Below are positions 1 through 64,000 of a stretch of 64,000 nucleotides of DNA, piece by piece. Positions within the stretch are counted from its first letter, which is position 1; each line of letters begins with the position of its first letter. The DNA lies in contig CAXXLX010000001.1 of assembly GCA_963665235.2 (NCBI GenBank), positions 4,224,001 to 4,288,000 of the forward strand, read 5' to 3'. The notes below the pieces were generated by a model that ran no database searches, had not been told where the DNA came from, and saw nothing but the letters and a program-made list of their open reading frames with translations. The translations under genes and the position numbers were made by a program. The stretch comes from Candidatus Poribacteria bacterium (GTDB lineage: Bacteria; Poribacteria; WGA-4E; WGA-3G).

Positions 1-138
1 GCAAACCTCCTATGTGAATTCCGTGAGATGCTAAAGCAGCGTATGGACACGCTTAACGACACCTTTGAAGCATGCACATGGTATCGGGATAATTGGACAG
101 AAGAGCGGGTGATTCTGCGTACCGCAACGCTTAGCTAG
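1..138 (+). CDS. C-terminal end of a gene entering from the left edge, probably a sulfatase
   Basis: Frame 1 is open to TAG at 136-138 and reads ...DTFEACTWYRDNWTEERVILRTATLS, which resembles sulfatase C-termini. Confidence 0.5.
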   Translation, partial: ANLLCEFREMLKQRMDTLNDTFEACTWYRDNWTEERVILRTATLS

Positions 139-244
139 CCTTTGTAGAGATACCACTTAGTTTTATCTCGGCTATAGGACGTTGGTTGTATCAACAAGTA
201 GGCCTGCGTCTTGGAGCCCTTGGCCGAGTTTTAGTTGCCAGTCA

Positions 245-1210
245 TTAATACCACATCGCCTTATCAACAACATTTTGTAGCGGTTTTCCCGCAGCGAACC
301 GTCGCGCATTTTCTAAGAAAATCTCAAACCGACGTTCTGCAATATTCTTCGCATCCTTAACAGCGATATGCGGTGTTATCAACACATTCGGCATTTGCCA
401 CAGCGGACTTTCGGCAGGCAACGGTTCAACTTCAAACACATCCAACCCACATCCCGCAATACTCCCCTGTTCTAGTGCCTCGACAAGGTCAGCAAGTTTT
501 GTCGTTTTGCCACGGCCGATATTGATAAAGTAAGCGGTTGGTTTCATCAGTGCGAATCGGTCTTTGTGCCACATGCCCTCCGTTTCAGGTGTGTGCGGGG
601 TCGTGACGATAACAAAGTCAGCGCGCGGCAGGAGTGTGTCTAATTCGGCAGGGGCATGTTTTTCAACGAAAGGCACTGCATGCTCCCATCTTGCGTCAAC
701 GCCGAGCACTGCCATGCCAAATTCGGCACAGAGCCGCGCGGTTTCATGTCCGATACCCCCTACGCCAACAATCAACGCAGTCGCCTGTTTGAGGTCAATA
801 TATTCACTTTTGCGAGCGTTATGGCTCCAGGTGCCTTCCCGTTGTGCATCCATATAGTAGGGCAAGCCGCGCGCCAGCGCGAGCACGAACATCATGATAT
901 GTTGTGCAATATGGTCGTTGTAAATACCCCGTGGGTTGCAAACGACCACGGGATGTTCAACAAGGGCAGGATAATAATAGCCGGGGAAGGGGCCAGCGGC
1001 GGGATTTTGTAACCAACGTAGGTTTTTCGCTAACGGCAATTGTTCAGGAGACACCCACCCGTAGACCGCCTCTGCATCGGGGAGATGTACGTTCACCTCT
1101 TCATCTGTCTTCGGTAAAACGACGGTATATTCGGGCAATTCGTTTTGAAGACGTTCAGCCCATGTCTGTGATTCCGAGTTCTGCGGGGGCATTATAATAA
1201 GTTTCGGCAT
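245..1210 (-). CDS. D-2-hydroxyacid dehydrogenase (NAD-binding)
   Basis: GVGGIG Rossmann motif, INIGRG, LDVFEVEP and ITPHIA catalytic motifs. Confidence 0.92.
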   Translation of the reverse strand: MPKLIIMPPQNSESQTWAERLQNELPEYTVVLPKTDEEVNVHLPDAEAVYGWVSPEQLPLAKNLRWLQNPAAGPFPGYYYPALVEHPVVVCNPRGIYNDHIAQHIMMFVLALARGLPYYMDAQREGTWSHNARKSEYIDLKQATALIVGVGGIGHETARLCAEFGMAVLGVDARWEHAVPFVEKHAPAELDTLLPRADFVIVTTPHTPETEGMWHKDRFALMKPTAYFINIGRGKTTKLADLVEALEQGSIAGCGLDVFEVEPLPAESPLWQMPNVLITPHIAVKDAKNIAERRFEIFLENARRFAAGKPLQNVVDKAMWY

Positions 1211-1309
1211 GATTTCCGTTCCTCTCTGTTGCTTTTACGGTTTAAGATATGCCTATTTTAGCATAGCAGCATCAGAGGTGCAAGGTTTTTTTGGGGTTTG
1301 AAAAATTTG

Positions 1310-1339
1310 TTGACAATTATTATTGTTTAACGCTATAAT
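1310..1339 (+). promoter_or_regulatory. Consensus sigma70 promoter for the helicase operon
   Basis: TTGACA (1310-1315), 18-nt spacer, TATAAT (1334-1339); AGGAGG precedes ATG 1389. Confidence 0.75.
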
Positions 1340-1388
1340 TTCATCTATGCAGTTGAAAACCCTTACCCATGGTTATAGGAGGCTTGAA

Positions 1389-1583
1389 ATGAATATCCAA
1401 ACGATACTAAATCAAAAGATGGAAGAACTCCGTCCCCGGGCCCCGGAACTTCACGCCCTTTTGGATAAAATTCTTAAAAACAGAGCGGGTCAGGGCGATT
1501 ACACTATTGACCGGCACAAACTACCTGAACAGGATATTGAGGCGATTCTCAAAGAAATTCAACAAGCACAGAACCCGGAATAG
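1389..1583 (+). CDS. Small hypothetical protein, first gene of the XPB-Bax1 operon
   Basis: Strong Shine-Dalgarno; 3-bp gap to the helicase gene. Confidence 0.6.
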   Translation: MNIQTILNQKMEELRPRAPELHALLDKILKNRAGQGDYTIDRHKLPEQDIEAILKEIQQAQNPE

Positions 1584-1586
1584 AGA

Positions 1587-2975
1587 ATGGAAGTTATGGA
1601 AACGCCCCTAAAACTCAACTTTGATAAAGGCACCCTCACCCTACAGAACGTCCCAGAGGCACTGCAAACACAACTGGTACATATCCGCTGGGACGAGCGT
1701 ACCCTCACTTTTCGCGCACCTGCCTATCACTATCGCCACATTGTTTCGCAGCTGCGGGCACACGACATCCCGTATCAGGACACCGCCCGACAGTTCACAG
1801 TGGAATCCTTCACAAACCAAAAAGATGTAACCCCTTATCCGTACCAAACTGAGGCGATTGATGCTTGGCACGCCAACGGGAAGCGTGGCGTTATTAGTCT
1901 ACCGACAGGTGCTGGCAAAACACTCATCGCGATTATGCTAATTGCGGATACACAACGGCCTACGCTTGTGCATGTGCCAACGTTGGATTTAATGCACCAG
2001 TGGTATGACGTACTCACAGAACACTTCAATCAAAAGGTGGGTTTGTATGGGGGCGGGTATCACGAATTGGAGCCGCTTACCGTGACGACGTATCAATCCG
2101 CGGTGATGCATACACCGTATTACGGCAATCGGTTCGGTTTCGCTATTTTTGATGAGTGTCACCATCTGCCGGGGGAGCAGTATCAATACGCGGCCCTCAG
2201 CAGTATTGCCCCGTTCCGTTTGGGTTTGACAGCTACACCTGAACGCGTTGATGGTAAAGAGACGCGGCTCTATTCCCTCGTCGGTGAACGTTGTTATGAG
2301 GCGAAGGTGCAAGACCTTTCTGGGAAAACGTTGTCGCCATATCGTGTTGTCACGATAGCGGTTGAGATGGAGGACACGGAGCGGGTTCGGTACGAGGAGG
2401 CGCGTAGCATCTACCTGAATTTTCTAAAGCAGGAGAAGATTAATATGGGAAGTCCACGCGGGTGGCAAACATTTCTCTGGAAAACGTCCCGCTCCGAAGC
2501 GGGACGCGCGGCTTTCAAAGCATATCTCACCCAAAAACGTCTCAGTTTTGCCTCCACCACAAAACAGGAGTGGGTGTGGAAACTCATACAGCGGCATCGC
2601 GGGGACCGGATTCTCATTTTTACGCAGGATAACGACACGGCGTATCAACTCGGAACGCGTTTCTTTTTGCCTGTCCTAACGCACCAGACGAAACTGAAGG
2701 AACGGAACGCTTTTCTGAACAACTTTCGCGATGGCACCTATTCTATCCTAGTCACCTCCAAAGTGCTGAACGAAGGTGTGGATGTACCGGAGGCGAACGT
2801 TGCCATTATTGTTTCTGGGAGTGGCAGTGTACGGGAGCATGTGCAACGGCTTGGACGTATTCTCCGTAAGCGGGAAGGCAAACAGGCAGTGCTCTACGAG
2901 CTCATCTCTAAACAGACCGGCGAACATTTTGTTAACAAACGGCGGAGACAACACCACGCTTACCAACCGAGGTAG
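1587..2975 (+). CDS. XPB/Rad25-like superfamily II DEAH helicase
   Basis: LPTGAGKT, DECHH, GLTATPER, QRLGRILR motifs. Confidence 0.9.
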   Translation: MEVMETPLKLNFDKGTLTLQNVPEALQTQLVHIRWDERTLTFRAPAYHYRHIVSQLRAHDIPYQDTARQFTVESFTNQKDVTPYPYQTEAIDAWHANGKRGVISLPTGAGKTLIAIMLIADTQRPTLVHVPTLDLMHQWYDVLTEHFNQKVGLYGGGYHELEPLTVTTYQSAVMHTPYYGNRFGFAIFDECHHLPGEQYQYAALSSIAPFRLGLTATPERVDGKETRLYSLVGERCYEAKVQDLSGKTLSPYRVVTIAVEMEDTERVRYEEARSIYLNFLKQEKINMGSPRGWQTFLWKTSRSEAGRAAFKAYLTQKRLSFASTTKQEWVWKLIQRHRGDRILIFTQDNDTAYQLGTRFFLPVLTHQTKLKERNAFLNNFRDGTYSILVTSKVLNEGVDVPEANVAIIVSGSGSVREHVQRLGRILRKREGKQAVLYELISKQTGEHFVNKRRRQHHAYQPR

Positions 2976-2986
2976 GAGACAAAACG

Positions 2987-4219
2987 ATGCTCACCAAAAA
3001 CCTGCTCCGATACAAAATTCAGAGTGGGCACATCGTACCCCAATTTGTCAATCCATCAGATAGCGAACTGTTGGCAATCGCTGAGCAATTAATCGCGGTT
3101 TTTGAGGAATCTCCAAATCAGCAGCGGGCGGCGGTTTTGCAATCCAGCAAGCAAATTATTGATGCTACCCCGGGGGTACTTGTAGTCAAACGTGGGCTTG
3201 AAAAACTTCTATTGGACCGGACCGAGTTTGATACCGCGCCCAACGAGGAGTTGATTGCATTTCGGCAAAAACTCTTTACAGAGACAAGTCGCTTGCTTTC
3301 GCACGAACCGTTTCCGAGCTATGATGATTATCAGCAACGCGTGCAAGCGACGTTTGATGAAACGGACCTTGGGGCGAAACTCTACGCCGATTTACCAAGT
3401 TGCCAACCGGTTGTCGCATTTAAAACGGTCTCTGCTGAACGTTTACTGCACCGCTATAACGCCGCGCAGGTGCAAGGATTGCTTCTCCACTGTAACACGC
3501 TCACGCTCACGCTTGCCGATTCCATGACGGCTGAACTGCGGCAGCTGTTCAAATATCTGAGATTCAACCAACTCCTCTCTACAATTCGGAAGGAAGCGGA
3601 GGCGCGGTATCAGATTACAGTGGATGGTCCACTTAACCTCTTTTACAAAACGAAGCGGTACGGCATGAATCTGGCGAATTTTTTCATGGCGGTGCTGCAT
3701 CAACCGAAGTGGGAACTGACTGCCGAAATTCAGTTTCGGAATTCGCGCTCCTATAGATTGTGTCTTGATGAATCGTGCGGTATCGCGCCTATTTCGCAAC
3801 AATTTCTCGCCTATATCCCCGAGGATATCCAACTTTTTCAGGCGATGCTCCGCAATAAGACAGATGAATGGGACATCAGTCCGGGTAGCCATTTCCTCCC
3901 TTTAGTCGGTGAACTTTACTGTTTTCCTGATTATATCCTCACTCACAAAAGCGGTGTTAAAACGGCGATTGAGCTATTTCATCCGTGGCATCAAGGGCAT
4001 CTGATTGCGCGGCTCAACACGTTGGCTGAACAGAGCGATGTATCTCTTATCCTCGGTGTTTCAGGGGAATTGAAAAAAAAGCCGCCTATCGCCGAGGCAC
4101 TCGCAGCATCGACGTATTTCTCACAGTTCGGTTTTACCTTCCGGGATGTTCCAACGATGCGTGCGCTCCTTCCGATTTTGAATTCGCTCGTTCCCGCTGA
4201 AAGTGGGAACGATAATTGA
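2987..4219 (+). CDS. DUF790 / Bax1-like endonuclease
   Basis: MLTKNLL start, LLHRYNAAQVQGLL, DGPLNLF..KRYG, FPDY..IE nuclease-like motif; directly follows the XPB gene. Confidence 0.82.
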   Translation: MLTKNLLRYKIQSGHIVPQFVNPSDSELLAIAEQLIAVFEESPNQQRAAVLQSSKQIIDATPGVLVVKRGLEKLLLDRTEFDTAPNEELIAFRQKLFTETSRLLSHEPFPSYDDYQQRVQATFDETDLGAKLYADLPSCQPVVAFKTVSAERLLHRYNAAQVQGLLLHCNTLTLTLADSMTAELRQLFKYLRFNQLLSTIRKEAEARYQITVDGPLNLFYKTKRYGMNLANFFMAVLHQPKWELTAEIQFRNSRSYRLCLDESCGIAPISQQFLAYIPEDIQLFQAMLRNKTDEWDISPGSHFLPLVGELYCFPDYILTHKSGVKTAIELFHPWHQGHLIARLNTLAEQSDVSLILGVSGELKKKPPIAEALAASTYFSQFGFTFRDVPTMRALLPILNSLVPAESGNDN

Positions 4220-4440
4220 ATGCTAATGTGGGACTGACAACCGGCAAGAGTGTGTAAAGTTTTTGTACTATGATAAATGGAAGGATGGAAGGATGGAAGA
4301 GGGGAAGGGTGGAAGCGTGGATTTCGCGGATTGTCCGAGGTGTGGGCATCAAGGTTTTGTGATTAAGTTGCGTTTTTTGTCAGAATCGCGGATTACACAG
4401 AGAACACAGAGAACGCGGAAAAAGAGGGGTTTGGGTAAAA

Positions 4441-4520
4441 TCTATAAACATATCGCCCCGATGGGGCTAGTTTGTGTGTTTTTTGGGTTTTCTATAAACA
4501 TATCGCCCCGATGGGGCTAA
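4441..4520. repeat. Two copies of a REP-like palindrome TCTATAAACATATCGCCCCGATGGGGCTA
   Basis: Direct repeat; related copies at about 55868-55898 and 56915-56992. Confidence 0.8.
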
Positions 4521-4553
4521 GAGCTTACTGTTACCCCCAAGTTGCGTTAAGGG

Positions 4554-4918
4554 GGTCGCGTGCACAGCACGCTCCTACAGAAGAGCGGGCATGGGCTGGC
4601 GGATGGGGCGGGAATTGCCAGGTCGCGTGCACAGCACGCTCCTACAGAAGAGCGGGCATGGGCTGGCGGATGGGGCGGGAATTGCCAGGTCGCGTGCACA
4701 GCACGCTCCTACAGAAGAGCGGGCATGGGCTGGCGGATGGGGCGGGAATTGCCAGGTCGCGTGCACAGCACGCTCCTACAGAAGACGGGCATGGGCTGGC
4801 GGATGGGGCGGGAATTGCCAGGTCGCGTGCACAGCACGCTCCTACAGAAGAGCGGGCATGGGCTGGCGGATGGGGCGGGAATTGCCAGGTCGCGTGCACA
4901 GCACGCTCCTACAGAAGA
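4554..4918. repeat. 67-bp tandem repeat, 5 full copies plus a partial one, each carrying a GTAG-type REP hairpin
   Basis: Units start at 4554, 4621, 4688, 4755, 4821, 4888; the minus strand reads GTAGGAGCGTGCTGTGCACGCGA. Confidence 0.92.
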
Positions 4919-5017
4919 CATCGGACTGTTTGTACAAAAACTTTACGCACCCACCGGCAATTAAGTCTTGACTTTACCTATACGGTTGTGATACAATGAA
5001 TACAGAAAGGAGAAAAA

Positions 5018-6106
5018 ATGAGACGTTTTGAGACCCGAGGCCCCGTAGATGCGCAGAAAAATTATATCGTCTCACGGACTGAAGAGACGGCTGATTTCAT
5101 CAACCGTGTCAAAGCGAGACGGTACGTCGTCATTTTCGCCCCACGACAAACAGGCAAAACTACCTTTTTCAGAACCGCCTTAGATAAGCTTACAACCGAA
5201 GAGCACACCTACTTTCCACTTCAATTGAATTTTGATACCTACGCTGAGCTCTCTATTCCCGAGTTTTACGGCGGACTATTCGAAGACATTCGCGAAGAAA
5301 TTGAGACGGTTTTTGAGCAGCGCGGCAGCACGCCTTCCGAGACGTTGATGGAAATGTTGGATACCACCGAACTAACGAACGCTTTGTCACTGAGACAGTT
5401 CTTTAGCAAATTTGTGAGATTGCTAAACGTCCAACACATCGAGCAGAGGGTTATCCTTATCATAGATGAGTTTGATGGTATCCCCCAAGAAGCTGTGAGC
5501 GGTTTTCTAAATGCGTTACGCCACATCTACCTGAATACCAAAAACCGATGTATTCACAGTATCGGTATCGTCGGGGTCAAGAGCATCACACAGCTGAATT
5601 ACGACCGTTCTATCTCCCCCTTCAATATTCAAGACGATTTCGACCTGCCCAACTTCACACTTGAACAGGTGCAGGAACTGCTATCACAGTATACGGAGGA
5701 AACCGGACAGCCCTTCGCACAAGAGGTTATTGAGATGCTGCATCGGCAGACAGGTGGACAACCCTTCCTTGTCAATAGGTTCGCACAAATTCTCACAGAG
5801 GACTTGGATATTCCGAAAACCGAGACAATCCACACGGAACACTTTTTAACCGCGCACACACATATTATTCAAGAACGAAATGTCAACATTGAACATCTCA
5901 TTACCAATATCCGAAGAGACCCACGTTTTAAAAATATTCTCATGAAGATTGCCACTTATGAGAGCCGCGTCCGTTTCAATCCAGACAATCCCCTCATCAA
6001 CGAACTTACTACTTATGGGGTTATCAAAAAAGGTGCTGCTGGAAGATGTGAAATTGCCAATCCGATTTACCAGCAACGTATCCTGCAAGCATTCACCTCC
6101 CGGTAA
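5018..6106 (+). CDS. AAA-like ATPase (AAA_35-type), C-terminally truncated
   Basis: FAPRQTGKTT Walker A, LIIDEFD Walker B; near 6100 the sequence continues in another frame as PVNGLEQQYY, suggesting a frameshift and loss of the C-terminal domain. Confidence 0.75.
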   Translation: MRRFETRGPVDAQKNYIVSRTEETADFINRVKARRYVVIFAPRQTGKTTFFRTALDKLTTEEHTYFPLQLNFDTYAELSIPEFYGGLFEDIREEIETVFEQRGSTPSETLMEMLDTTELTNALSLRQFFSKFVRLLNVQHIEQRVILIIDEFDGIPQEAVSGFLNALRHIYLNTKNRCIHSIGIVGVKSITQLNYDRSISPFNIQDDFDLPNFTLEQVQELLSQYTEETGQPFAQEVIEMLHRQTGGQPFLVNRFAQILTEDLDIPKTETIHTEHFLTAHTHIIQERNVNIEHLITNIRRDPRFKNILMKIATYESRVRFNPDNPLINELTTYGVIKKGAAGRCEIANPIYQQRILQAFTSR

Positions 6107-6133
6107 ACGGACTCGAACAGCAATATTACAAAA

Positions 6134-6162
6134 TTGCCTTTTTCAAAAAATAGTTGTATAAT
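6134..6162 (+). promoter_or_regulatory. Sigma70 promoter of argG, probably giving a leaderless mRNA
   Basis: TTGCCT, 17-nt spacer, TATAAT; ATG starts 7 nt after the -10 box; no Shine-Dalgarno. Confidence 0.6.
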
Positions 6163-6168
6163 TTAATT

Positions 6169-7407
6169 ATGAATATTCATCAATTAATAGGAAAAACTGT
6201 CGGGGCTGCCGTTTCAGGCGGGCTCGATAGCTGCACAATTACCAAATGGTTAGTCGATAAAGGGGTCAACGTTGTCTGCTTTACAGCTGACCTCGGACAA
6301 CCGGACGAACGAAACGTCGAAGAAATTCGGGAACGCATGCTGGCATGTGGCGCGCAAGAGGCGGTCATTGTAGATGCAAAAGATGCCTTGGCGGCGGAAG
6401 GCCTCCGGCTCATTCAGTGTCAAGCGATGTATGAAGGGGGGTATTGGAACACAACAGGCATCGCTCGACACGTTACGGTAAAAGCACTGCTGCCGGAGAT
6501 GGAAAAACGGGGTATCACTATTCTGACGCACGGGGCAACAGGACGCGGGAACGACCAGGTCCGTTTTCAACTTGCAACCAATATGCTTTCCCCACACTTC
6601 TCTGTTTATGCGCCGTGGCGAGACGGTGAATTCCTGAAACAGTTCGGCGGCAGAAAAGAGATGATAGATTTCTGCCAAGCACACAGCTTACCGATTACTG
6701 CAACACATGAAAAACCCTACTCAACCGATGCGAATTTGTTGGGATTGACGCATGAAGCGGGTAAGTTGGAATCCCTAAAAACGCCGGCTGACTTTATTAC
6801 GCCGGGAATGGGGGTGCATCCGAAAGACGCGCCGGATGATATAGAACACTTCACCGTAACTTATGCGCGAGGCATACCTGTCGAGGTGAATGGAAGCCCT
6901 TGCACACCGCTTATGAGTTTGCTCGAAGCCAATCGAATTGCGGGGCGGCACGGTGTAGGCATCGGCATTCACACTGTTGAAAACCGGTTTGTCGGGATTA
7001 AAAGCCGAGGCGTTTATGAGTCGCCAGGGATGGAATTGTTAGGGCAGTGTTACGAATATCTGCTCCAACTGATTTTAGACCGCCGGGCGCGGCGGCATTT
7101 CGAAAGTGTAGCGGACACAGTTGCAGAACAGATCTATCAGGGTTACTACTTTGATGCTGCCACACAGGCACTGCTCGCTTCAATTGAACCGTTGACACAT
7201 TTGGCAAGCGGGACTATCACGGTAGCACTCTATAAGGGAAATGTAGCGTTTCACGCTGCGAGCGGTGTTCCGCATTCACTCTACTCCGAGGAGACCGCGT
7301 CTATGGAGGCAATTGGCGATTTCGACCACGCCGATTCGGAAGGTTTTCTGGCAGTGCTTGGGGTTGGGGCACGCGCATCGGCTATTGCAGGGCAGACATC
7401 AGAGTAG
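6169..7407 (+). CDS. argG: Argininosuccinate synthase
   Basis: SGGLDS, HGATGRGNDQVRF, YSTDANL, ENRFVGIKSRGVYE motifs. Confidence 0.96.
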   Translation: MNIHQLIGKTVGAAVSGGLDSCTITKWLVDKGVNVVCFTADLGQPDERNVEEIRERMLACGAQEAVIVDAKDALAAEGLRLIQCQAMYEGGYWNTTGIARHVTVKALLPEMEKRGITILTHGATGRGNDQVRFQLATNMLSPHFSVYAPWRDGEFLKQFGGRKEMIDFCQAHSLPITATHEKPYSTDANLLGLTHEAGKLESLKTPADFITPGMGVHPKDAPDDIEHFTVTYARGIPVEVNGSPCTPLMSLLEANRIAGRHGVGIGIHTVENRFVGIKSRGVYESPGMELLGQCYEYLLQLILDRRARRHFESVADTVAEQIYQGYYFDAATQALLASIEPLTHLASGTITVALYKGNVAFHAASGVPHSLYSEETASMEAIGDFDHADSEGFLAVLGVGARASAIAGQTSE

Positions 7408-7449
7408 CCGCTCCACGTTTTGACGTTTTTCCGCAATGTCCGTTTGGCT

Positions 7450-7526
7450 GATGTAAAGGGGTGTATTGCGCTCGGGATTCCGGCCCCGAGAGTAAACGGA
7501 GGATAACACAATACTTCGGCCCGCAC
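7450..7526 (-). ncRNA. Second Y-RNA-like element (YrlB/Yrn1-like), possibly degenerate at the 3' end
   Basis: Minus strand GCGGGCCGAAGTATTGTGTTATC; GTATTGTG pairs with CGCAATAC; internal hairpin CTCGGG/CCCGAG; basal stem is poor. Confidence 0.55.
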
Positions 7527-7533
7527 AAATGCG

Positions 7534-7676
7534 ACTCTGGATAAGGATTGGAATGCATTTTGATTTGCTCTTCCACTGAGCTACAGTAGGCTTCACATGA
7601 CACATGCTCAGACTGCTGGCAGGGCTCGAACCTGCGACCTAATCATTATTGATAACACACTCTCTCGACCCAGAGT
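7534..7676 (-). ncRNA. yrlA: YrlA-type tRNA-like bacterial Y RNA
   Basis: Terminal stem ACTCTGG/CCAGAGT; bulged-C helix GT(C)GAG/CTTAT; stem GAGTGTGTT/AATGCATTC; then T arm GCAGGTTCGAGCCCTGC, a looped acceptor-like stem and D arm TAGCTCAGTGGAAGAGC in permuted order. Confidence 0.82.
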
Positions 7677-7751
7677 TTAAGTTCGGCTACAAATCAGAAG
7701 AGGCTGCCGAGATTCCTCAGGCAGCCTCCATCCCATTATGACTAGTTATAT

Positions 7752-7781
7752 ATTGTAACACATTTCTAGGCTGGTTGTCAA
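7752..7781 (-). promoter_or_regulatory. Sigma70 promoter upstream of the Y RNA pair
   Basis: Minus strand TTGACA, 18-nt spacer, TACAAT with extended -10 TG; no convincing ORF downstream. Confidence 0.72.
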
Positions 7782-7848
7782 ATTAAAATTTTGGGGTTTT
7801 CTGTCCCTCAAAATTTCCGCCATGGTAGGAGGCATTCTCGACATGCCT

Positions 7849-8049
7849 TCATTCATCTTTTTCATACGGATCGGTTTTCGTCAGTTCCCCATTTGGCAGT
7901 TCGTAGTAGATGTGCCCATTAAAAGAGTAGACGTTGGGAATTCCCTTTTTGCGATTCTCTTCCTGTGCTTTTCTGACAGCCCGATTGGCAATCTTTTGCA
8001 TCTCATGTGCCCATTTGTAGATTTCAGGGCTTAGTTTATCTTGACCCAT
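7849..8049 (-). CDS. Small partner protein of the zeta-like ATPase
   Basis: Overlaps the stop codon of the ATPase; ANRAVRKAQEENRKKGIPNVYS.NG.I.YELPNG pattern. Confidence 0.75.
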   Translation of the reverse strand: MGQDKLSPEIYKWAHEMQKIANRAVRKAQEENRKKGIPNVYSFNGHIYYELPNGELTKTDPYEKDE

Positions 8050-8633
8050 TATGTACCTCCATTGCTAACGTCTCGTATAAACAGTTCAAAGAACTCTCTA
8101 TCTGTGACAGTGAATTGATCCCCCTTACCAAAGGCGACCTCCTGGGCATGTTCCCCAGAATTGTAGTACAAACTCCAATGGTCCACCTGATTTTTGTAGG
8201 TGTGCCAGAAGTTGCGTTTGCTACGATAAAATCGACGGACAATGTCCTCCGTTGGTACATGGTGTCCGCCGCCTCTCACTCGATTTTGCACACGTTTGAT
8301 GCACATCTCAGGGGATTTGAGAAAGATAAAGACAATTGTAACTGTCCATCCAGCATCTTGCAATTGATGGATTATCCGCTCAAACCCTTTTCCTGATAGG
8401 GTGACTTCGACAGCAAAATCCTTCTCCGCTTCGATGAGTCGGTAGAGCTCGTCGAAAAATAGGCGGCCTGCTTGAATTTTAACTTTGTCAAAGTCCGCTG
8501 TCGTGGTGGCCAGTTTTTCTGCGATAAAGTCGGCACTAATGTATTCTGCCGCCGAATCACGGAGATATTCAGACGCGAACGTTGTTTTACCCGCCCCGTT
8601 TGGACCGGCGATGATTGTTACATTTTTTGGCAC
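8049..8633 (-). CDS. Zeta-toxin-like / COG4185 P-loop ATPase
   Basis: IIAGPNGAGKTT, RVQNRVRGGGHHVP. Confidence 0.85.
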   Translation of the reverse strand: MPKNVTIIAGPNGAGKTTFASEYLRDSAAEYISADFIAEKLATTTADFDKVKIQAGRLFFDELYRLIEAEKDFAVEVTLSGKGFERIIHQLQDAGWTVTIVFIFLKSPEMCIKRVQNRVRGGGHHVPTEDIVRRFYRSKRNFWHTYKNQVDHWSLYYNSGEHAQEVAFGKGDQFTVTDREFFELFIRDVSNGGT

Positions 8634-8866
8634 GGTTAGTCCTTTCTATTTTCTAATAGCGGTTTTCAGAACACGTATCACCAGATTCCCGGTAGCCTAT
8701 AATAGTATACCACAGAAACAGAAATTATGCAGGGGGTGTGTCTGGATTTGTTTTTTCGTTGACCCTTTTTCTCAAAAACGTTATAATTTCTAATCAAAAG
8801 AGGTGACAGTTCTGCTGTTTCGTAAAACCTACTTTCTAATTATGCTACGAAGGAGACTATAGATAT

Positions 8867-9886
8867 ATGGACAAAATTAGAGTTGCGTTTATCGGTTGTG
8901 GGGGGATGTCTTCACAGCTGCAACAGTGCATTCCAATGGTGCCGGCGTTCGAATTTGTTTCCACTTGCGACCTTGTTGAAGAGAAAGCACGGTCAAATGC
9001 TCGAAGGTTCGGCGCACTCCGCCATTACACCGATTACGATGAGATGCTGAAAACGGAAGACCTCCACGCTGTCGCTGTTGTGGGCAGACCGGAGGATAAA
9101 CTGCATCGGGACATCGGTATTGAATGCCTGCAACGGGGGTATCATATCTATACCGAAAAACCGCCAGCAACAACCGCTGAAGGGGCGAAAATGTTAGTTG
9201 ATGCCTCAGTTGAGACTGGCAAAACGGGGATGGTCGGCACAATGTGGCGACATGCACCCGCACATCAGATGGCGAAACGGTTGATGAACGAGGACGATTT
9301 TGGCACGGCATGCCAATATCATACGCGTTATCTTGCACCGGGACCACGGCTTCAGGCAGCAGGCTCACCGTACGCGTGGCCCTTCATGCTCGATCAGGTG
9401 ATTCATCCGACCGACTGCATGCGTTTTTTCATGGGGCAGGTCAGCCAAGTGTTCGCAATCGGTGAAATTGATGGCGCGTCAAGCACCGTGTCGATGTCTG
9501 TCAATCTCCGTTATGAAAACGGCGGTATCGGTACAATGACACTCGGTACTGGGCCTGTTCTGGAGGCGATGGTTTTTATCAAAGGCACGAACAATCAAGC
9601 GATTCAAGTGTTTGAAACGCGGAAGCTGCGGCGGTATCGGGTGCCGACCTGGCTCGGCAGCGGTGGCGGATATGCGGATACACCGACCGAAGAGTGGACT
9701 CTCAACACGGCATATCACGGTATCGGCAGACCTGGGTATCTTGAAGAGATGCAGCATTGGGCACAGTCGTTGCAAGCCGAAACACAACCGCATTCAAGCC
9801 TTGAGGATGCGTATCAGAACATGCGCGTTTTGGAAGCAATTAGCCGTAGCATTGAGACTGGCGAGATTGTTCAAATATCAGTTTAA
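8867..9886 (+). CDS. Gfo/Idh/MocA family oxidoreductase
   Basis: FIGCGG, EKP motif, DQVIH. Confidence 0.9.
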   Translation: MDKIRVAFIGCGGMSSQLQQCIPMVPAFEFVSTCDLVEEKARSNARRFGALRHYTDYDEMLKTEDLHAVAVVGRPEDKLHRDIGIECLQRGYHIYTEKPPATTAEGAKMLVDASVETGKTGMVGTMWRHAPAHQMAKRLMNEDDFGTACQYHTRYLAPGPRLQAAGSPYAWPFMLDQVIHPTDCMRFFMGQVSQVFAIGEIDGASSTVSMSVNLRYENGGIGTMTLGTGPVLEAMVFIKGTNNQAIQVFETRKLRRYRVPTWLGSGGGYADTPTEEWTLNTAYHGIGRPGYLEEMQHWAQSLQAETQPHSSLEDAYQNMRVLEAISRSIETGEIVQISV

Positions 9887-9897
9887 AGGAAACCTTC

Positions 9898-10800
9898 ATG
9901 AACTGGGCACCGCGTGTAAAACCTATTAAAATAAGGCGTTTATACCGATATGCTAGGCTCGGCATCTATGACGATATATTGTTGCACGATGTCGGTTGGG
10001 AGCTCTACGCTCGCTGTGCTGATATAGTGACAGTGAACAATGTTTACCGTGAAGGGCGCGTGCCTTGTCCACAATGCAGCACAAAGGTCGTTCGCCAAAT
10101 TGACCCGCTTTTTAGTACTGGCGAAGGGGGGACGCGCGAGAATTGGTTTCGCTGTCCGCACTGTGCCAAACGGTTGCTCTGGCGCGACTGCCGTCAAGCT
10201 CTCCGAAATACCCCTAGGTGTTTTATCTGTCGTTCTGTCTTGCGGAAAAATGGTGAGTTGTGGTGTACCTGCGGTAAAACTTGGACACAGGTGACTTACA
10301 ATCAGTCTGTGAGAACGCGGGTCCGGCTGCCGTGTCCACACTGTCATAATCTTGTCCGTAGACCTGAACCTGCTGCGCAGGTGCGAACGGTTAAACATCG
10401 TCCCTCGATTCCGAAACCTGAACTGAAATGTCCAAAATGTAACGGAACAGCACAACGGACCTCTGGTAACCTCGCGTGTACTGTATGTGGTTATAAACGT
10501 CAGTGGCGAAAATACCGCAAAAGTCTGAAAAAGAGAGATGAAAAACTTGTGTGTTCGAGTTGTGGATATGCCTTTAGGTGGCAAACGTGGCGGAAAAGTG
10601 CTCAGACGCTGCGAACTGGGAATCCGAGGCCTGCCCGTGAATTCGTAGAAAAATGGCTTAGATGTCGAACTCCACAACAGCGCATGATACAGATTGATAT
10701 GCTGCTGCAGACGTTGCACGGCAGAGGCCCTTTAGCACCGTTGTTTATTGATAGCGGTGAGCATTGCATCCGACAGATGCTAGATGACCTGGCATCTTAG
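9898..10800 (+). CDS. Hypothetical multi-zinc-ribbon protein
   Basis: CPQC, CPHC, CFIC, CTC, CPHC, CPKC, CTVC, CSSC; very basic; repeated W-x-x-Y/W-x-x-S after the ribbons. Confidence 0.8.
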   Translation: MNWAPRVKPIKIRRLYRYARLGIYDDILLHDVGWELYARCADIVTVNNVYREGRVPCPQCSTKVVRQIDPLFSTGEGGTRENWFRCPHCAKRLLWRDCRQALRNTPRCFICRSVLRKNGELWCTCGKTWTQVTYNQSVRTRVRLPCPHCHNLVRRPEPAAQVRTVKHRPSIPKPELKCPKCNGTAQRTSGNLACTVCGYKRQWRKYRKSLKKRDEKLVCSSCGYAFRWQTWRKSAQTLRTGNPRPAREFVEKWLRCRTPQQRMIQIDMLLQTLHGRGPLAPLFIDSGEHCIRQMLDDLAS

Positions 10801-10856
10801 GTTTGCATATTTTCAGATTATGCTACAGAACGCAAGAAGAGGACGGTGAAGATATC

Positions 10857-11660
10857 ATGCAGCTTTTAAATGAAGCTTTTCCTGTCAATCAACTTTTATT
10901 AGGCGACTGTTTAGAGATTCTTCCCGCTTTTCCCGATGACAGTTTTGATTGTTGTATCGCCGACCCGCCCTTTAATGCTGCGAGCCCGAAAGGGTTGGGA
11001 TGGGCATTTAGTTCCCATGTTACCATACAGGAACAGTGGGATATGTTTTCAAAGGACGACTATTTTCAATTCACGGTTAATTGGATTAGAGAGGTTTTGA
11101 GGGTACTAAAACCTAACGGAAACCTGTTCGTTTTCGGCTCTTTTCATTGCATTTTTACAATCGGGTTTATTCTTCAAAGTCTATTTAACAGGCGGATAAT
11201 CTCTCAAATTGTTTGGTATAAACCGAATGCACAACCCAATATTACCTGCCGAATGTTTACCGAGTCTGCTGAATTTATCCTGTGGGCTGTTAACAATGAA
11301 AGCGAGAAAGCTAAAAATTGGACGTTCAATTATGAAACTGTGAAGGCGATGAATAAGGGAAAGCAGATGCGAAACGTATGGGAAATTCCGCTGACTAAGC
11401 CTTCAGAACGGAGGCATGGGGAACACCCATCGCAAAAGCCGCTGGCAGTTATCAATCGACTTATTTTAGCGGGCACAAATGAAGACGACCTTATTCTCGA
11501 TCCGTTTTCTGGAACCGGAACGACAGCGGTTGTCGCTGAACAGCATAACCGAAAATGGATTATGATTGAGAAGGACGAGGCGTACCATCAAATTGCTCAT
11601 AAGCGAATCGATGAAGTGTCTCATAGATTATTGGAGGATGATTCAGAAATTGAGTGGTGA
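10857..11660 (+). CDS. Beta-class N6/N4 DNA methyltransferase (DpnB-like), orphan
   Basis: DPPF motif IV is N-terminal; KQMRNVW, HPSQKP, DPFSGTGTT motif I. Confidence 0.9.
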   Translation: MQLLNEAFPVNQLLLGDCLEILPAFPDDSFDCCIADPPFNAASPKGLGWAFSSHVTIQEQWDMFSKDDYFQFTVNWIREVLRVLKPNGNLFVFGSFHCIFTIGFILQSLFNRRIISQIVWYKPNAQPNITCRMFTESAEFILWAVNNESEKAKNWTFNYETVKAMNKGKQMRNVWEIPLTKPSERRHGEHPSQKPLAVINRLILAGTNEDDLILDPFSGTGTTAVVAEQHNRKWIMIEKDEAYHQIAHKRIDEVSHRLLEDDSEIEW

Positions 11661-11884
11661 GAAGACAGTTGAATTTGAAGCGGGGAAAGAAAGCCGCACT
11701 CGGGAGCTCGTTCCTACAGAAGAGGGCCTATCATTGAAAAAAAAGGTTTGACAAGTCGCATGCCCATGTAGTATCCTATAGGTACATTGTTAGTTACGAT
11801 ATGCACCTCGGAACACGGTTTAAGGCGGCGATTCGCGCGACAAAATGAATTGTAACCTCTTCAGGACTTACTTCGGGGAATTGT

Positions 11885-12328
11885 ATGCGAGTGTACCTTG
11901 ATAACTGTACTTTTAATCGTCCTTTTGACGATCAAACTCAGATTAGAATCAAACTCGAAACAGAAGCCAAATTATATATCCAGGAAAGAATTCGAGATGG
12001 GACTTTGGAATTAGTATGGTCATACATGCTTGATTACGAGAATCTATCAAATCCATTTGAGGAACGTAGAAATACCATTCAAAATTGGAAAGCACACGCT
12101 TTAATTGATATAGATGCCAATCTTGAAATTCTTACAAAGGCGAATGTTTTGAAAGGAATCGGTTTGCGAAATAAAGATGCTCTCCATTTAGCTTGTTCTG
12201 TTGCAGCAAAATGTGACTACTTTGTCACCACAGATGATGCAATTCTCAGGAAGACAGTTAGTTTTAAAGAGATTAAGGTTATAGACCCTCTCGATTTTGT
12301 TAGGAGTATATTCCATGATGACAGATGA
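11885..12328 (+). CDS. PIN-domain toxin
   Basis: RVYLDNCTFNRPFDDQ, DALHLA, TTDD. Confidence 0.88.
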   Translation: MRVYLDNCTFNRPFDDQTQIRIKLETEAKLYIQERIRDGTLELVWSYMLDYENLSNPFEERRNTIQNWKAHALIDIDANLEILTKANVLKGIGLRNKDALHLACSVAAKCDYFVTTDDAILRKTVSFKEIKVIDPLDFVRSIFHDDR

Positions 12329-12533
12329 ACAACTCAAAGTAGAAGGCTTAAAGGCTCTTACGGAAGCCTTGGGCGATGTCCAAGCTGAAAAGTTCATAGC
12401 ATTGATTATGCGTTCTCGGTTTGATTACACCAAATGGCAGAGAACACTGTGGGGGGAAAAGAGCGTGGACGAGCTCAGTGATGCAGCAATGAAACTGAGA
12501 AATCAAAAGATGGACGTAGTTGACAATGCCTGA
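12315..12533 (+). CDS. Putative antitoxin partner of the PIN protein
   Basis: Overlaps the PIN gene; AEKFIALI..FDYTKWQ pattern. Confidence 0.75.
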   Translation: MMTDEQLKVEGLKALTEALGDVQAEKFIALIMRSRFDYTKWQRTLWGEKSVDELSDAAMKLRNQKMDVVDNA

Positions 12534-12732
12534 AGGTCAAATAGTTTGTGAAACGGAAACACTTGCTACGGTCGAATCGCTGCAGGCGGATTTTGAGGCA
12601 CTCTATATTGAAAAGAAAAATAGACTGTAGGCGTGATTTGCTAAATCTAAAAAAATTGATTTTTTGCTATTTATGTGCTATACTACAGTAAAAATAGTTT
12701 TTAGACACAGGTGAACCGAAGGAGCATATCAG

Positions 12733-13791
12733 ATGGCGGAATTGTTAAAAGAACTTCGCGTATCCAACGATGCGATGAACGCACCAGAAGAATTACGTGC
12801 GCGGATGTCAGAGGAGGGATACCTCTTTTTCAAGAAACTGCAAGACCCCGACAAACTCTGGGCATTGCGAAGAGAGATGCTGACAACAATGCAAGAAGGC
12901 GGATGGCTTGTCGCAGGTACGGACCCGATGGATGGCATCGCCGATATTTCTACGCAGTGCACCGAGGGCGACTCCGAGTACACCGATGTATACCATGAAG
13001 TGTATAAGCTAGAGGCGTTCCATCGTTCCGGGCACTGGCCTGAAGTGGTCAATATGGTGGAGAAAATCGTCGGTAGAGATGTGCTACCGCATCCACAGAA
13101 GATTGCACGGCTCTGGTTTCCGAAGTATACCGCGCACACGACACCGATACATCAAGACTTCGTTCACTTTCAAGGTAATTTTCAGACCTATACCTGTTGG
13201 GCTCCTGTCGGGAATTGCCCGATTGAGTTAGGGGGGTTAGCAGTTCTGCCCGGTTCGCATAAGGTGAATAGAGTGATGGAACATCATTTTTCCCTTGGGG
13301 CTGGTGGGCTCTGCGTGAATACGGACGAGCTGTCCGGTGAATTTTACTCCACAAACTATGAAATTGGCGATACCCTGATATTTCCTGCCCTGACTATCCA
13401 CAAAGCGTTACCGAATTTAACGGAAGACCGATTGCGCGTTTCATTGGACAACCGTTATCAGGCAGTCGACGACCCGATTGCGGAGCACATGCTTGAGCCG
13501 CACCTAAATATTTTCAACTCGCTTCAATGGGACGATGTCTATCGCAATTGGGAGTCTGATGAACTACAGTATTATTGGAAAGCACACGACCTCACTGTCC
13601 TGCCGAGAGATTTCAGTTACGGAAACAAGGGGTTTGAGGAGGCGTTGGCGTTGGCCCGTGATGGAGATGCGCGGGCAGTGCTACAATTAAACCGTATTAT
13701 CAAGCGGGACAGGACGACTGAGCAGGCGCAGCGAGCAGTGGCGGTTTTGCGGCAAGCGAATGCTGAAACTTCAATAAAAAACAGAGCATGA
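12733..13791 (+). CDS. PhyH-family Fe(II)/2-oxoglutarate dioxygenase
   Basis: HQD, GGLAVLPGSH, TIH and R.SLD.RYQ motifs. Confidence 0.9.
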   Translation: MAELLKELRVSNDAMNAPEELRARMSEEGYLFFKKLQDPDKLWALRREMLTTMQEGGWLVAGTDPMDGIADISTQCTEGDSEYTDVYHEVYKLEAFHRSGHWPEVVNMVEKIVGRDVLPHPQKIARLWFPKYTAHTTPIHQDFVHFQGNFQTYTCWAPVGNCPIELGGLAVLPGSHKVNRVMEHHFSLGAGGLCVNTDELSGEFYSTNYEIGDTLIFPALTIHKALPNLTEDRLRVSLDNRYQAVDDPIAEHMLEPHLNIFNSLQWDDVYRNWESDELQYYWKAHDLTVLPRDFSYGNKGFEEALALARDGDARAVLQLNRIIKRDRTTEQAQRAVAVLRQANAETSIKNRA

Positions 13792-13809
13792 GATGCCGTG
13801 TTTTTTTTA

Positions 13810-14724
13810 CTACGCTTGTACCGGTGTTTCAGAGAGGACTTTCTTGTATTGATAAGTCCAATCGACAACCCGATACCCGAAGTTGTTGTAAAACAGGAGT
13901 GCCCGGTAATCATCCCACCCTGTGCTAATTGCTGCATGTCGGTAGCCGATTTTGTGCATCTCTTGTAGTGCGGACTGCAGCAAGAATTTCCCTATCCCTT
14001 TTCCCTGAAACGGCTCTTCGACCGAAAGCCAAGTTGTATATAACCACTCTTGTGCATCTGCGTGGTTGGAAAACTCACCGCCAGAGACAGAACAACATTC
14101 TCCAATCTGTTCATTCTCTTGATAGATTTTAACGATGCAGTCGGGGTATTGTCCGCGTTCCTGCACCCGGTTCACTGAAAGCTTTAGGGGTATAGGTGCG
14201 GGCATTGGAGTGACAACGTAGTTTTTCCAGTCTAAAAAGATCCAGCGCGGTTCGGGACGGTATTCGTTAAATCCAAGGAGTGCATGAACTTGACCAAGGG
14301 CGTTAGATAGATTGGCGTATTCAAGATGATAGCAACGATATCTAAAGGCTGATGGGAAAGCGGAAATTTGGGTTACGTTAAATGCTTTTAGATAGGTTTC
14401 TGCTTTTTCAAGAACAGCTTGTCCAGCAGGACGCACCCCAGGTTCGTACCCCAGGAATCGGATAACGCCTATATTCTTTTCATCTGTATTGGTATAGAAA
14501 CCTATATGAATGAATGCCTGCACCACACCATTTTGTATCGCGACGAACGCAGTTGGAGCATCAAGTCTATCATCCCTATTGTTGATTTCATCTGTAACGT
14601 CACGCATATCGACAGCAAATTCCTCCGCTTTCACAGGATAACAGTGTGGAACGTCAGCGGTCACTCGATTGTAAAATTGTGTGACAGGTGTTAGCATATC
14701 GGGGGTGTATTGAAAAATTTCCAT
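13810..14724 (-). CDS. GNAT acetyltransferase
   Basis: VEEPFQGKGIGK motif A and ALLFYNNFGY. Confidence 0.85.
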   Translation of the reverse strand: MEIFQYTPDMLTPVTQFYNRVTADVPHCYPVKAEEFAVDMRDVTDEINNRDDRLDAPTAFVAIQNGVVQAFIHIGFYTNTDEKNIGVIRFLGYEPGVRPAGQAVLEKAETYLKAFNVTQISAFPSAFRYRCYHLEYANLSNALGQVHALLGFNEYRPEPRWIFLDWKNYVVTPMPAPIPLKLSVNRVQERGQYPDCIVKIYQENEQIGECCSVSGGEFSNHADAQEWLYTTWLSVEEPFQGKGIGKFLLQSALQEMHKIGYRHAAISTGWDDYRALLFYNNFGYRVVDWTYQYKKVLSETPVQA

Positions 14725-14742
14725 CTGTTTTTCTACTCCTTT

Positions 14743-16650
14743 TTACTGAACTTCCCACAGAAGAATTGTGCCATCCGAGCTACCACTTGCAAGCGTTTTG
14801 CCATCCGGACTGAACGCTATGGTATCAACATCCCATTTATGCCCGTAGCGTATCGACTTTCGTCGTCCGGTTGCTGCATCCCACAAATAGATGTAGCCGT
14901 TATCATCTACACTTGCCAGTGTTTTCCCATCAGGTGAATATGCAATTAAATCAGCCAGGTCGTCATGTCCTTCCCAGCCACGCCTCTGGTTTCCGATATC
15001 CAGAATAGCCTTAAAGGTGTCAGATATTGTTAAGTGATCTTCAAAGGTCTTTTTATGTTCGCCTGTCTCTGTGTCCCATAACTGAACGCGCCATCCGCCG
15101 CTGGCGAGTGTTTTGCCATCGGGTGAATATCTGATAGGACCTCCATTACCAAAAAACAGTTTATATTCCCCCGTAATTAGATCCAATAACCAAATCTTGA
15201 CACCACTGGTCGCTAGCGTCTGGCCATCTGGGGAAAACGCCAGAGAGGAGGCGCGTCCATTTTGATTAACAAAAATGTGTGTCTGTTTTCCTGTAATGAC
15301 ATCCCAGAACCGAATTGTTCGGTCCTCCGAGCAACTCGCTAACATTCTACTGTCTGGGGAAAATGTCACATAACGGATATGCTCCGTATGCCCCTCAAGA
15401 ATTTGTTTATGCTTACCTGTGTTTGCATCCCACAAATTTATCGTACCCCTCCAATCGCCACTAGCGATTGTGCGGTTATCCGGGGAAAACGCTACGGAAC
15501 GTATACCAGCTGTATGTCCTTTAAGCGTCAATTTGTGACTTCTGGCATCTATATCCCACAACCAGATCTGGTAGCCACACGCACTTGCTAAGGTTTTACC
15601 ATCGGGCGAGTATGCCACAGAGCGGACAGAATGCTTATATCCTTTGAGGGTCAATTTGTCCTTTTCTGCTATAAGGTCCCAAAAACGAATCGTCCCACCC
15701 CAACTTAAACTTACAAGTGTTTTGCCATCTGGCGAATAGGCGACCGCTTCAACTGCATCTTCATTTCCGCGAAGGATTTTCTGCGGTTTGCCTGTGGCGA
15801 CATTCCACAACTGAATGTGAGGGTTATCGCTGTTTCCACTCGCGAGCGTGCTCCCATCAGGACTAAACGCGACGGAATAGACCGGCCCCGCATATCCCAA
15901 AAGGGTTCTGATGTGTTGTCCGGTGGAGATATCCCAGAGTCGAATAATTCCATCCTTCCCGCCACTTGCCAGCAGCCGTCCATCTGGCGAATAGGCAATT
16001 GCATAAACCCATTTCGTATGCCCGGAGAGCGTTCTGATGTGTTTTCCAGTAGAAGCGTCCCACAACCGAACCGTGTTATCCCAGCTTCCGCTTGCAACTG
16101 TTTTGCCATCTGGCGAGAATGCAACTGAGGAGATGTTCCCTGTATGCCCAGAGAGGGTTTGTTTAGGTTGCCTAGTGGCAATATTCCACAGCTGAACTTT
16201 GCTACTATCATCTCCACTCACGAGCGTCCTCCCATCAGGAGAAAACGCTAAACACCGAACATCCGATGTATGCCCAAAGAGGATACCTTTCCGTTTGCCC
16301 GTCCTGCTATCCCAGAGCAGGATTCTTTCGTCGTCTCCCAAACCGCCCCCGCTTGCAACCGTTGTGCCATTTGGTGAGAATGCTACAGAACGGACAGGGT
16401 TCGCATGTCCGTTAAGAAGTCCAATTTCGGCACCGGTCCGTGTATCATAGAGCCAAACCCCAATCATACTTGCCACTGCTAACCGTGTGCCATCCGGCGA
16501 CATCGCGATATCTTGGACATCTCCTTTACCAAGTCGTGCCTTTGCCCCCCTCGGCAGACTAAATTGGGTGTAGTCTTGCGCAACAGCACTTGCTATAAAT
16601 AGAATAGAAACACACAAAAAGATAGAATTGAGAAACAGCCGCTTTTTCAT
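14743..16650 (-). CDS. Secreted WD40-repeat protein
   Basis: Signal peptide; many GH..V.SVAFSPDG.TLASG..D..I.LWD repeats. Confidence 0.93.
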   Translation of the reverse strand: MKKRLFLNSIFLCVSILFIASAVAQDYTQFSLPRGAKARLGKGDVQDIAMSPDGTRLAVASMIGVWLYDTRTGAEIGLLNGHANPVRSVAFSPNGTTVASGGGLGDDERILLWDSRTGKRKGILFGHTSDVRCLAFSPDGRTLVSGDDSSKVQLWNIATRQPKQTLSGHTGNISSVAFSPDGKTVASGSWDNTVRLWDASTGKHIRTLSGHTKWVYAIAYSPDGRLLASGGKDGIIRLWDISTGQHIRTLLGYAGPVYSVAFSPDGSTLASGNSDNPHIQLWNVATGKPQKILRGNEDAVEAVAYSPDGKTLVSLSWGGTIRFWDLIAEKDKLTLKGYKHSVRSVAYSPDGKTLASACGYQIWLWDIDARSHKLTLKGHTAGIRSVAFSPDNRTIASGDWRGTINLWDANTGKHKQILEGHTEHIRYVTFSPDSRMLASCSEDRTIRFWDVITGKQTHIFVNQNGRASSLAFSPDGQTLATSGVKIWLLDLITGEYKLFFGNGGPIRYSPDGKTLASGGWRVQLWDTETGEHKKTFEDHLTISDTFKAILDIGNQRRGWEGHDDLADLIAYSPDGKTLASVDDNGYIYLWDAATGRRKSIRYGHKWDVDTIAFSPDGKTLASGSSDGTILLWEVQ

Positions 16651-16798
16651 TTTTTCCTCCAAAAAAATTGTTATTCCGTTTTTCTCTGTTACATTAGTTG
16701 CTAAGCGTTCCAGTTTTCTTCGAGAAAAATTGAATTATTTTGTCAGAATTGCGGATTACAGCGGTGTGGTTCAAATCCGATTTACAGCAGTGGCGCGT

Positions 16799-19423
16799 TT
16801 AACGCTTTTCAACTTGGAAATTAGCGTCCAGAGCCTTTTCGACCCGAACTTGTGATTCTTCAAGGTGTGCCACGGTATAATCATCCAGCTGCGCCTTGGA
16901 ATTTTGAAGCACGTTTTGTAGACGTTCGTTGATTTGCCCGAGATGATGCCGCGCAAGCGACCTTGCATCTTCAGGGGTGCCACTATCCGCATCGAGCACT
17001 AATTTGATAAGCTGCTTCAGGTGTTCCCGCTGTAAACCTCGGCGGAAACTTGAGATGAACGCATCCGTATTCGACCACTGCTTTTCGTTAGCATTTCGTC
17101 CGAGTTCAATCCAAACGGCATCTGTAATCCCTGAAAAGAGTTCCGGCAATGTGAACACATCCTCACCGTCAGCAAACTTCAGCTCCGTGTCTAGAACGCG
17201 TGCAAGTACATTCGCATCGAGCAATCGTCCCAAAATTTGGCTCTGATTTCGCAGGATAACGTTGTGGAGTGGGTAATCCAAACGTGTGGAGCTCCAGCTA
17301 TCTGTCCCCCAATCACTCCATCGTGTAATAGCCAGACTGTTGAGGAGCTCGGGGGGAAAATCGAAGGCTTCATCTGAAAGCGCGTGCTCCTTGATAAATT
17401 TCAGTGCGTCCCGCTGTTTTTTCGCTGGCACCGGCACATAAGGTAAGCGTCCATTTTTATCCCCTCTATGGTCGCGATGATGGTACTGTCCACCGATGAA
17501 TCGCGATGCAAGAAACATGGAGGAACTATATGCACCAAGTAGAGACCGGAAGGCACGTCTCACGCGTTGATACCCCATACCATCCTTTGTAACCTTGTCG
17601 GCGATTTCGTCCCAGAGCCCACTGACAATTTCCCGACGTTGTTTGGCAAATTCAAGGGGATCTGCACCGAGATCCCAGCGATTTACCAACGGATCCAGAT
17701 CGCGGTATTGATACATAGAGGCATCCCCATCTGTAGCATATCTCAATTCTGGGGTGGCAACCTTGGAGGCAATTTTCTGCAACTCAGGCAATTCGGCTTC
17801 AGGTTTACTAGCATCAATCGCTTTGTAGGCGTATTCAATCACCCAATAATCCCAAGGTCCAATTGTTGCAGTATAGTAGTCCCCCTGTTTTTTGCCTTCT
17901 GGTGCAATGTTTACTGCATCGTATTCCATGACAGAGCCGAGGAGGGCTTCCCCCTTTTTTCCATGCAAATCATCAAGCGAAAATATGGTGCTCGCTTTAA
18001 AGTTGTGTCGTAATCCCAATGTATGTCCAACTTCATGCATAATCAATGATTTGAGGGCTTGCCCGATAAATTCTTCAGGCAGTTCACCGCCATCTTCCAT
18101 TAGACCCCGTGCTTGTAGGACGCTCGCCATGAATCCCATTTGCCGTGCAAGACCGGACGCTATCTGACAGTTGAAACGTGAATCGTGGTCCATCGGGTGG
18201 TGACGTTCGTGCTCCAATTCCTCAAAGAAGGTGGTATACTCGCGCTGCCAATATCTAATCCAACTCTCGCCGACCAGAATATCGGCATCTAGAATCTGTC
18301 CTGTCAATGGATTGACACGCGAGGGGCCAATTGCGAAAGATGCCCCTACAATCCAGCGAATCGTGTTATATCGTGCATCTTCGGGGTCCCACGTCTCATG
18401 GTCCTGTTGGATACGTGCCTCAATTGCATCCACGAACCCTGCTTTTTCGAACGCCTTATTCCATTCCAGAATCCCCTGTCTAACGTACGGTCGAAAACGG
18501 TGCGGGACAGTTTTTTCGATGTAAAAGATAATCGGATCTTTTGGGGGCGAAAGTTTCGCCTTTTTGTCTGCTTTCTCTAAATGCCACCGATTGACATAAC
18601 GGATATAGGGTTCATCACTCGTTTGAAGGGAATAGTCTTTGATGGTCGTCATGAAATGCCCCATCCGGTCATCCGCCAGCCGGGGTTGATAGTTGTTTGA
18701 GGGCAGCCCAGCAAGACTGTAGTGGACTGTCAACTGAATACCACGACTGTCAGGTATTGTCTCTCCACCGCTACTTGCGGAGTAGACCGCTTTGACTCTT
18801 AGCTCAACGTTTTTCGGAAACGTTTTGATTGTTCCCCAGGTGCTACGCGTCTTGTCGAAACGGGCACCGCCGCCGATACTTCCGGCTAAAGGCGGCAGAT
18901 CAGATACAAAAACGGGAGAGATATTGACGAGGAGACTCTTCCGTTGCGGGTGGACACTTTCCAGCTTGAGGGAAAATAGGACAGAGTCGCTATACCCTAG
19001 GTCAACCGCTTCAGCGATTGGTGTTCCCTGATTCGCCCGGAAGCGTACATTTTTTCGCACCAGATGGACACGGTCCCCGACGCGTCGCCAGACGAGCAGC
19101 CACTCTTCCAGAGTCATGCCTGAGAGCAGTCGGCCTGTTCCGATGCCGCGCGCAATGCTAATCATGCATAGAAAAGGTTTGTCCAATTGTGAGGGCTGAA
19201 TTTCGCAATAGAGATTCTCTTTTTTCTGGTACAGTTTGAAAAACCCTTGATAACTTTTGCTATCTTCCACGACTTTATTAAAGTCTTCGTACTCTTTTTT
19301 CTTTTTTTCCGGGGTTTCCTGTGTAGCGGGTTTAGCAGTTGTTGCTGCTTCTTGTGCCATAATCGGTAGGCAAAAACCGCTTATCAGAAATATACAGGTA
19401 CAAAATGTAAATATACGTTGCAT
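16799..19423 (-). CDS. Secreted zinc metalloprotease (DUF5117/DUF4953, EcxA-like)
   Basis: Signal peptide, HEVGHTLGLRHNF, SVMEY Met-turn. Confidence 0.9.
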   Translation of the reverse strand: MQRIFTFCTCIFLISGFCLPIMAQEAATTAKPATQETPEKKKKEYEDFNKVVEDSKSYQGFFKLYQKKENLYCEIQPSQLDKPFLCMISIARGIGTGRLLSGMTLEEWLLVWRRVGDRVHLVRKNVRFRANQGTPIAEAVDLGYSDSVLFSLKLESVHPQRKSLLVNISPVFVSDLPPLAGSIGGGARFDKTRSTWGTIKTFPKNVELRVKAVYSASSGGETIPDSRGIQLTVHYSLAGLPSNNYQPRLADDRMGHFMTTIKDYSLQTSDEPYIRYVNRWHLEKADKKAKLSPPKDPIIFYIEKTVPHRFRPYVRQGILEWNKAFEKAGFVDAIEARIQQDHETWDPEDARYNTIRWIVGASFAIGPSRVNPLTGQILDADILVGESWIRYWQREYTTFFEELEHERHHPMDHDSRFNCQIASGLARQMGFMASVLQARGLMEDGGELPEEFIGQALKSLIMHEVGHTLGLRHNFKASTIFSLDDLHGKKGEALLGSVMEYDAVNIAPEGKKQGDYYTATIGPWDYWVIEYAYKAIDASKPEAELPELQKIASKVATPELRYATDGDASMYQYRDLDPLVNRWDLGADPLEFAKQRREIVSGLWDEIADKVTKDGMGYQRVRRAFRSLLGAYSSSMFLASRFIGGQYHHRDHRGDKNGRLPYVPVPAKKQRDALKFIKEHALSDEAFDFPPELLNSLAITRWSDWGTDSWSSTRLDYPLHNVILRNQSQILGRLLDANVLARVLDTELKFADGEDVFTLPELFSGITDAVWIELGRNANEKQWSNTDAFISSFRRGLQREHLKQLIKLVLDADSGTPEDARSLARHHLGQINERLQNVLQNSKAQLDDYTVAHLEESQVRVEKALDANFQVEKR

Positions 19424-19547
19424 CTCGCCTTCTCCTTATTTTTTGTGTGTTGTCTTGTGTTTCGGCGCGTCTGAATTACATGCGTTCTGATATAAAGTAT
19501 ATCATTTTTCCATTTTCTTTTCCAGATATATTCAAAGTTGTCCGATT

Positions 19548-20303
19548 TTAACGATAATGAATCCGCCGACTTCCATCGAAGGAGATACGCGGCCAATCGC
19601 GTTCCCAGTTTTCGGAGTGATAGGGAATATAGTGGCATGCTAAGGCATGTCTACGGGTTCCAGGGTGTAGCACAGGCGCGCCCCCGTGGATTAACCGCCC
19701 GTGAAATAAAACGACATCGCCGGGGTTCACTAACACCTGAATTTCATTGCCGCCATTTTCAAGAAAAACCTGCTCAACCCTAGGAAAATAGCGATGGGTC
19801 TGTTGCTGCTCGTAGGTCTCTCCCGGTAGTAATTTCATTGGAACATCGCTTTTTGTAATCAATTTTCCTTTATGTGAGCCGGGTTGGACGACGAGGGGCC
19901 CGTTGTGCTCATCTACCTGCACCATCGCAATCCATGCGGACATACAGTCCGGTAGATAGTATTGGTCCTGATGTCGAGGATGCTCTGAGCCCTCATAGAA
20001 GTGCATCGTTTGAATTGCCTCCGGTTCGTCTTCAAAACAGTCAGTAAGGGGTTTGTGCAAGCGGGGGTCGATGAGAAATTTTAGGGTGTCCGGATCATAT
20101 AGATGCTGATTGAAGGTGCGGTATCCGTATTTATCCTGCTGGAAAAATCCGGGAAGCTGCTTGCGTCCCGCATGGAGGGATTCTACATGTTCAACGAAAC
20201 GTTGACATTCGCCCTGTGTGAAAACACTCTTAAGGATAAGGTATCCGTTTTTCTGATAGAACGTTTTTTGCGTAGGTGTTAAACCTATGTGTTCAGGTGC
20301 CAT
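19548..20303 (-). CDS. PhyH-family dioxygenase
   Basis: HQD, NGPLVVQPGSH, PGDVVLFHG.LIHG. Confidence 0.9.
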   Translation of the reverse strand: MAPEHIGLTPTQKTFYQKNGYLILKSVFTQGECQRFVEHVESLHAGRKQLPGFFQQDKYGYRTFNQHLYDPDTLKFLIDPRLHKPLTDCFEDEPEAIQTMHFYEGSEHPRHQDQYYLPDCMSAWIAMVQVDEHNGPLVVQPGSHKGKLITKSDVPMKLLPGETYEQQQTHRYFPRVEQVFLENGGNEIQVLVNPGDVVLFHGRLIHGGAPVLHPGTRRHALACHYIPYHSENWERDWPRISFDGSRRIHYR

Positions 20304-20685
20304 TTTTGCTCCTTTAGAAATCCTTTTTCCTCGTTTAATTTTACCAAAAATTCCTTTAAGTGTAAACCTACGTTTTAAAAATGTAATTGTGCGGGGAGGC
20401 TAGGTTAAATTTTCGGGTCAAAAAATATCCTGATGTCTAATCTGCAATCTGTGATATAATTCTAATCAGGGCATGAGAAAAATAGGGAGGCATTCAGTCC
20501 TATGTAGGAGGGTTTTGTAACCCCAACCCTACTCGGAAGGGTTTTCAACAATAACCAATTGCCCGATTCATACTTAATTATGAATTTCACTATAACGTAA
20601 AAAGTATTCGAGGCATTCAGTTTTCAAATTAAGTTGCCTCTGAAAAACAGTTGACTTTTTAGAAAGGTAAAGGTATACTACTTAT

Positions 20686-21620
20686 ATGCGACAATTTGAC
20701 CCGATTGTTACACACATTATGGGCCTTTTTTCTCAGGAGTTTGCGAACCTTGCTTCAATGAATCTGACCTTGAAGTTCTTGAGCAATTGGATACAAAGCA
20801 AGCTACCATTAAGGCCCATCAAAACGATTTAACTTTCAAAGTTCGGCGTTCCAATGGCGAGATGGTGATTCTCCACATAGAGGTACAAACCCGCGATAGC
20901 ACTGACAGACCTATGTCGTTGCGCGTTTTAAGCTATGCAAGCGCGCTTATCCTTCGCTATGGGTTGCCAGTATATTCTATGGTGATTTATCTGGATCCGG
21001 CCGCGGGTCGCGGAGATACGGGCACCTACGCCTATGGAGATGACACAATAGGTTTGCGGCTCAACTATAAGGTCATCCGTCTATCTGATTTAGAGGGTGA
21101 ACCATTTTTAGAGTCCCCTGCAATAGGTTTGCTGCCGTTTACGCCGTTGATGAAACCGCCTGCTGGTATGACAGCCGAGGCATGGGTTGAAGCCTGTGTT
21201 GCGAAGACACAAACGGCACCTGTTGACACACAGACGCGGGGTACGCTTTTATTTGCGCTATCTCTTCTTGGGAGTTTAGCACACGACCCGGAGCTTTTTC
21301 GGAAGTTTATATTGGAGGAAATTATGCAAGAGTCTCCGTTTTATGATACAGTTCTACAGAGCGGTATTAAACAAGGGATGGAACAAGGTATCGCCCAAGG
21401 CAGAGAACAAGGGATGGAACAAGGTATCGCCCAGGGCGTTCGCGACACATCCATTAGAAACATAATCGCTGTGCTTACAACGCGGTTCTCGGATGACGAT
21501 ATACATCGCGCTACACATAAGCTTGAGGCAATTGGTGATATTGAACGTTTCACCGAACTGCATACCCTCGCGCTCTCAGTGCCTAATTTCAACGCTTTCT
21601 TGATAGCACTTGATGAATAG
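20686..21620 (+). pseudogene. Rpn-family nuclease / putative transposase, frameshifted near the 5' end
   Basis: ATG 20686 (MRQFDPIV) is out of frame with LHIEVQT..MQESPFY..QGMEQG; one base appears to be missing near 20753. Confidence 0.72.
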
Positions 21621-21771
21621 GTCTTTTTCAACTTTAGTATAGTTAGATATGTGTTTACGAATACGGGCGGATCGGACTCCGCCCATACATTTCAAAAGGA
21701 GGCAGGCTTTTACTTTCTGCAATAGACTCCCCGCCTTGCGGGAATGCAGGAAGTGTTAGACAAAGATTTTT

Positions 21772-22788
21772 ATGAAAGTAGCAGCAATGTTTGGCGAAGG
21801 TAAAGGCGGCGTAGTTGATAAACCGGACCCTCGCGCAGGGGGCGATGTCGTCGTCGTTAAAATCCACGCTGTCCCGATGTGTACGGAATACAAAGGTTTC
21901 AAAGGCGGCGGCACCGGCGAACACTTCGGGCATGAAGCCGCTGGAGAAGTCGTCGAAGTGGCACAACCCGGACGCGTCAAGGTAGGAGACCGCGTGGTGG
22001 TGCAACCCCAGAACGCTTGCGGCAAGTGTCAAATGTGCGTCATCGGTGAACACATTCACTGTATGAGAGGACGTAATATCCGGGAAGTCCTCGGCACCAA
22101 TCCCGCCTCGGCGACCTATGCGCAGTATATGAACAAAATGGAAGATTTACTATCTCCCATTCCGGATGGAATGAGTTATGCACACGCTGGTATGGCATGC
22201 TGCGGACTCGGACCGACGTTCGGGGCAATGGAACAGATGGAAGTTGACGCGCTAGATACGGTGATGGTAACCGGTTTAGGTCCTGTAGGTTTAGGCGGTA
22301 TCATCAATGCCAGTTATCGTGGCGCGCGTGTCATCGGGGTGGAAAGCCATCCGTACCGTGCGGAACTTGCGAAAAAGTTAGGGGCAGAGGTTGTACTGAA
22401 CCCGAATGATGAGGATATTCTCAATCAAATTCGTGAACTAACAGACGGTGTGGGAATCGATAAGGCTGTTGACTGTTCAGGCGCATCTGCAGCACACCGG
22501 TTGATGGTCGATGCTGCCCGAAGAAAAGGACAGGTCACGTTCGTTGGGGAAGGCGGCGAATTTCCGCTTGCTGCCAGCCGGGATATGATCCGGAAAGGCT
22601 TAGTCCTACGTGGGAATTGGCACTACAACCTCGGTTTTTATCCGAAATTGATGCAAGTCATCCAGAATTCTGCTGAAAAATTGGATACATATATCACTCA
22701 CACCTTCCCGATGGATGAGGTCCAGAAAGCGTGGGAATTGCAGATTACGGGTGAGTGCGGTAAAGTCGTGTTGGAACCGTGGGCGTAG
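21772..22788 (+). CDS. Zinc-binding (MDR) alcohol/sugar dehydrogenase
   Basis: GHEAAG, CGKCQMC..C structural zinc site, GLGPVG. Confidence 0.92.
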   Translation: MKVAAMFGEGKGGVVDKPDPRAGGDVVVVKIHAVPMCTEYKGFKGGGTGEHFGHEAAGEVVEVAQPGRVKVGDRVVVQPQNACGKCQMCVIGEHIHCMRGRNIREVLGTNPASATYAQYMNKMEDLLSPIPDGMSYAHAGMACCGLGPTFGAMEQMEVDALDTVMVTGLGPVGLGGIINASYRGARVIGVESHPYRAELAKKLGAEVVLNPNDEDILNQIRELTDGVGIDKAVDCSGASAAHRLMVDAARRKGQVTFVGEGGEFPLAASRDMIRKGLVLRGNWHYNLGFYPKLMQVIQNSAEKLDTYITHTFPMDEVQKAWELQITGECGKVVLEPWA

Positions 22789-23793
22789 TCTAACTAACAA
22801 TCAAAATCCTACCCGATAGGCACGCTTTGTAACGTGCTTACCGGGTAGAAAAAATAAGCAATGGCACCGCCACTGCATTAGCATCCGCAGCCTCAGCCGC
22901 CTGATGTCTGCACCGGTTCGTTGATATCCGGTTCGGGGGGTGCTACTGTGCCATTCAGGTCCCCGTAGCAGAGTGCAAAACCGCCTTTGCCGAACCATGA
23001 ACCGAGTGTCAAGTGATAATTATCAATATCGTTGTGGGGCAAAAAATCCGCCCGTTTGTTGTGGTCATGCCGCGCAAAGAAATAGTGCCGCTCCCCCTGC
23101 CAGTGCAGCTCACCGTTCACTGAAATCCGATTTGACACAAAGTGTAACATTCAGTTTTGGGTTCTGAACTCCCTTGAACGCACGCCCTGTCTATGTTTTC
23201 AAGCGGTTTCGACCCATTTTTTCCCAACACAAAAAAAACGGGTTGTGTCATTTCGACTGCCGGTTTTCGTTTATCAGTCCTACCTACTTTTTTTAGCGTT
23301 CTGCCGCCTACTTTTTGATGCGGTTCCGGTGCGAATGTTACATTTTTGACACAAAATGTAACATTCAGTTTTCGGTGTTGCATGTGCCTGAACGCACACC
23401 ACGTCTATATTTGTAAGCCGTTTATAATCGCCTTGGACGATTTCGAAAAAATGAAATGTCACACTTTCGCTATCGGGGGCGCATCAGGTGAGTTGCAAAC
23501 CGTGCCGCTTTCCTCCGAAAAATGTTTTGAGGTGCTGTTATATTAGTTGCGAATGGTTTGATTTTTCTTCAGAAAAAATATCGCAGACGTACAAAAACTT
23601 TACACACCCTTTGCAAGAAACCGAACGAGCTAAACCGAATTGGACCCAAAGCTAAAGCATTGGGATTGTTAAGCAAGACTCTTCATAAGAGGGAAACCTA
23701 GCGGGCGGGGGGACCCCGCCCAGAAGAGCGGGAAACCGTTGGTTCTCCCGAATACTGAGGGTTCTGCTAAATTTGCGTAAGTCCCGGTACTTT

Positions 23794-25473
23794 TTACATG
23801 AGCGATGTTTTTTGCAAATCAGGAACAATTTTCAACATTTCCTCTTCCAACATTTCCTCAGCTTCTTCAGATTGATGCTTCTCAATGATACCAGCACAGA
23901 CAGCATCGCCCCAAATATTGACAGCCGTAACGAAACGTTCCATCAACCAATCAATTGCAATAATGTGAGTAATGCCTGCAACGGGTAAATTCAGGGTTCG
24001 CAGAAGGATTACCGAGCTCATAAAGCTAGCCCCTGGAACACTGGCTGCGCTAATAGCCATGAGCGTAGCGATTAGAACGACAAGGCACTGTTCTAGCGGT
24101 CCCATTGTGATACCGTACACTTGTGCGATGAACATTCCAATCACAGTAAAGTAAATTGCAACGCCGTTCATGTTGAGGGTCGCCCCAAGCGGTAAAATGA
24201 AAATGGAGGTCTGACTTGAGATACCGTTGTTATTCTCCACACAGTCCATCGTTAAAGGCAGCGTAGAACTAGAAGAAGCAGTTGAAAAGGCAGTTAGTAA
24301 AGCGGGCTGCATGCCCTTCGCAAAGGTCAACGGATTACGGCCCCCGATTCCCCACAGCAGGAACGGTAACACTACAACACTGTGTACCAATAATCCGATT
24401 AGCACGGTAGCACTGTATTTTCCAACTGCTATTAATTCTGGCAATAGGTTGGCGAACCCGCCGACTTCCCCGATCTTCGCTGCAATTAACCCAAAAATAC
24501 CTATGGGAGCGAAATACATCACCCAATGAACAAATTGCATGATAGCCACGTTTACGACAAGAATTGAGTCAACTACAGATTCTGCCACCTGTCCTTGCAT
24601 CAACAAGGCGTAACCGATGAGTAAGGAGAAAAAGATGAGCGGCAAAATATTGGCTTCTACCAATGCATTGAAAAGGTTCTGCGGAATCATCCCACCCCTT
24701 TCCTCATTACCAAGCAACATCGCTTTTAATGTTTGCAGTACACCGACCTGTTGGATGACAGGTTGTGCACCATCGATCGGGAGTTTGAAGGCAACCCCTT
24801 CGCCTTGCTGTTTGAGCCGAATCTGTGTTGCGATGTCTTCCACAAACAGCAGTGGTTCACCGGTTTCGGAACGGACATAAGTAGCCTTCTTAGATAAAGA
24901 TGCCCAGGATTTCACCGTCACAGATATATCTGAAATAGACTCAATATGCCCAACAACGTTCTGGTCCATGAGAGCCAAGAGATATTTGCTAGAATAGTCC
25001 TGATGTGGAAGGTCTGATGTGACTACTGTACGTAAATCTTCGCCTACCAAGGTATACTGCAAATATGGATGTTCCTCACTCTCCCATTGGTTTGATGTCT
25101 GTTTACTGTTGGAAGCCATCACATCGGCGTTAGGCTCTTTTGTATCGAAATTCTTGCCGGGTTGTATGAGGTTAACAAAAACCAGCCCGATGATGCCAGC
25201 GATGATAGTCGTGGCAAGGAAATAAAACCCGGCTTTCCAACCGATATCATAGAGATTCTGAATGTCGCCAAGCCCTACCATGCCAACTATCATAGATAAT
25301 ATGACGAGTGGTACAACAATCATCTTGAGGAGGTTCAGAAATATATCACCAAGTAGCTTGGTATGGACTGCATATTCCGGGAAAAACCCACCTATCAGTA
25401 TCGCAGCGGCGACAGTAATGAGGATACCGTAAAGTAAACCGCGTTCAGCTCTGTTATTTTTATTTTTTTCCAT
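23794..25473 (-). CDS. Dicarboxylate/amino acid:cation symporter (GltP/SLC1 family), divergent
   Basis: LGDIFLNLLKM, AFSTASSSSTLP, PLGATLNMNG; likely start MEKNK at 25473. Confidence 0.88.
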   Translation of the reverse strand: MEKNKNNRAERGLLYGILITVAAAILIGGFFPEYAVHTKLLGDIFLNLLKMIVVPLVILSMIVGMVGLGDIQNLYDIGWKAGFYFLATTIIAGIIGLVFVNLIQPGKNFDTKEPNADVMASNSKQTSNQWESEEHPYLQYTLVGEDLRTVVTSDLPHQDYSSKYLLALMDQNVVGHIESISDISVTVKSWASLSKKATYVRSETGEPLLFVEDIATQIRLKQQGEGVAFKLPIDGAQPVIQQVGVLQTLKAMLLGNEERGGMIPQNLFNALVEANILPLIFFSLLIGYALLMQGQVAESVVDSILVVNVAIMQFVHWVMYFAPIGIFGLIAAKIGEVGGFANLLPELIAVGKYSATVLIGLLVHSVVVLPFLLWGIGGRNPLTFAKGMQPALLTAFSTASSSSTLPLTMDCVENNNGISSQTSIFILPLGATLNMNGVAIYFTVIGMFIAQVYGITMGPLEQCLVVLIATLMAISAASVPGASFMSSVILLRTLNLPVAGITHIIAIDWLMERFVTAVNIWGDAVCAGIIEKHQSEEAEEMLEEEMLKIVPDLQKTSLM

Positions 25474-25632
25474 AGCATATCTCCATAGCGTGCTAATACT
25501 ATTCCTTCCTTTTCTTTTCGCTGTTAGGAGCGAGCACCCGTTTGCCATTTTTTGACTCAAATGCACAAAATATCTGACTCGGCGTTTGCTATTAACAGCA
25601 ATAACGACAACTTTATACGTAACATAGTGCAT

Positions 25633-25648
25633 TGCAAAAACCGTGCCA
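25633..25648 (-). promoter_or_regulatory. Sigma54 -24/-12 promoter of the symporter
   Basis: Minus strand TGGCACGGTTTTTGCA matches TGGCAC-N5-TTGCW exactly. Confidence 0.75.
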
Positions 25649-25866
25649 ATCTGTAAAATCTATTTTAATCTTTGCTTTGGACGCGTTGGAAACCTTTATC
25701 TGTAAAGGCAGTATCGGGAATATATACCAATCCGCAGCCTGAGGAGATGCTTGATAAGTTTTTTGGGAGGTTGTTTCAAAATGCAACAGCTTTGGTAGCA
25801 ATTAGGGGAGCAAGCTTTGAGAATACTAGGGTTTATAGTGAATATGTTGCAATAAGCAACAATGTC

Positions 25867-26568
25867 GCATATTGCAACAACATTTTAGCGAAATCGTTGT
25901 TTTGGCGGGCGCGGTCATTTCGTTTTCGATTTTTCCATGGGAATTTATCACAAACCCTATGACAACGCGCAAAGTATAGGTTATACTTAACGCGAGTTTG
26001 AAAAAAAGTTTTGACCTAGAGCGTTCTGTGGTAGTTTTAGCAAAAAACAGCACAAACTAGGAAGTTTATGCTACAATCAGGCAAATCAGTAACCTGTTGG
26101 GAATTTATCACAAACCCTATGACAACGCGCAAAGTATAGGTTATACTTAACGCGAGTTTGAAAAAAAGTTTTGACCTAGAGCGTTCTGTGGTAGTTTTAG
26201 CAAAAAACAGCACAAACTAGGAAGTTTATGCTACAATCAGGCAAATCAGTAACCTGTTGGGAATTTATCACAAACCCTATGACAACGCGCAAAGTATAGG
26301 TTATACTTAACGCGAGTTTGAAAAAAAGTTTTGACCTAGAGCGTTCTGTGGTAGTTTTAGCAAAAAACAGCACAAACTAGGAAGTTTATGCTACAATCAG
26401 GCAAATCAGTAACCTGTATTGACCTTGTTCGTTCCAATACAGTGTAGCATATTGCAACAACATTTTAGCAAAATCGTTGTTTTGGCGGGCGCGGTCATTT
26501 CGTTTTCGATTTTTCCATGGGAATTTATCACAAACCCTATGACAACGCGCAAAGTATAGGTTATACTT
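25867..26568. repeat. Complex duplication: three 160-bp tandem units, plus a 122-bp block repeated 580 bp apart
   Basis: Units start at 25938, 26098, 26258; 25867-25988 is repeated at 26447-26568 with one mismatch. Confidence 0.9.
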
Positions 26569-26980
26569 AGAGAATCTCTGTAAGCCATTCAGCATCATGT
26601 GCGGGATTATAGATTAACCCTTTTTTCATGTCCACACAGAGGTCCAAGTGCTCCAATACCATGTGTCCAACGAGGACAGGGCATCCCTCAGGCAAATCAG
26701 TAACCTGTATTGATCTTGTTCGTTCCAATATCGTAAATTGGACTTCTGAATAGAGAACGCGCTCAACAATACCGGTAGCGGTGCGTGCACGCGTTGTTTC
26801 AATAGGTGTGAGACCGAGTTCTTCAATGAGCGGTGTTGGTAGACAGAGCCCCGTCGCGCCGGTATCAACAAGGGCATCTGCGACAGTGAGTCGCCGCACA
26901 TCTTCAGGACGCATAACGCCTAGCTTTACTGCAACCAGGTCGTATAGATTTTCGAGTTCAATTTTCGTGGTGTGTCTCAT
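26567..26980 (-). CDS. Clan AA (retropepsin-like) aspartyl protease
   Basis: ALVDTGAT and VLVG..VLE.LD motifs. Confidence 0.87.
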   Translation of the reverse strand: MRHTTKIELENLYDLVAVKLGVMRPEDVRRLTVADALVDTGATGLCLPTPLIEELGLTPIETTRARTATGIVERVLYSEVQFTILERTRSIQVTDLPEGCPVLVGHMVLEHLDLCVDMKKGLIYNPAHDAEWLTEIL

Positions 26981-27012
26981 TTTTTTACCTCGTATGTTTA
27001 TTGTAAAAGCAG

Positions 27013-28524
27013 CTACGCAATACGAAAGGCATAAAGTCTTGCCCGGTTCAAAATGAATCGCAGCCGAAGCGGTTGCGTCGCATTCGCCAACCTCGCCGAT
27101 TTCCATTGTACCTGATGCCGTATATTATCCGCTGTCAACGGAACGCAGTCATCCAGGGAAAATCCGGGTTGAACCTGTCCATCAACCGTCAGCACTTCAA
27201 CGCCGATTTGCCCCGCGCTTGCATCGGCGTTAATTTCAAGTCCACCGTTTGGTATCCGTAATGGAACGGTTTCTATTACGCCTCCGTTTGCGTCCGCATC
27301 AAGCGAAACAAAACCATCCAGTCGCCATTTCGCAAGCCCAATTGCCTTGTGTCTATCCTTCATCGCTGCACCGTGGGTGTGTTCTGTCCCGGTGTAGTAC
27401 CAGTGGATTTCATCGTCGGTAATGATTGGCTGCGTGGCAGTTCCCATAATCATCCCGGTATCATAAGTGCCGCTTTCCCCGCGTGGAATAATCGGAGTCC
27501 GGTCACCGTCCGGATACTCCCAATTGAATCCGTCACGGCTGCAGAGCAATTGGGCATCAATCGGTCCATCGATAGGAATTTCATGTTCCGCCGCGCCTGG
27601 GCCCGTCACATATAACACCCCCGCGATTCCGATGTAGATGTTATGGTAAAGAAAACCCGACATGTTGTGAATTTCGGCACGGTCTGCACCGTATCTCTGC
27701 CTACCAACGGCATCGTCTTTATCACTTGCACCGAACATCGGTTCAAGCGGTTTCCACGGCCCCTCAAGACGCGGACTTTCGGTATACGCTATCATACGAC
27801 GAGCGTCTTTGTCTTTCCCCCGTATCAATGCATAAGCACGGAACAGCGCGGTTTTGTTATCGTAGATAACATTGAATGCACCTTCGTTGCTCCGTTCAGC
27901 AACCGGTTCCAAGTAATCTGAATCGTCCCATCGGATGCCATCGGGGGATGTTAGGAGAAAGACGTTGCGATACCGTCTACAAAAACCGAGCATCTTGTAC
28001 CGTTTCTGTACATCCGATTCATCGTCATCACGGAAAACGCATGCACCGTGTAGGTCCCACACGATGTTATTGTTTGGATTGCTATTAAATTCAAAAAGCC
28101 CAAGGTTCGGTTTCGTCCAGGTCAATCCATCATCGCTTTCCGCGTAACAGGTTAGGTCACCTCGGTCGTTTTCAACGAACTTCCGTCCGTAAGCGTCGTG
28201 TGTCTGTCCTCTGTATGTTGATGGATTTCGGTCCGGACGGGGGACGTACAGCCCCGGAATTTCGTTCGCTTTAAACCGCCAATGCGGTCCCATGCGACAC
28301 ATATACCACATACGATATTTTCCGTACGCGGCATCGTACATTGTCGTGCCGTAGAGATGCACGCGTCTGGACTGATCAGGACCGCCATGTTCCCAAGGGT
28401 TATCCGGGTCAGGTTCAAGGACAGGCACGTCATGTTTTACACATGGATGAAGTGTCCGCTTCACACCCTGTTTCGAGGCAATGCATGCGTCATCAATAAA
28501 TAGTTCTGTCCGGTTGTTATTCAA
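27013..28524 (-). CDS. Hypothetical beta-propeller glycoside-hydrolase-like protein
   Basis: Asp-box-like SDDGLTW, SPDGIRW, SRDGFNW and a WRLDGFVSL tail. Confidence 0.7.
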   Translation of the reverse strand: MNNNRTELFIDDACIASKQGVKRTLHPCVKHDVPVLEPDPDNPWEHGGPDQSRRVHLYGTTMYDAAYGKYRMWYMCRMGPHWRFKANEIPGLYVPRPDRNPSTYRGQTHDAYGRKFVENDRGDLTCYAESDDGLTWTKPNLGLFEFNSNPNNNIVWDLHGACVFRDDDESDVQKRYKMLGFCRRYRNVFLLTSPDGIRWDDSDYLEPVAERSNEGAFNVIYDNKTALFRAYALIRGKDKDARRMIAYTESPRLEGPWKPLEPMFGASDKDDAVGRQRYGADRAEIHNMSGFLYHNIYIGIAGVLYVTGPGAAEHEIPIDGPIDAQLLCSRDGFNWEYPDGDRTPIIPRGESGTYDTGMIMGTATQPIITDDEIHWYYTGTEHTHGAAMKDRHKAIGLAKWRLDGFVSLDADANGGVIETVPLRIPNGGLEINADASAGQIGVEVLTVDGQVQPGFSLDDCVPLTADNIRHQVQWKSARLANATQPLRLRFILNRARLYAFRIA

Positions 28525-28544
28525 ACCTAAAATTTCCTTTAGCT

Positions 28545-29150
28545 CTACGCCTTCTGTTCTACCATACTTGAGAGAATACCGAGAATTTTATCACACTGTG
28601 AGATTTGGTAGGGTTTTATATCAATATGCAGTTTTTGCCCTTCCAATTTAAGAAAACGCCAATCTGTTCCGGAGGTCGTAGCCCCATAAATGTGAGGAAT
28701 TTCGTTACCTTTATCGGCGTTAAAACGTTGCGCCGCTAACATCTCAGCGGCGCATTGACCGAGACCGACCGTCAAATCCTCTTTCTTTGCCTCAACAAGA
28801 ATGATGATAGGTGCCTCTAAATGAAGCTGCGCAGGTGATAAGCTTATCAAAAAATCGCACACACCGGTTAATCCGTTTTCAGCATCTACGTTGAAGTCAA
28901 TACCCGAAAAGAGACTGATACGGTGTTCAAACCTTTCACGCAGCTCAACAAGGACATCCGCAACAATCAGCTCCGACCTTGCTTTCTCTGTATTGATAGA
29001 CGCAGCTAACGACACCTTTTTCGCCAAAGCCGTTGTGAGATGTGCACTTGGCTCCACCGGTTCTATTTCAGAGAATACGCCTAAGCTTTCAACCTTTTCC
29101 AATTGAAACTTTTCCTTTACAATCTCCATAGTGAAATTGCTATACACCAT
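28545..29150 (-). CDS. PD-(D/E)XK-fold hypothetical protein (HsdR_N-like)
   Basis: TEKARSE, GVCDF, LVEAK, GQCAAEM, TSGTDWRF. Confidence 0.75.
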   Translation of the reverse strand: MVYSNFTMEIVKEKFQLEKVESLGVFSEIEPVEPSAHLTTALAKKVSLAASINTEKARSELIVADVLVELRERFEHRISLFSGIDFNVDAENGLTGVCDFLISLSPAQLHLEAPIIILVEAKKEDLTVGLGQCAAEMLAAQRFNADKGNEIPHIYGATTSGTDWRFLKLEGQKLHIDIKPYQISQCDKILGILSSMVEQKA

Positions 29151-29232
29151 TTCTCAGCACCTCTTTTCAAGGCGTTAGCGTAATAGAACTTACCCTTAGG
29201 CGTTGCATTCTATCTGCGGGAGCGTGAAGGTT

Positions 29233-30030
29233 TCAATTGCGATTCAGATTTTTTAGGGACCCCCACATCGTGGCGAGTTTACCGCGCGGTTCCACATCAA
29301 GCAGCGTATTCGCTTCCAAGTTGTTAATCTCTTTTTCAGTGAGAACAGCGTTATAGATTCTGGCATCTTCAACACGCGCGACGACCCAACCGTGAGCCGT
29401 TCCACCGATAAGGGCACGGGGACCAAAAAGAGCCTCTACATCGCCAGCCACCCAAGACACGATTTGTCCCTTTGTATAGTCGCCAATTACTTCGCCATTA
29501 CGGTATATCATAATCTTTGCACTATTGTTGGCATTCTCATAAGAAATCGCCAATTGAATGAGTTTACCCGTTTCTTTTTCCGCAGTACCATGCGGATCAT
29601 TGTGGGTGCGTCTAAAGAAACTGCTGCCAGCCATCCAATGCCTCGCATGTTTCTCTGCGTAGACGATAGCATCAAACGTGTCTCCACTGCTCTTATTCAC
29701 TGCAAGTGGCGCGCCATGTGTAGTGTCAAGATTGTCTAAATAGAGCCACGCCACTAGGGTTTTCTCGGGCCCAATCTTTGGACCTTTATATCCGGTGGTC
29801 AATGCCCACTTACTGTTGCCGATGTGCAATTTGCCATCTTTGACCTCCGCTCCTTTAAGGTCAATATCGCCAAAGTTGCCGGTAAGGTCTTGCAGCTCAG
29901 CACCTCTTTCAAAGGTCCAATGTCCAATCAAATCTTCCTGCTTCTCTGCCTGCCCTAACGCTGGCAATGATAAGCCGAGCAGAAGCAGCACAGAGAATCC
30001 CAACATGAAAGTGTCTGATAAACGGTTCAT
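29233..30030 (-). CDS. Secreted LamG/ConA-like protein with KLATxWG tail
   Basis: Signal peptide, HWTFE, ARIYNAVLT; tail VEPRGKLATMWGSLK. Confidence 0.8.
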   Translation of the reverse strand: MNRLSDTFMLGFSVLLLLGLSLPALGQAEKQEDLIGHWTFERGAELQDLTGNFGDIDLKGAEVKDGKLHIGNSKWALTTGYKGPKIGPEKTLVAWLYLDNLDTTHGAPLAVNKSSGDTFDAIVYAEKHARHWMAGSSFFRRTHNDPHGTAEKETGKLIQLAISYENANNSAKIMIYRNGEVIGDYTKGQIVSWVAGDVEALFGPRALIGGTAHGWVVARVEDARIYNAVLTEKEINNLEANTLLDVEPRGKLATMWGSLKNLNRN

Positions 30031-30130
30031 AGTTATCTCCTCTGTTGTGTTAATTCGGGTTAAGGTTTCGGACGTTAAAGCTAAGGATACCACATGTAAT
30101 CAAAAATGTCACGTTAATTTCATAATTGCA

Positions 30131-31516
30131 TCAGTCTTGTAGATTACCTGTTTTTCTTCGCCTGATAGCAAGCCCGAACACAGCAAAACCAAAGAACGTA
30201 AAGGGCATCTGCCACAATAGAAAACTCATGTGTGTATGGATGTACGAATGCGCCTTGAAAATTACATACCACGATAAGGGGGCTAAAATTGAAAACCACG
30301 TCGTAAGGATTAACGCAATGTTGTGCTGTCGTCGCGTTGCCAGCTCCTCCTTATTGCTACGCAAAAACAGGAAAACAGACGCTCCTACAAAGAGAACTAT
30401 TAGATAAGAATAACGGACTTTCAACAGAAAGTTAGAGACGAAGGCACCAGCGTGAGATAGATAGTTGTTGAGATCGAAGAATATACCGTTCACGTAGGTA
30501 ATGACCACCCCCATTGTCCCCGCTTTTAGACTGGCAGCATATATCTCAGGAAAACCTCCCGCATCTCCGTACGTTCGTTTTTCGAGAGAATAGACCACAT
30601 GCATAAGTCCATCAACGAAACCTGTTCTCACAGCCCCTATCTGGAAACATAACATTGTGAGACTCAACAAAATTGCCACCGCTGAACCGACTCCAGCTGC
30701 AAGTGTCCACTTCAAACATTTGCGCCTGTCCCATCTCTCGAGAACGGCATAATAGATACACGGTGTCATCATCATTATCAACGTAGTTGTAATGTATTCG
30801 TAACCGTTGATGAAACACTTAATAGAAACAGCGATGAAAATCAGAACACCAAACTTGATGAACTGACGGTTCGTTGACACGTTGCGACGTTTAAGGAAGG
30901 ACATAACAACAATCATCGGCAGGTAGAACGCCCAAAGACTCCACCAAAGATTCTTACCGAAGACCGTCAACCATTGCGAAAGCACAGCCGACACAACGAC
31001 AAACACAGCTGCCCAGCCCCCAAACTCATCATAAAACCAACCTATAATTGCAGCCAATGCTATTGCCGTGAGTAGAGCCGTTAGCACATAAAATAATCCT
31101 AACTTCATTTGCGGAGATAAGGGGATAAGTCTATCCAATAGACTGAAAATCATTCCTTGCCCGCCAGGTTGCGACATGTACGTTGAGAATTCATCGAAGG
31201 AGAGCCCGTTAAGGTAGGCTATATATTGTCGGTCGAGCTGTGATGAAGATATCCATTGCTGCTGGATATCATGCGTAATACCTGCACCGTTCAGGCCACC
31301 CGCCGAGAAGATGCCATCTTGGTGAGATTTAACCATCCTGCCTATAATAAGACTTTCGGTGTCGCGCTGATGCCCATCAAACCACTGCTGTTCAGCGATA
31401 CGCCAGGCGTTAGCGTAAAAACCGAAAAATAGGAGGACGATTGACATCCCCCAAATGGAAATTTTCCTTACGCGCTCCGATCGAAGGAGATGTTTAAGTT
31501 GTTGTATAGTAAACAT
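30131..31516 (-). CDS. Polytopic membrane protein, possibly GT-C-like
   Basis: About 10 hydrophobic segments; NGYEY and HSYIH motifs. Confidence 0.65.
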   Translation of the reverse strand: MFTIQQLKHLLRSERVRKISIWGMSIVLLFFGFYANAWRIAEQQWFDGHQRDTESLIIGRMVKSHQDGIFSAGGLNGAGITHDIQQQWISSSQLDRQYIAYLNGLSFDEFSTYMSQPGGQGMIFSLLDRLIPLSPQMKLGLFYVLTALLTAIALAAIIGWFYDEFGGWAAVFVVVSAVLSQWLTVFGKNLWWSLWAFYLPMIVVMSFLKRRNVSTNRQFIKFGVLIFIAVSIKCFINGYEYITTTLIMMMTPCIYYAVLERWDRRKCLKWTLAAGVGSAVAILLSLTMLCFQIGAVRTGFVDGLMHVVYSLEKRTYGDAGGFPEIYAASLKAGTMGVVITYVNGIFFDLNNYLSHAGAFVSNFLLKVRYSYLIVLFVGASVFLFLRSNKEELATRRQHNIALILTTWFSILAPLSWYVIFKAHSYIHTHMSFLLWQMPFTFFGFAVFGLAIRRRKTGNLQD

Positions 31517-31643
31517 GTCGTTGTGCTCACTGTTGCCGTAGAATTTGCTGCTCTAACCAATAGCTATATACTGATAATCATTATACCACTTTCCCGCTCA
31601 GCAGTCAAATTTGATTGATTTCTATTTCCAATCGTGCTATAAT

Positions 31644-31797
31644 AACCTAAGTTGCCACATAGTAGCATAATCTTCCAGATTGTGCATATTTGTGTGCAAA
31701 TTGGAAGTGAACGAGACAAATATTAGCTAATTATCAGCATATTTTCATTAAAGAAGGTGTTTCCAGGTCTAAAAACTTATAAGTAGCAACTTGGGTT
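31644..31797. mobile_element. 154-bp MITE, copy 1
   Basis: Terminal inverted repeats AACCTAAGTTGCCAC / GTAGCAACTTGGGTT; 5-bp target duplication ATAAT; near-identical copy at 51155. Confidence 0.88.
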
Positions 31798-31833
31798 ATA
31801 ATACCCAAAAATAGAGAGAGCGACTAATTTGAC

Positions 31834-32784
31834 ATGAAACACACCGATTTTATTGAAGCACTTTCCACAGACGACCTAACCGCTATAAAGGCAGCTGCCA
31901 AAACGGATGTCCACTCTCATGTTTTTTTAAGCACGCGTCTAGAGAATGCGGAGCAGTGGCTGGGATACTCGCTAACCAAACCGCCCCTCAAAATGTCAGG
32001 GCTCGGCGGGATGATGGAATACATAGACACGATTTTAGCCCCCCACTTAGAAAACCGTAAAGGTTTCGAGTTCATCTCTGTTTCAGCAATAAATGATGCA
32101 CTCCAAGATGGCGTTGTTATACTTGAAACGAGTTTTGATATCCGGTTGGCTAAGCTGTATCCAGATGGATTGACCGAAGTTTGCGCATTTATTGAAATGT
32201 TAGTTGAGCGATATCAGGCACAGCTTGATTTGCGTCCAGAACTCGGTTTTGCAAGGGAGTGTGCTGCCGACCCAAAGTGGATGACACTGGCACACGAAGC
32301 AATAGAATTGGACATATTCCACTCAATCGATCTGTATAGTCATGAGGAAGCATGCACGCCTGAAGCTGTCCAACCCTTATACAAAAAAGCGCGCGCTGCA
32401 GGGATGAAACTGAAAGCACACGTCGGGGAATTTGGTGGTGCAGAAGAGGTCCGGCGAACAGTTGAGGTCCTTGATTTGGACGAAGTTCAACACGGTATCG
32501 GTGCCGCAGAATCGACAGAAGTGATGCGGTGGCTTTCCGAGAATCAAATTCGGTTGAATGTATGTCCAACCAGCAACGTAATGTTGGATGCTGTATCGGA
32601 ACTCACCGCGCATCCCATCCGCATCCTATTTGACAACGGTGTCCCCGTGACAATCAACACCGATGACCTGATAGTATTCGGGCAGAGCGTCTCCGAAGAA
32701 TATCGGAACCTCTATCGCGCTGGAGTCTTCAGTGCTAAAGAGTTAGACGATATTCGCCGCGCGTCCCTCATTTCTCTCTGTTAA
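31834..32784 (+). CDS. Adenosine/adenine deaminase family protein
   Basis: DVHSH, KAHVGE, QHG, CPTSN, INTDD. Confidence 0.88.
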   Translation: MKHTDFIEALSTDDLTAIKAAAKTDVHSHVFLSTRLENAEQWLGYSLTKPPLKMSGLGGMMEYIDTILAPHLENRKGFEFISVSAINDALQDGVVILETSFDIRLAKLYPDGLTEVCAFIEMLVERYQAQLDLRPELGFARECAADPKWMTLAHEAIELDIFHSIDLYSHEEACTPEAVQPLYKKARAAGMKLKAHVGEFGGAEEVRRTVEVLDLDEVQHGIGAAESTEVMRWLSENQIRLNVCPTSNVMLDAVSELTAHPIRILFDNGVPVTINTDDLIVFGQSVSEEYRNLYRAGVFSAKELDDIRRASLISLC

Positions 32785-32830
32785 TGCCAATTTTCTAGTA
32801 TTCGGACAAACGGTTCCTCGTTCCTAACAT

Positions 32831-33135
32831 AACGGGAGTTTGAAAAAAAGTTTTGACCCAGTATGAGGAGCGGACTGTGTGCCCCAATATTGGGCAAAAG
32901 GTTCCCTGCATCTTAGTCCCAGTATTCGGGCAAGCAGCCCGCTCTTTAAGGACGATATCTTTATAGAAGCAGCCGTTTCCACCCCGCATCTTAGTCCCAG
33001 TATTCGGGCAAGCAGCCCGCTCTTTAAGGACGATATCTTTATAGAAGCAGCCGTTTCTGATCCACTCATTCCGCTTTTTTCGGAGAACCTCAAAAATGTT
33101 TAGAGAAAACGGATATTTATTATCAAGCTCACGTT
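32831..33135. mobile_element. 305-bp MITE of a second family with an internal 78-bp tandem duplication
   Basis: Ends AACGGGAGTTTGA / TCAAGCTCACGTT; 5-bp target duplication AACAT; internal repeat starts at 32908 and 32986. Confidence 0.8.
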
Positions 33136-33194
33136 AACATAAGCACTCGTAGTAGGCCAATTCATTGCCCGTTCGCACAAACCCCTTTTTACCC

Positions 33195-33301
33195 GAGCCA
33201 ATTGTAGCTGCCGGAGAATCAGTCAATTTTAATTTTGACAAAGTTCTTGGAATGTGGTATACTTTAAAACGTAGTTTCAGAGGTTTTGCCAATACTGCTT
33301 A
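33195..33301 (+). promoter_or_regulatory. Promoter-leader cassette, repeated at 34739-34844
   Basis: TTGACA..TATACT followed by CGTAGTTTCAGA..TTTGCCAATACTGCTTA, conserved in both copies. Confidence 0.7.
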
Positions 33302-33458
33302 TTTGTTAGAAAAGAGGCAGTTTCTCCACGTGGGCTTGCCGACAATTTTCTGCTTGGCAAGTAATCGGTTTTAGGAACGCTATGCCTGAAGGCGAATTGT
33401 TCTTAATTTAAATGGGATGTGTTCGTTTCAATATTTCCAGAGATAAACGGAGGAAATC

Positions 33459-34082
33459 ATGGCGATAAGTGCTGTCCAAACATACCTTAGCCCAGAAGAA
33501 TACATCGCTTCAGAACGTAAAGCAAAACCTGACGCGAACACAGTCAGAAATGAATATATTCAAGGTGAAATTATCGCTATGTCCGGGGCAAGTTTTACAC
33601 ATAATCTTATTAAAGGGAATATCTTTGTTCAACTTCACAATCGTTTGATAGAAAGCAGCTGTGTCGTTTTCGCCAATGAAATGCGTGTCGGTATCCCTTC
33701 AGCAAAATCCTACTTTTACCCTGATGTAGGCGTCGTTTGTGATGAACCGCGCTTTGAAGACAATGTTTTTGACACACTCCTGAACCCGATTGTTATTGTA
33801 GAGGTCCTCTCTCCAAGCACCGAGGGCTATGATAGAGGTGAAAAGTTCTCGCGCTACCGACAGGTCGCTTCCTTGAAAGAATATATCCTTGTTTCACAAG
33901 ATAGCGTGAACGTTGAACGTTTTCTGCGAAAACGTGATGATTGGAGTTACACTTTCTTTCAAGGACTTGAACAGCAACTTCCGTTAACGTCTCTTGAGTG
34001 CGAATTCCCCTTGCAGGAAATATACAAGCGCGTCACATTTCCTGAAACGTCTGAGGGCACTATATGTACTACTCAGGGTTGA
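33459..34082 (+). CDS. Uma2-family endonuclease
   Basis: YFYPDV, VEVLSPST, EYILVSQD. Confidence 0.9.
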   Translation: MAISAVQTYLSPEEYIASERKAKPDANTVRNEYIQGEIIAMSGASFTHNLIKGNIFVQLHNRLIESSCVVFANEMRVGIPSAKSYFYPDVGVVCDEPRFEDNVFDTLLNPIVIVEVLSPSTEGYDRGEKFSRYRQVASLKEYILVSQDSVNVERFLRKRDDWSYTFFQGLEQQLPLTSLECEFPLQEIYKRVTFPETSEGTICTTQG

Positions 34083-34107
34083 GGCTTTTCTAAGACCTAC
34101 AAGCATT

Positions 34108-34440
34108 ATGTCTGAAGTGAATATACAAACAATCCGCAATAGAATTCGCGGAGATAAATATCTTACAAAGCCTCATGCTGTGCAACATGCTTTGAAAGAG
34201 GGTTTTGAACGTAAACATATAGTTGAAGCGATTCTCAGTGGCGATATAATCGAAGAATATCCAGACGCGCAGCGAGTTTTAATTTGTGGGCGCGCGCACT
34301 TAAGCAATATCACAATTTACCTGCATGTTGTTTGTGAATATGCCCACCAGGACTATATCGAATTTGTGACAGCTTATATTCCTGACGAAGTTCAATGGGA
34401 ACCTCCAACCTTCAAGCGTCGGAGACGCAGAAAGAGATAA
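34108..34440 (+). CDS. DUF4258 toxin-like protein
   Basis: HA..., G.IIEEYPD, LHVVC, VTAYIPD..W. Confidence 0.82.
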   Translation: MSEVNIQTIRNRIRGDKYLTKPHAVQHALKEGFERKHIVEAILSGDIIEEYPDAQRVLICGRAHLSNITIYLHVVCEYAHQDYIEFVTAYIPDEVQWEPPTFKRRRRRKR

Positions 34441-34443
34441 ATT

Positions 34444-34707
34444 ATGACATCTAAACCGATTCCAATCTGTGCCCAACACAACACAGAAAGAGTATGGAAG
34501 CAAACTGTATTTGAATATAACGAAGATGGCATATCCGTTCGAGTCCAGAACGTTTGGGCGTGGGTTTGTCCTGAAGATGGCGAAGCCACCTTCACGCCAG
34601 AAACGGTTGACGCATTGATCGTAACTGTTAGAGAACTCGTTGACACCGCCAAACGTGCTAAAGAACGGTCTCCCGCGTTAACCGAATATGCTGTTGCCGT
34701 TGGATAA
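34444..34707 (+). CDS. YgiT/MqsA-type zinc-finger antitoxin-like protein
   Basis: VQNVWAWVCPEDGE..FTPET; directly follows DUF4258. Confidence 0.78.
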   Translation: MTSKPIPICAQHNTERVWKQTVFEYNEDGISVRVQNVWAWVCPEDGEATFTPETVDALIVTVRELVDTAKRAKERSPALTEYAVAVG

Positions 34708-34950
34708 AATTCGTTGTAGTGCCTCCTAAGGGAAACCTGAGCCAATTGTGGCTGCCGGAAGATTTGTGAATTTTAACTTGACAAAGTTTTTGGAATGTGG
34801 CATAATTTAAGACGTAGTTTCAGAAGCTTTGCCAATACTGCTTAGCTCATGTAAGGAATGAAAACTATTGTGACCATTCTCTTCATTAAAAACAATCGCA
34901 CACACCTTTTACATGGGCGTGAAAACATACCATGAAAAGGAGGTATACAG

Positions 34951-35181
34951 ATGGGAATTGTAGTTAATATCCTTTCTAATGCTCCGGTGTCTTTTGAAAT
35001 TCCTGATCCTACGGCGGATCCATTTGTGGATAACAATCAACAATTATCACATGAGGAATTTAAAGCACTCTTAGATGCGTTAGCGGTCCTAAGTATGAAA
35101 TTTACGGGGCCTGATACCCAACCATTATCCGATTACGCAGTGAGTCGGGAGGGGATATACGAAGGTCATCCAAAATTATGA
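34951..35181 (+). CDS. Putative antitoxin
   Basis: LSDYAVSREGIY tail; overlaps the PIN start. Confidence 0.68.
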   Translation: MGIVVNILSNAPVSFEIPDPTADPFVDNNQQLSHEEFKALLDALAVLSMKFTGPDTQPLSDYAVSREGIYEGHPKL

Positions 35182-35305
35182 TTTATCTGGTTGATACCAA
35201 TGTTTTGTTGCGAATTACACAGAGTGATGATTCACGTCATCAAATTGCACAAGATGCCGGGCAGAAATTAGAGGTAGAAGGTCATCAATTAACGAGGTGT
35301 AAACC
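35178..35305 (+). pseudogene. Truncated VapC/PIN toxin
   Basis: YLVDTNVLLR N-terminus only; the frame then runs into the convergent gene. Confidence 0.65.
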
Positions 35306-35491
35306 CTATTTTTGTTTTTCGACGCGAAGCCATTCATTGACCAACGTTTCCACATCTTTGCCTGTCTCGTCAGCGAGTTTTCGCATGAATTCATAAACAT
35401 CTTCCGCCAAATAGATAGGAAAATTAAAAGTGGCTTTCGGATTGTAGAATTTACCACGTTCTCCTTTTGAAAAGTCATATTCTGCTTTCAT
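35306..35491 (-). CDS. Solo BrnA/CopG-like antitoxin
   Basis: MKAEYDFSKGERGKFY, VETLVNEWLR. Confidence 0.75.
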   Translation of the reverse strand: MKAEYDFSKGERGKFYNPKATFNFPIYLAEDVYEFMRKLADETGKDVETLVNEWLRVEKQK

Positions 35492-36879
35492 TGAACCTCA
35501 CCTTTCTTAATCTCTTTTTTTTCAAAGTATAAATTTCTAACTCGGTCACCTGTCAGTCTAAATCCCGCAACGTGTCCAGCGTCATCCCGCGTGAAATGAA
35601 TCTTTGGAAAAAACCAGGAATCCCCGTGGAAATGACCATCGGTATAAGTTAGCAATATATCATCGTGCCGTATATGTTGCGCCACAAGTTGATTTCCGTG
35701 CACGCGGATGCTGTAGGTTGTATCGAGTTCTTCCGTATAATAGGCCCCCTCAAATTCTGTCAACTGTTCCGGGGTTAACGTTTCAGACTCGGCTTCTTCA
35801 GCAGATTCTATCGCTTTCTCTGGCTCGGACACTTCTACCGGAGCGAGGACATCGGCAAGATAGACATCAGCAACCTTTTCCGCCAGGCGAAGTGGCTTAA
35901 AGGTGTCAAGATTGCACAAGATGACAACGCCAAATTTCTGAGCTGGAAACCGCATCAAGTGGCTCCGAAATCCGCGCCACGACCCGCTATGTCCGACCGT
36001 TTTCAACCCTCTATATTCACCGATAGTCAGTCCAAGTGCATAACTAATCTGTTCCCCGTTGTTTAGCACACCGCGCTGGTGCATCTGTTCAATTACTGTC
36101 TGTTCACCAATCTGTGTGTCGTCAAAATTCAGAATCCATTTTGCTAAATCCTCTACCGTTGAATAGAGAGAACTTGAACCGAGAGCAGTCGTCATATTGA
36201 CCGCATGCTTAAACCCGCCATTTTCGACAGAACGATACGAATACGCTCGGTTTTTCAGAATCACTTGGTGGTCATCGTGAAAGTGGGTGTTTGTCATCGC
36301 GAGCGGCTTGAAGATGTGGGTGTCTGTCCATTCTCTGAAGGTGTTTCCAGTCACCCTTTCGACAATTTCTGCAAGCAGGTTATAACCCGTATTGCTATAT
36401 GAATATGCTGTTCCCGGCTCGAAATTGAGTGCCTTCTGATGCCGCACCATTTTCAAAATGTGTTTGAACGAAATCACATCCTCCATGGCAACTCCCGCGA
36501 TAACAAGGGATTGTACCCAATCCCGTAGTCCGCTAGTGTGATGGAGTAGGTGCCGGATTGTGATTGTGTGTCCAAAATCCGGAACATCGGACAAGTACGT
36601 TCGGATATCGTCATTCAGTGAAAATTTTCCCGCGTGTGCTAAAGTGGCGATGGCAAACGCCGCAAATTGCTTAGACACCGAAGCGATATCGAAGACAGTT
36701 ATCGGTGTGATAAGAATATCGTATTCCAGATTCGCTGTCCCGTAACCCTGTTTATAGATGACCTTACCGTCTCTGGTAACCGCTATGGCGGCACCAGGGG
36801 AGTCAGCTCGATTCCATTCTGCAAACAGCTGATCGATTTTTGCTTCGAGTGTCTCGCGAGGTGTCATAATCAGGGGCAT
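35488..36879 (-). CDS. Serine hydrolase (AmpC/beta-lactamase-like)
   Basis: SVSK, YSN, HSG motifs. Confidence 0.9.
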   Translation of the reverse strand: MPLIMTPRETLEAKIDQLFAEWNRADSPGAAIAVTRDGKVIYKQGYGTANLEYDILITPITVFDIASVSKQFAAFAIATLAHAGKFSLNDDIRTYLSDVPDFGHTITIRHLLHHTSGLRDWVQSLVIAGVAMEDVISFKHILKMVRHQKALNFEPGTAYSYSNTGYNLLAEIVERVTGNTFREWTDTHIFKPLAMTNTHFHDDHQVILKNRAYSYRSVENGGFKHAVNMTTALGSSSLYSTVEDLAKWILNFDDTQIGEQTVIEQMHQRGVLNNGEQISYALGLTIGEYRGLKTVGHSGSWRGFRSHLMRFPAQKFGVVILCNLDTFKPLRLAEKVADVYLADVLAPVEVSEPEKAIESAEEAESETLTPEQLTEFEGAYYTEELDTTYSIRVHGNQLVAQHIRHDDILLTYTDGHFHGDSWFFPKIHFTRDDAGHVAGFRLTGDRVRNLYFEKKEIKKGEVQ

Positions 36880-37086
36880 TTAGTTCTCCATATTCTCGCT
36901 CGTTTTCGTTTTTGATCGTGCTTTCTTCTGTAGGAGCGAGCTGTGCTCGCGATATTATACAAATTATACCATTTAAATGCTTAACCTGTCAACAGTATCG
37001 TTTTGAAGTTGACAACTGCTCAACATTATGATAGACTGTGACATCAAAAGGGAATCAATCCCCAATGTGCAAAAAAGGAGAAAATT

Positions 37087-37407
37087 ATGTACGTTATCAT
37101 TGCACCAATTCAGATTAAAGAGGGGCACAGAGAGGCGTTCGTCGAAGCGATGCTGGACGACGCGAAAGGCTCCATTGAAAACGAACCCGGCTGCCTGAGA
37201 TTCGATGTAATTCAGGACGGCGGCGACCCAAACCGAATTTGGCTTTATGAAGTCTATGTAGACGAGGCAGCGTTCCAAGAACATCTCAAAACCCCACACT
37301 TCATTAAGTGGCGGGACACCGTGAAGGACTGGTTCGCTGAGAGCGACTTTAAAGGCGCAGGCGGCGGGAGTTCCAATATTTACCCGCCAGATGACGATTG
37401 GAAGTAG
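37087..37407 (+). CDS. ABM/LsrG-like quinol monooxygenase
   Basis: EPGCLRFDV, LYEVY, HLKTPHF. Confidence 0.87.
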   Translation: MYVIIAPIQIKEGHREAFVEAMLDDAKGSIENEPGCLRFDVIQDGGDPNRIWLYEVYVDEAAFQEHLKTPHFIKWRDTVKDWFAESDFKGAGGGSSNIYPPDDDWK

Positions 37408-37472
37408 AACAATTTTTGGCATCAGATATATCTTCAGGCATTCGCGCACACCGCCTGGGATGGAGGTTCAAA

Positions 37473-38246
37473 ATGAGACAGATCATTCTCTATATTTTGA
37501 GCGCAGCGTTCATTTTCACTTTTCCTTTTGCCACCGAGGCGATTAAGGACGACGCACTGGTCCTTTACCTCTCATTCAATGAGGGAAACGGGCAAGCTGC
37601 CAAAGACCTGAGCGGTAAGGGGAATGATGGCACGCTCGAAGGCGATGTCAAATGGGTGAAAAACGGAAAGTCCGAATCAGCAGTATCTTTTAGTGAGCAG
37701 ATTCAGCAGGGAGTCGTGGCAGTCAAAGCCTCTAATAGCCTAGCGATTACCAAGAATTTAACCATGGCGGTATGGGTACACCCCGAAAGTATCGGCGATT
37801 ATCGCAACCTACGCGGGCAGGCGGACCCTCACACATACTATCTGAGTATCCATCAAGGGAAACCTTCGGTCTGGATTGGTAGTCCCGGCGCAGGCGGACG
37901 CACATGGAACAGCGCAAAGAGCGATATTCCGCTTAATAAATGGTCGCACGTCGCCGCGGTTTACGAATTCGATAAGGAGCTTCGGTTTTATATCAACGGC
38001 AAACTTGATAAAACCCATAAGTTGGAAGGCGAAATTCCCACTTCTCAAGGAGCTCACTGGTTCGGTAACCGCTTAGATGGCGCGTGGCCCTACAAGGGGA
38101 TGCTTGACGAATTTGTTATCTATAATCGTGTCTTAACTGAAGCCGAAATTCAGCAGGATATGACAGAGGTTTTGAGCGTGTCACCGTTGGACAAAGTTGC
38201 AACGACTTGGGGGTTGCTCAAGAGAGAAGATAGGAATGTTCACTAA
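37473..38246 (+). CDS. Secreted LamG protein with KVATTWG tail
   Basis: Signal peptide, WSHVAAVY, LDEFVIYNRVL; tail VSPLDKVATTWGLLK. Confidence 0.85.
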   Translation: MRQIILYILSAAFIFTFPFATEAIKDDALVLYLSFNEGNGQAAKDLSGKGNDGTLEGDVKWVKNGKSESAVSFSEQIQQGVVAVKASNSLAITKNLTMAVWVHPESIGDYRNLRGQADPHTYYLSIHQGKPSVWIGSPGAGGRTWNSAKSDIPLNKWSHVAAVYEFDKELRFYINGKLDKTHKLEGEIPTSQGAHWFGNRLDGAWPYKGMLDEFVIYNRVLTEAEIQQDMTEVLSVSPLDKVATTWGLLKREDRNVH

Positions 38247-38478
38247 ACTGACCCCCCATCTGTTTACTTGGGCGGAAATTCACGGGGCATCGCGGAATCA
38301 GGCGTATAACTGGAATAGTTTTCTCGTGCAAGACGAAATCAACAGTGCCCGAGTCCTGATCGATCCATTGCCACTCTCGGAAAGTGAAATTCAATGGCTT
38401 GATAAACTTGGCGGACCAACGCATTTAATGTTAACTTGTACCTATCATGAAAAACCTTTCCGGGAGGTGTCCGAATGA
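38236..38478 (+). pseudogene. N-terminal fragment of an MBL-fold hydrolase
   Basis: VLIDP and HLMLTCTYH, then ends after about 80 aa. Confidence 0.5.
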
Positions 38479-39308
38479 ACGAAGAAATCTGTTTCAGCTC
38501 AGAAGATCAACAGTTCGTTGATCGAGCCAGGGATTTTTGTCAACAAATGGGTGAACGTGCTGTTCTCATGTTGATTGGGAGTCGTGCGACTAATTTTGCC
38601 GATGGATGGTCGGACCTTGACTTGTGTATCATTGGCAATAAATGTCACCTTTCCGATGAAGAGCGGGAGACTTATGAACAAAGTTGGCAACTCTTCGTCG
38701 ATAGAGGTGATTTTGAGGCACACTATTCATTTTATGATGAAAGTGACCTGCGGGCGTGGTTGGAGACGTGGCCAGATGAGATGATGTGGGTCATTGCCAA
38801 TTCGAAAGTTCTCTACGGTTGTTCGAGTACTGCTGAGGAATTGAAGCATCGCTATTGTGTGTATCCCCCAGCAGTCGCGGAGCGGAAGTTGAAGTGGATG
38901 TTCGGCAAGTATTATTTCTCGCAGCGCGGTCCCTTGGCTATGGCAGCTCGAAATAAGGTGGAAACGGCATTTGTTGCCGTTGGAAACGTTATAGAGTATC
39001 TCTGTAAAATGTGCTGTGTCGCTGAGAGACAACCGTTTCCGTACGAAAAATGGGTGGTTGAAGCAGCGAAACGAACACAACTCGGCGCAATGGTATATCC
39101 ATCAATTCGACGAGCGGTAGAGGGCATAGCGGACTTTCGCGAGCCACCAGCCGGCCATAATTGGCGGGACTGGGCACCGGTGAAAGAATTACGTGGGACG
39201 TTACCGATTGTTCAAAGCGGACTGAAAGAACTGGGTTGGGTTGGCGATTGGATTGACAATCCGAATGCAGCTTACTTCAATGAGACAGCCAGGCGACCCA
39301 CGCCCTAA
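38475..39308 (+). CDS. Nucleotidyltransferase-fold protein (DUF4037-like)
   Basis: GSRA...D.WSDLDL and PFPYEKW. Confidence 0.72.
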   Translation: MNEEICFSSEDQQFVDRARDFCQQMGERAVLMLIGSRATNFADGWSDLDLCIIGNKCHLSDEERETYEQSWQLFVDRGDFEAHYSFYDESDLRAWLETWPDEMMWVIANSKVLYGCSSTAEELKHRYCVYPPAVAERKLKWMFGKYYFSQRGPLAMAARNKVETAFVAVGNVIEYLCKMCCVAERQPFPYEKWVVEAAKRTQLGAMVYPSIRRAVEGIADFREPPAGHNWRDWAPVKELRGTLPIVQSGLKELGWVGDWIDNPNAAYFNETARRPTP

Positions 39309-39387
39309 ACACCAATCTCTGAATGAACGTTCCCGAGCAGCGGCACTACGGCTCGGTTTTAAATTTGGTGGAACAGAGGAAACAACA

Positions 39388-39663
39388 ATGAGCGACTTAA
39401 AACAGTATGTCGAAAAGCGTAAAGCCAGAGACCCTGAGTTTGCTGAAAATTACGAGACCGGTTATTTGGAGTTCAAAATCGGTGTTCTGCTTCGACAAGC
39501 TCGTGAAGAGGCAGGCTTAACCCAGGAAGAGGTAGCGCAAAAGTTGAATACCAAGAAATCTGCTATCTCAAGGATGGAAAACCACGCAGAAGATGTTAAA
39601 TTGTCAACTTTAGGAAAGTACGCAAAAGTGCTTGGAAAGAAGTTACATCTATCAGTTAGATAA
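39388..39663 (+). CDS. XRE/HigA-like HTH protein with no toxin partner
   Basis: AREEAGLTQEEVA..KSAISRMEN. Confidence 0.85.
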   Translation: MSDLKQYVEKRKARDPEFAENYETGYLEFKIGVLLRQAREEAGLTQEEVAQKLNTKKSAISRMENHAEDVKLSTLGKYAKVLGKKLHLSVR

Positions 39664-39674
39664 GGAGAACATTC

Positions 39675-40472
39675 ATGAGCAAATTCAGACTCGCCTGTCA
39701 CCTCATACAGTTTGGCGGGGAACAGCGAGAAAATCCGGAAAAAGTGTTACGCGAAGTCGCCGACGCGGGCTGGGAAGGTGTCGAAGGATTACCAATTGCA
39801 GATGCGACGCAGCTCGTTGAGATGGCAACGGTTGCCCGTAGCCTCGGACTCCATATCGTCAATGCCGGTGGTGCTGGACTTGACAAGATTAGGTTTAACA
39901 TCACCCTCGGCAACGATGCAGCAGAAGTTCCCGCATTAGGCCGTGGCGCATGGGGTGGTGCGAATCCAAGCGATGCCGATTTCGAGAACGCCGCCCGAAC
40001 CTTAGACGACATACTCGCTTTCTGCGATGCACATCACATCAAGGGGTTCCACCATGCACATCTCGGCACATTGATTGAGACGGTCGACGATGCGGAACGG
40101 CTTCTCGCAGTAGCCCCGAGTCTCTGGCTGCTATTCGATACAGGCCACATGCTGGCCGCGGGGAGCGACCCGATGCAGGTCTTTGAGAGCGAAAATTTAC
40201 GGAATCGGATTGGGCATGTCCACTTGAAAGATTGTCACGCGGATGACCCCGAAACTTGGGACTATAGAACACAACGGTTTGGCGAGAAGGCGCGTTTCGC
40301 GGAACTTGGTGCAGGAAACCTAGGGCTTGATGTCAAAGCCGCGCTTGAAGGCCTCGAGGCCGTAGGTTATGATGGATGGGTGTCTGTCGAACTTGACCGG
40401 CCGTACCCTCCACGACCGCCAGCCGAAGCTGCGGTCGTAAATCGCGAATACCTGCGGGGTCTCGGATATTGA
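39675..40472 (+). CDS. Sugar phosphate isomerase/epimerase (IolE-like TIM barrel)
   Basis: FDTGH, HVHLKD, YDGWVSVELD. Confidence 0.87.
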   Translation: MSKFRLACHLIQFGGEQRENPEKVLREVADAGWEGVEGLPIADATQLVEMATVARSLGLHIVNAGGAGLDKIRFNITLGNDAAEVPALGRGAWGGANPSDADFENAARTLDDILAFCDAHHIKGFHHAHLGTLIETVDDAERLLAVAPSLWLLFDTGHMLAAGSDPMQVFESENLRNRIGHVHLKDCHADDPETWDYRTQRFGEKARFAELGAGNLGLDVKAALEGLEAVGYDGWVSVELDRPYPPRPPAEAAVVNREYLRGLGY

Positions 40473-40488
40473 ACGGAGACACATCACC

Positions 40489-41802
40489 ATGCTAAAGCGT
40501 GTCAAAATTCAGGGGTATAAATCTCTAGCGGACGTTGAGGTACATCTCGGCCATCTCGCCGTACTTGTCGGACCGAACGCCTCAGGAAAAAGCAACTTCC
40601 TCGATGCGTTGCAACTGCTGTCACGCTTAGCCACCTGTCAGACACTGAAAAAAGCGTTCGCACCCCCGCATCGGGGGTTTCCTTTAGAATCTTTCACCTT
40701 TGGAGAATCAGGCATCGCGGGGCTACGAGAACAAGAGAACGTGTCGTTCTGTATCGAGGCGGATATTCAGTTAACACCCACGGTCATAGAAAATGTCAAC
40801 TCCCAAATACAGAAAATGACACCCACGAGGGGTAACAATACAGGCAAAAATGCATCAAAGCGATTAACGCTTGTGTGTGAGAAAAACCTCCGGTACCGTA
40901 TTACAATTGAAATGCTACCGAAGTTAGGCACCCTGCGGGTAGCAGATGAATATCTCGTCGCCCTCAGCAAAAAAGGAGCAGTGAAACAGAATAGGAAACC
41001 GTTTTTACAACGTGTTGACGATGAACTGCATCTGCGTTTAGAGGGAGAAACACATGCAGCACGCTATAAGCAGCCGCTCGACCAGACCATCTTATCCATG
41101 CCCCATTCTCCGCTACACTACCCACACGTAGTCGCGCTCCAGCACGAATTCGCCAACTACTTCACACACTATTTTGAACCTCGAGAACGTATGCGGATAC
41201 CTACACCTGCCGCTGAAGTTCACCATATCGGATTGATGGGAGAAGACCTCGCGGGGTACCTCAACACATTGAGAACGCACAATCAACGACAGTTCGAATC
41301 CATAGCGAAAGCCCTCCAGCGTATAGTGCCTGCTGTAACCGGAATCGATGTCTGTGTGAATAAAGTAGGAGAGGTCGAACTACACCTCCTCGAAGGTGAA
41401 AAGCGGATTTCTGCACGGTTGCTATCGGATGGAACGCTCCGAATTCTGGGACTTTTAGCACTCGTCGGTTCAGAAAAACCACCGACACTCATAGGATTTG
41501 AAGAACCAGAAAACGGGGCACATCCACGTTACATAGATCTGATAGCCAAATTTTTAGACACCCGCAGGCTCCTTGAACGCACCCAGTACATCGTGACGAC
41601 ACATTCACCGCTTTTAACAGAATTTATTCGCCCCGAATTTTTCTATGTCTGTCACAAGGTTGATAGGAATACAACAATAGAACCCTTTTTGACGCGTGTG
41701 CAATCGTTATGGCCGAAATTAAATCTAAAAGAAGCCATGAAAAAAAACAAAAATGATATGTCCATTCCCAATCGTATCTTACGGGGAGATCTGGATGTAT
41801 AA
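40489..41802 (+). CDS. AAA_21 ABC-type ATPase
   Basis: GPNASGKSN, LSDGTLR, FEEPENG, TTHS. Confidence 0.9.
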   Translation: MLKRVKIQGYKSLADVEVHLGHLAVLVGPNASGKSNFLDALQLLSRLATCQTLKKAFAPPHRGFPLESFTFGESGIAGLREQENVSFCIEADIQLTPTVIENVNSQIQKMTPTRGNNTGKNASKRLTLVCEKNLRYRITIEMLPKLGTLRVADEYLVALSKKGAVKQNRKPFLQRVDDELHLRLEGETHAARYKQPLDQTILSMPHSPLHYPHVVALQHEFANYFTHYFEPRERMRIPTPAAEVHHIGLMGEDLAGYLNTLRTHNQRQFESIAKALQRIVPAVTGIDVCVNKVGEVELHLLEGEKRISARLLSDGTLRILGLLALVGSEKPPTLIGFEEPENGAHPRYIDLIAKFLDTRRLLERTQYIVTTHSPLLTEFIRPEFFYVCHKVDRNTTIEPFLTRVQSLWPKLNLKEAMKKNKNDMSIPNRILRGDLDV

Positions 41803-42821
41803 TATCAGTCTTTTCGTTGAAGATCGAATCCAGGAGCGTTTTATCGTAACTCTGGTGCAACGTTTTGCGGAAACATATCAGGTAAAAATCAGCATCACGC
41901 CGCATAGTGTGCGCGGCGGAAGTGGAACAGTCATTACGCAATTGAGACAATATCAACGAGACTTGCAGCGCAATCAAGAAGAATTTCCTGATCTCATCAT
42001 CGCGGGGACAGATAGCAATTGCAAAGGGTTTTTGGAACGCGAAAGGGAGATTAGTCAGGCCATTTCCGATTTTATCCGTTTAGTCATCATTGCAATACCT
42101 GAGCCCCATATTGAAAGGTGGTTGCTTCTCGATTCAGCAGCATTCAAAGCTGTGTTCGGCAAAGGTTGTCCAGCACCTGATTAGAAATGTGAACAAGACC
42201 GCTACAAGCGTATGCTGCTAAATGCCATAGCTGAAGCAGGCATAATGCCAACCCTAGATGGCATTGAGCAGATAGAAGACCTTGTTAATGCCATGGATTT
42301 GCAACGGTTGGCACAAAACGACCGGTCTGTGATAGACCCCCAGCTAAAGCAAGGGGGCTTCCGCAAAGTTATGCGAAAGCGTTCGTGCGATTAACGACCT
42401 TGTTTAGAAAACCTATAGCGGTTCTCCAGGGACAGAAGCCTACTGCAACAGTCGCTACCCCGACTGCGACACCGAAGTGTCCTTGTGAAATTTGTTTTGA
42501 GTCGTATTGTTCAAACGGGTTTCAGCATTACCTGTCTTTCCCTACTAACGACTGTCATGCTACACTTTCTGACTACGACATTAGAGCTTTACACTATAGG
42601 AAGTCTAATCATGAGGCGCGTAACTGCCCTCTATAGCAACCGTACACTCTAACTATTTAAACGAAAAATAGTCTAAAAGGTTTAGTGTGCAATCAAAGTT
42701 TTTAGCGGTGTCTACATCCCCCAGCTAAAGCTTGGGGGTTTTGACACCGAATATTATGATAAACAGATTCCTAAGCGCGCTACACCGCCAGTTCAGAACT
42801 TGGCAACAGACAGAGAATTGA
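41795..42821 (+). pseudogene. DUF4276-like TOPRIM partner broken by a TAG and an IS605-type insertion
   Basis: LFVED, TDSNC, PEPHIERWLLLD; in-frame TAG at 42182-42184; removing 42329-42758 restores ..NDRS-INRFLSALHRQFRTWQQTEN*. Confidence 0.8.
42329..42758 (-). mobile_element. Non-autonomous IS200/IS605-family element with no tnpA or tnpB
   Basis: Matching subterminal hairpins CCCCC..GCTTTAGCTGGGGG at both ends; inserted 3' of TTTAT; right end GAAGCCCCC...TCAC; no target duplication. Confidence 0.85.
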
Positions 42822-42846
42822 GCACAGCAATACGGCATCATTTTTC

Positions 42847-44460
42847 TCAAAGACCCGCTGCATGCCGTCCTGCAGCCGGGTCACCCGCAGCAGCGTAAGT
42901 TCCGCTATCCTTGTCAATATAGAGCATAACAGGCGCCGCAATAGCCCCTGCCTGTGCCCTAACCTGATGCCCCCGATTGATAAGTTCTTGCCGAACGTTC
43001 TCACTGACACTGTCATTGATAGTCAATGAACCGGGCCCTTTAAACGTCTGCCCTCGGTTCGGATTCGGATCGAATGAATCTTCGTGATGGGCGGTAGCAA
43101 AACGTGGTGCTGTGACCGCGTCTTCAGGCCGCATCCCGAACGCAGTAAAATTGAGCAACAAATTCAGCGTTGCCTGATCTTGTAGGTCGCCTCCCGCAAC
43201 GCTAATTGCTAAAATCGGTGCGCCATCCTTAAGAACTAACGTAGGCGTAAGCGTAATCCGCGGACGCTTTCCGGGCTGAATACAGTTCGGATGCCCCGGC
43301 GTTGTGTTAAGACTCCGCAAGCGGTTGCCATAACTGACACCGGTTGGACCGACCATACCGCCTGCATGATACACGTTCGCGCTCGGTGTAGCAGAAACAA
43401 CATTCCCCCATCGGTCAGCAATCACACAAGTCGTCGTTCCGCCTACGCCCGGTCTGAAGAGACCATCCGCTTTTAGCGGTTGCATGTTATCTACATCGCC
43501 CGGCCGGGCTTCGTTTGATGCCGTTTCCATATCAATTAACGGACGGCGGATGTCGTTATAAGCATCGGAAAGCAGGGCAGATAACGGAACATCCACAAAT
43601 TCCGGATCGCCGTAGTATGCATCCCGATCGGCCATCGCCAACTTGAGCGCCTCTGTGACCACATGCACATAATCTGCCGACAGGTGGCCCATCGTTTCGA
43701 GGTCAAAACCTTCCAACAGACGCAACGCTTGACAGAGGTAAGGCCCTTGTGTCCACGGGCCACACTTACACACCGTATATCCCTGGTATTCTACTGTTAC
43801 AGGGTCTTCAATCGGGGTGGTATGTGCAGCGAGGTCTCTCTTACGGAGAAAACCGTCCTTTTCAATATAAAAACCCTCTAATGCATCCGCGATATCGCTA
43901 TTAGCTCCATTCCGTCCGTAAAACCGATCGCTTGCAGCTTGAACTTTTTTCTCACGACTTCCAGCTGTCTTCCGCTCCTCCTCTACCATCCGCCGCAGTG
44001 TAACTGCCAAATCAGCATGCCAATCTGCCCCACCTGCATCAAGCAGTGCCAATGTAGGCGCGACGATGTCCTCGAACGTCATGGTCCCATACTGCTTGAG
44101 TGTAGTCGTGCAGAGGTCTACGACTGATGGGACAGGTGCCATTTTGATGTCCCAATTGGGAATACCGTTTTCCATGTACCAATCAACAGCATCTTGCGAA
44201 AGCGGGGCGCGTCCTTGTCCAGCGAGCGATTTCACCTCCTGCTTCTCCGCGTCAAAGATAAGAAGTGGCACCTCCCCGCCGATAGAGCAAGCCCCGTGGT
44301 CCGTGACATTGAGTGCAAGGATTGTTCCCGCCGCTGCGTCTGCCGCGTTTCCACCAGCTTCCAAAATTTCAATTCCCGCTGCAACTGCCTTTGCCCCCCC
44401 TGCAGCAACAACCCCAGTTTTACTAACCGCTTTCCAACCAATTTCTTGTGTGTTTGGCAT
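42847..44460 (-). CDS. ggt: Gamma-glutamyltransferase family protein
   Basis: GGNAADAA, LAMADRDAYYGDP, catalytic TTT..D.WGN, PGKRP. Confidence 0.88.
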   Translation of the reverse strand: MPNTQEIGWKAVSKTGVVAAGGAKAVAAGIEILEAGGNAADAAAGTILALNVTDHGACSIGGEVPLLIFDAEKQEVKSLAGQGRAPLSQDAVDWYMENGIPNWDIKMAPVPSVVDLCTTTLKQYGTMTFEDIVAPTLALLDAGGADWHADLAVTLRRMVEEERKTAGSREKKVQAASDRFYGRNGANSDIADALEGFYIEKDGFLRKRDLAAHTTPIEDPVTVEYQGYTVCKCGPWTQGPYLCQALRLLEGFDLETMGHLSADYVHVVTEALKLAMADRDAYYGDPEFVDVPLSALLSDAYNDIRRPLIDMETASNEARPGDVDNMQPLKADGLFRPGVGGTTTCVIADRWGNVVSATPSANVYHAGGMVGPTGVSYGNRLRSLNTTPGHPNCIQPGKRPRITLTPTLVLKDGAPILAISVAGGDLQDQATLNLLLNFTAFGMRPEDAVTAPRFATAHHEDSFDPNPNRGQTFKGPGSLTINDSVSENVRQELINRGHQVRAQAGAIAAPVMLYIDKDSGTYAAAGDPAAGRHAAGL

Positions 44461-44713
44461 TGATTTTCCTCTGTTTTAGTGTTATCTTCGTTCAACTTCT
44501 CAAATCCTCTCTTTGCCTTATAGCATAGCACAAAATTTTATCTTGTGCAACGCCTAAATCCAAAATGAAAAAATAAGGTTTCGAAATATTTAACGCGAAA
44601 ACCCCCGGCACCATTTTTCTCAATTTTATTACTTGAATAATAAACGGAATTCGGTTAGAATTCTGTTCAAGCAGCAAACCTTGAAATAGCGCGGCAACTC
44701 CTCTGGTGTTCAC

Positions 44714-45316
44714 ATGGAAATTCCAAATATCTTTATACTCGGTGAAGATTCGCAAGCGGGAACATACATCCTGCGAATCCAGCTTCAAGAAAATAAGAGC
44801 TTACAATTCGGGCGATTTAAGAGAGGCAAACGGATCTCACTTCCCGCAGGGGTTTACACTTATGTCGGCTCCGCACTTTCGGAAAAAGGGTCTACTTCGC
44901 TAGCGCGACGGCTTGTTCGACATGCAACGCGAAGTGGTGAAAAACCGCCACACGCCATCAGAGCAGAAATGTTAAAACAATTCCTTGAAGGTAGTTTGGG
45001 ACCTCCCGACCCGCTTCCCAAAAACGGCAAAAAATTGTTTTGGAATATCGATTTTCTGCTGGATTTAGAAGCAGCCGAAATCACCCATGTCATCCTAATT
45101 CGCTCGCCTGAACGTTTGGAATCGACAATCGCACAGCTCCTCGAACAGACCGCAGGCACAAAGATAATCGAGAAGGGATTAGGCGCAAATGATGCCCCCG
45201 GTAATACCCACATATTGCATGTCACCGCAGCTGAGACGTGGTGGACATCTTTAGCGGAAAATATTTTATTCTGTCAACATTGGCTTAAATCCAGAAAATC
45301 TAACCAACTAGCATAG
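44714..45316 (+). CDS. DUF123 / GIY-YIG nuclease
   Basis: GTYIL, GVYTYVGSA, WNIDFLL. Confidence 0.8.
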   Translation: MEIPNIFILGEDSQAGTYILRIQLQENKSLQFGRFKRGKRISLPAGVYTYVGSALSEKGSTSLARRLVRHATRSGEKPPHAIRAEMLKQFLEGSLGPPDPLPKNGKKLFWNIDFLLDLEAAEITHVILIRSPERLESTIAQLLEQTAGTKIIEKGLGANDAPGNTHILHVTAAETWWTSLAENILFCQHWLKSRKSNQLA

Positions 45317-45328
45317 AAAGGCTCAGCT

Positions 45329-46765
45329 ATGGCACAATCTCCGAATATTCTCTTTCTTCTTACCGACCAACAACGTTTCGATTCGCTCAGTTGCAACGGT
45401 GCCCCTATTTGCAGAACACCCGCTATTGACGAAATCGCTGAAACCGGCATGCGTTTCACAAAGGCCTACACGCCAATAGCACTCTGTTCGCCAGCACGTG
45501 CATCCCTGCTCACGGGGCTCTATCCACACAATCACGGGCAGCTGTCAAACATGGGAAATTTCAACGGTGTATTCGCAAACCAGCTCCTTGACAAACCCGC
45601 GTACCCACAACTTCTGAAAGCAGCAGGTTATAATGTAGCCTGTGTCGGAAAATGGCATCTCGCCAAACAGGGTGACACCGAGTTCTGGGGATACGATAAA
45701 TGGCATCCTTATAACGAGTGGCATCAGTGGCTCCGAGACGATGAAATTGACTTCCGAATTGATAGAGACGCGGTTCAACCCCTTGAATGGGGCGGCGAGG
45801 CACCCTTCTACGGAAAACATCCGCTCTCTGCCGAACGCACAATGGAGGCATGGACAGCAGATAAAACAATTGAACTCATCAATGGATACACAGATTCCGA
45901 GCAGCCCTTTATGATTGCCGCGAATTTCTTCGGACCCCATTTCCCTTATGCTGTCCCCGCACCTTACGATACGATGTACGACTCGGATACCGTTCCCCAG
46001 TGGGGCAACTTTGATGAACAGTTTATCAACAAACCGCTCATCCAGCAGAAGGAGATGCTCCGATGGAACACCAGCCACCTGACATGGCCCGATTGGCAAA
46101 AGGTTATCGCCGCTTACTGGGGATTCTGCACCTTCATCGATGACCAACTCCAGCGAATTTTCAATTGCCTTGAAGAAAAGGGACTTACAGAAAACACCAT
46201 CGTTATCTTTTCAACGGACCACGGCGACATGCTCGGCAGCCACCGACTTTTTAACAAGGGTTTTCACATGTACGAGGAAACACACCACATCCCACTCGTT
46301 ATCCGCTGGCCGGGGATAACATCTCCCGGAACAACCTGTGATGAATTTGTGAACCTCGTCGATCTGATGCCCACATTTTTGGAAATGGCGGGTGCAACAG
46401 TACCGAATAATCTCGATGGTCGGTCTATCCTACCGTTGCTGAAAGGCGAAACCGTAGCAGATTGGCCAGATGACATATTCGCCGAATTTCATGGATACGA
46501 AGCCACGCTCGCCTCTGTGCGGATGGTGCGGACCGATTCCTGGAAATACGTCTACAATCCCTACAGTCAAGACGAACTCTACGACATGCAAAGCGACCCG
46601 CATGAACTCCATAACCTTGCAACACACCTTGGCTACAAACACGTGCTCCGTCGAATGAAAGAACGGATGGTCAATCGGTTGCGTGAAACGCGAGATAACA
46701 TCGTCATGGAAGGCGGATGGCAGAGCAATTCCTATGATCTGCTTGTGTCCGGGAGGGAACAATAG
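45329..46765 (+). CDS. Cys-type sulfatase
   Basis: CSPARASLLTG, GKWH, TDHG. Confidence 0.93.
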   Translation: MAQSPNILFLLTDQQRFDSLSCNGAPICRTPAIDEIAETGMRFTKAYTPIALCSPARASLLTGLYPHNHGQLSNMGNFNGVFANQLLDKPAYPQLLKAAGYNVACVGKWHLAKQGDTEFWGYDKWHPYNEWHQWLRDDEIDFRIDRDAVQPLEWGGEAPFYGKHPLSAERTMEAWTADKTIELINGYTDSEQPFMIAANFFGPHFPYAVPAPYDTMYDSDTVPQWGNFDEQFINKPLIQQKEMLRWNTSHLTWPDWQKVIAAYWGFCTFIDDQLQRIFNCLEEKGLTENTIVIFSTDHGDMLGSHRLFNKGFHMYEETHHIPLVIRWPGITSPGTTCDEFVNLVDLMPTFLEMAGATVPNNLDGRSILPLLKGETVADWPDDIFAEFHGYEATLASVRMVRTDSWKYVYNPYSQDELYDMQSDPHELHNLATHLGYKHVLRRMKERMVNRLRETRDNIVMEGGWQSNSYDLLVSGREQ

Positions 46766-46770
46766 CAATA

Positions 46771-46878
46771 GTAGGGGCGAGGTGACCTCGCCCTACGAAC
46801 AGGGCGAGGTCACCTCGCCCTACGAACAGGGCGGGGAAACCTCGCCCTACGAACAGGGCGGGGAAACCCCGCCCCTAC
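46771..46878. repeat. Four tandem 27-28-bp GTAG/CTAC REP palindromes
   Basis: AGGGCGAGGTCACCTCGCCCTACGAAC and variants, directly after the sulfatase stop. Confidence 0.88.
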
Positions 46879-47023
46879 GCACCGCAACTCCTAACGGAAC
46901 AGAAGGACTACAATTAAACCTGCATAATGTCTAATTTCTCTTTGCTATCATACCGTTGAACATGCTATAATAGTAAACGTTACACAATTTAAGAAACCTT
47001 TCCGAGAATAAAGGAGACAAAAT

Positions 47024-47803
47024 ATGCGAAAATTGATTTTAGTTTTGGGATTAACTTGTGCAATCGCTTGGCTGCTCCCGCAGGCGAGCACCGCCAAACT
47101 TGACCCGGAAACCGCTGTCGGTGTCTGGCTATTTGATGAAAACAGGGGCGACACTGCCGCGGATTCTTCAGGAAAAGAGCATACTGGCACGCTCAACGGT
47201 GCCAAATGGACAGACGGAAAATTCGGAGCTGGCCTCGAATTTGATGGCGGACAGTCGGTGTCCATCGAATCAACGCCGGACTTACAACTCGGTAGTGAAT
47301 TCACTATGATGGCTTGGTTTTTTGCCACAGATATCGCGAGTTGGCGACAACTCATCGCTAAAAACGCCGAGTATCTTTTACGAATCGACCCCCCTGGAGA
47401 ACAAAACAGGATGTCTGCATTTGTCCACCTCGGCGGATGGGAACCGAGAGCCTCATCACGGGTACCAGAGACAAAGGAGTGGATCCACTTCGCTGCAACT
47501 TATGATAAAGGCAAAAACGCTGACCAACTTGTCGTGTACGTCAACGGGAAAGAGGCAGGCAAAAGCACACGCGCCGGCAACCCCGTCGGAACCAATAATC
47601 CGGTTACCATCGGACGCTGGAATAACGGTTCATACTTCTTCGGTATCATTGACGAAGTCGCCATATTTAAAGCTGTGCTGAGTGAAGACGATTTGGGAAC
47701 CATTATGGAACACGGGTTGGATAAAGCACTTGGCGGCGTAGCCGCTGTCGATGCGTCTAACAAACTCGCCACGACATGGGGAACTCTCAAAACCGCTAGA
47801 TAG
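47024..47803 (+). CDS. Secreted LamG protein with KLATTWG tail
   Basis: Signal peptide, WIHFAATYD, IDEVAIF; tail VDASNKLATTWGTLK. Confidence 0.87.
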   Translation: MRKLILVLGLTCAIAWLLPQASTAKLDPETAVGVWLFDENRGDTAADSSGKEHTGTLNGAKWTDGKFGAGLEFDGGQSVSIESTPDLQLGSEFTMMAWFFATDIASWRQLIAKNAEYLLRIDPPGEQNRMSAFVHLGGWEPRASSRVPETKEWIHFAATYDKGKNADQLVVYVNGKEAGKSTRAGNPVGTNNPVTIGRWNNGSYFFGIIDEVAIFKAVLSEDDLGTIMEHGLDKALGGVAAVDASNKLATTWGTLKTAR

Positions 47804-47916
47804 CCTGACTATATATCTGATTCTAAAAAGGGCGGAGCTTATTAGCATCCGCCCCATCTCAAAAAAACATATCCGAACGTTCAAAAAAATAAACATTAAG
47901 GAGAAAACTAACCCTT

Positions 47917-50900
47917 ATGTCCATCCCCAAAATGTCCGTAAACAACCCTGTTTTAGCCAACATGCTGATGATTCTTATTATCGTCTTTGGGACATACGCC
48001 TGGATAAACCTACCGCGAGAACTCACACCGGAGATCGCGCTCCAAAACGTTACCGTAACAACGTTGTACCCGGGGGCATCCCCAGAAGAGGTAGAAAAAC
48101 TCGTTACCGCTCCTATTGAAGACTCAATAGAAGAAAACGTTAACAAAATCAATTGGATGCTCTCCACCTCTTCTGAGGGCAGGTCTATTATCTCAGTCGA
48201 TTTTGATGAGATGAGCGACCGGGATTTTGACAAGGAGCTTGAAAACCTACGCACTGCGGTAGAATTAGTAAACGACTTGCCAGCGGACATTTTGGACGAC
48301 CCGCGGGTGGAGGAATTAGATGTTTCCTCCGGTTTTCCGATGTTGACAATTGTCGTCGGCGGCACCATCTCCGAGTCACAGATGCGGGATATCGCCGAGA
48401 ATCTGAAGGACGAAATACTAGAAATTAAAAATATTGCATCCGTACAAATCGCCGGACTTCGCGAACGAGAAATCTGGATTGAAGTCAATCCCCAGCGTTT
48501 AAAAGCCTATAATCTTCCAATTAGTGCCGTTCTCACCGGGTTGCAAGCGAAAAATTTAAACCTCCCCGCAGGAACGATGGACATCGCGAATACGGAGTTT
48601 ATGGTCCGCACAATGGGAGAATTCCGTGACCCGGACAGCATCGGCGATACAATTCTCGCCGTTCACCCCACAGGAACACCGCTCCGGCTCAGCGACGTTG
48701 CTACAATTTCTGATACATATCAGGAAGCGCGAACGCTTTCACGGATTGATGGACAACCCTCAATCAGCCTCAGCGTTCAGAAGAAGAAAGAGGGAAATAC
48801 CATCTCTTTGGTCGCAGAACTTCGCGACTTAGTTAAAAAACGCCAAACGGAACTTCCTGAAGGGGCGGTGCTAACACCGGTCAACGATTATTCCGTAATC
48901 TTGAAAGAACGGTTGGGCATTCTTGAAACGAACGCTGTTTTCGGACTTATACTCGTTATACTGATGCTTTTCATTTTTATCGGATGGCGTAATGCGCTGT
49001 TTGCTGCACTCGGCATTCCGGTAGCCTTCATGGCAACGTTCTGGTTCATGTCAATGGCAGGATACACGCTCAGTGGCGTTGCCCTATTTGGTCTCATCTT
49101 AGTCGTTGGAATTGTTGTTGACGACGCTATCGTTGTCATAGAGAACACATACCGACATATCGAGGCAGGTGAACCTCCGAAAGTTGCCGCCGTTCGTGGC
49201 GCAGAAGAGGTCGGCTGGCCAGTCGTCGCAGCAAGCTTAACAACAATTGGCGCGTTTGGGCCCCTGATGTTTATGTCCGGGGTTTCAGGACAGTTTATGC
49301 GGATAGTGCCAATAATGGCGATTATCGTCTTGATGGCCTCCCTCTTCGAAGTTTTCGTTATCCTACCAGCACACATCTCTGAATGGGGAAAAGCCAGACA
49401 TCAAACAGGACGCAGCAGACTTGAAGGTATACGAACCCGCTCAAGGAATGTCTTTACCTTAAGTATCCTCTTTACCGGCTTCTTCGCATGGTTTGCCCTA
49501 TTTTTCGATTTCATACGGAGCCGATACGTCAGAATCCTAAAAATTACGCTCCGCCGCAGGTATATATTTGTCGGAAGCGTTCTCCTCATCGGTTTAATCT
49601 CATGCATAAGCGCGTTTATCGTGCTTGACAAAGAGCTCTTCCCTGGTGAAGATTTTCCACAATTCTACGTCAAAGCAGAGATGCCACCCTCTTACGGTAT
49701 ACAAGAAACAGCAGCTGTCATGGCACAAATTGAAAATGCTGCGAAAGAACTCCCAGCAGATGAAGTCGCTGCACTTGTTAGCAACATCGGTTTACATACG
49801 CCTACGACGGGCCTCCTTGAAGGAATTACCTACGGCTCCAATTTTGCCGAACTTATCGTCGAACTCGTCCCTAAAGATAAACGCATCCGCAATACCGACC
49901 AAGTTATCGATGAACTGCGGGAAAAAACCAAAAAGATTAGTGGACTCGAAAAAGAAGCCAATTTTGCCAAAATTCAGGGCGGCCCCCCACAAGGACAAGA
50001 CGTTGAGGTGAAAGTCAAAGGGGACCAATTTGAACAGTTATCAGAAATCGCTGCACAGCTTAAAAGCACATTGCGCGGAATAGATGGCGTGGAAGACATT
50101 CGAGACGATTTACGTATCGGTAAATCTGAATTACGCATCTATTTGAAACCTGAAAAAGCAGCACAATTCGGAATGTCAACACTCCAAATCGCACAAACTG
50201 TCCGAACAGCCATAGAAGGCGCGAAAGCCACAACCTACCGCGAGGCTGATGAAGCGATTGATGTCATCGTCAAATACAGTGAAGACCGCTTACAAACCCT
50301 CGAAGAACTTAACGAACTACTTATAGCAACCCCCACCGGGACGATTATTCCGCTAAAAGATGTCGCCGAAATCGTAGAAGAAAAAGGTTACGCGGATATT
50401 AAACGTTTCGAAGGCGAACGGGCAATCACTGTTTATGCAGTTGTCGATAGGACAAAAACAACACCTTTTGAAGTGAACCAAGCCTTAATGAATACGTTTG
50501 CCGATATTGAATCTCTGTATCCAGGCTACCGCCTCGATTTCCGGGGAGTCTTCGACGAAATACGGGAATCTTTTTCAGAGTTATGGAAACTTTTTATCGT
50601 CGGGGTGCTTGTAATTTATATGATATTGGGAGCGCAATTCAAATCCTTTATTCAACCGATTATTATTCTTTTTGCTGTGCCGTTCGGAATGATCGGGGCA
50701 ATGGTCGGTTTGCTCTTTTCTAATGCAACGCTCAGCCTCATTGCCATGTTTGGAATTGTCGCACTCGCCGGTATCGTTGTCAACGACTCAATTGTACTTA
50801 TCGATTTTATCAACAGGTACCGGGAGCGCGGTTATAACAAATGGTATGCGATTCTGAAAGGGGGAAGCCTCCGTTTACGCCCAATTATCTTAACCTCGTT

Positions 50901-51147
50901 GACCACCATCATCGGTCTGATACCGATGGCAGTCGGACTCGGTGGCAAATCGCCTATATGGATGCCGATGGCGAACACCATCATCTTCGGGCTTGCCTTT
51001 GCAACGATTATGACACTGTTTGTAATGCCAGCACTTTACGCCATCATAACCGACCTGCGCGGCTTCTTCTTAAAAGATGCCGAGGCACGATTCCGACTCG
51101 TTTCAGATGATGACTTGCTGGGCGAAGCTGCCCCAGCTGATGATTAA
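47917..51147 (+). CDS. RND efflux permease (AcrB/CzcA family)
   Basis: GIVVDDAIVVIEN, GIVVNDSIVL, RLRPIILT. Confidence 0.93.
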   Translation: MSIPKMSVNNPVLANMLMILIIVFGTYAWINLPRELTPEIALQNVTVTTLYPGASPEEVEKLVTAPIEDSIEENVNKINWMLSTSSEGRSIISVDFDEMSDRDFDKELENLRTAVELVNDLPADILDDPRVEELDVSSGFPMLTIVVGGTISESQMRDIAENLKDEILEIKNIASVQIAGLREREIWIEVNPQRLKAYNLPISAVLTGLQAKNLNLPAGTMDIANTEFMVRTMGEFRDPDSIGDTILAVHPTGTPLRLSDVATISDTYQEARTLSRIDGQPSISLSVQKKKEGNTISLVAELRDLVKKRQTELPEGAVLTPVNDYSVILKERLGILETNAVFGLILVILMLFIFIGWRNALFAALGIPVAFMATFWFMSMAGYTLSGVALFGLILVVGIVVDDAIVVIENTYRHIEAGEPPKVAAVRGAEEVGWPVVAASLTTIGAFGPLMFMSGVSGQFMRIVPIMAIIVLMASLFEVFVILPAHISEWGKARHQTGRSRLEGIRTRSRNVFTLSILFTGFFAWFALFFDFIRSRYVRILKITLRRRYIFVGSVLLIGLISCISAFIVLDKELFPGEDFPQFYVKAEMPPSYGIQETAAVMAQIENAAKELPADEVAALVSNIGLHTPTTGLLEGITYGSNFAELIVELVPKDKRIRNTDQVIDELREKTKKISGLEKEANFAKIQGGPPQGQDVEVKVKGDQFEQLSEIAAQLKSTLRGIDGVEDIRDDLRIGKSELRIYLKPEKAAQFGMSTLQIAQTVRTAIEGAKATTYREADEAIDVIVKYSEDRLQTLEELNELLIATPTGTIIPLKDVAEIVEEKGYADIKRFEGERAITVYAVVDRTKTTPFEVNQALMNTFADIESLYPGYRLDFRGVFDEIRESFSELWKLFIVGVLVIYMILGAQFKSFIQPIIILFAVPFGMIGAMVGLLFSNATLSLIAMFGIVALAGIVVNDSIVLIDFINRYRERGYNKWYAILKGGSLRLRPIILTSLTTIIGLIPMAVGLGGKSPIWMPMANTIIFGLAFATIMTLFVMPALYAIITDLRGFFLKDAEARFRLVSDDDLLGEAAPADD

Positions 51148-51154
51148 ATAGAAT

Positions 51155-51308
51155 AACCTAAGTTGCCACATAGTAGCATAATCTTCCAGATTGTGCATAT
51201 TTGTGTGCAAATTGGAAGTGAACGGGACAAATATTAGCCAATTATCAGCATATTTTCATTAAAGACGGTGTTTCCAGCTCTAAAAACTTATAAGTAGCAA
51301 CTTGGGTT
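51155..51308. mobile_element. 154-bp MITE, copy 2
   Basis: Same termini as the 31644 copy; 5-bp target duplication AGAAT. Confidence 0.88.
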
Positions 51309-51331
51309 AGAATAACAAAGCGAGGCGTGGA

Positions 51332-54300
51332 ATGTCCATCCCCAAACTATCTGTAAACAACACCGTTTTAGCGAACATGTTGATGCTGATAATCATCGTT
51401 TTTGGGGTGTACGCCTATATAAACCTACCCCGGGAGCTCAATCCAGAAGTCACAGTACCGGTTGCCCTCGTAACAACATTGTATCCCGGAGCCTCGCCGG
51501 AAGAGGTTGAAAAACTTGTCACCGTCCCTATTGAAGACGCAATTGAGGAGAACGTCAACAAAATCGACCTACTGAATTCTACCTCGTCAGAGGCACTCTC
51601 TATTGTTGCCGTCCAGTTTGATGAAATGAGTGACCGCGACTTCAGTAAAGAACTCGATAACCTTCGGATTGCCATAGAGCAGGTGAATGAATTACCAGAA
51701 GAGATTTTAGATGACCCTAAGGTCGAAGAATTCGAGCTTTCGTCCGGCTTTCCGGTGCTGACGATTGCTGTCAGCGGAAACATTTCGGAAGCACAGAGGC
51801 AGGATATTGCCGAGAATCTTAGAGACGACATATTAGACATCAAAAACATTGCATCTGTCCAAATTGCAGGACTCCGTGAACGGGAAATATGGATTGAAGT
51901 CCATCCCGACCGGTTGAAGGCATATCAGCTCCCTATCTCGGCAGTTACCACGGCACTCGGTACCAGCAACTTGAACCTCCCAGCTGGCACAATGGAACTT
52001 GGAAACACCGAATTCATGGTCCGAACCATGGGTGAATTCACAACGCCAGACGCGATTGGGGAAACCATCATCGCCGTTCAACCGACAGGGACACCGCTTC
52101 GCCTAAACGATGTCGCAACCGTTTCCGACACTTACGAGGAAACGAGAACCCTCTCTCGGATTGATGGGAAACCTTCTATCAGTTTAAGCCCGCAAAAAAA
52201 GACTGATGGGAACATAATAGCACTCGCTGCTAAACTCCGGGAATTGGTTGAAAGATGGAGAACCGAGCTCCCTGAAGGTGCCGAATTGACAGTCATTAAC
52301 GACTCTTCGGTTGGGCTCAAAGAGAGATTGGGTATTCTCGAAACGAATCTGTTTTTCGGTTTGGTGCTGGTTGTCCTAATGCTTCTCCTCTTTATCGGAT
52401 GGCGAAACGCGTTGTTCGCAGCACTCGGTATACCGGTGGCGTTCATGGCAACATTTTGGGTTATGTCCATTGCAGGTTGGACGCTAAATGGCGTGGCACT
52501 GTTTGGGCTTATTTTAGTTGTTGGCATCGTTGTTGATGACGCTATTGTTGTTGTAGAAAACATTTATCAACACATCGAAGCAGGTGAATCACCAAAAGTT
52601 GCCGCCATTCGCGGAGCAGAAGAGGTTAGCTGGCCAGTCATCGCCGCAAGTTTGACGACAATCTGTGGATTTGGTCCGCTGATCTTTATGTCCGGTGTTT
52701 CAGGACAGTTTATGCGAATCGTGCCAATAATGGTAATTCTCGTCCTGTTGGCCTCTCTCTTTGAGGTCTTTGTAATTTTACCCGCACACGTCGCTGAATG
52801 GGGAAAAGCGGAAAACCGAAAAGCACACACCAACAGATGGTTTGAACGCATCCGAAACCGATACGTGAGAACCCTCAAAGGAACAATCCGATGGCGATAT
52901 GCGTTTGTCGGAGGCACTCTCTTTATTGGCTCGATTGCATGTGTGAGTGCCTTCTTAACTCTCGACAGGGAACTTTTCGTAGGAGAAGAGCTCCCGCAAT
53001 TTTATCTCAAAGCAGAGATGCCAACCTCCTACAGTATCAAACAAACAGCAGAAATAACCGCCCAACTTGAACAGGTTGTCAAAGAACTTCCACCAAGCGA
53101 AGTTGCCGCGCTCGTCACCAACATCGGTTTACATACATTTGCTTCAGGGGTAGTTAGAAGTGTTAGCTTCGGCTCAAATTTGGGTGAGGTACTTGTTGAA
53201 CTTACACCCAAACAGGAACGGACACGAGGGGTGGAGGAAATCATCGCAGCCTTGCGGGCGAAAACAGCGACAATTACCGGTATTAAGCACCTGAGCTTTG
53301 TCAAACAGGAAGATGGACCCCCACAAGGTGCTGACGTGGCAGTCAAGGTAAAAGGACCGAGATTTGAAAAACTGACTGAACTCGCTGGCATGCTTAAGAC
53401 AACACTCACTCAGATGGACGGTGTTTACGACATTCGTGATAATTTTCGAACCGGCAAATCCGAACTCCGCATCTACTTAAAGCCAGAGAAAGCACATCAA
53501 CATGGATTAACGACGTTTCAGATCGCACAAACACTTCGAACGGCTATTGAAGGCACTAAAGCGACCACCTATCGAGAAGCTGATGAAGCAATTGATGTCA
53601 TCGTCAAATATAAGGAGGATACCCTTAAGAATCTCGCGGAACTTGAGAACCTCTTGATTGCGACACCCACCGGCACCACTGTTCCTCTTAAGGATGTCGC
53701 AGATATAAGAGAAGAAAAGGGCTACGCAGATATTCACCACTCCGATGGGAAACGGGCACTCTCAGTTTATGCATCCGTAGATAGGCAAAAAGCGAAACCT
53801 GTTGAAGTCAACCAAATGCTCATGAGGACATTCGCCGATATTGAATCCTTGTATCCGGGGTATCAACTCGACTTTCAGGGTGCTTTCGATGATGTTGCTG
53901 AATCTTTTTCGGAGTTATGGAAATTGTTTACCGTCGGCCTGCTGCTGATCTATATGATATTAGGCGCGCAATTCAAATCGTTTATACAACCTATTATCAT
54001 TATGTTTGCGGTCCCATTCGGGATGATAGGTGCGATGGTCGGCTTGCTTCTTTTGAATGCAACGCTCAGCACAGGCACGATGTTAGGCATCGGCGCGCTC
54101 TCAGGGATTGTGGTGAACGATTCCATTGTCCTTATTGATTTCATCAACAAGTACCGAGATAAGGGTATAACAAATGGTATGCAATTCTGAAAGGCAGTAG
54201 CCTCCGATTGCGTCCAATTGTGCTCACCACGCTGACGACAATCATCGGTTTCATTCCGATGGCACTCGGACTTGGCGGTAAATCGCCAATGTGGATGCCG

Positions 54301-54480
54301 ATAGCGTACACAATTATTTTCGGACTCGCGCTCGCAACCACGTTGACACTGTTCATAATGCCGGCACTTTACGCCATCGTAGCGGACCTGCGCGGTTTCC
54401 TCCTGAAAGATGCCGAGGCACGATTCCGACTCGTTTCAGATGAACAATTGCTGGGCGAAGCAGCCCCAGCTGATGATTAA
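51332..54480 (+). pseudogene. Tandem paralog of the RND permease, frameshifted near 54165
   Basis: AAGGGTATAACAAATGG versus CGCGGTTATAACAAATGG in the paralog (1-bp deletion); the last helices are in ORF 54208-54480. Confidence 0.82.
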
Positions 54481-54545
54481 CGAATCGCGAGCACAGCTCG
54501 CTCCTACAGAAGAGTGGACTGCAAAACTTGATTGAGGCTTTTAAA

Positions 54546-55829
54546 ATGGCTATATTAGAAGGTTTCAGGATAAGAAATTTCGGTGTGCTCAAGGATATCA
54601 CATTGGGCCGCCTGTGGTACCAATGGGATAGAACGGAAGCGGAGGCACTCACGCCAATTACGGCCGTAATTGGCAAAAATGGCGTAGGAAAGAGTGCTTT
54701 ATTTGACAGTTTCGGTTTCCTATCAGATGCCCTAAAATCCGATGTTGAGACTGCCTGCGATGCACGCGGACGCGGCGGCTTTGACAAAATTCGATCGCAA
54801 GGCGTTACAGCACCCATGGCATTTGATGTGTACTACAGAGAACACGGAAATGCCAGACCTATTACATACCAACTTGTCATTGATAAAGATGAATTTGGAC
54901 GACCCTATGTCCTCCATGAACGTTTCCGCCAAAGACGAAAAGGACAGAAACGGGGACAACCATTCTCCTTTCTGATACTCCGTAACGGGAAGGGTATAGC
55001 TTGGAAAGGGGAACAAGCAGGACATCAGTTCGATGAAGAGCCCGAAGACTCACATACGTTCATAGAAATTATAAAAGCAATGGAATCTCCGGAAACAGAG
55101 AATGTTGAATTGGATGACCCCCGAAAACTCGGCATTGCCACACTCGGTGCCTTGAAGCAGCATCCCAGGATTTCCGCCTTCCGCAGGTTCATTGAGGGAT
55201 GGTATCTCAGCTACTTCACCCCAGACGCAGCACGCAGTCTGCCGCTTGCCGGGCCCCAGGAACATCTCAATATTCATGCGGATAACCTCGGCAACGTCGT
55301 GCAATTCATGGAACGTGAACACCCCCGCCGTTTCCAAACAATTCTCGCGAAGATTGCTGATAAAATTCCGGGAATAGACCGAATCGATACCGAGAAAACC
55401 AGTGACGGTAGACTGCTAATCAGATTTAACGACAAAGCTTTTCAAGACCCCTTTTACGCCCAGCAGATGTCCGATGGAACGCTCAAACTGTTTGCTTACC
55501 TACTGCTGCTCGAAGATCCGGCTCCCCCCCCGTTCCTCTGTATTGAAGAACCGGAAAATGGGCTGTATCATAAACTTTTGGAGACCCTTGCCACCGAATT
55601 TCGTGCCCATGCCACAGGACGTAAGGGAGGGACACAAGTTTTCATTACAACACACCAACCCTACTTTGTCAACGCGCTAGGACCGAAAGAGGTCTGGCTT
55701 CTGGAAAAGGGCGAAGACGGTTTCTCCAAAATCCGCCGGGCGAGCGACGACTCACTCGTCAATAACCTTGTTGAAGAGGGACTGCCCCTGGGCGGACTCT
55801 GGTACAGCGACTATCTTGATCTGAGGTGA
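54546..55829 (+). CDS. AAA_21 ABC-type ATPase
   Basis: GKNGVGKS, MSDGTLK, IEEPENG, TTHQP. Confidence 0.9.
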   Translation: MAILEGFRIRNFGVLKDITLGRLWYQWDRTEAEALTPITAVIGKNGVGKSALFDSFGFLSDALKSDVETACDARGRGGFDKIRSQGVTAPMAFDVYYREHGNARPITYQLVIDKDEFGRPYVLHERFRQRRKGQKRGQPFSFLILRNGKGIAWKGEQAGHQFDEEPEDSHTFIEIIKAMESPETENVELDDPRKLGIATLGALKQHPRISAFRRFIEGWYLSYFTPDAARSLPLAGPQEHLNIHADNLGNVVQFMEREHPRRFQTILAKIADKIPGIDRIDTEKTSDGRLLIRFNDKAFQDPFYAQQMSDGTLKLFAYLLLLEDPAPPPFLCIEEPENGLYHKLLETLATEFRAHATGRKGGTQVFITTHQPYFVNALGPKEVWLLEKGEDGFSKIRRASDDSLVNNLVEEGLPLGGLWYSDYLDLR

Positions 55830-55943
55830 ACATAAATAACGTGAGCTTGAAAAAAAGTTTTGATCTCCTAGCCCCGTAGGGGCGATATGTTTATAGAAGC
55901 ACACAACCCCATAACTCTTAGCACTGAAAGGAGAAAAAATAGA

Positions 55944-56918
55944 ATGAATCAACAGAATTTGAAAATCGCCTTTATCGGTGTTGGCGGAATTGCAGGAAAT
56001 TACCGCCGAAGCCTAAAACAGCTACAACACCCCATCGCAGCGGTATGTGATATAAACGCAGACCGCGCAGCATCCATCGCCGCCGACGAAAATGCTACTG
56101 CATACACAGACCATCAGGAAATGCTGCACACAGAAAATCCCGATGTCGTCTTTACCTGCATTCCACCGGGAGCACACACAACACAGGTTGCTGACGCTGC
56201 AAAGTCCGGTGCTGCAGTTTTCGTCGCCAAACCTGTCGCACAAGATTTGGAGACCGCCATAAATGCGCGCGACGCAATTACGCAAGCAGGGGTCATCAAT
56301 CAGGTCGGTTATATGGCACGGTATAGCGACATCACAGACAGAGCGAAGGAATTGGTCGGCACTCGGCAGCTTGCCATGGGGTTCGGACGATTTCTCGCCC
56401 GGATGGGAGCAAACCACCCGTGGTGGGGAAAATACGACATATCGCGCGGACAAATGGTAGAACAAACCACCCACGTCTTTGACCTTATCCGCTACTTCCT
56501 TGGAGATGTTGAAAGTGTTCACGCCTACGGTATCAAGGGAGTCTCCAAAGACATCGCCGATTTTGAGGAGTGTACCGTCTGCAACCTAAAGTTCGAGAAC
56601 GGCGCAGTCGGCAACATTACAAGCACTTGTGTGGCTCGCGCACACGAACATTTCGCCACCGAATTGGTAGGCGATGACATCTATCTCAAACTTACGCACG
56701 ACAATGGGTTGCGCGGGCAGGTCGGTGGTGAGGCTATCGACTATACCGGTGCCGAAGCAGGTTATTTTCGACAGGTAGAGCAGTTCATCAAAGCGGTTGA
56801 GGCAAACGACCAGGGGATAGTGCGTTCCGCTTACGCGGATGCTGTCAAAACGCTTGCTGTCACCCTCGCTGCGAATCGTTCTTTGGAAACAGGACAAGTT
56901 GAACCGGTTGAAGGATAA
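55944..56918 (+). CDS. Gfo/Idh/MocA oxidoreductase
   Basis: FIGVGGIA, AKP (variant of EKP), EQTTHVFD. Confidence 0.88.
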   Translation: MNQQNLKIAFIGVGGIAGNYRRSLKQLQHPIAAVCDINADRAASIAADENATAYTDHQEMLHTENPDVVFTCIPPGAHTTQVADAAKSGAAVFVAKPVAQDLETAINARDAITQAGVINQVGYMARYSDITDRAKELVGTRQLAMGFGRFLARMGANHPWWGKYDISRGQMVEQTTHVFDLIRYFLGDVESVHAYGIKGVSKDIADFEECTVCNLKFENGAVGNITSTCVARAHEHFATELVGDDIYLKLTHDNGLRGQVGGEAIDYTGAEAGYFRQVEQFIKAVEANDQGIVRSAYADAVKTLAVTLAANRSLETGQVEPVEG

Positions 56919-57027
56919 ACATAACGCCCCTACGGGGCTAAGAGCGGGGTGTTGTGTGTTTCTATAAACATAACGCCCCTACGGGGCTAAGAGATTGAAC
57001 TTTTTTCAAACTCACGTTACAATACGG

Positions 57028-58417
57028 TTAGAAAAACGTCAAATACGGTTTTCCGACAATCTCTCGCCACAACAACACAGCCAACTCGCGGGCATGATAA
57101 TCACCCCACATAGATGCCTCGCCGCACGGAATTTTTCTGTCCGGGGGCACATAATCCCACCCATTCGGGCGGTGATATACTGAATGTAACAGCAACCCCT
57201 GATGTCCATCGGAGTCGGATGATAGATACGGTTCAGCGAAGAGCGTCCTCGCGACTGTCAATCCCGCTTGATATTTCCTGCCGCCGTTTCGCCATGCTGA
57301 AAATAGGTATTTCCTGCCGCCGTTTGAGATAGTTGCCGAGCCGGATTAACCCTTGTGCTGCAATCGCTGCAGCGGAACTATCCACCGGTTCAAAGTCGTT
57401 GAACGGCGCGGCGGGCACTGCCAGATAATCGCCTAATTCTGTCAAGCCGGGGGCACCCGTATCCCAATACGGAATTCCATCCTGTGCACTGTTTTCAATA
57501 TAGAAATCGGCAGTTGCCTCCGCTGCTTTGCGCATGTGTGCCGTCACTGCGGCATGTCCACCGTAGGGTTCAAGTTCATCCTCCGTTAGACTGTCAAAAA
57601 ACTCAAGTTGTTCAGCATACCCCGTTATAACCCATGCCAGTCCACGCGTCCACGTTGTAAACGGTGAATATCCCTGCTGTGTGCTAGGACATCGGTAGTT
57701 CCCATCATTTGTATTGAAAATGGACTCATGCACAACCCGCCCACGGACATCGAAAGCGTCACGTCCTTCGCCATAGTAGACGTTATACGTGGCTGTAGTC
57801 TCAGAATGTTGAAGCAGCCGCTCCAATAGATTCGTAGCAACATCCCCCTCCCCCATCAGCACTGCGCCGAGCGTATGTCCGAGTGCAAGCACACGCAATG
57901 AACGGATAGTGTCAGAAAAGAGCGAATGGGGGCCGTTAAACGAGGCGATATATCCTGTGCCATCCTTAATCGTTGTCCAGCGGCTCGCTTGCACAGCGGC
58001 GGAGGCTTTCAGCGCAAGCTCATAGAAGTGCATTTCGCTATCGTTCCACGGAATCACCCCCTCCCGCATCAGCCGACGCAGGTTACCGTAAGTGGAAACG
58101 TTGTTGAATCCATGGTCATGCACACCGATGTGTGTAACATGCGGTGCCATCTTTTCAATCGTATTCTTTCTGCCGATGTCAAGGAATTGTTCATCACCGG
58201 TAGCATCAAATTGAAGGATAGCAGAACCGAATTGAAACCCTTGTGTCCATTCTGTCCAGCCGCGGGTCGTATAGGTCCCAGCGACGGTGAAGACAGGGGT
58301 ACCCTTTTCAGGGGGCCACGTATCCTCAATCGCCAAAATCTTCTGACCTGAGTATTCAAAAAGTTTTTCGAGCTGCGGTTTCAGGTCAGCGGTACGCAAT
58401 GAATTGTTTATCTGCAT
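57028..58417 (-). pseudogene. GH88 unsaturated glucuronyl hydrolase-like gene with a late frameshift
   Basis: WTEWTQGF, HDHGF, WTRGLAW, DSSAAAIAA; the C-terminus (WGDYH) is in ORF 57028-57261; a 17-bp direct repeat lies at the break. Confidence 0.75.
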
Positions 58418-58461
58418 TTGACTGTGTTGCCTTTTAGGTTACGGCATACCGAGAATGCCTA

Positions 58462-58965
58462 CTACTTTGCAAGAGAGGGAGCATCTTTATACCTTTCACA
58501 TATTACTTGGATGAGGTTGGTTGTGGACTTGCCGGGGATGTTTAAACCTACGATAACCTTGCCGCCGTGTGCCTCAACCACCTCCCGCTCGACCAGTTGT
58601 GCTAATTTATAATCGCCGCCTTTAACGTGAATATTCGGCTTCAGTTCAGAGAGCAATTCAACAGGCGTTAATTCGGGAAAAATCACGACATAATCAACAC
58701 ATTCCAATCCAGCGAGCATCTCTGCCCGTTCCGCTTCAGGAACAAGCGGACGATTTTCACCTTTGAGCTGCCGTACTGAACTATCACTGTTGACCCCCAC
58801 CACAAGTAGCGTGCCAAGTTGCCGCGCCGCCTGTAGATATCGGAGATGTCCCAAGTGCAACACATCGAAACAACCGTTCGTCGTCACAACAACAGCCCCA
58901 TCTGCTTTCGCTTGCTGAAGGACAGATGCAAGTTCCTCGCGATGATAGATTTTTGAGTTTAACAT
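58462..58965 (-). CDS. rfaE2: Heptose 1-phosphate adenylyltransferase (RfaE domain II / HldC-like)
   Basis: TNGCFDVLHLGH, VNSDSSV..LKG..RP, VKGGDY. Confidence 0.88.
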   Translation of the reverse strand: MLNSKIYHREELASVLQQAKADGAVVVTTNGCFDVLHLGHLRYLQAARQLGTLLVVGVNSDSSVRQLKGENRPLVPEAERAEMLAGLECVDYVVIFPELTPVELLSELKPNIHVKGGDYKLAQLVEREVVEAHGGKVIVGLNIPGKSTTNLIQVICERYKDAPSLAK

Positions 58966-59467
58966 TTTTCTATTCCAAAAGCCGAAGTGCTTCTCAGCGT
59001 CAGTTTTCACTTCCTTAGGATAGGATATAGCGCGTGCCTCCTGCCATCATATTAGCTTCGTAGGGGCGGGGTCCCCCCGCCCGCTAGGTTTCCTTAGAGG
59101 GCCCATTATCATAAGACTTATCAACGCGCTGCGTAAGTCCTACAATTTTGAGGTGCGTAAGTTCTAAGCGTTAATAGTTTAGCAGGTTTCAGACAGTTTG
59201 GCAATGAAGACCAGGGTCATAATAAAAAAAAAATCGTAAAAAAACTTGGTATTTGTGCAAATCTATGATATACTTAATAACAGTATTTGGGAAACCTAAC
59301 AGTCTATTCCTTTACTTGAATCGAAAAACGGCATGGTATATACTAACGCGTATTAGAGCAGAAACGTCTAAGAAAGGGGGAGTGTTGCTAATAGGTATCA
59401 TAGAAGCGGACGAAACCTATATCATTATTCTGTTCCTCTTTAGATACTTAAAAACCGCACTTCGTGT

Positions 59468-60306
59468 ATGATTGTAAATGTTATACGGAACGAAAATTGC
59501 ATCGATACAGTGGGCAAATGAGTGACGAATTTGTTACCCTTGTTGTGACCTCACCCCCCTATGATGAAATGCGAGAATATGAAGGCTATATGCTTCACGA
59601 TTTTGAATCAATCGCAGCTCAATTATTCCGCGTTATAAAGTCCGGAGGAGTGGTCGTTTGGATTGTCGGCGATCAAACAAAAAATGGGAACGAGTCAGGA
59701 ACGTCATTCCGACAAGCACTACATTTCAAAGAAATTGGTTTCAACCTATTTGATACCATGATCTACCTGAAACCCCCCAGAGGTGCTGTTGGCAATAACA
59801 AAACTTATTGGCAATCGTTTGAGTATATGTTCGTTCTCAGTAAAGACAAACCGAAAACGATTAATCTTATTAAGGATAGGAAGAATAAGCAAGCGCGAGA
59901 AGGAGACAGCGGAACAAAACGACTCCCTAATGGCAGTTTACTAAAGATGAAACGTAGCGGTTATGAGGAATACGGCAGAAGAACAAATGTTTGGGAGTAT
60001 ATGATTGGGAGTGGACATTCTGCAAGTGATAAGATAGCATACCAGCATCCTGCTATCTTTCCTGAAAAATTAGCACGTGACCATATCCTTTCATGGAGTA
60101 ATAAGGGGGATTTGGTATACGATCCATTTATGGGAAGCGGGACTGTTGCACTCATGGCAAAATTAAGCGACAGGGATTATATCGGTAGCGAAATAAATGA
60201 GAACTACTGTGAAATTGCTAAAGCCAGACTCAATAAATACAACTGTACTGCTATCGGAAATTCGGGCCACCCTCTAAACCAAGATTGTGATATAATAACA
60301 ATCTAA
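59468..60306 (+). pseudogene. Beta-class N4-cytosine-type DNA methyltransferase, probably frameshifted at the 5' end and clipped by IS3 at the 3' end
   Basis: TSPPY, HPAIFP, DPFMGSGT; ATG 59468 reads MIVNVIRNENCIDT then stops, one base out of frame with the main ORF. Confidence 0.7.
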
Positions 60307-60650
60307 GTGAAAGGAGTATCCAATGGCGAAACGAAAACCAAGAAACTTCACCCCCGAGTTTAAAGCGGAGGTCGTTCTTGAGGCACTCCGCGGTGAAAGT
60401 TCACAAGCCGAACTGTGTCAGCGACATAACCTCAGTGAAGAGCAGCTCTCAAAATGGAAACAGCAGCTCCTTGAAAATGCCGCTGCTGTGTTTGCCTCCC
60501 CGGATAAGCAATCCAGTGAGGCAGCGGAGCGTATCGCGCACCTCGAGGAGCGCGTTGAGCGGTTGACCGTGGCAGTAGACATCCACAAAAAAGCCTTGAC
60601 CTTGTTGAATTGACCCTATCTGAACAGTGCCAGATGGTTAAGGCGTTTGC
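60244..60650 (+). mobile_element. Truncated IS3-family element: left end and orfA (60323-60613), orfB deleted
   Basis: TG-starting end at 60244; RNFTPEFKAEVV..LSKWKQQ HTH_Tnp_1 motif. Confidence 0.75.
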
Positions 60651-61809
60651 TTGGAATTTTTGATCTATCGAAACTTTTGATGTGCTCCCATGCTTTCCGG
60701 TTTGAATCGAAACGATAGCCGTCACCGTTCAGTTTTCAACGATTTACAAAACTTGTCTTAACTGTTGCTAAAATTTTTGCTCTCGTCTGAATAACCGTTA
60801 CTGCAGTACCGACAGCACATTTTGGAAAATGTAAAGATGAAAATGATATAGCAACTGTTTATCAAAATAGTTGACGGTATTATCAAATCAAAGCTACATG
60901 CCTTGTTGAATTGTCAAATATCGATAAATATGACATTGAGAGCAATGTGCCGTACTCACAGATAATTGATACGCCAGTTATGGATAGAGTTCGAAGCAGT
61001 GATAATGAAGATGCATTACAATAACCCACTTCTGTATACAAATAGACCTGATCGTCAGTTTCGTAAGCATTGTTAAATGGATTGACGCTGAAGTTCGTCC
61101 CACATCAAAAACTTTCAAATGTAAGTTTACGAGATGTTACAACCTAAAAAGCCATTAAATCTTTGAACTGATTGGCTGGCGACGTCGGACTACGAATGAA
61201 AGCGCAACCCCCGCGGAAAATCGAATCACCTTGAATCCGGGCATAACTGCGTTTCGGTAAAAATCGTACTGTTAATGGCCCCTTTACCGTTGGTGCGCTC
61301 ACCCTCACTGTCACGTGGGAGATGGTGGTGCTGCACAACGCTCACTTACTGTCAGCAGATGAAACTGAAAAGTTTTGCAGGGTAAAGGGATAAAGCTGTT
61401 CAATTAGGCTCGGAAGCCGAAACGGCGATGACCTGGGTTGGGAGGTTACTTACGACGGTACGAAGCTCTCAAAGTCAAGAGCTCAATGAAAAAACTTATA
61501 AACTTAGAGTACTGGCAACGAAGCCGACAGTGTCGTGTTTACTACGAAGGCCCTTCCTTAATCACAGATGATAAAGCCGGTAAATGTTACAACAACCCTT
61601 CTCGTGCTAATTGCCAACAACCAATCAATTTGATTGTTACACATCCCAAAATCCGCGATCCGCGATAATCCGCGATTCAGACAATCCCTGTGGTACACAC
61701 CCTTCGAGCTATTTCACTTGAATGAAAACATCTGTTTCGGACGCTATTTAGCGTTTATAACGCATTGACAAACCCAGCATATTAAGTACAGAACGTAGGA
61801 GGTGAGCTA

Positions 61810-62985
61810 TGTTTAAAGGAAAGGGAGTTCGTATCAAAAACTTTTTAAGTTTACGAGATGTTACGCTTCCATTAAAACCGTTGACGGGCTTGTGGGCGCG
61901 AATGCAAGTGGAAAACAAACATCTTATTGCGTTTTCTCAAAGGATGATGGTTGATGATTAGATGGTATTTGAAGCATTGAGCGAAGATTTCAGTTTTGCG
62001 GGTAAAGGACAAGAAATTACTTTCCAATTACAGACGAAAGTAGCAGAACACCAAACCTTATACAACTTAGTAGTAAAGAACCCCCTATTGGTCTCGCCTT
62101 GAAGAAAATTTATCGGTTAATAATGTAGACGTGATTTCAATCCGAGACGGAAAGGGAGTCGTTAGGGATGAAAACGGTGAGGGTAGAACACATATAACTC
62201 TAATGAACTTGCTTTGGGCTCGGCAGAAAATTACGAAAATAAACCGATTACACGCACTTAGCTGAGTTTATTAAGGAATGGGAACTTTATCGTTTTTCGA
62301 CTGACGTAATACGACTTATTCTTTCAGATTTCTCTCCCCCTGAAAAAGAGATGCAAGAGTCCCCAAGGCTTGAAAGGGATGGTGTGGAGGTACCAGAGGT
62401 CCTTTGGTACTGGCATAAATATTTTCCAGAGCGTTTCCGAAACGTCAGTGATTCGCTTGCATCAAGCACGAATATTGAAATAGACCTACGTCCGATTGAT
62501 GGACAAGAACAACTTTGTCTATGGAAGGGTACGAGAAACCTATTCAATTAAGGAGAGCATCTGATGGCACACTGCGGCTGATTGCATATTACATCCTGCT
62601 CAACATGCCCGAATTGCCGCCGCTCATTGCGATTGAAGAACCGGAGCGGAATTTACACCCTGGTGCCCTAACAGACATCGCAAATGTGCTTGAGCGAATC
62701 GCACAATATTCTCAGGTCATTATTACCACACACAGTTCAGAACTGCTTGGTGCCTTTAATCGTGAAAGTTTGGGAGATTCACTCGGGGTTTTACTCTTAA
62801 ACAACCGTCCCGGTTTCGGCACAGAGGTGCTCAACCTTGAGGATTACCGCGGTCAAAGGAAGGCACTTGATGGGTGGATTGCAGATTTCGGAATTGGTAG
62901 TGCTGTCTTTGATAGTGGACTGTTGCAAGATGTTCTGGAGGATAAATCCAGGAAAGATACTGTGAAACGTTATCTCCCGAAGTAG
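61810..62985 (+). pseudogene. Multiply frameshifted AAA_21 ATPase
   Basis: IKNFLSLRDV, GANASGK, then ASDGTLR, IEEPERNLHP and TTHS in different frames. Confidence 0.78.
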
Positions 62986-63588
62986 CTGAACACATTGTCA
63001 TAAACAAAGAAGCATTGCGGCGCAATAATTCTCTCAAAAAGCTCTGTGATGTGATTGGGAGTTTGTAGTAGGCGATTCATCGCCCGTCGCAACGTGCTGA
63101 GTGTCCCCCCTTAACCTCCTTACAGTGTGAGGCGGCAATGTTTCGTAGCAACTGACACCTAATAACTGAAAACCCCTAATCACAAAACTTGGCGTGTTAC
63201 GCATCGTCCAATCCGCGTCCTCCGCGCCAATCCGCGATTCTCAGACAACCCTCTAACCAAAAACTTTACATCCCCGCGGATTTTCCGCGCGGAGACCAGG
63301 GGCATAATGAAAAAAACGTAAAAAATTTGACTTATGTGAAAATTTAGGGTATACTTAATAACAGTATTTGGGCAAACGGCCCATTCCCTTACAAACACGC
63401 TCTCGACCTTGCACTGAATCGTTCGTTGAAATAGTCAGTAAACCTAATGTCCTTGTGCTTTCCGGAACGATCTTTGTCGTCACCGTTCTTGAGTTTCACC
63501 TCGAGTTTGACGACCTTTTGATTTACACAAATCTCCGTTTTGGTGGGTGTTCCCTATGCTTTCCGGTTTGAAAGGAAGATAACAAATC

Positions 63589-64000
63589 ATGCGAAATCAA
63601 TTGAAAAATTTATTTTATGTTTTTATCCTATTTTTTATAGGAGTAACCATAAACGCATATTCACAAGAGCATTTTATTGTTCAAACAATTTACTTTAAAC
63701 CTGCGAACGCCGCTCCACTACATGATACGAAAAAGAAAATAGCTGATGTAGTAGATGCTACTCAAAGATTATACGCTGATGAAATGCAACGTAATGGTTT
63801 TGGAAACAAAACCTTTAGAATAGAACGCGATAAAGATAATCAAGTAATAGTTCATCTTGTGAATGGCAAACATGATTCTTGGGACTATGTTGATAATACG
63901 TATAATAAAATCAAAACAGAATTACCTAATCGATTTAATCCAGATACAGCACCGTGGGGAAAACAAGATTCTATTAGATTGATTATAGTTGGAGGGGTTA
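63589..64000 (+). CDS. Secreted hypothetical protein running off the window edge
   Basis: AGGA before ATG; signal peptide; open frame reading QTIYFKP..YADEMQRNGFGNKTF. Confidence 0.7.
   Translation, partial: MRNQLKNLFYVFILFFIGVTINAYSQEHFIVQTIYFKPANAAPLHDTKKKIADVVDATQRLYADEMQRNGFGNKTFRIERDKDNQVIVHLVNGKHDSWDYVDNTYNKIKTELPNRFNPDTAPWGKQDSIRLIIVGGV

Follow-up and report, generated by a model that had tools for sequence, protein, structure and literature searches.

A YrlA-class Y RNA gene and a truncated YrlB-type RNA beside argG: a probable relocated copy of an rsr-linked Poribacteria array

The locus and its gene neighbourhood

The window, by which we mean the whole 64-kb stretch of DNA that was analysed, carries on its minus strand a promoter, a leader with a hairpin and two small RNAs, RNA1 and RNA2, which are convergent with argG. 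An earlier note on this DNA had described the RNAs as a self-standing Y RNA locus. The features of the locus are given below in the coordinates of the window. R1 is a covariance model that was built from alignment A4, containing 58 rsr-linked YrlAs from other phyla; the window and its close relatives were excluded from it. Alignment A2 compares RNA2 with six YrlB-like RNAs of sister loci.

8049-8633, minus: AAA_33/Zeta_toxin-like P-loop protein of 194 aa (Pfam), upstream of the RNAs
7849-8049, minus: 66-aa ORF upstream of the RNAs, beside the 194-aa protein
7781-7752, minus: sigma-70-type promoter, TTGACA-18-TACAAT with a TG extension, 11 of 12 consensus matches
7729-7700, minus: leader hairpin GGAGGCUGCC...GGCAGCCUC, GC-rich (energy computed for the whole 69-nt leader)
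7699-7691, minus: U-rich run UUCUGAUUU, directly after the leader hairpin
7676-7534, minus: RNA1, YrlA-class Y RNA of 143 nt with an intact tRNA-like module (R1)
7676-7664, minus: 5' strand of the basal Ro-binding-type helix, ACUCUGGGU, bulged C at 7667, GAG; pairs with 7545-7534
7656-7636, minus: GUUAUC motif (itself 7656-7651, contains YUAY) and V-arm hairpin
7635-7619, minus: T arm GCAGG-UUCGAGC-CCUGC (Rfam and R1 alignments)
7618-7584, minus: acceptor-stem-like (AS) arm, long, with two mismatches (alignment columns 62/93 C-A and 65/90 U-C)
7581-7567, minus: D arm GCUC-AGUGGAA-GAGC (Rfam and R1 alignments)
7545-7534, minus: 3' strand of the basal helix, CUU then AUCCAGAGU; pairs with the ACUCUGGGU side
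7524-7456, minus: RNA2, retained part of a YrlB-class Y RNA (A2)
7455-7446, minus: expected site of the 3' strand of the RNA2 basal helix, unrelated to the G(U/C)CCGC of the sisters
6154-7407, plus: argG, argininosuccinate synthase (PF00764, PF20979), convergent with the RNAs

The minus-strand promoter of the earlier note was found, as was the hairpin that it had described after the promoter. Transcription is predicted to start at approx. 7745. Between 7000 and 8300 this was the only promoter-like site; shuffled sequences contained 1.4 on average, and the scan by itself was thus not significant. The 69-nt leader (7745-7677) reached -27.4 kcal/mol (z = -3.2), and one of 200 shuffles was equally stable. 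The leader hairpin may serve as a 5' stabiliser, as an attenuator or as the terminator of an upstream operon, and together with UUCUGAUUU it could end transcripts ahead of RNA1; it was not called by the terminator scan. The same scan detected no terminator-like site downstream of RNA2, thus transcripts would continue antisense into argG. Within the leader a stray GCCGAAC motif was seen at 7686-7680 (minus).

Upstream of the RNAs lies the zeta-like ATPase pair of the earlier note, consisting of the 194-aa protein and the 66-aa ORF. NCBIfam gave weak nucleotide-kinase matches for the former and none for the latter. Among the gene products of the window Pfam identified WD40, sulfatase, LamG and GFO/IDH/MocA proteins; this content, with the similarity of the RNAs and promoter to those of Poribacteria (see below), suggests a Poribacteria-like organism. 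Genes of defence or mobile type were located at 10803-11660, 33459-34440, 40489-41802, 54528-55829, 59464-60306 and 62515-62985; the defence-type set comprised two N6_N4 DNA methylases, three AAA_21 (AbiEii-like) ATPase ORFs (one of them short), Uma2 and DUF4258, and toxin-antitoxin-like ORFs were also present. The window looks like a variable, rearrangement-prone region. At 1587-4219 (plus) the gene of an XPB-type helicase (ResIII, XPB_DRD, ERCC3 C-terminal) precedes that of a DUF790/Bax1-like endonuclease, and the two make up a bacterial XPB-Bax1 pair.

The window reaches 7.4 kb downstream of the RNAs, the side on which rsr lies in the sister loci, and 56 kb upstream. No Ro60 gene was detected in either direction, as the earlier note had stated for the vicinity. 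Pfam found neither TROVE, vWA_Ro60 nor RtcB among the 49 ORFs of the window, and a local Ro60 HMM (see below) detected no TROVE at E <= 1e-3 in the six-frame translation of the 64 kb.

Class and integrity of the two RNAs

Judged from its sequence and predicted fold, RNA1 is a tRNA-mimicking Y RNA of the YrlA class. The ends of the 143-nt RNA pair, as had been claimed for it, and they form a 9-bp stem, a single bulged C and GAG/CUU. The GGGUCG of RNA1 fits the near-invariant GGG(C/U)CG of 59 rsr-linked YrlAs. In its motif GUCGAG the final A of GNCGAA is changed to G, and the same variation was found in rsr-linked sisters and in alignment A3. According to Chen 2014 (PMC4201824) the motif of such RNAs is GNCGAAN0-1G. 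The YUAY motif has been described for the V region of YrlA in the same paper (Chen 2014, PMC4201824); GTTA is invariant across the 59 rsr-linked YrlAs. Further inside follow the tRNA parts in the permuted order that the earlier note had described, with the T arm first, then the acceptor-like arm and then the D arm. The T-loop UUCGAGC, the D-loop GG and the G15/C48-type positions are present.

The structure of RNA1 was compared with that of its relatives in alignment A1, which consisted of nine Poribacteria-type sequences with a 38-pair structure (35 pairs from RNAalifold and 3 beyond the bulged C). RNA1 kept 36 of the 38 consensus pairs and the sisters kept 34-38; both mispairs of RNA1 fall in the AS arm, where the sisters are mismatched too. 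Over the whole alignment 95.6% of the cells were paired and nine pairs had changed on both sides, and compensatory changes were found at two pairs of the basal helix among the nine copies. None of 500 shuffles reached the covariation score of A1, and sliding the partners by 1-3 columns lowered the pairing to 38-48%. The conserved pairing in relatives, which had been named beforehand as a check, is thereby borne out.

Compared with L101_V, a YrlA of a sister array, RNA1 was 82% identical (113/138). The 25 differences touch 11 pairs, of which 9 stay paired and 4 have changed on both sides. In simulations 25 random substitutions left a mean of 27.7 of the 38 pairs, and 36 pairs were reached in 0 of 20000 runs. 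We concluded that the divergence of RNA1 preserved its structure; since all of it may predate the rearrangement discussed below, it is no proof of selection at the present site. RNA1 is also mosaic in make-up, resembling the V-type copy of the sister arrays in its V arm and 3' strand and the short-type copy in its outer stem and AS arm. For the AS arm 23 of 31 positions agreed with the short-type copies and 18 of 30 with the V-type.

The R1 model matched the window at 7676-7532 (minus) with 72.9 bits (E 1.8e-18) over all 134 model positions, and in the 64 kb RNA1 was its sole strong match on either strand. The rsr-linked copies of Poribacteria scored 65.7-78.8 bits under R1, the range into which RNA1 falls. 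The consensus of A4 contained 27 pairs, with compensatory changes at 18 of them. These results support the YrlA identity that the earlier note had proposed. In a permissive search the YrlA model RF02553 aligned with the tRNA-like core of RNA1 (7643-7561, model positions 23-87) at 27.5 bits and E 9.4e-4, but the gathering score of 69 bits was not reached, and at gathering thresholds no Rfam model matched anywhere in the window. As a control, 14 YrlA matches in 10 rsr-linked loci were scored with the same model; they obtained 31-45 bits, and none of the 14 reached 69. Since rsr-linked YrlAs also stay below 69 bits, the gathering threshold is uninformative outside the seed taxa, and with a model this narrow the missing gathering match of RNA1 is no argument against its membership. 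Permissive Rfam matches to ciliate telomerase RNA, snoR30 and a lncRNA were dismissed as chance-level.

Genome contigs were scanned with a pattern consisting of GTTAYC, a T loop and a D-arm start, which was found in at least 121 stretches. By ARAGORN 30 of the 121 listed matches were tandem tRNA pairs, and most of the others had the YrlA layout. That the scan does catch tandem tRNAs gives some room to the explanation that RNA1 is not a Y RNA, being instead a degenerate tRNA pair (the T arm of one tRNA and the D arm of its neighbour) or a structure that arose by chance. A weak match of the Rfam tRNA model (15.3 bits, 7677-7619) points in the same direction, as does the MFE z-score of RNA1 alone, which was only -1.47. 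ARAGORN, however, detected no tRNA anywhere in the window, the 143-nt unit is closed by an end pairing that shows compensatory changes, R1 matched it over its full length and the close homologues of RNA1 adjoin rsr. On these grounds a tandem-tRNA origin was rejected, and we regard the explanation as a whole as scarcely credible. When the RNA region was searched by blastn against a phage collection, the only matches were 31-32-nt T-arm matches to phage tRNAs in 7 records; a plasmid collection gave no match.

TROVE was counted in the 59 non-tRNA loci with 2-kb flanks among the matches listed, with Pfam applied to the two longest ORFs of each locus (to three in L039, L055 and L063). Pfam detected TROVE in 38 of these 59 listed loci, mostly together with vWA_Ro60, and a local HMM made from those 38 detected it in 46 of the 59 at 60 bits or more. 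Within the listed TROVE-bearing loci, those with shorter flanks included, all YrlA-pattern matches (61/61) lay on the rsr strand. Strong R1 matches whose 2-kb flanks contained no TROVE were found in L024 (an Obscuribacterales chromosome), L065 (Anaerolineae) and L069 (a Gaiellaceae MAG), the first two at about 97.6 bits. The TROVE match of L070 was weak (32 bits), and in L075 rsr was about 5 kb away. We concluded that the detachment of YrlA from rsr is uncommon, not unique.

Several further RNAs were observed in the survey. L069 contained at least nine R1 matches on one strand within approx. 3 kb (~815-3668, plus), the best with 103.5 bits; they may represent an extensive array of Y RNAs that has no linkage to rsr. 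In L035, L036 and L044 YrlA-like RNAs with a 5' strand of the GAAUGCC...ACUACA type adjoin RtcB; nearby TROVE-like matches in L035 and L036 were weak only. A 5' strand of this type is found in the Rhizobium entry of the seed alignment of Chen 2014 (PMC4201824). Beside rsr, L076:3462-3535 (plus) matched the nematode sbRNA model RF01656 with 42.4 bits (gathering score 38) and L009:1541-1610 (plus) matched it with 32.9 bits. These two sbRNA-like RNAs are probably YrlB-type Y RNAs.

RNA2 begins 9 nt past RNA1, and the Y-like unit extends to about 7446. Its parts are the 5' strand GCGGGC[C]GAAG, with which it starts, a helix GUAUUGU/GCAAUAC and a lineage-specific loop hairpin at 7490-7471. RNA2 repeats UGUGUUAUC, a 9-mer of which the window contains exact copies at two places only, 7651-7659 and 7502-7510. 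R1 gave 14.2 bits (E 0.064) for RNA2, its only other match in the window, and the Rfam Y RNA and sbRNA models gave no match to RNA2 at E <= 10. The second Y-like RNA of the earlier note was confirmed: its GCCGAAG (7520-7514) fits the YrlB-type motif GNCGAAN0-1G, and by alignment A2 it is of the YrlB kind; the loss of its closing helix had gone unnoticed. In the six sister YrlB-like RNAs the 5' GCG(G/A)GC[C]GAAG and the 3' UUG(U/C)CCGC form a helix with a bulged C, a geometry that has been likened to the vertebrate Ro60 site GGUCCGA (Chen 2014, PMC4201824). Four of the six core basal pairs are broken in RNA2, compared with 0-1 in the six sisters, and overall RNA2 kept 12 of 16 pairs where the sisters kept 15-16. 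The homology to the sisters ends after CCUU (7456), inside the 3' strand of the helix. Over its first 29 nt RNA2 does not differ from L101_B2, the final YrlB in L101, which is consistent with a recent event or with selection on RNA2 having continued. Most likely, in our view, the rearrangement left RNA2 behind as a crippled by-product. Its 5' strand was retained, and as Ro60 mainly contacts the 5' strand of Y RNAs (Chen 2014, PMC4201824) some residual binding may, by analogy, be possible.

Sister arrays beside rsr and the origin of the locus

Close homologues were found in at least four loci from Candidatus Poribacteria MAGs (L039, L055, L101 and L106), all with the order consensus promoter, YrlA, YrlB-like, YrlA, YrlB-like. 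One of the YrlAs has a V arm and the other has none, and they alternate with the two YrlB-like hairpins (L101:186-645, minus). rsr directly follows the array in L039, L055 and L101; the sequence of L106 stops inside the second YrlA. Pfam identified ORFs with TROVE and vWA_Ro60 at L039:3-1541 (minus) and L055:3-1790 (minus), and downstream of the L101 array the local Ro60 HMM matched TROVE with 68.9 bits. A LamG-domain gene lies upstream of the arrays in L039 and L055. Among the literature matches listed we found no description of rsr-linked Y-RNA arrays in Poribacteria, and the searched supplements of Chen 2014 (PMC4201824) contain no Poribacteria entry.

When the window was compared by blastn with the four sister loci, matches were obtained at 7495-7676 and 7746-7789 only. 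The latter stretch showed that the promoter of the window is homologous to that of the L101 array (L101 740-783, 84% over 44 nt). The homology to the sisters is confined to the promoter and 7676-7456, and both flanks of the window locus differ from the sister loci. No homology was found between the leader of the window and that of L101, and the hairpin is lineage-specific. The place of rsr in the sister loci is held by argG, from whose stop codon the end of the homology is 48 nt away. The window contains a LamG gene of its own at 29233-30093; it was rejected as an orthologue of the sister LamG genes that might have marked an emptied ancestral site, as it shared 31% identity over 48 residues and is a paralogue at best. 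A link of the RNAs to the zeta-like kinase pair was also rejected, since the pair is not conserved in the sister loci, which have the LamG gene instead.

The proposal of a self-standing locus with a special role, either in trans or independent of Ro, does not stand as it was worded in the earlier note, for the sister arrays run into rsr. An adjacent rsr in sister genomes had been named there in advance as the result that would reduce the proposal, and it was found in L039, L055 and L101. With rsr adjoining the array in the sisters, the locus of the window is reduced to a rearrangement. We consider it probable, from the sequence comparisons, that the locus is a relocated and partly truncated copy of the Y-RNA array that lies upstream of rsr in Poribacteria-type genomes. 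The copied block would extend from approx. 7789, just upstream of the -35 box, to 7456, and would contain the near-consensus promoter, the lineage-specific leader hairpin, a complete YrlA and approx. 90% of a YrlB-type RNA. The 3' strand of the bulged Ro-binding helix of RNA2 would have been lost at a breakpoint near argG, which would leave the block between the toxin-antitoxin-like pair and argG. RNA1 would be transcribed from its own promoter and would fold into the basal bulged helix and the tRNA-like module. It is most likely still a working YrlA gene, because its promoter is near consensus, its fold appears complete and its score is like that of rsr-linked copies. YrlA and Yrn1 tether Ro60 to PNPase in D. 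radiodurans and S. Typhimurium (Chen 2014, PMC4201824). By analogy with these characterised RNAs it is possible that RNA1 acts in trans, binding a Ro60 whose gene, rsr, would be encoded elsewhere in the genome.

The truncation of RNA2 at the breakpoint could also be expected if the whole locus were a silent relic, left over from the rearrangement or from a loss of rsr and under no selection, in which RNA1 is intact because the event was recent. The 5' part of RNA2, identical to L101_B2, fits such a young event. The richness of the region in mobile and defence-type genes (toxin-antitoxin-like ORFs, methylases, AAA_21 ATPases and Uma2) and the terminator-like hairpin between the promoter and RNA1 are also consistent with a relic. 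The promoter, however, still matches the consensus at 11 of 12 positions, and RNA1, with 36 of 38 pairs, scores like the rsr-linked copies and has its mismatches in the AS arm, as the sisters do. We therefore hold a silent relic to be unlikely.

A very improbable explanation, in our judgement, is that the genome has no rsr and that RNA1 is a tRNA mimic independent of Ro, being a decoy or substrate for tRNA-binding enzymes and possibly tied to the zeta-like kinase. It draws on the absence of TROVE from the 64 kb and on the intact tRNA-like module, and L024, L065 and L069 likewise have strong YrlA matches without TROVE within 2 kb. YrlA RNAs are moreover known substrates of tRNA-processing enzymes, namely tRNA-modifying enzymes, RNase P and the CCA-adding enzyme (Chen 2014, PMC4201824). 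RNA1 has, however, fully kept its basal Ro-binding-type helix and the bulged C in it, which would be unexpected were Ro60 irrelevant, and since the sister arrays have a LamG gene upstream, where the window has the kinase pair, there is no conserved link.

Apart from the relocation itself, we asked what it would mean if selection had maintained an intact YrlA gene with its own strong promoter at a great distance from rsr, or in a genome that has no rsr. This stronger claim we consider doubtful. If it were true, bacterial Y RNAs could be dispersed, independently expressed genes, and in a variable, defence-rich region they would either target Ro60 in trans or mimic tRNA independently of Ro.

Comparison with known Y RNA systems

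At present the locus of the window ranks as an ordinary fragment of a known system, displaced by rearrangement. The literature already describes YrlA and its mimicry of tRNA, YrlA and YrlB genes in tandem, and acceptor-like arms that are long (Chen 2014, PMC4201824; 2018 structure preprint 10.1101/312249). The survey of Chen 2014 (PMC4201824) covered TROVE-containing genomes and reported YrlAs within 4 kb of rsr. Unlinked YrlA copies were excluded by design from that 4-kb survey (Chen 2014, PMC4201824); the window, together with L024, L065 and L069, shows that such copies exist and that their structure can appear intact. Provided that they are expressed, the dosage or repertoire of Y RNAs could be regulated apart from Ro60. 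The Rfam YrlA model is too narrow, as it missed every rsr-linked YrlA that was tested with it (14 matches in 10 loci). In addition, arrays of four RNAs, two YrlA and two YrlB, are here documented upstream of rsr in Poribacteria.

Compared with the rsr-linked arrays of Poribacteria, the window has the same order of YrlA then YrlB, a homologous promoter and in RNA1 a YrlA 82% identical to L101_V. It differs in having one YrlA and one YrlB where the sisters have two of each, in its other leader, in the absence of rsr and in the replaced 3' strand of RNA2.

As a class, YrlAs are bound by Rsr/Ro60 and carry tRNA modifications (pseudouridine 55, dihydrouridine). Compared with YrlA (RF02553), RNA1 differs in its motif, GUCGAG and not GNCGAA, and in its Rfam score of 27.5 bits against 69. 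rsr is absent within 4 kb, where Chen 2014 (PMC4201824) required it on the same strand, and in the 64 kb as a whole. RNA1 shares with YrlA the paired ends, a GNCG-type motif with a bulged C, the YUAY start of the V region, the permuted order of T arm, acceptor-like arm and D arm, and a smaller second Y RNA adjacent to it. Its long AS arm is like those reported in cyanobacteria and delta-proteobacteria (Chen 2014, PMC4201824). RNA2 differs from YrlB-type RNAs in that its 3' strand and the closing bulged Ro-binding helix are lost, whereas the 5' strand with the bulged C, which it has in common with its sisters, resembles that of YrlB/Yrn2-type RNAs, metazoan Y RNAs and nematode sbRNAs.
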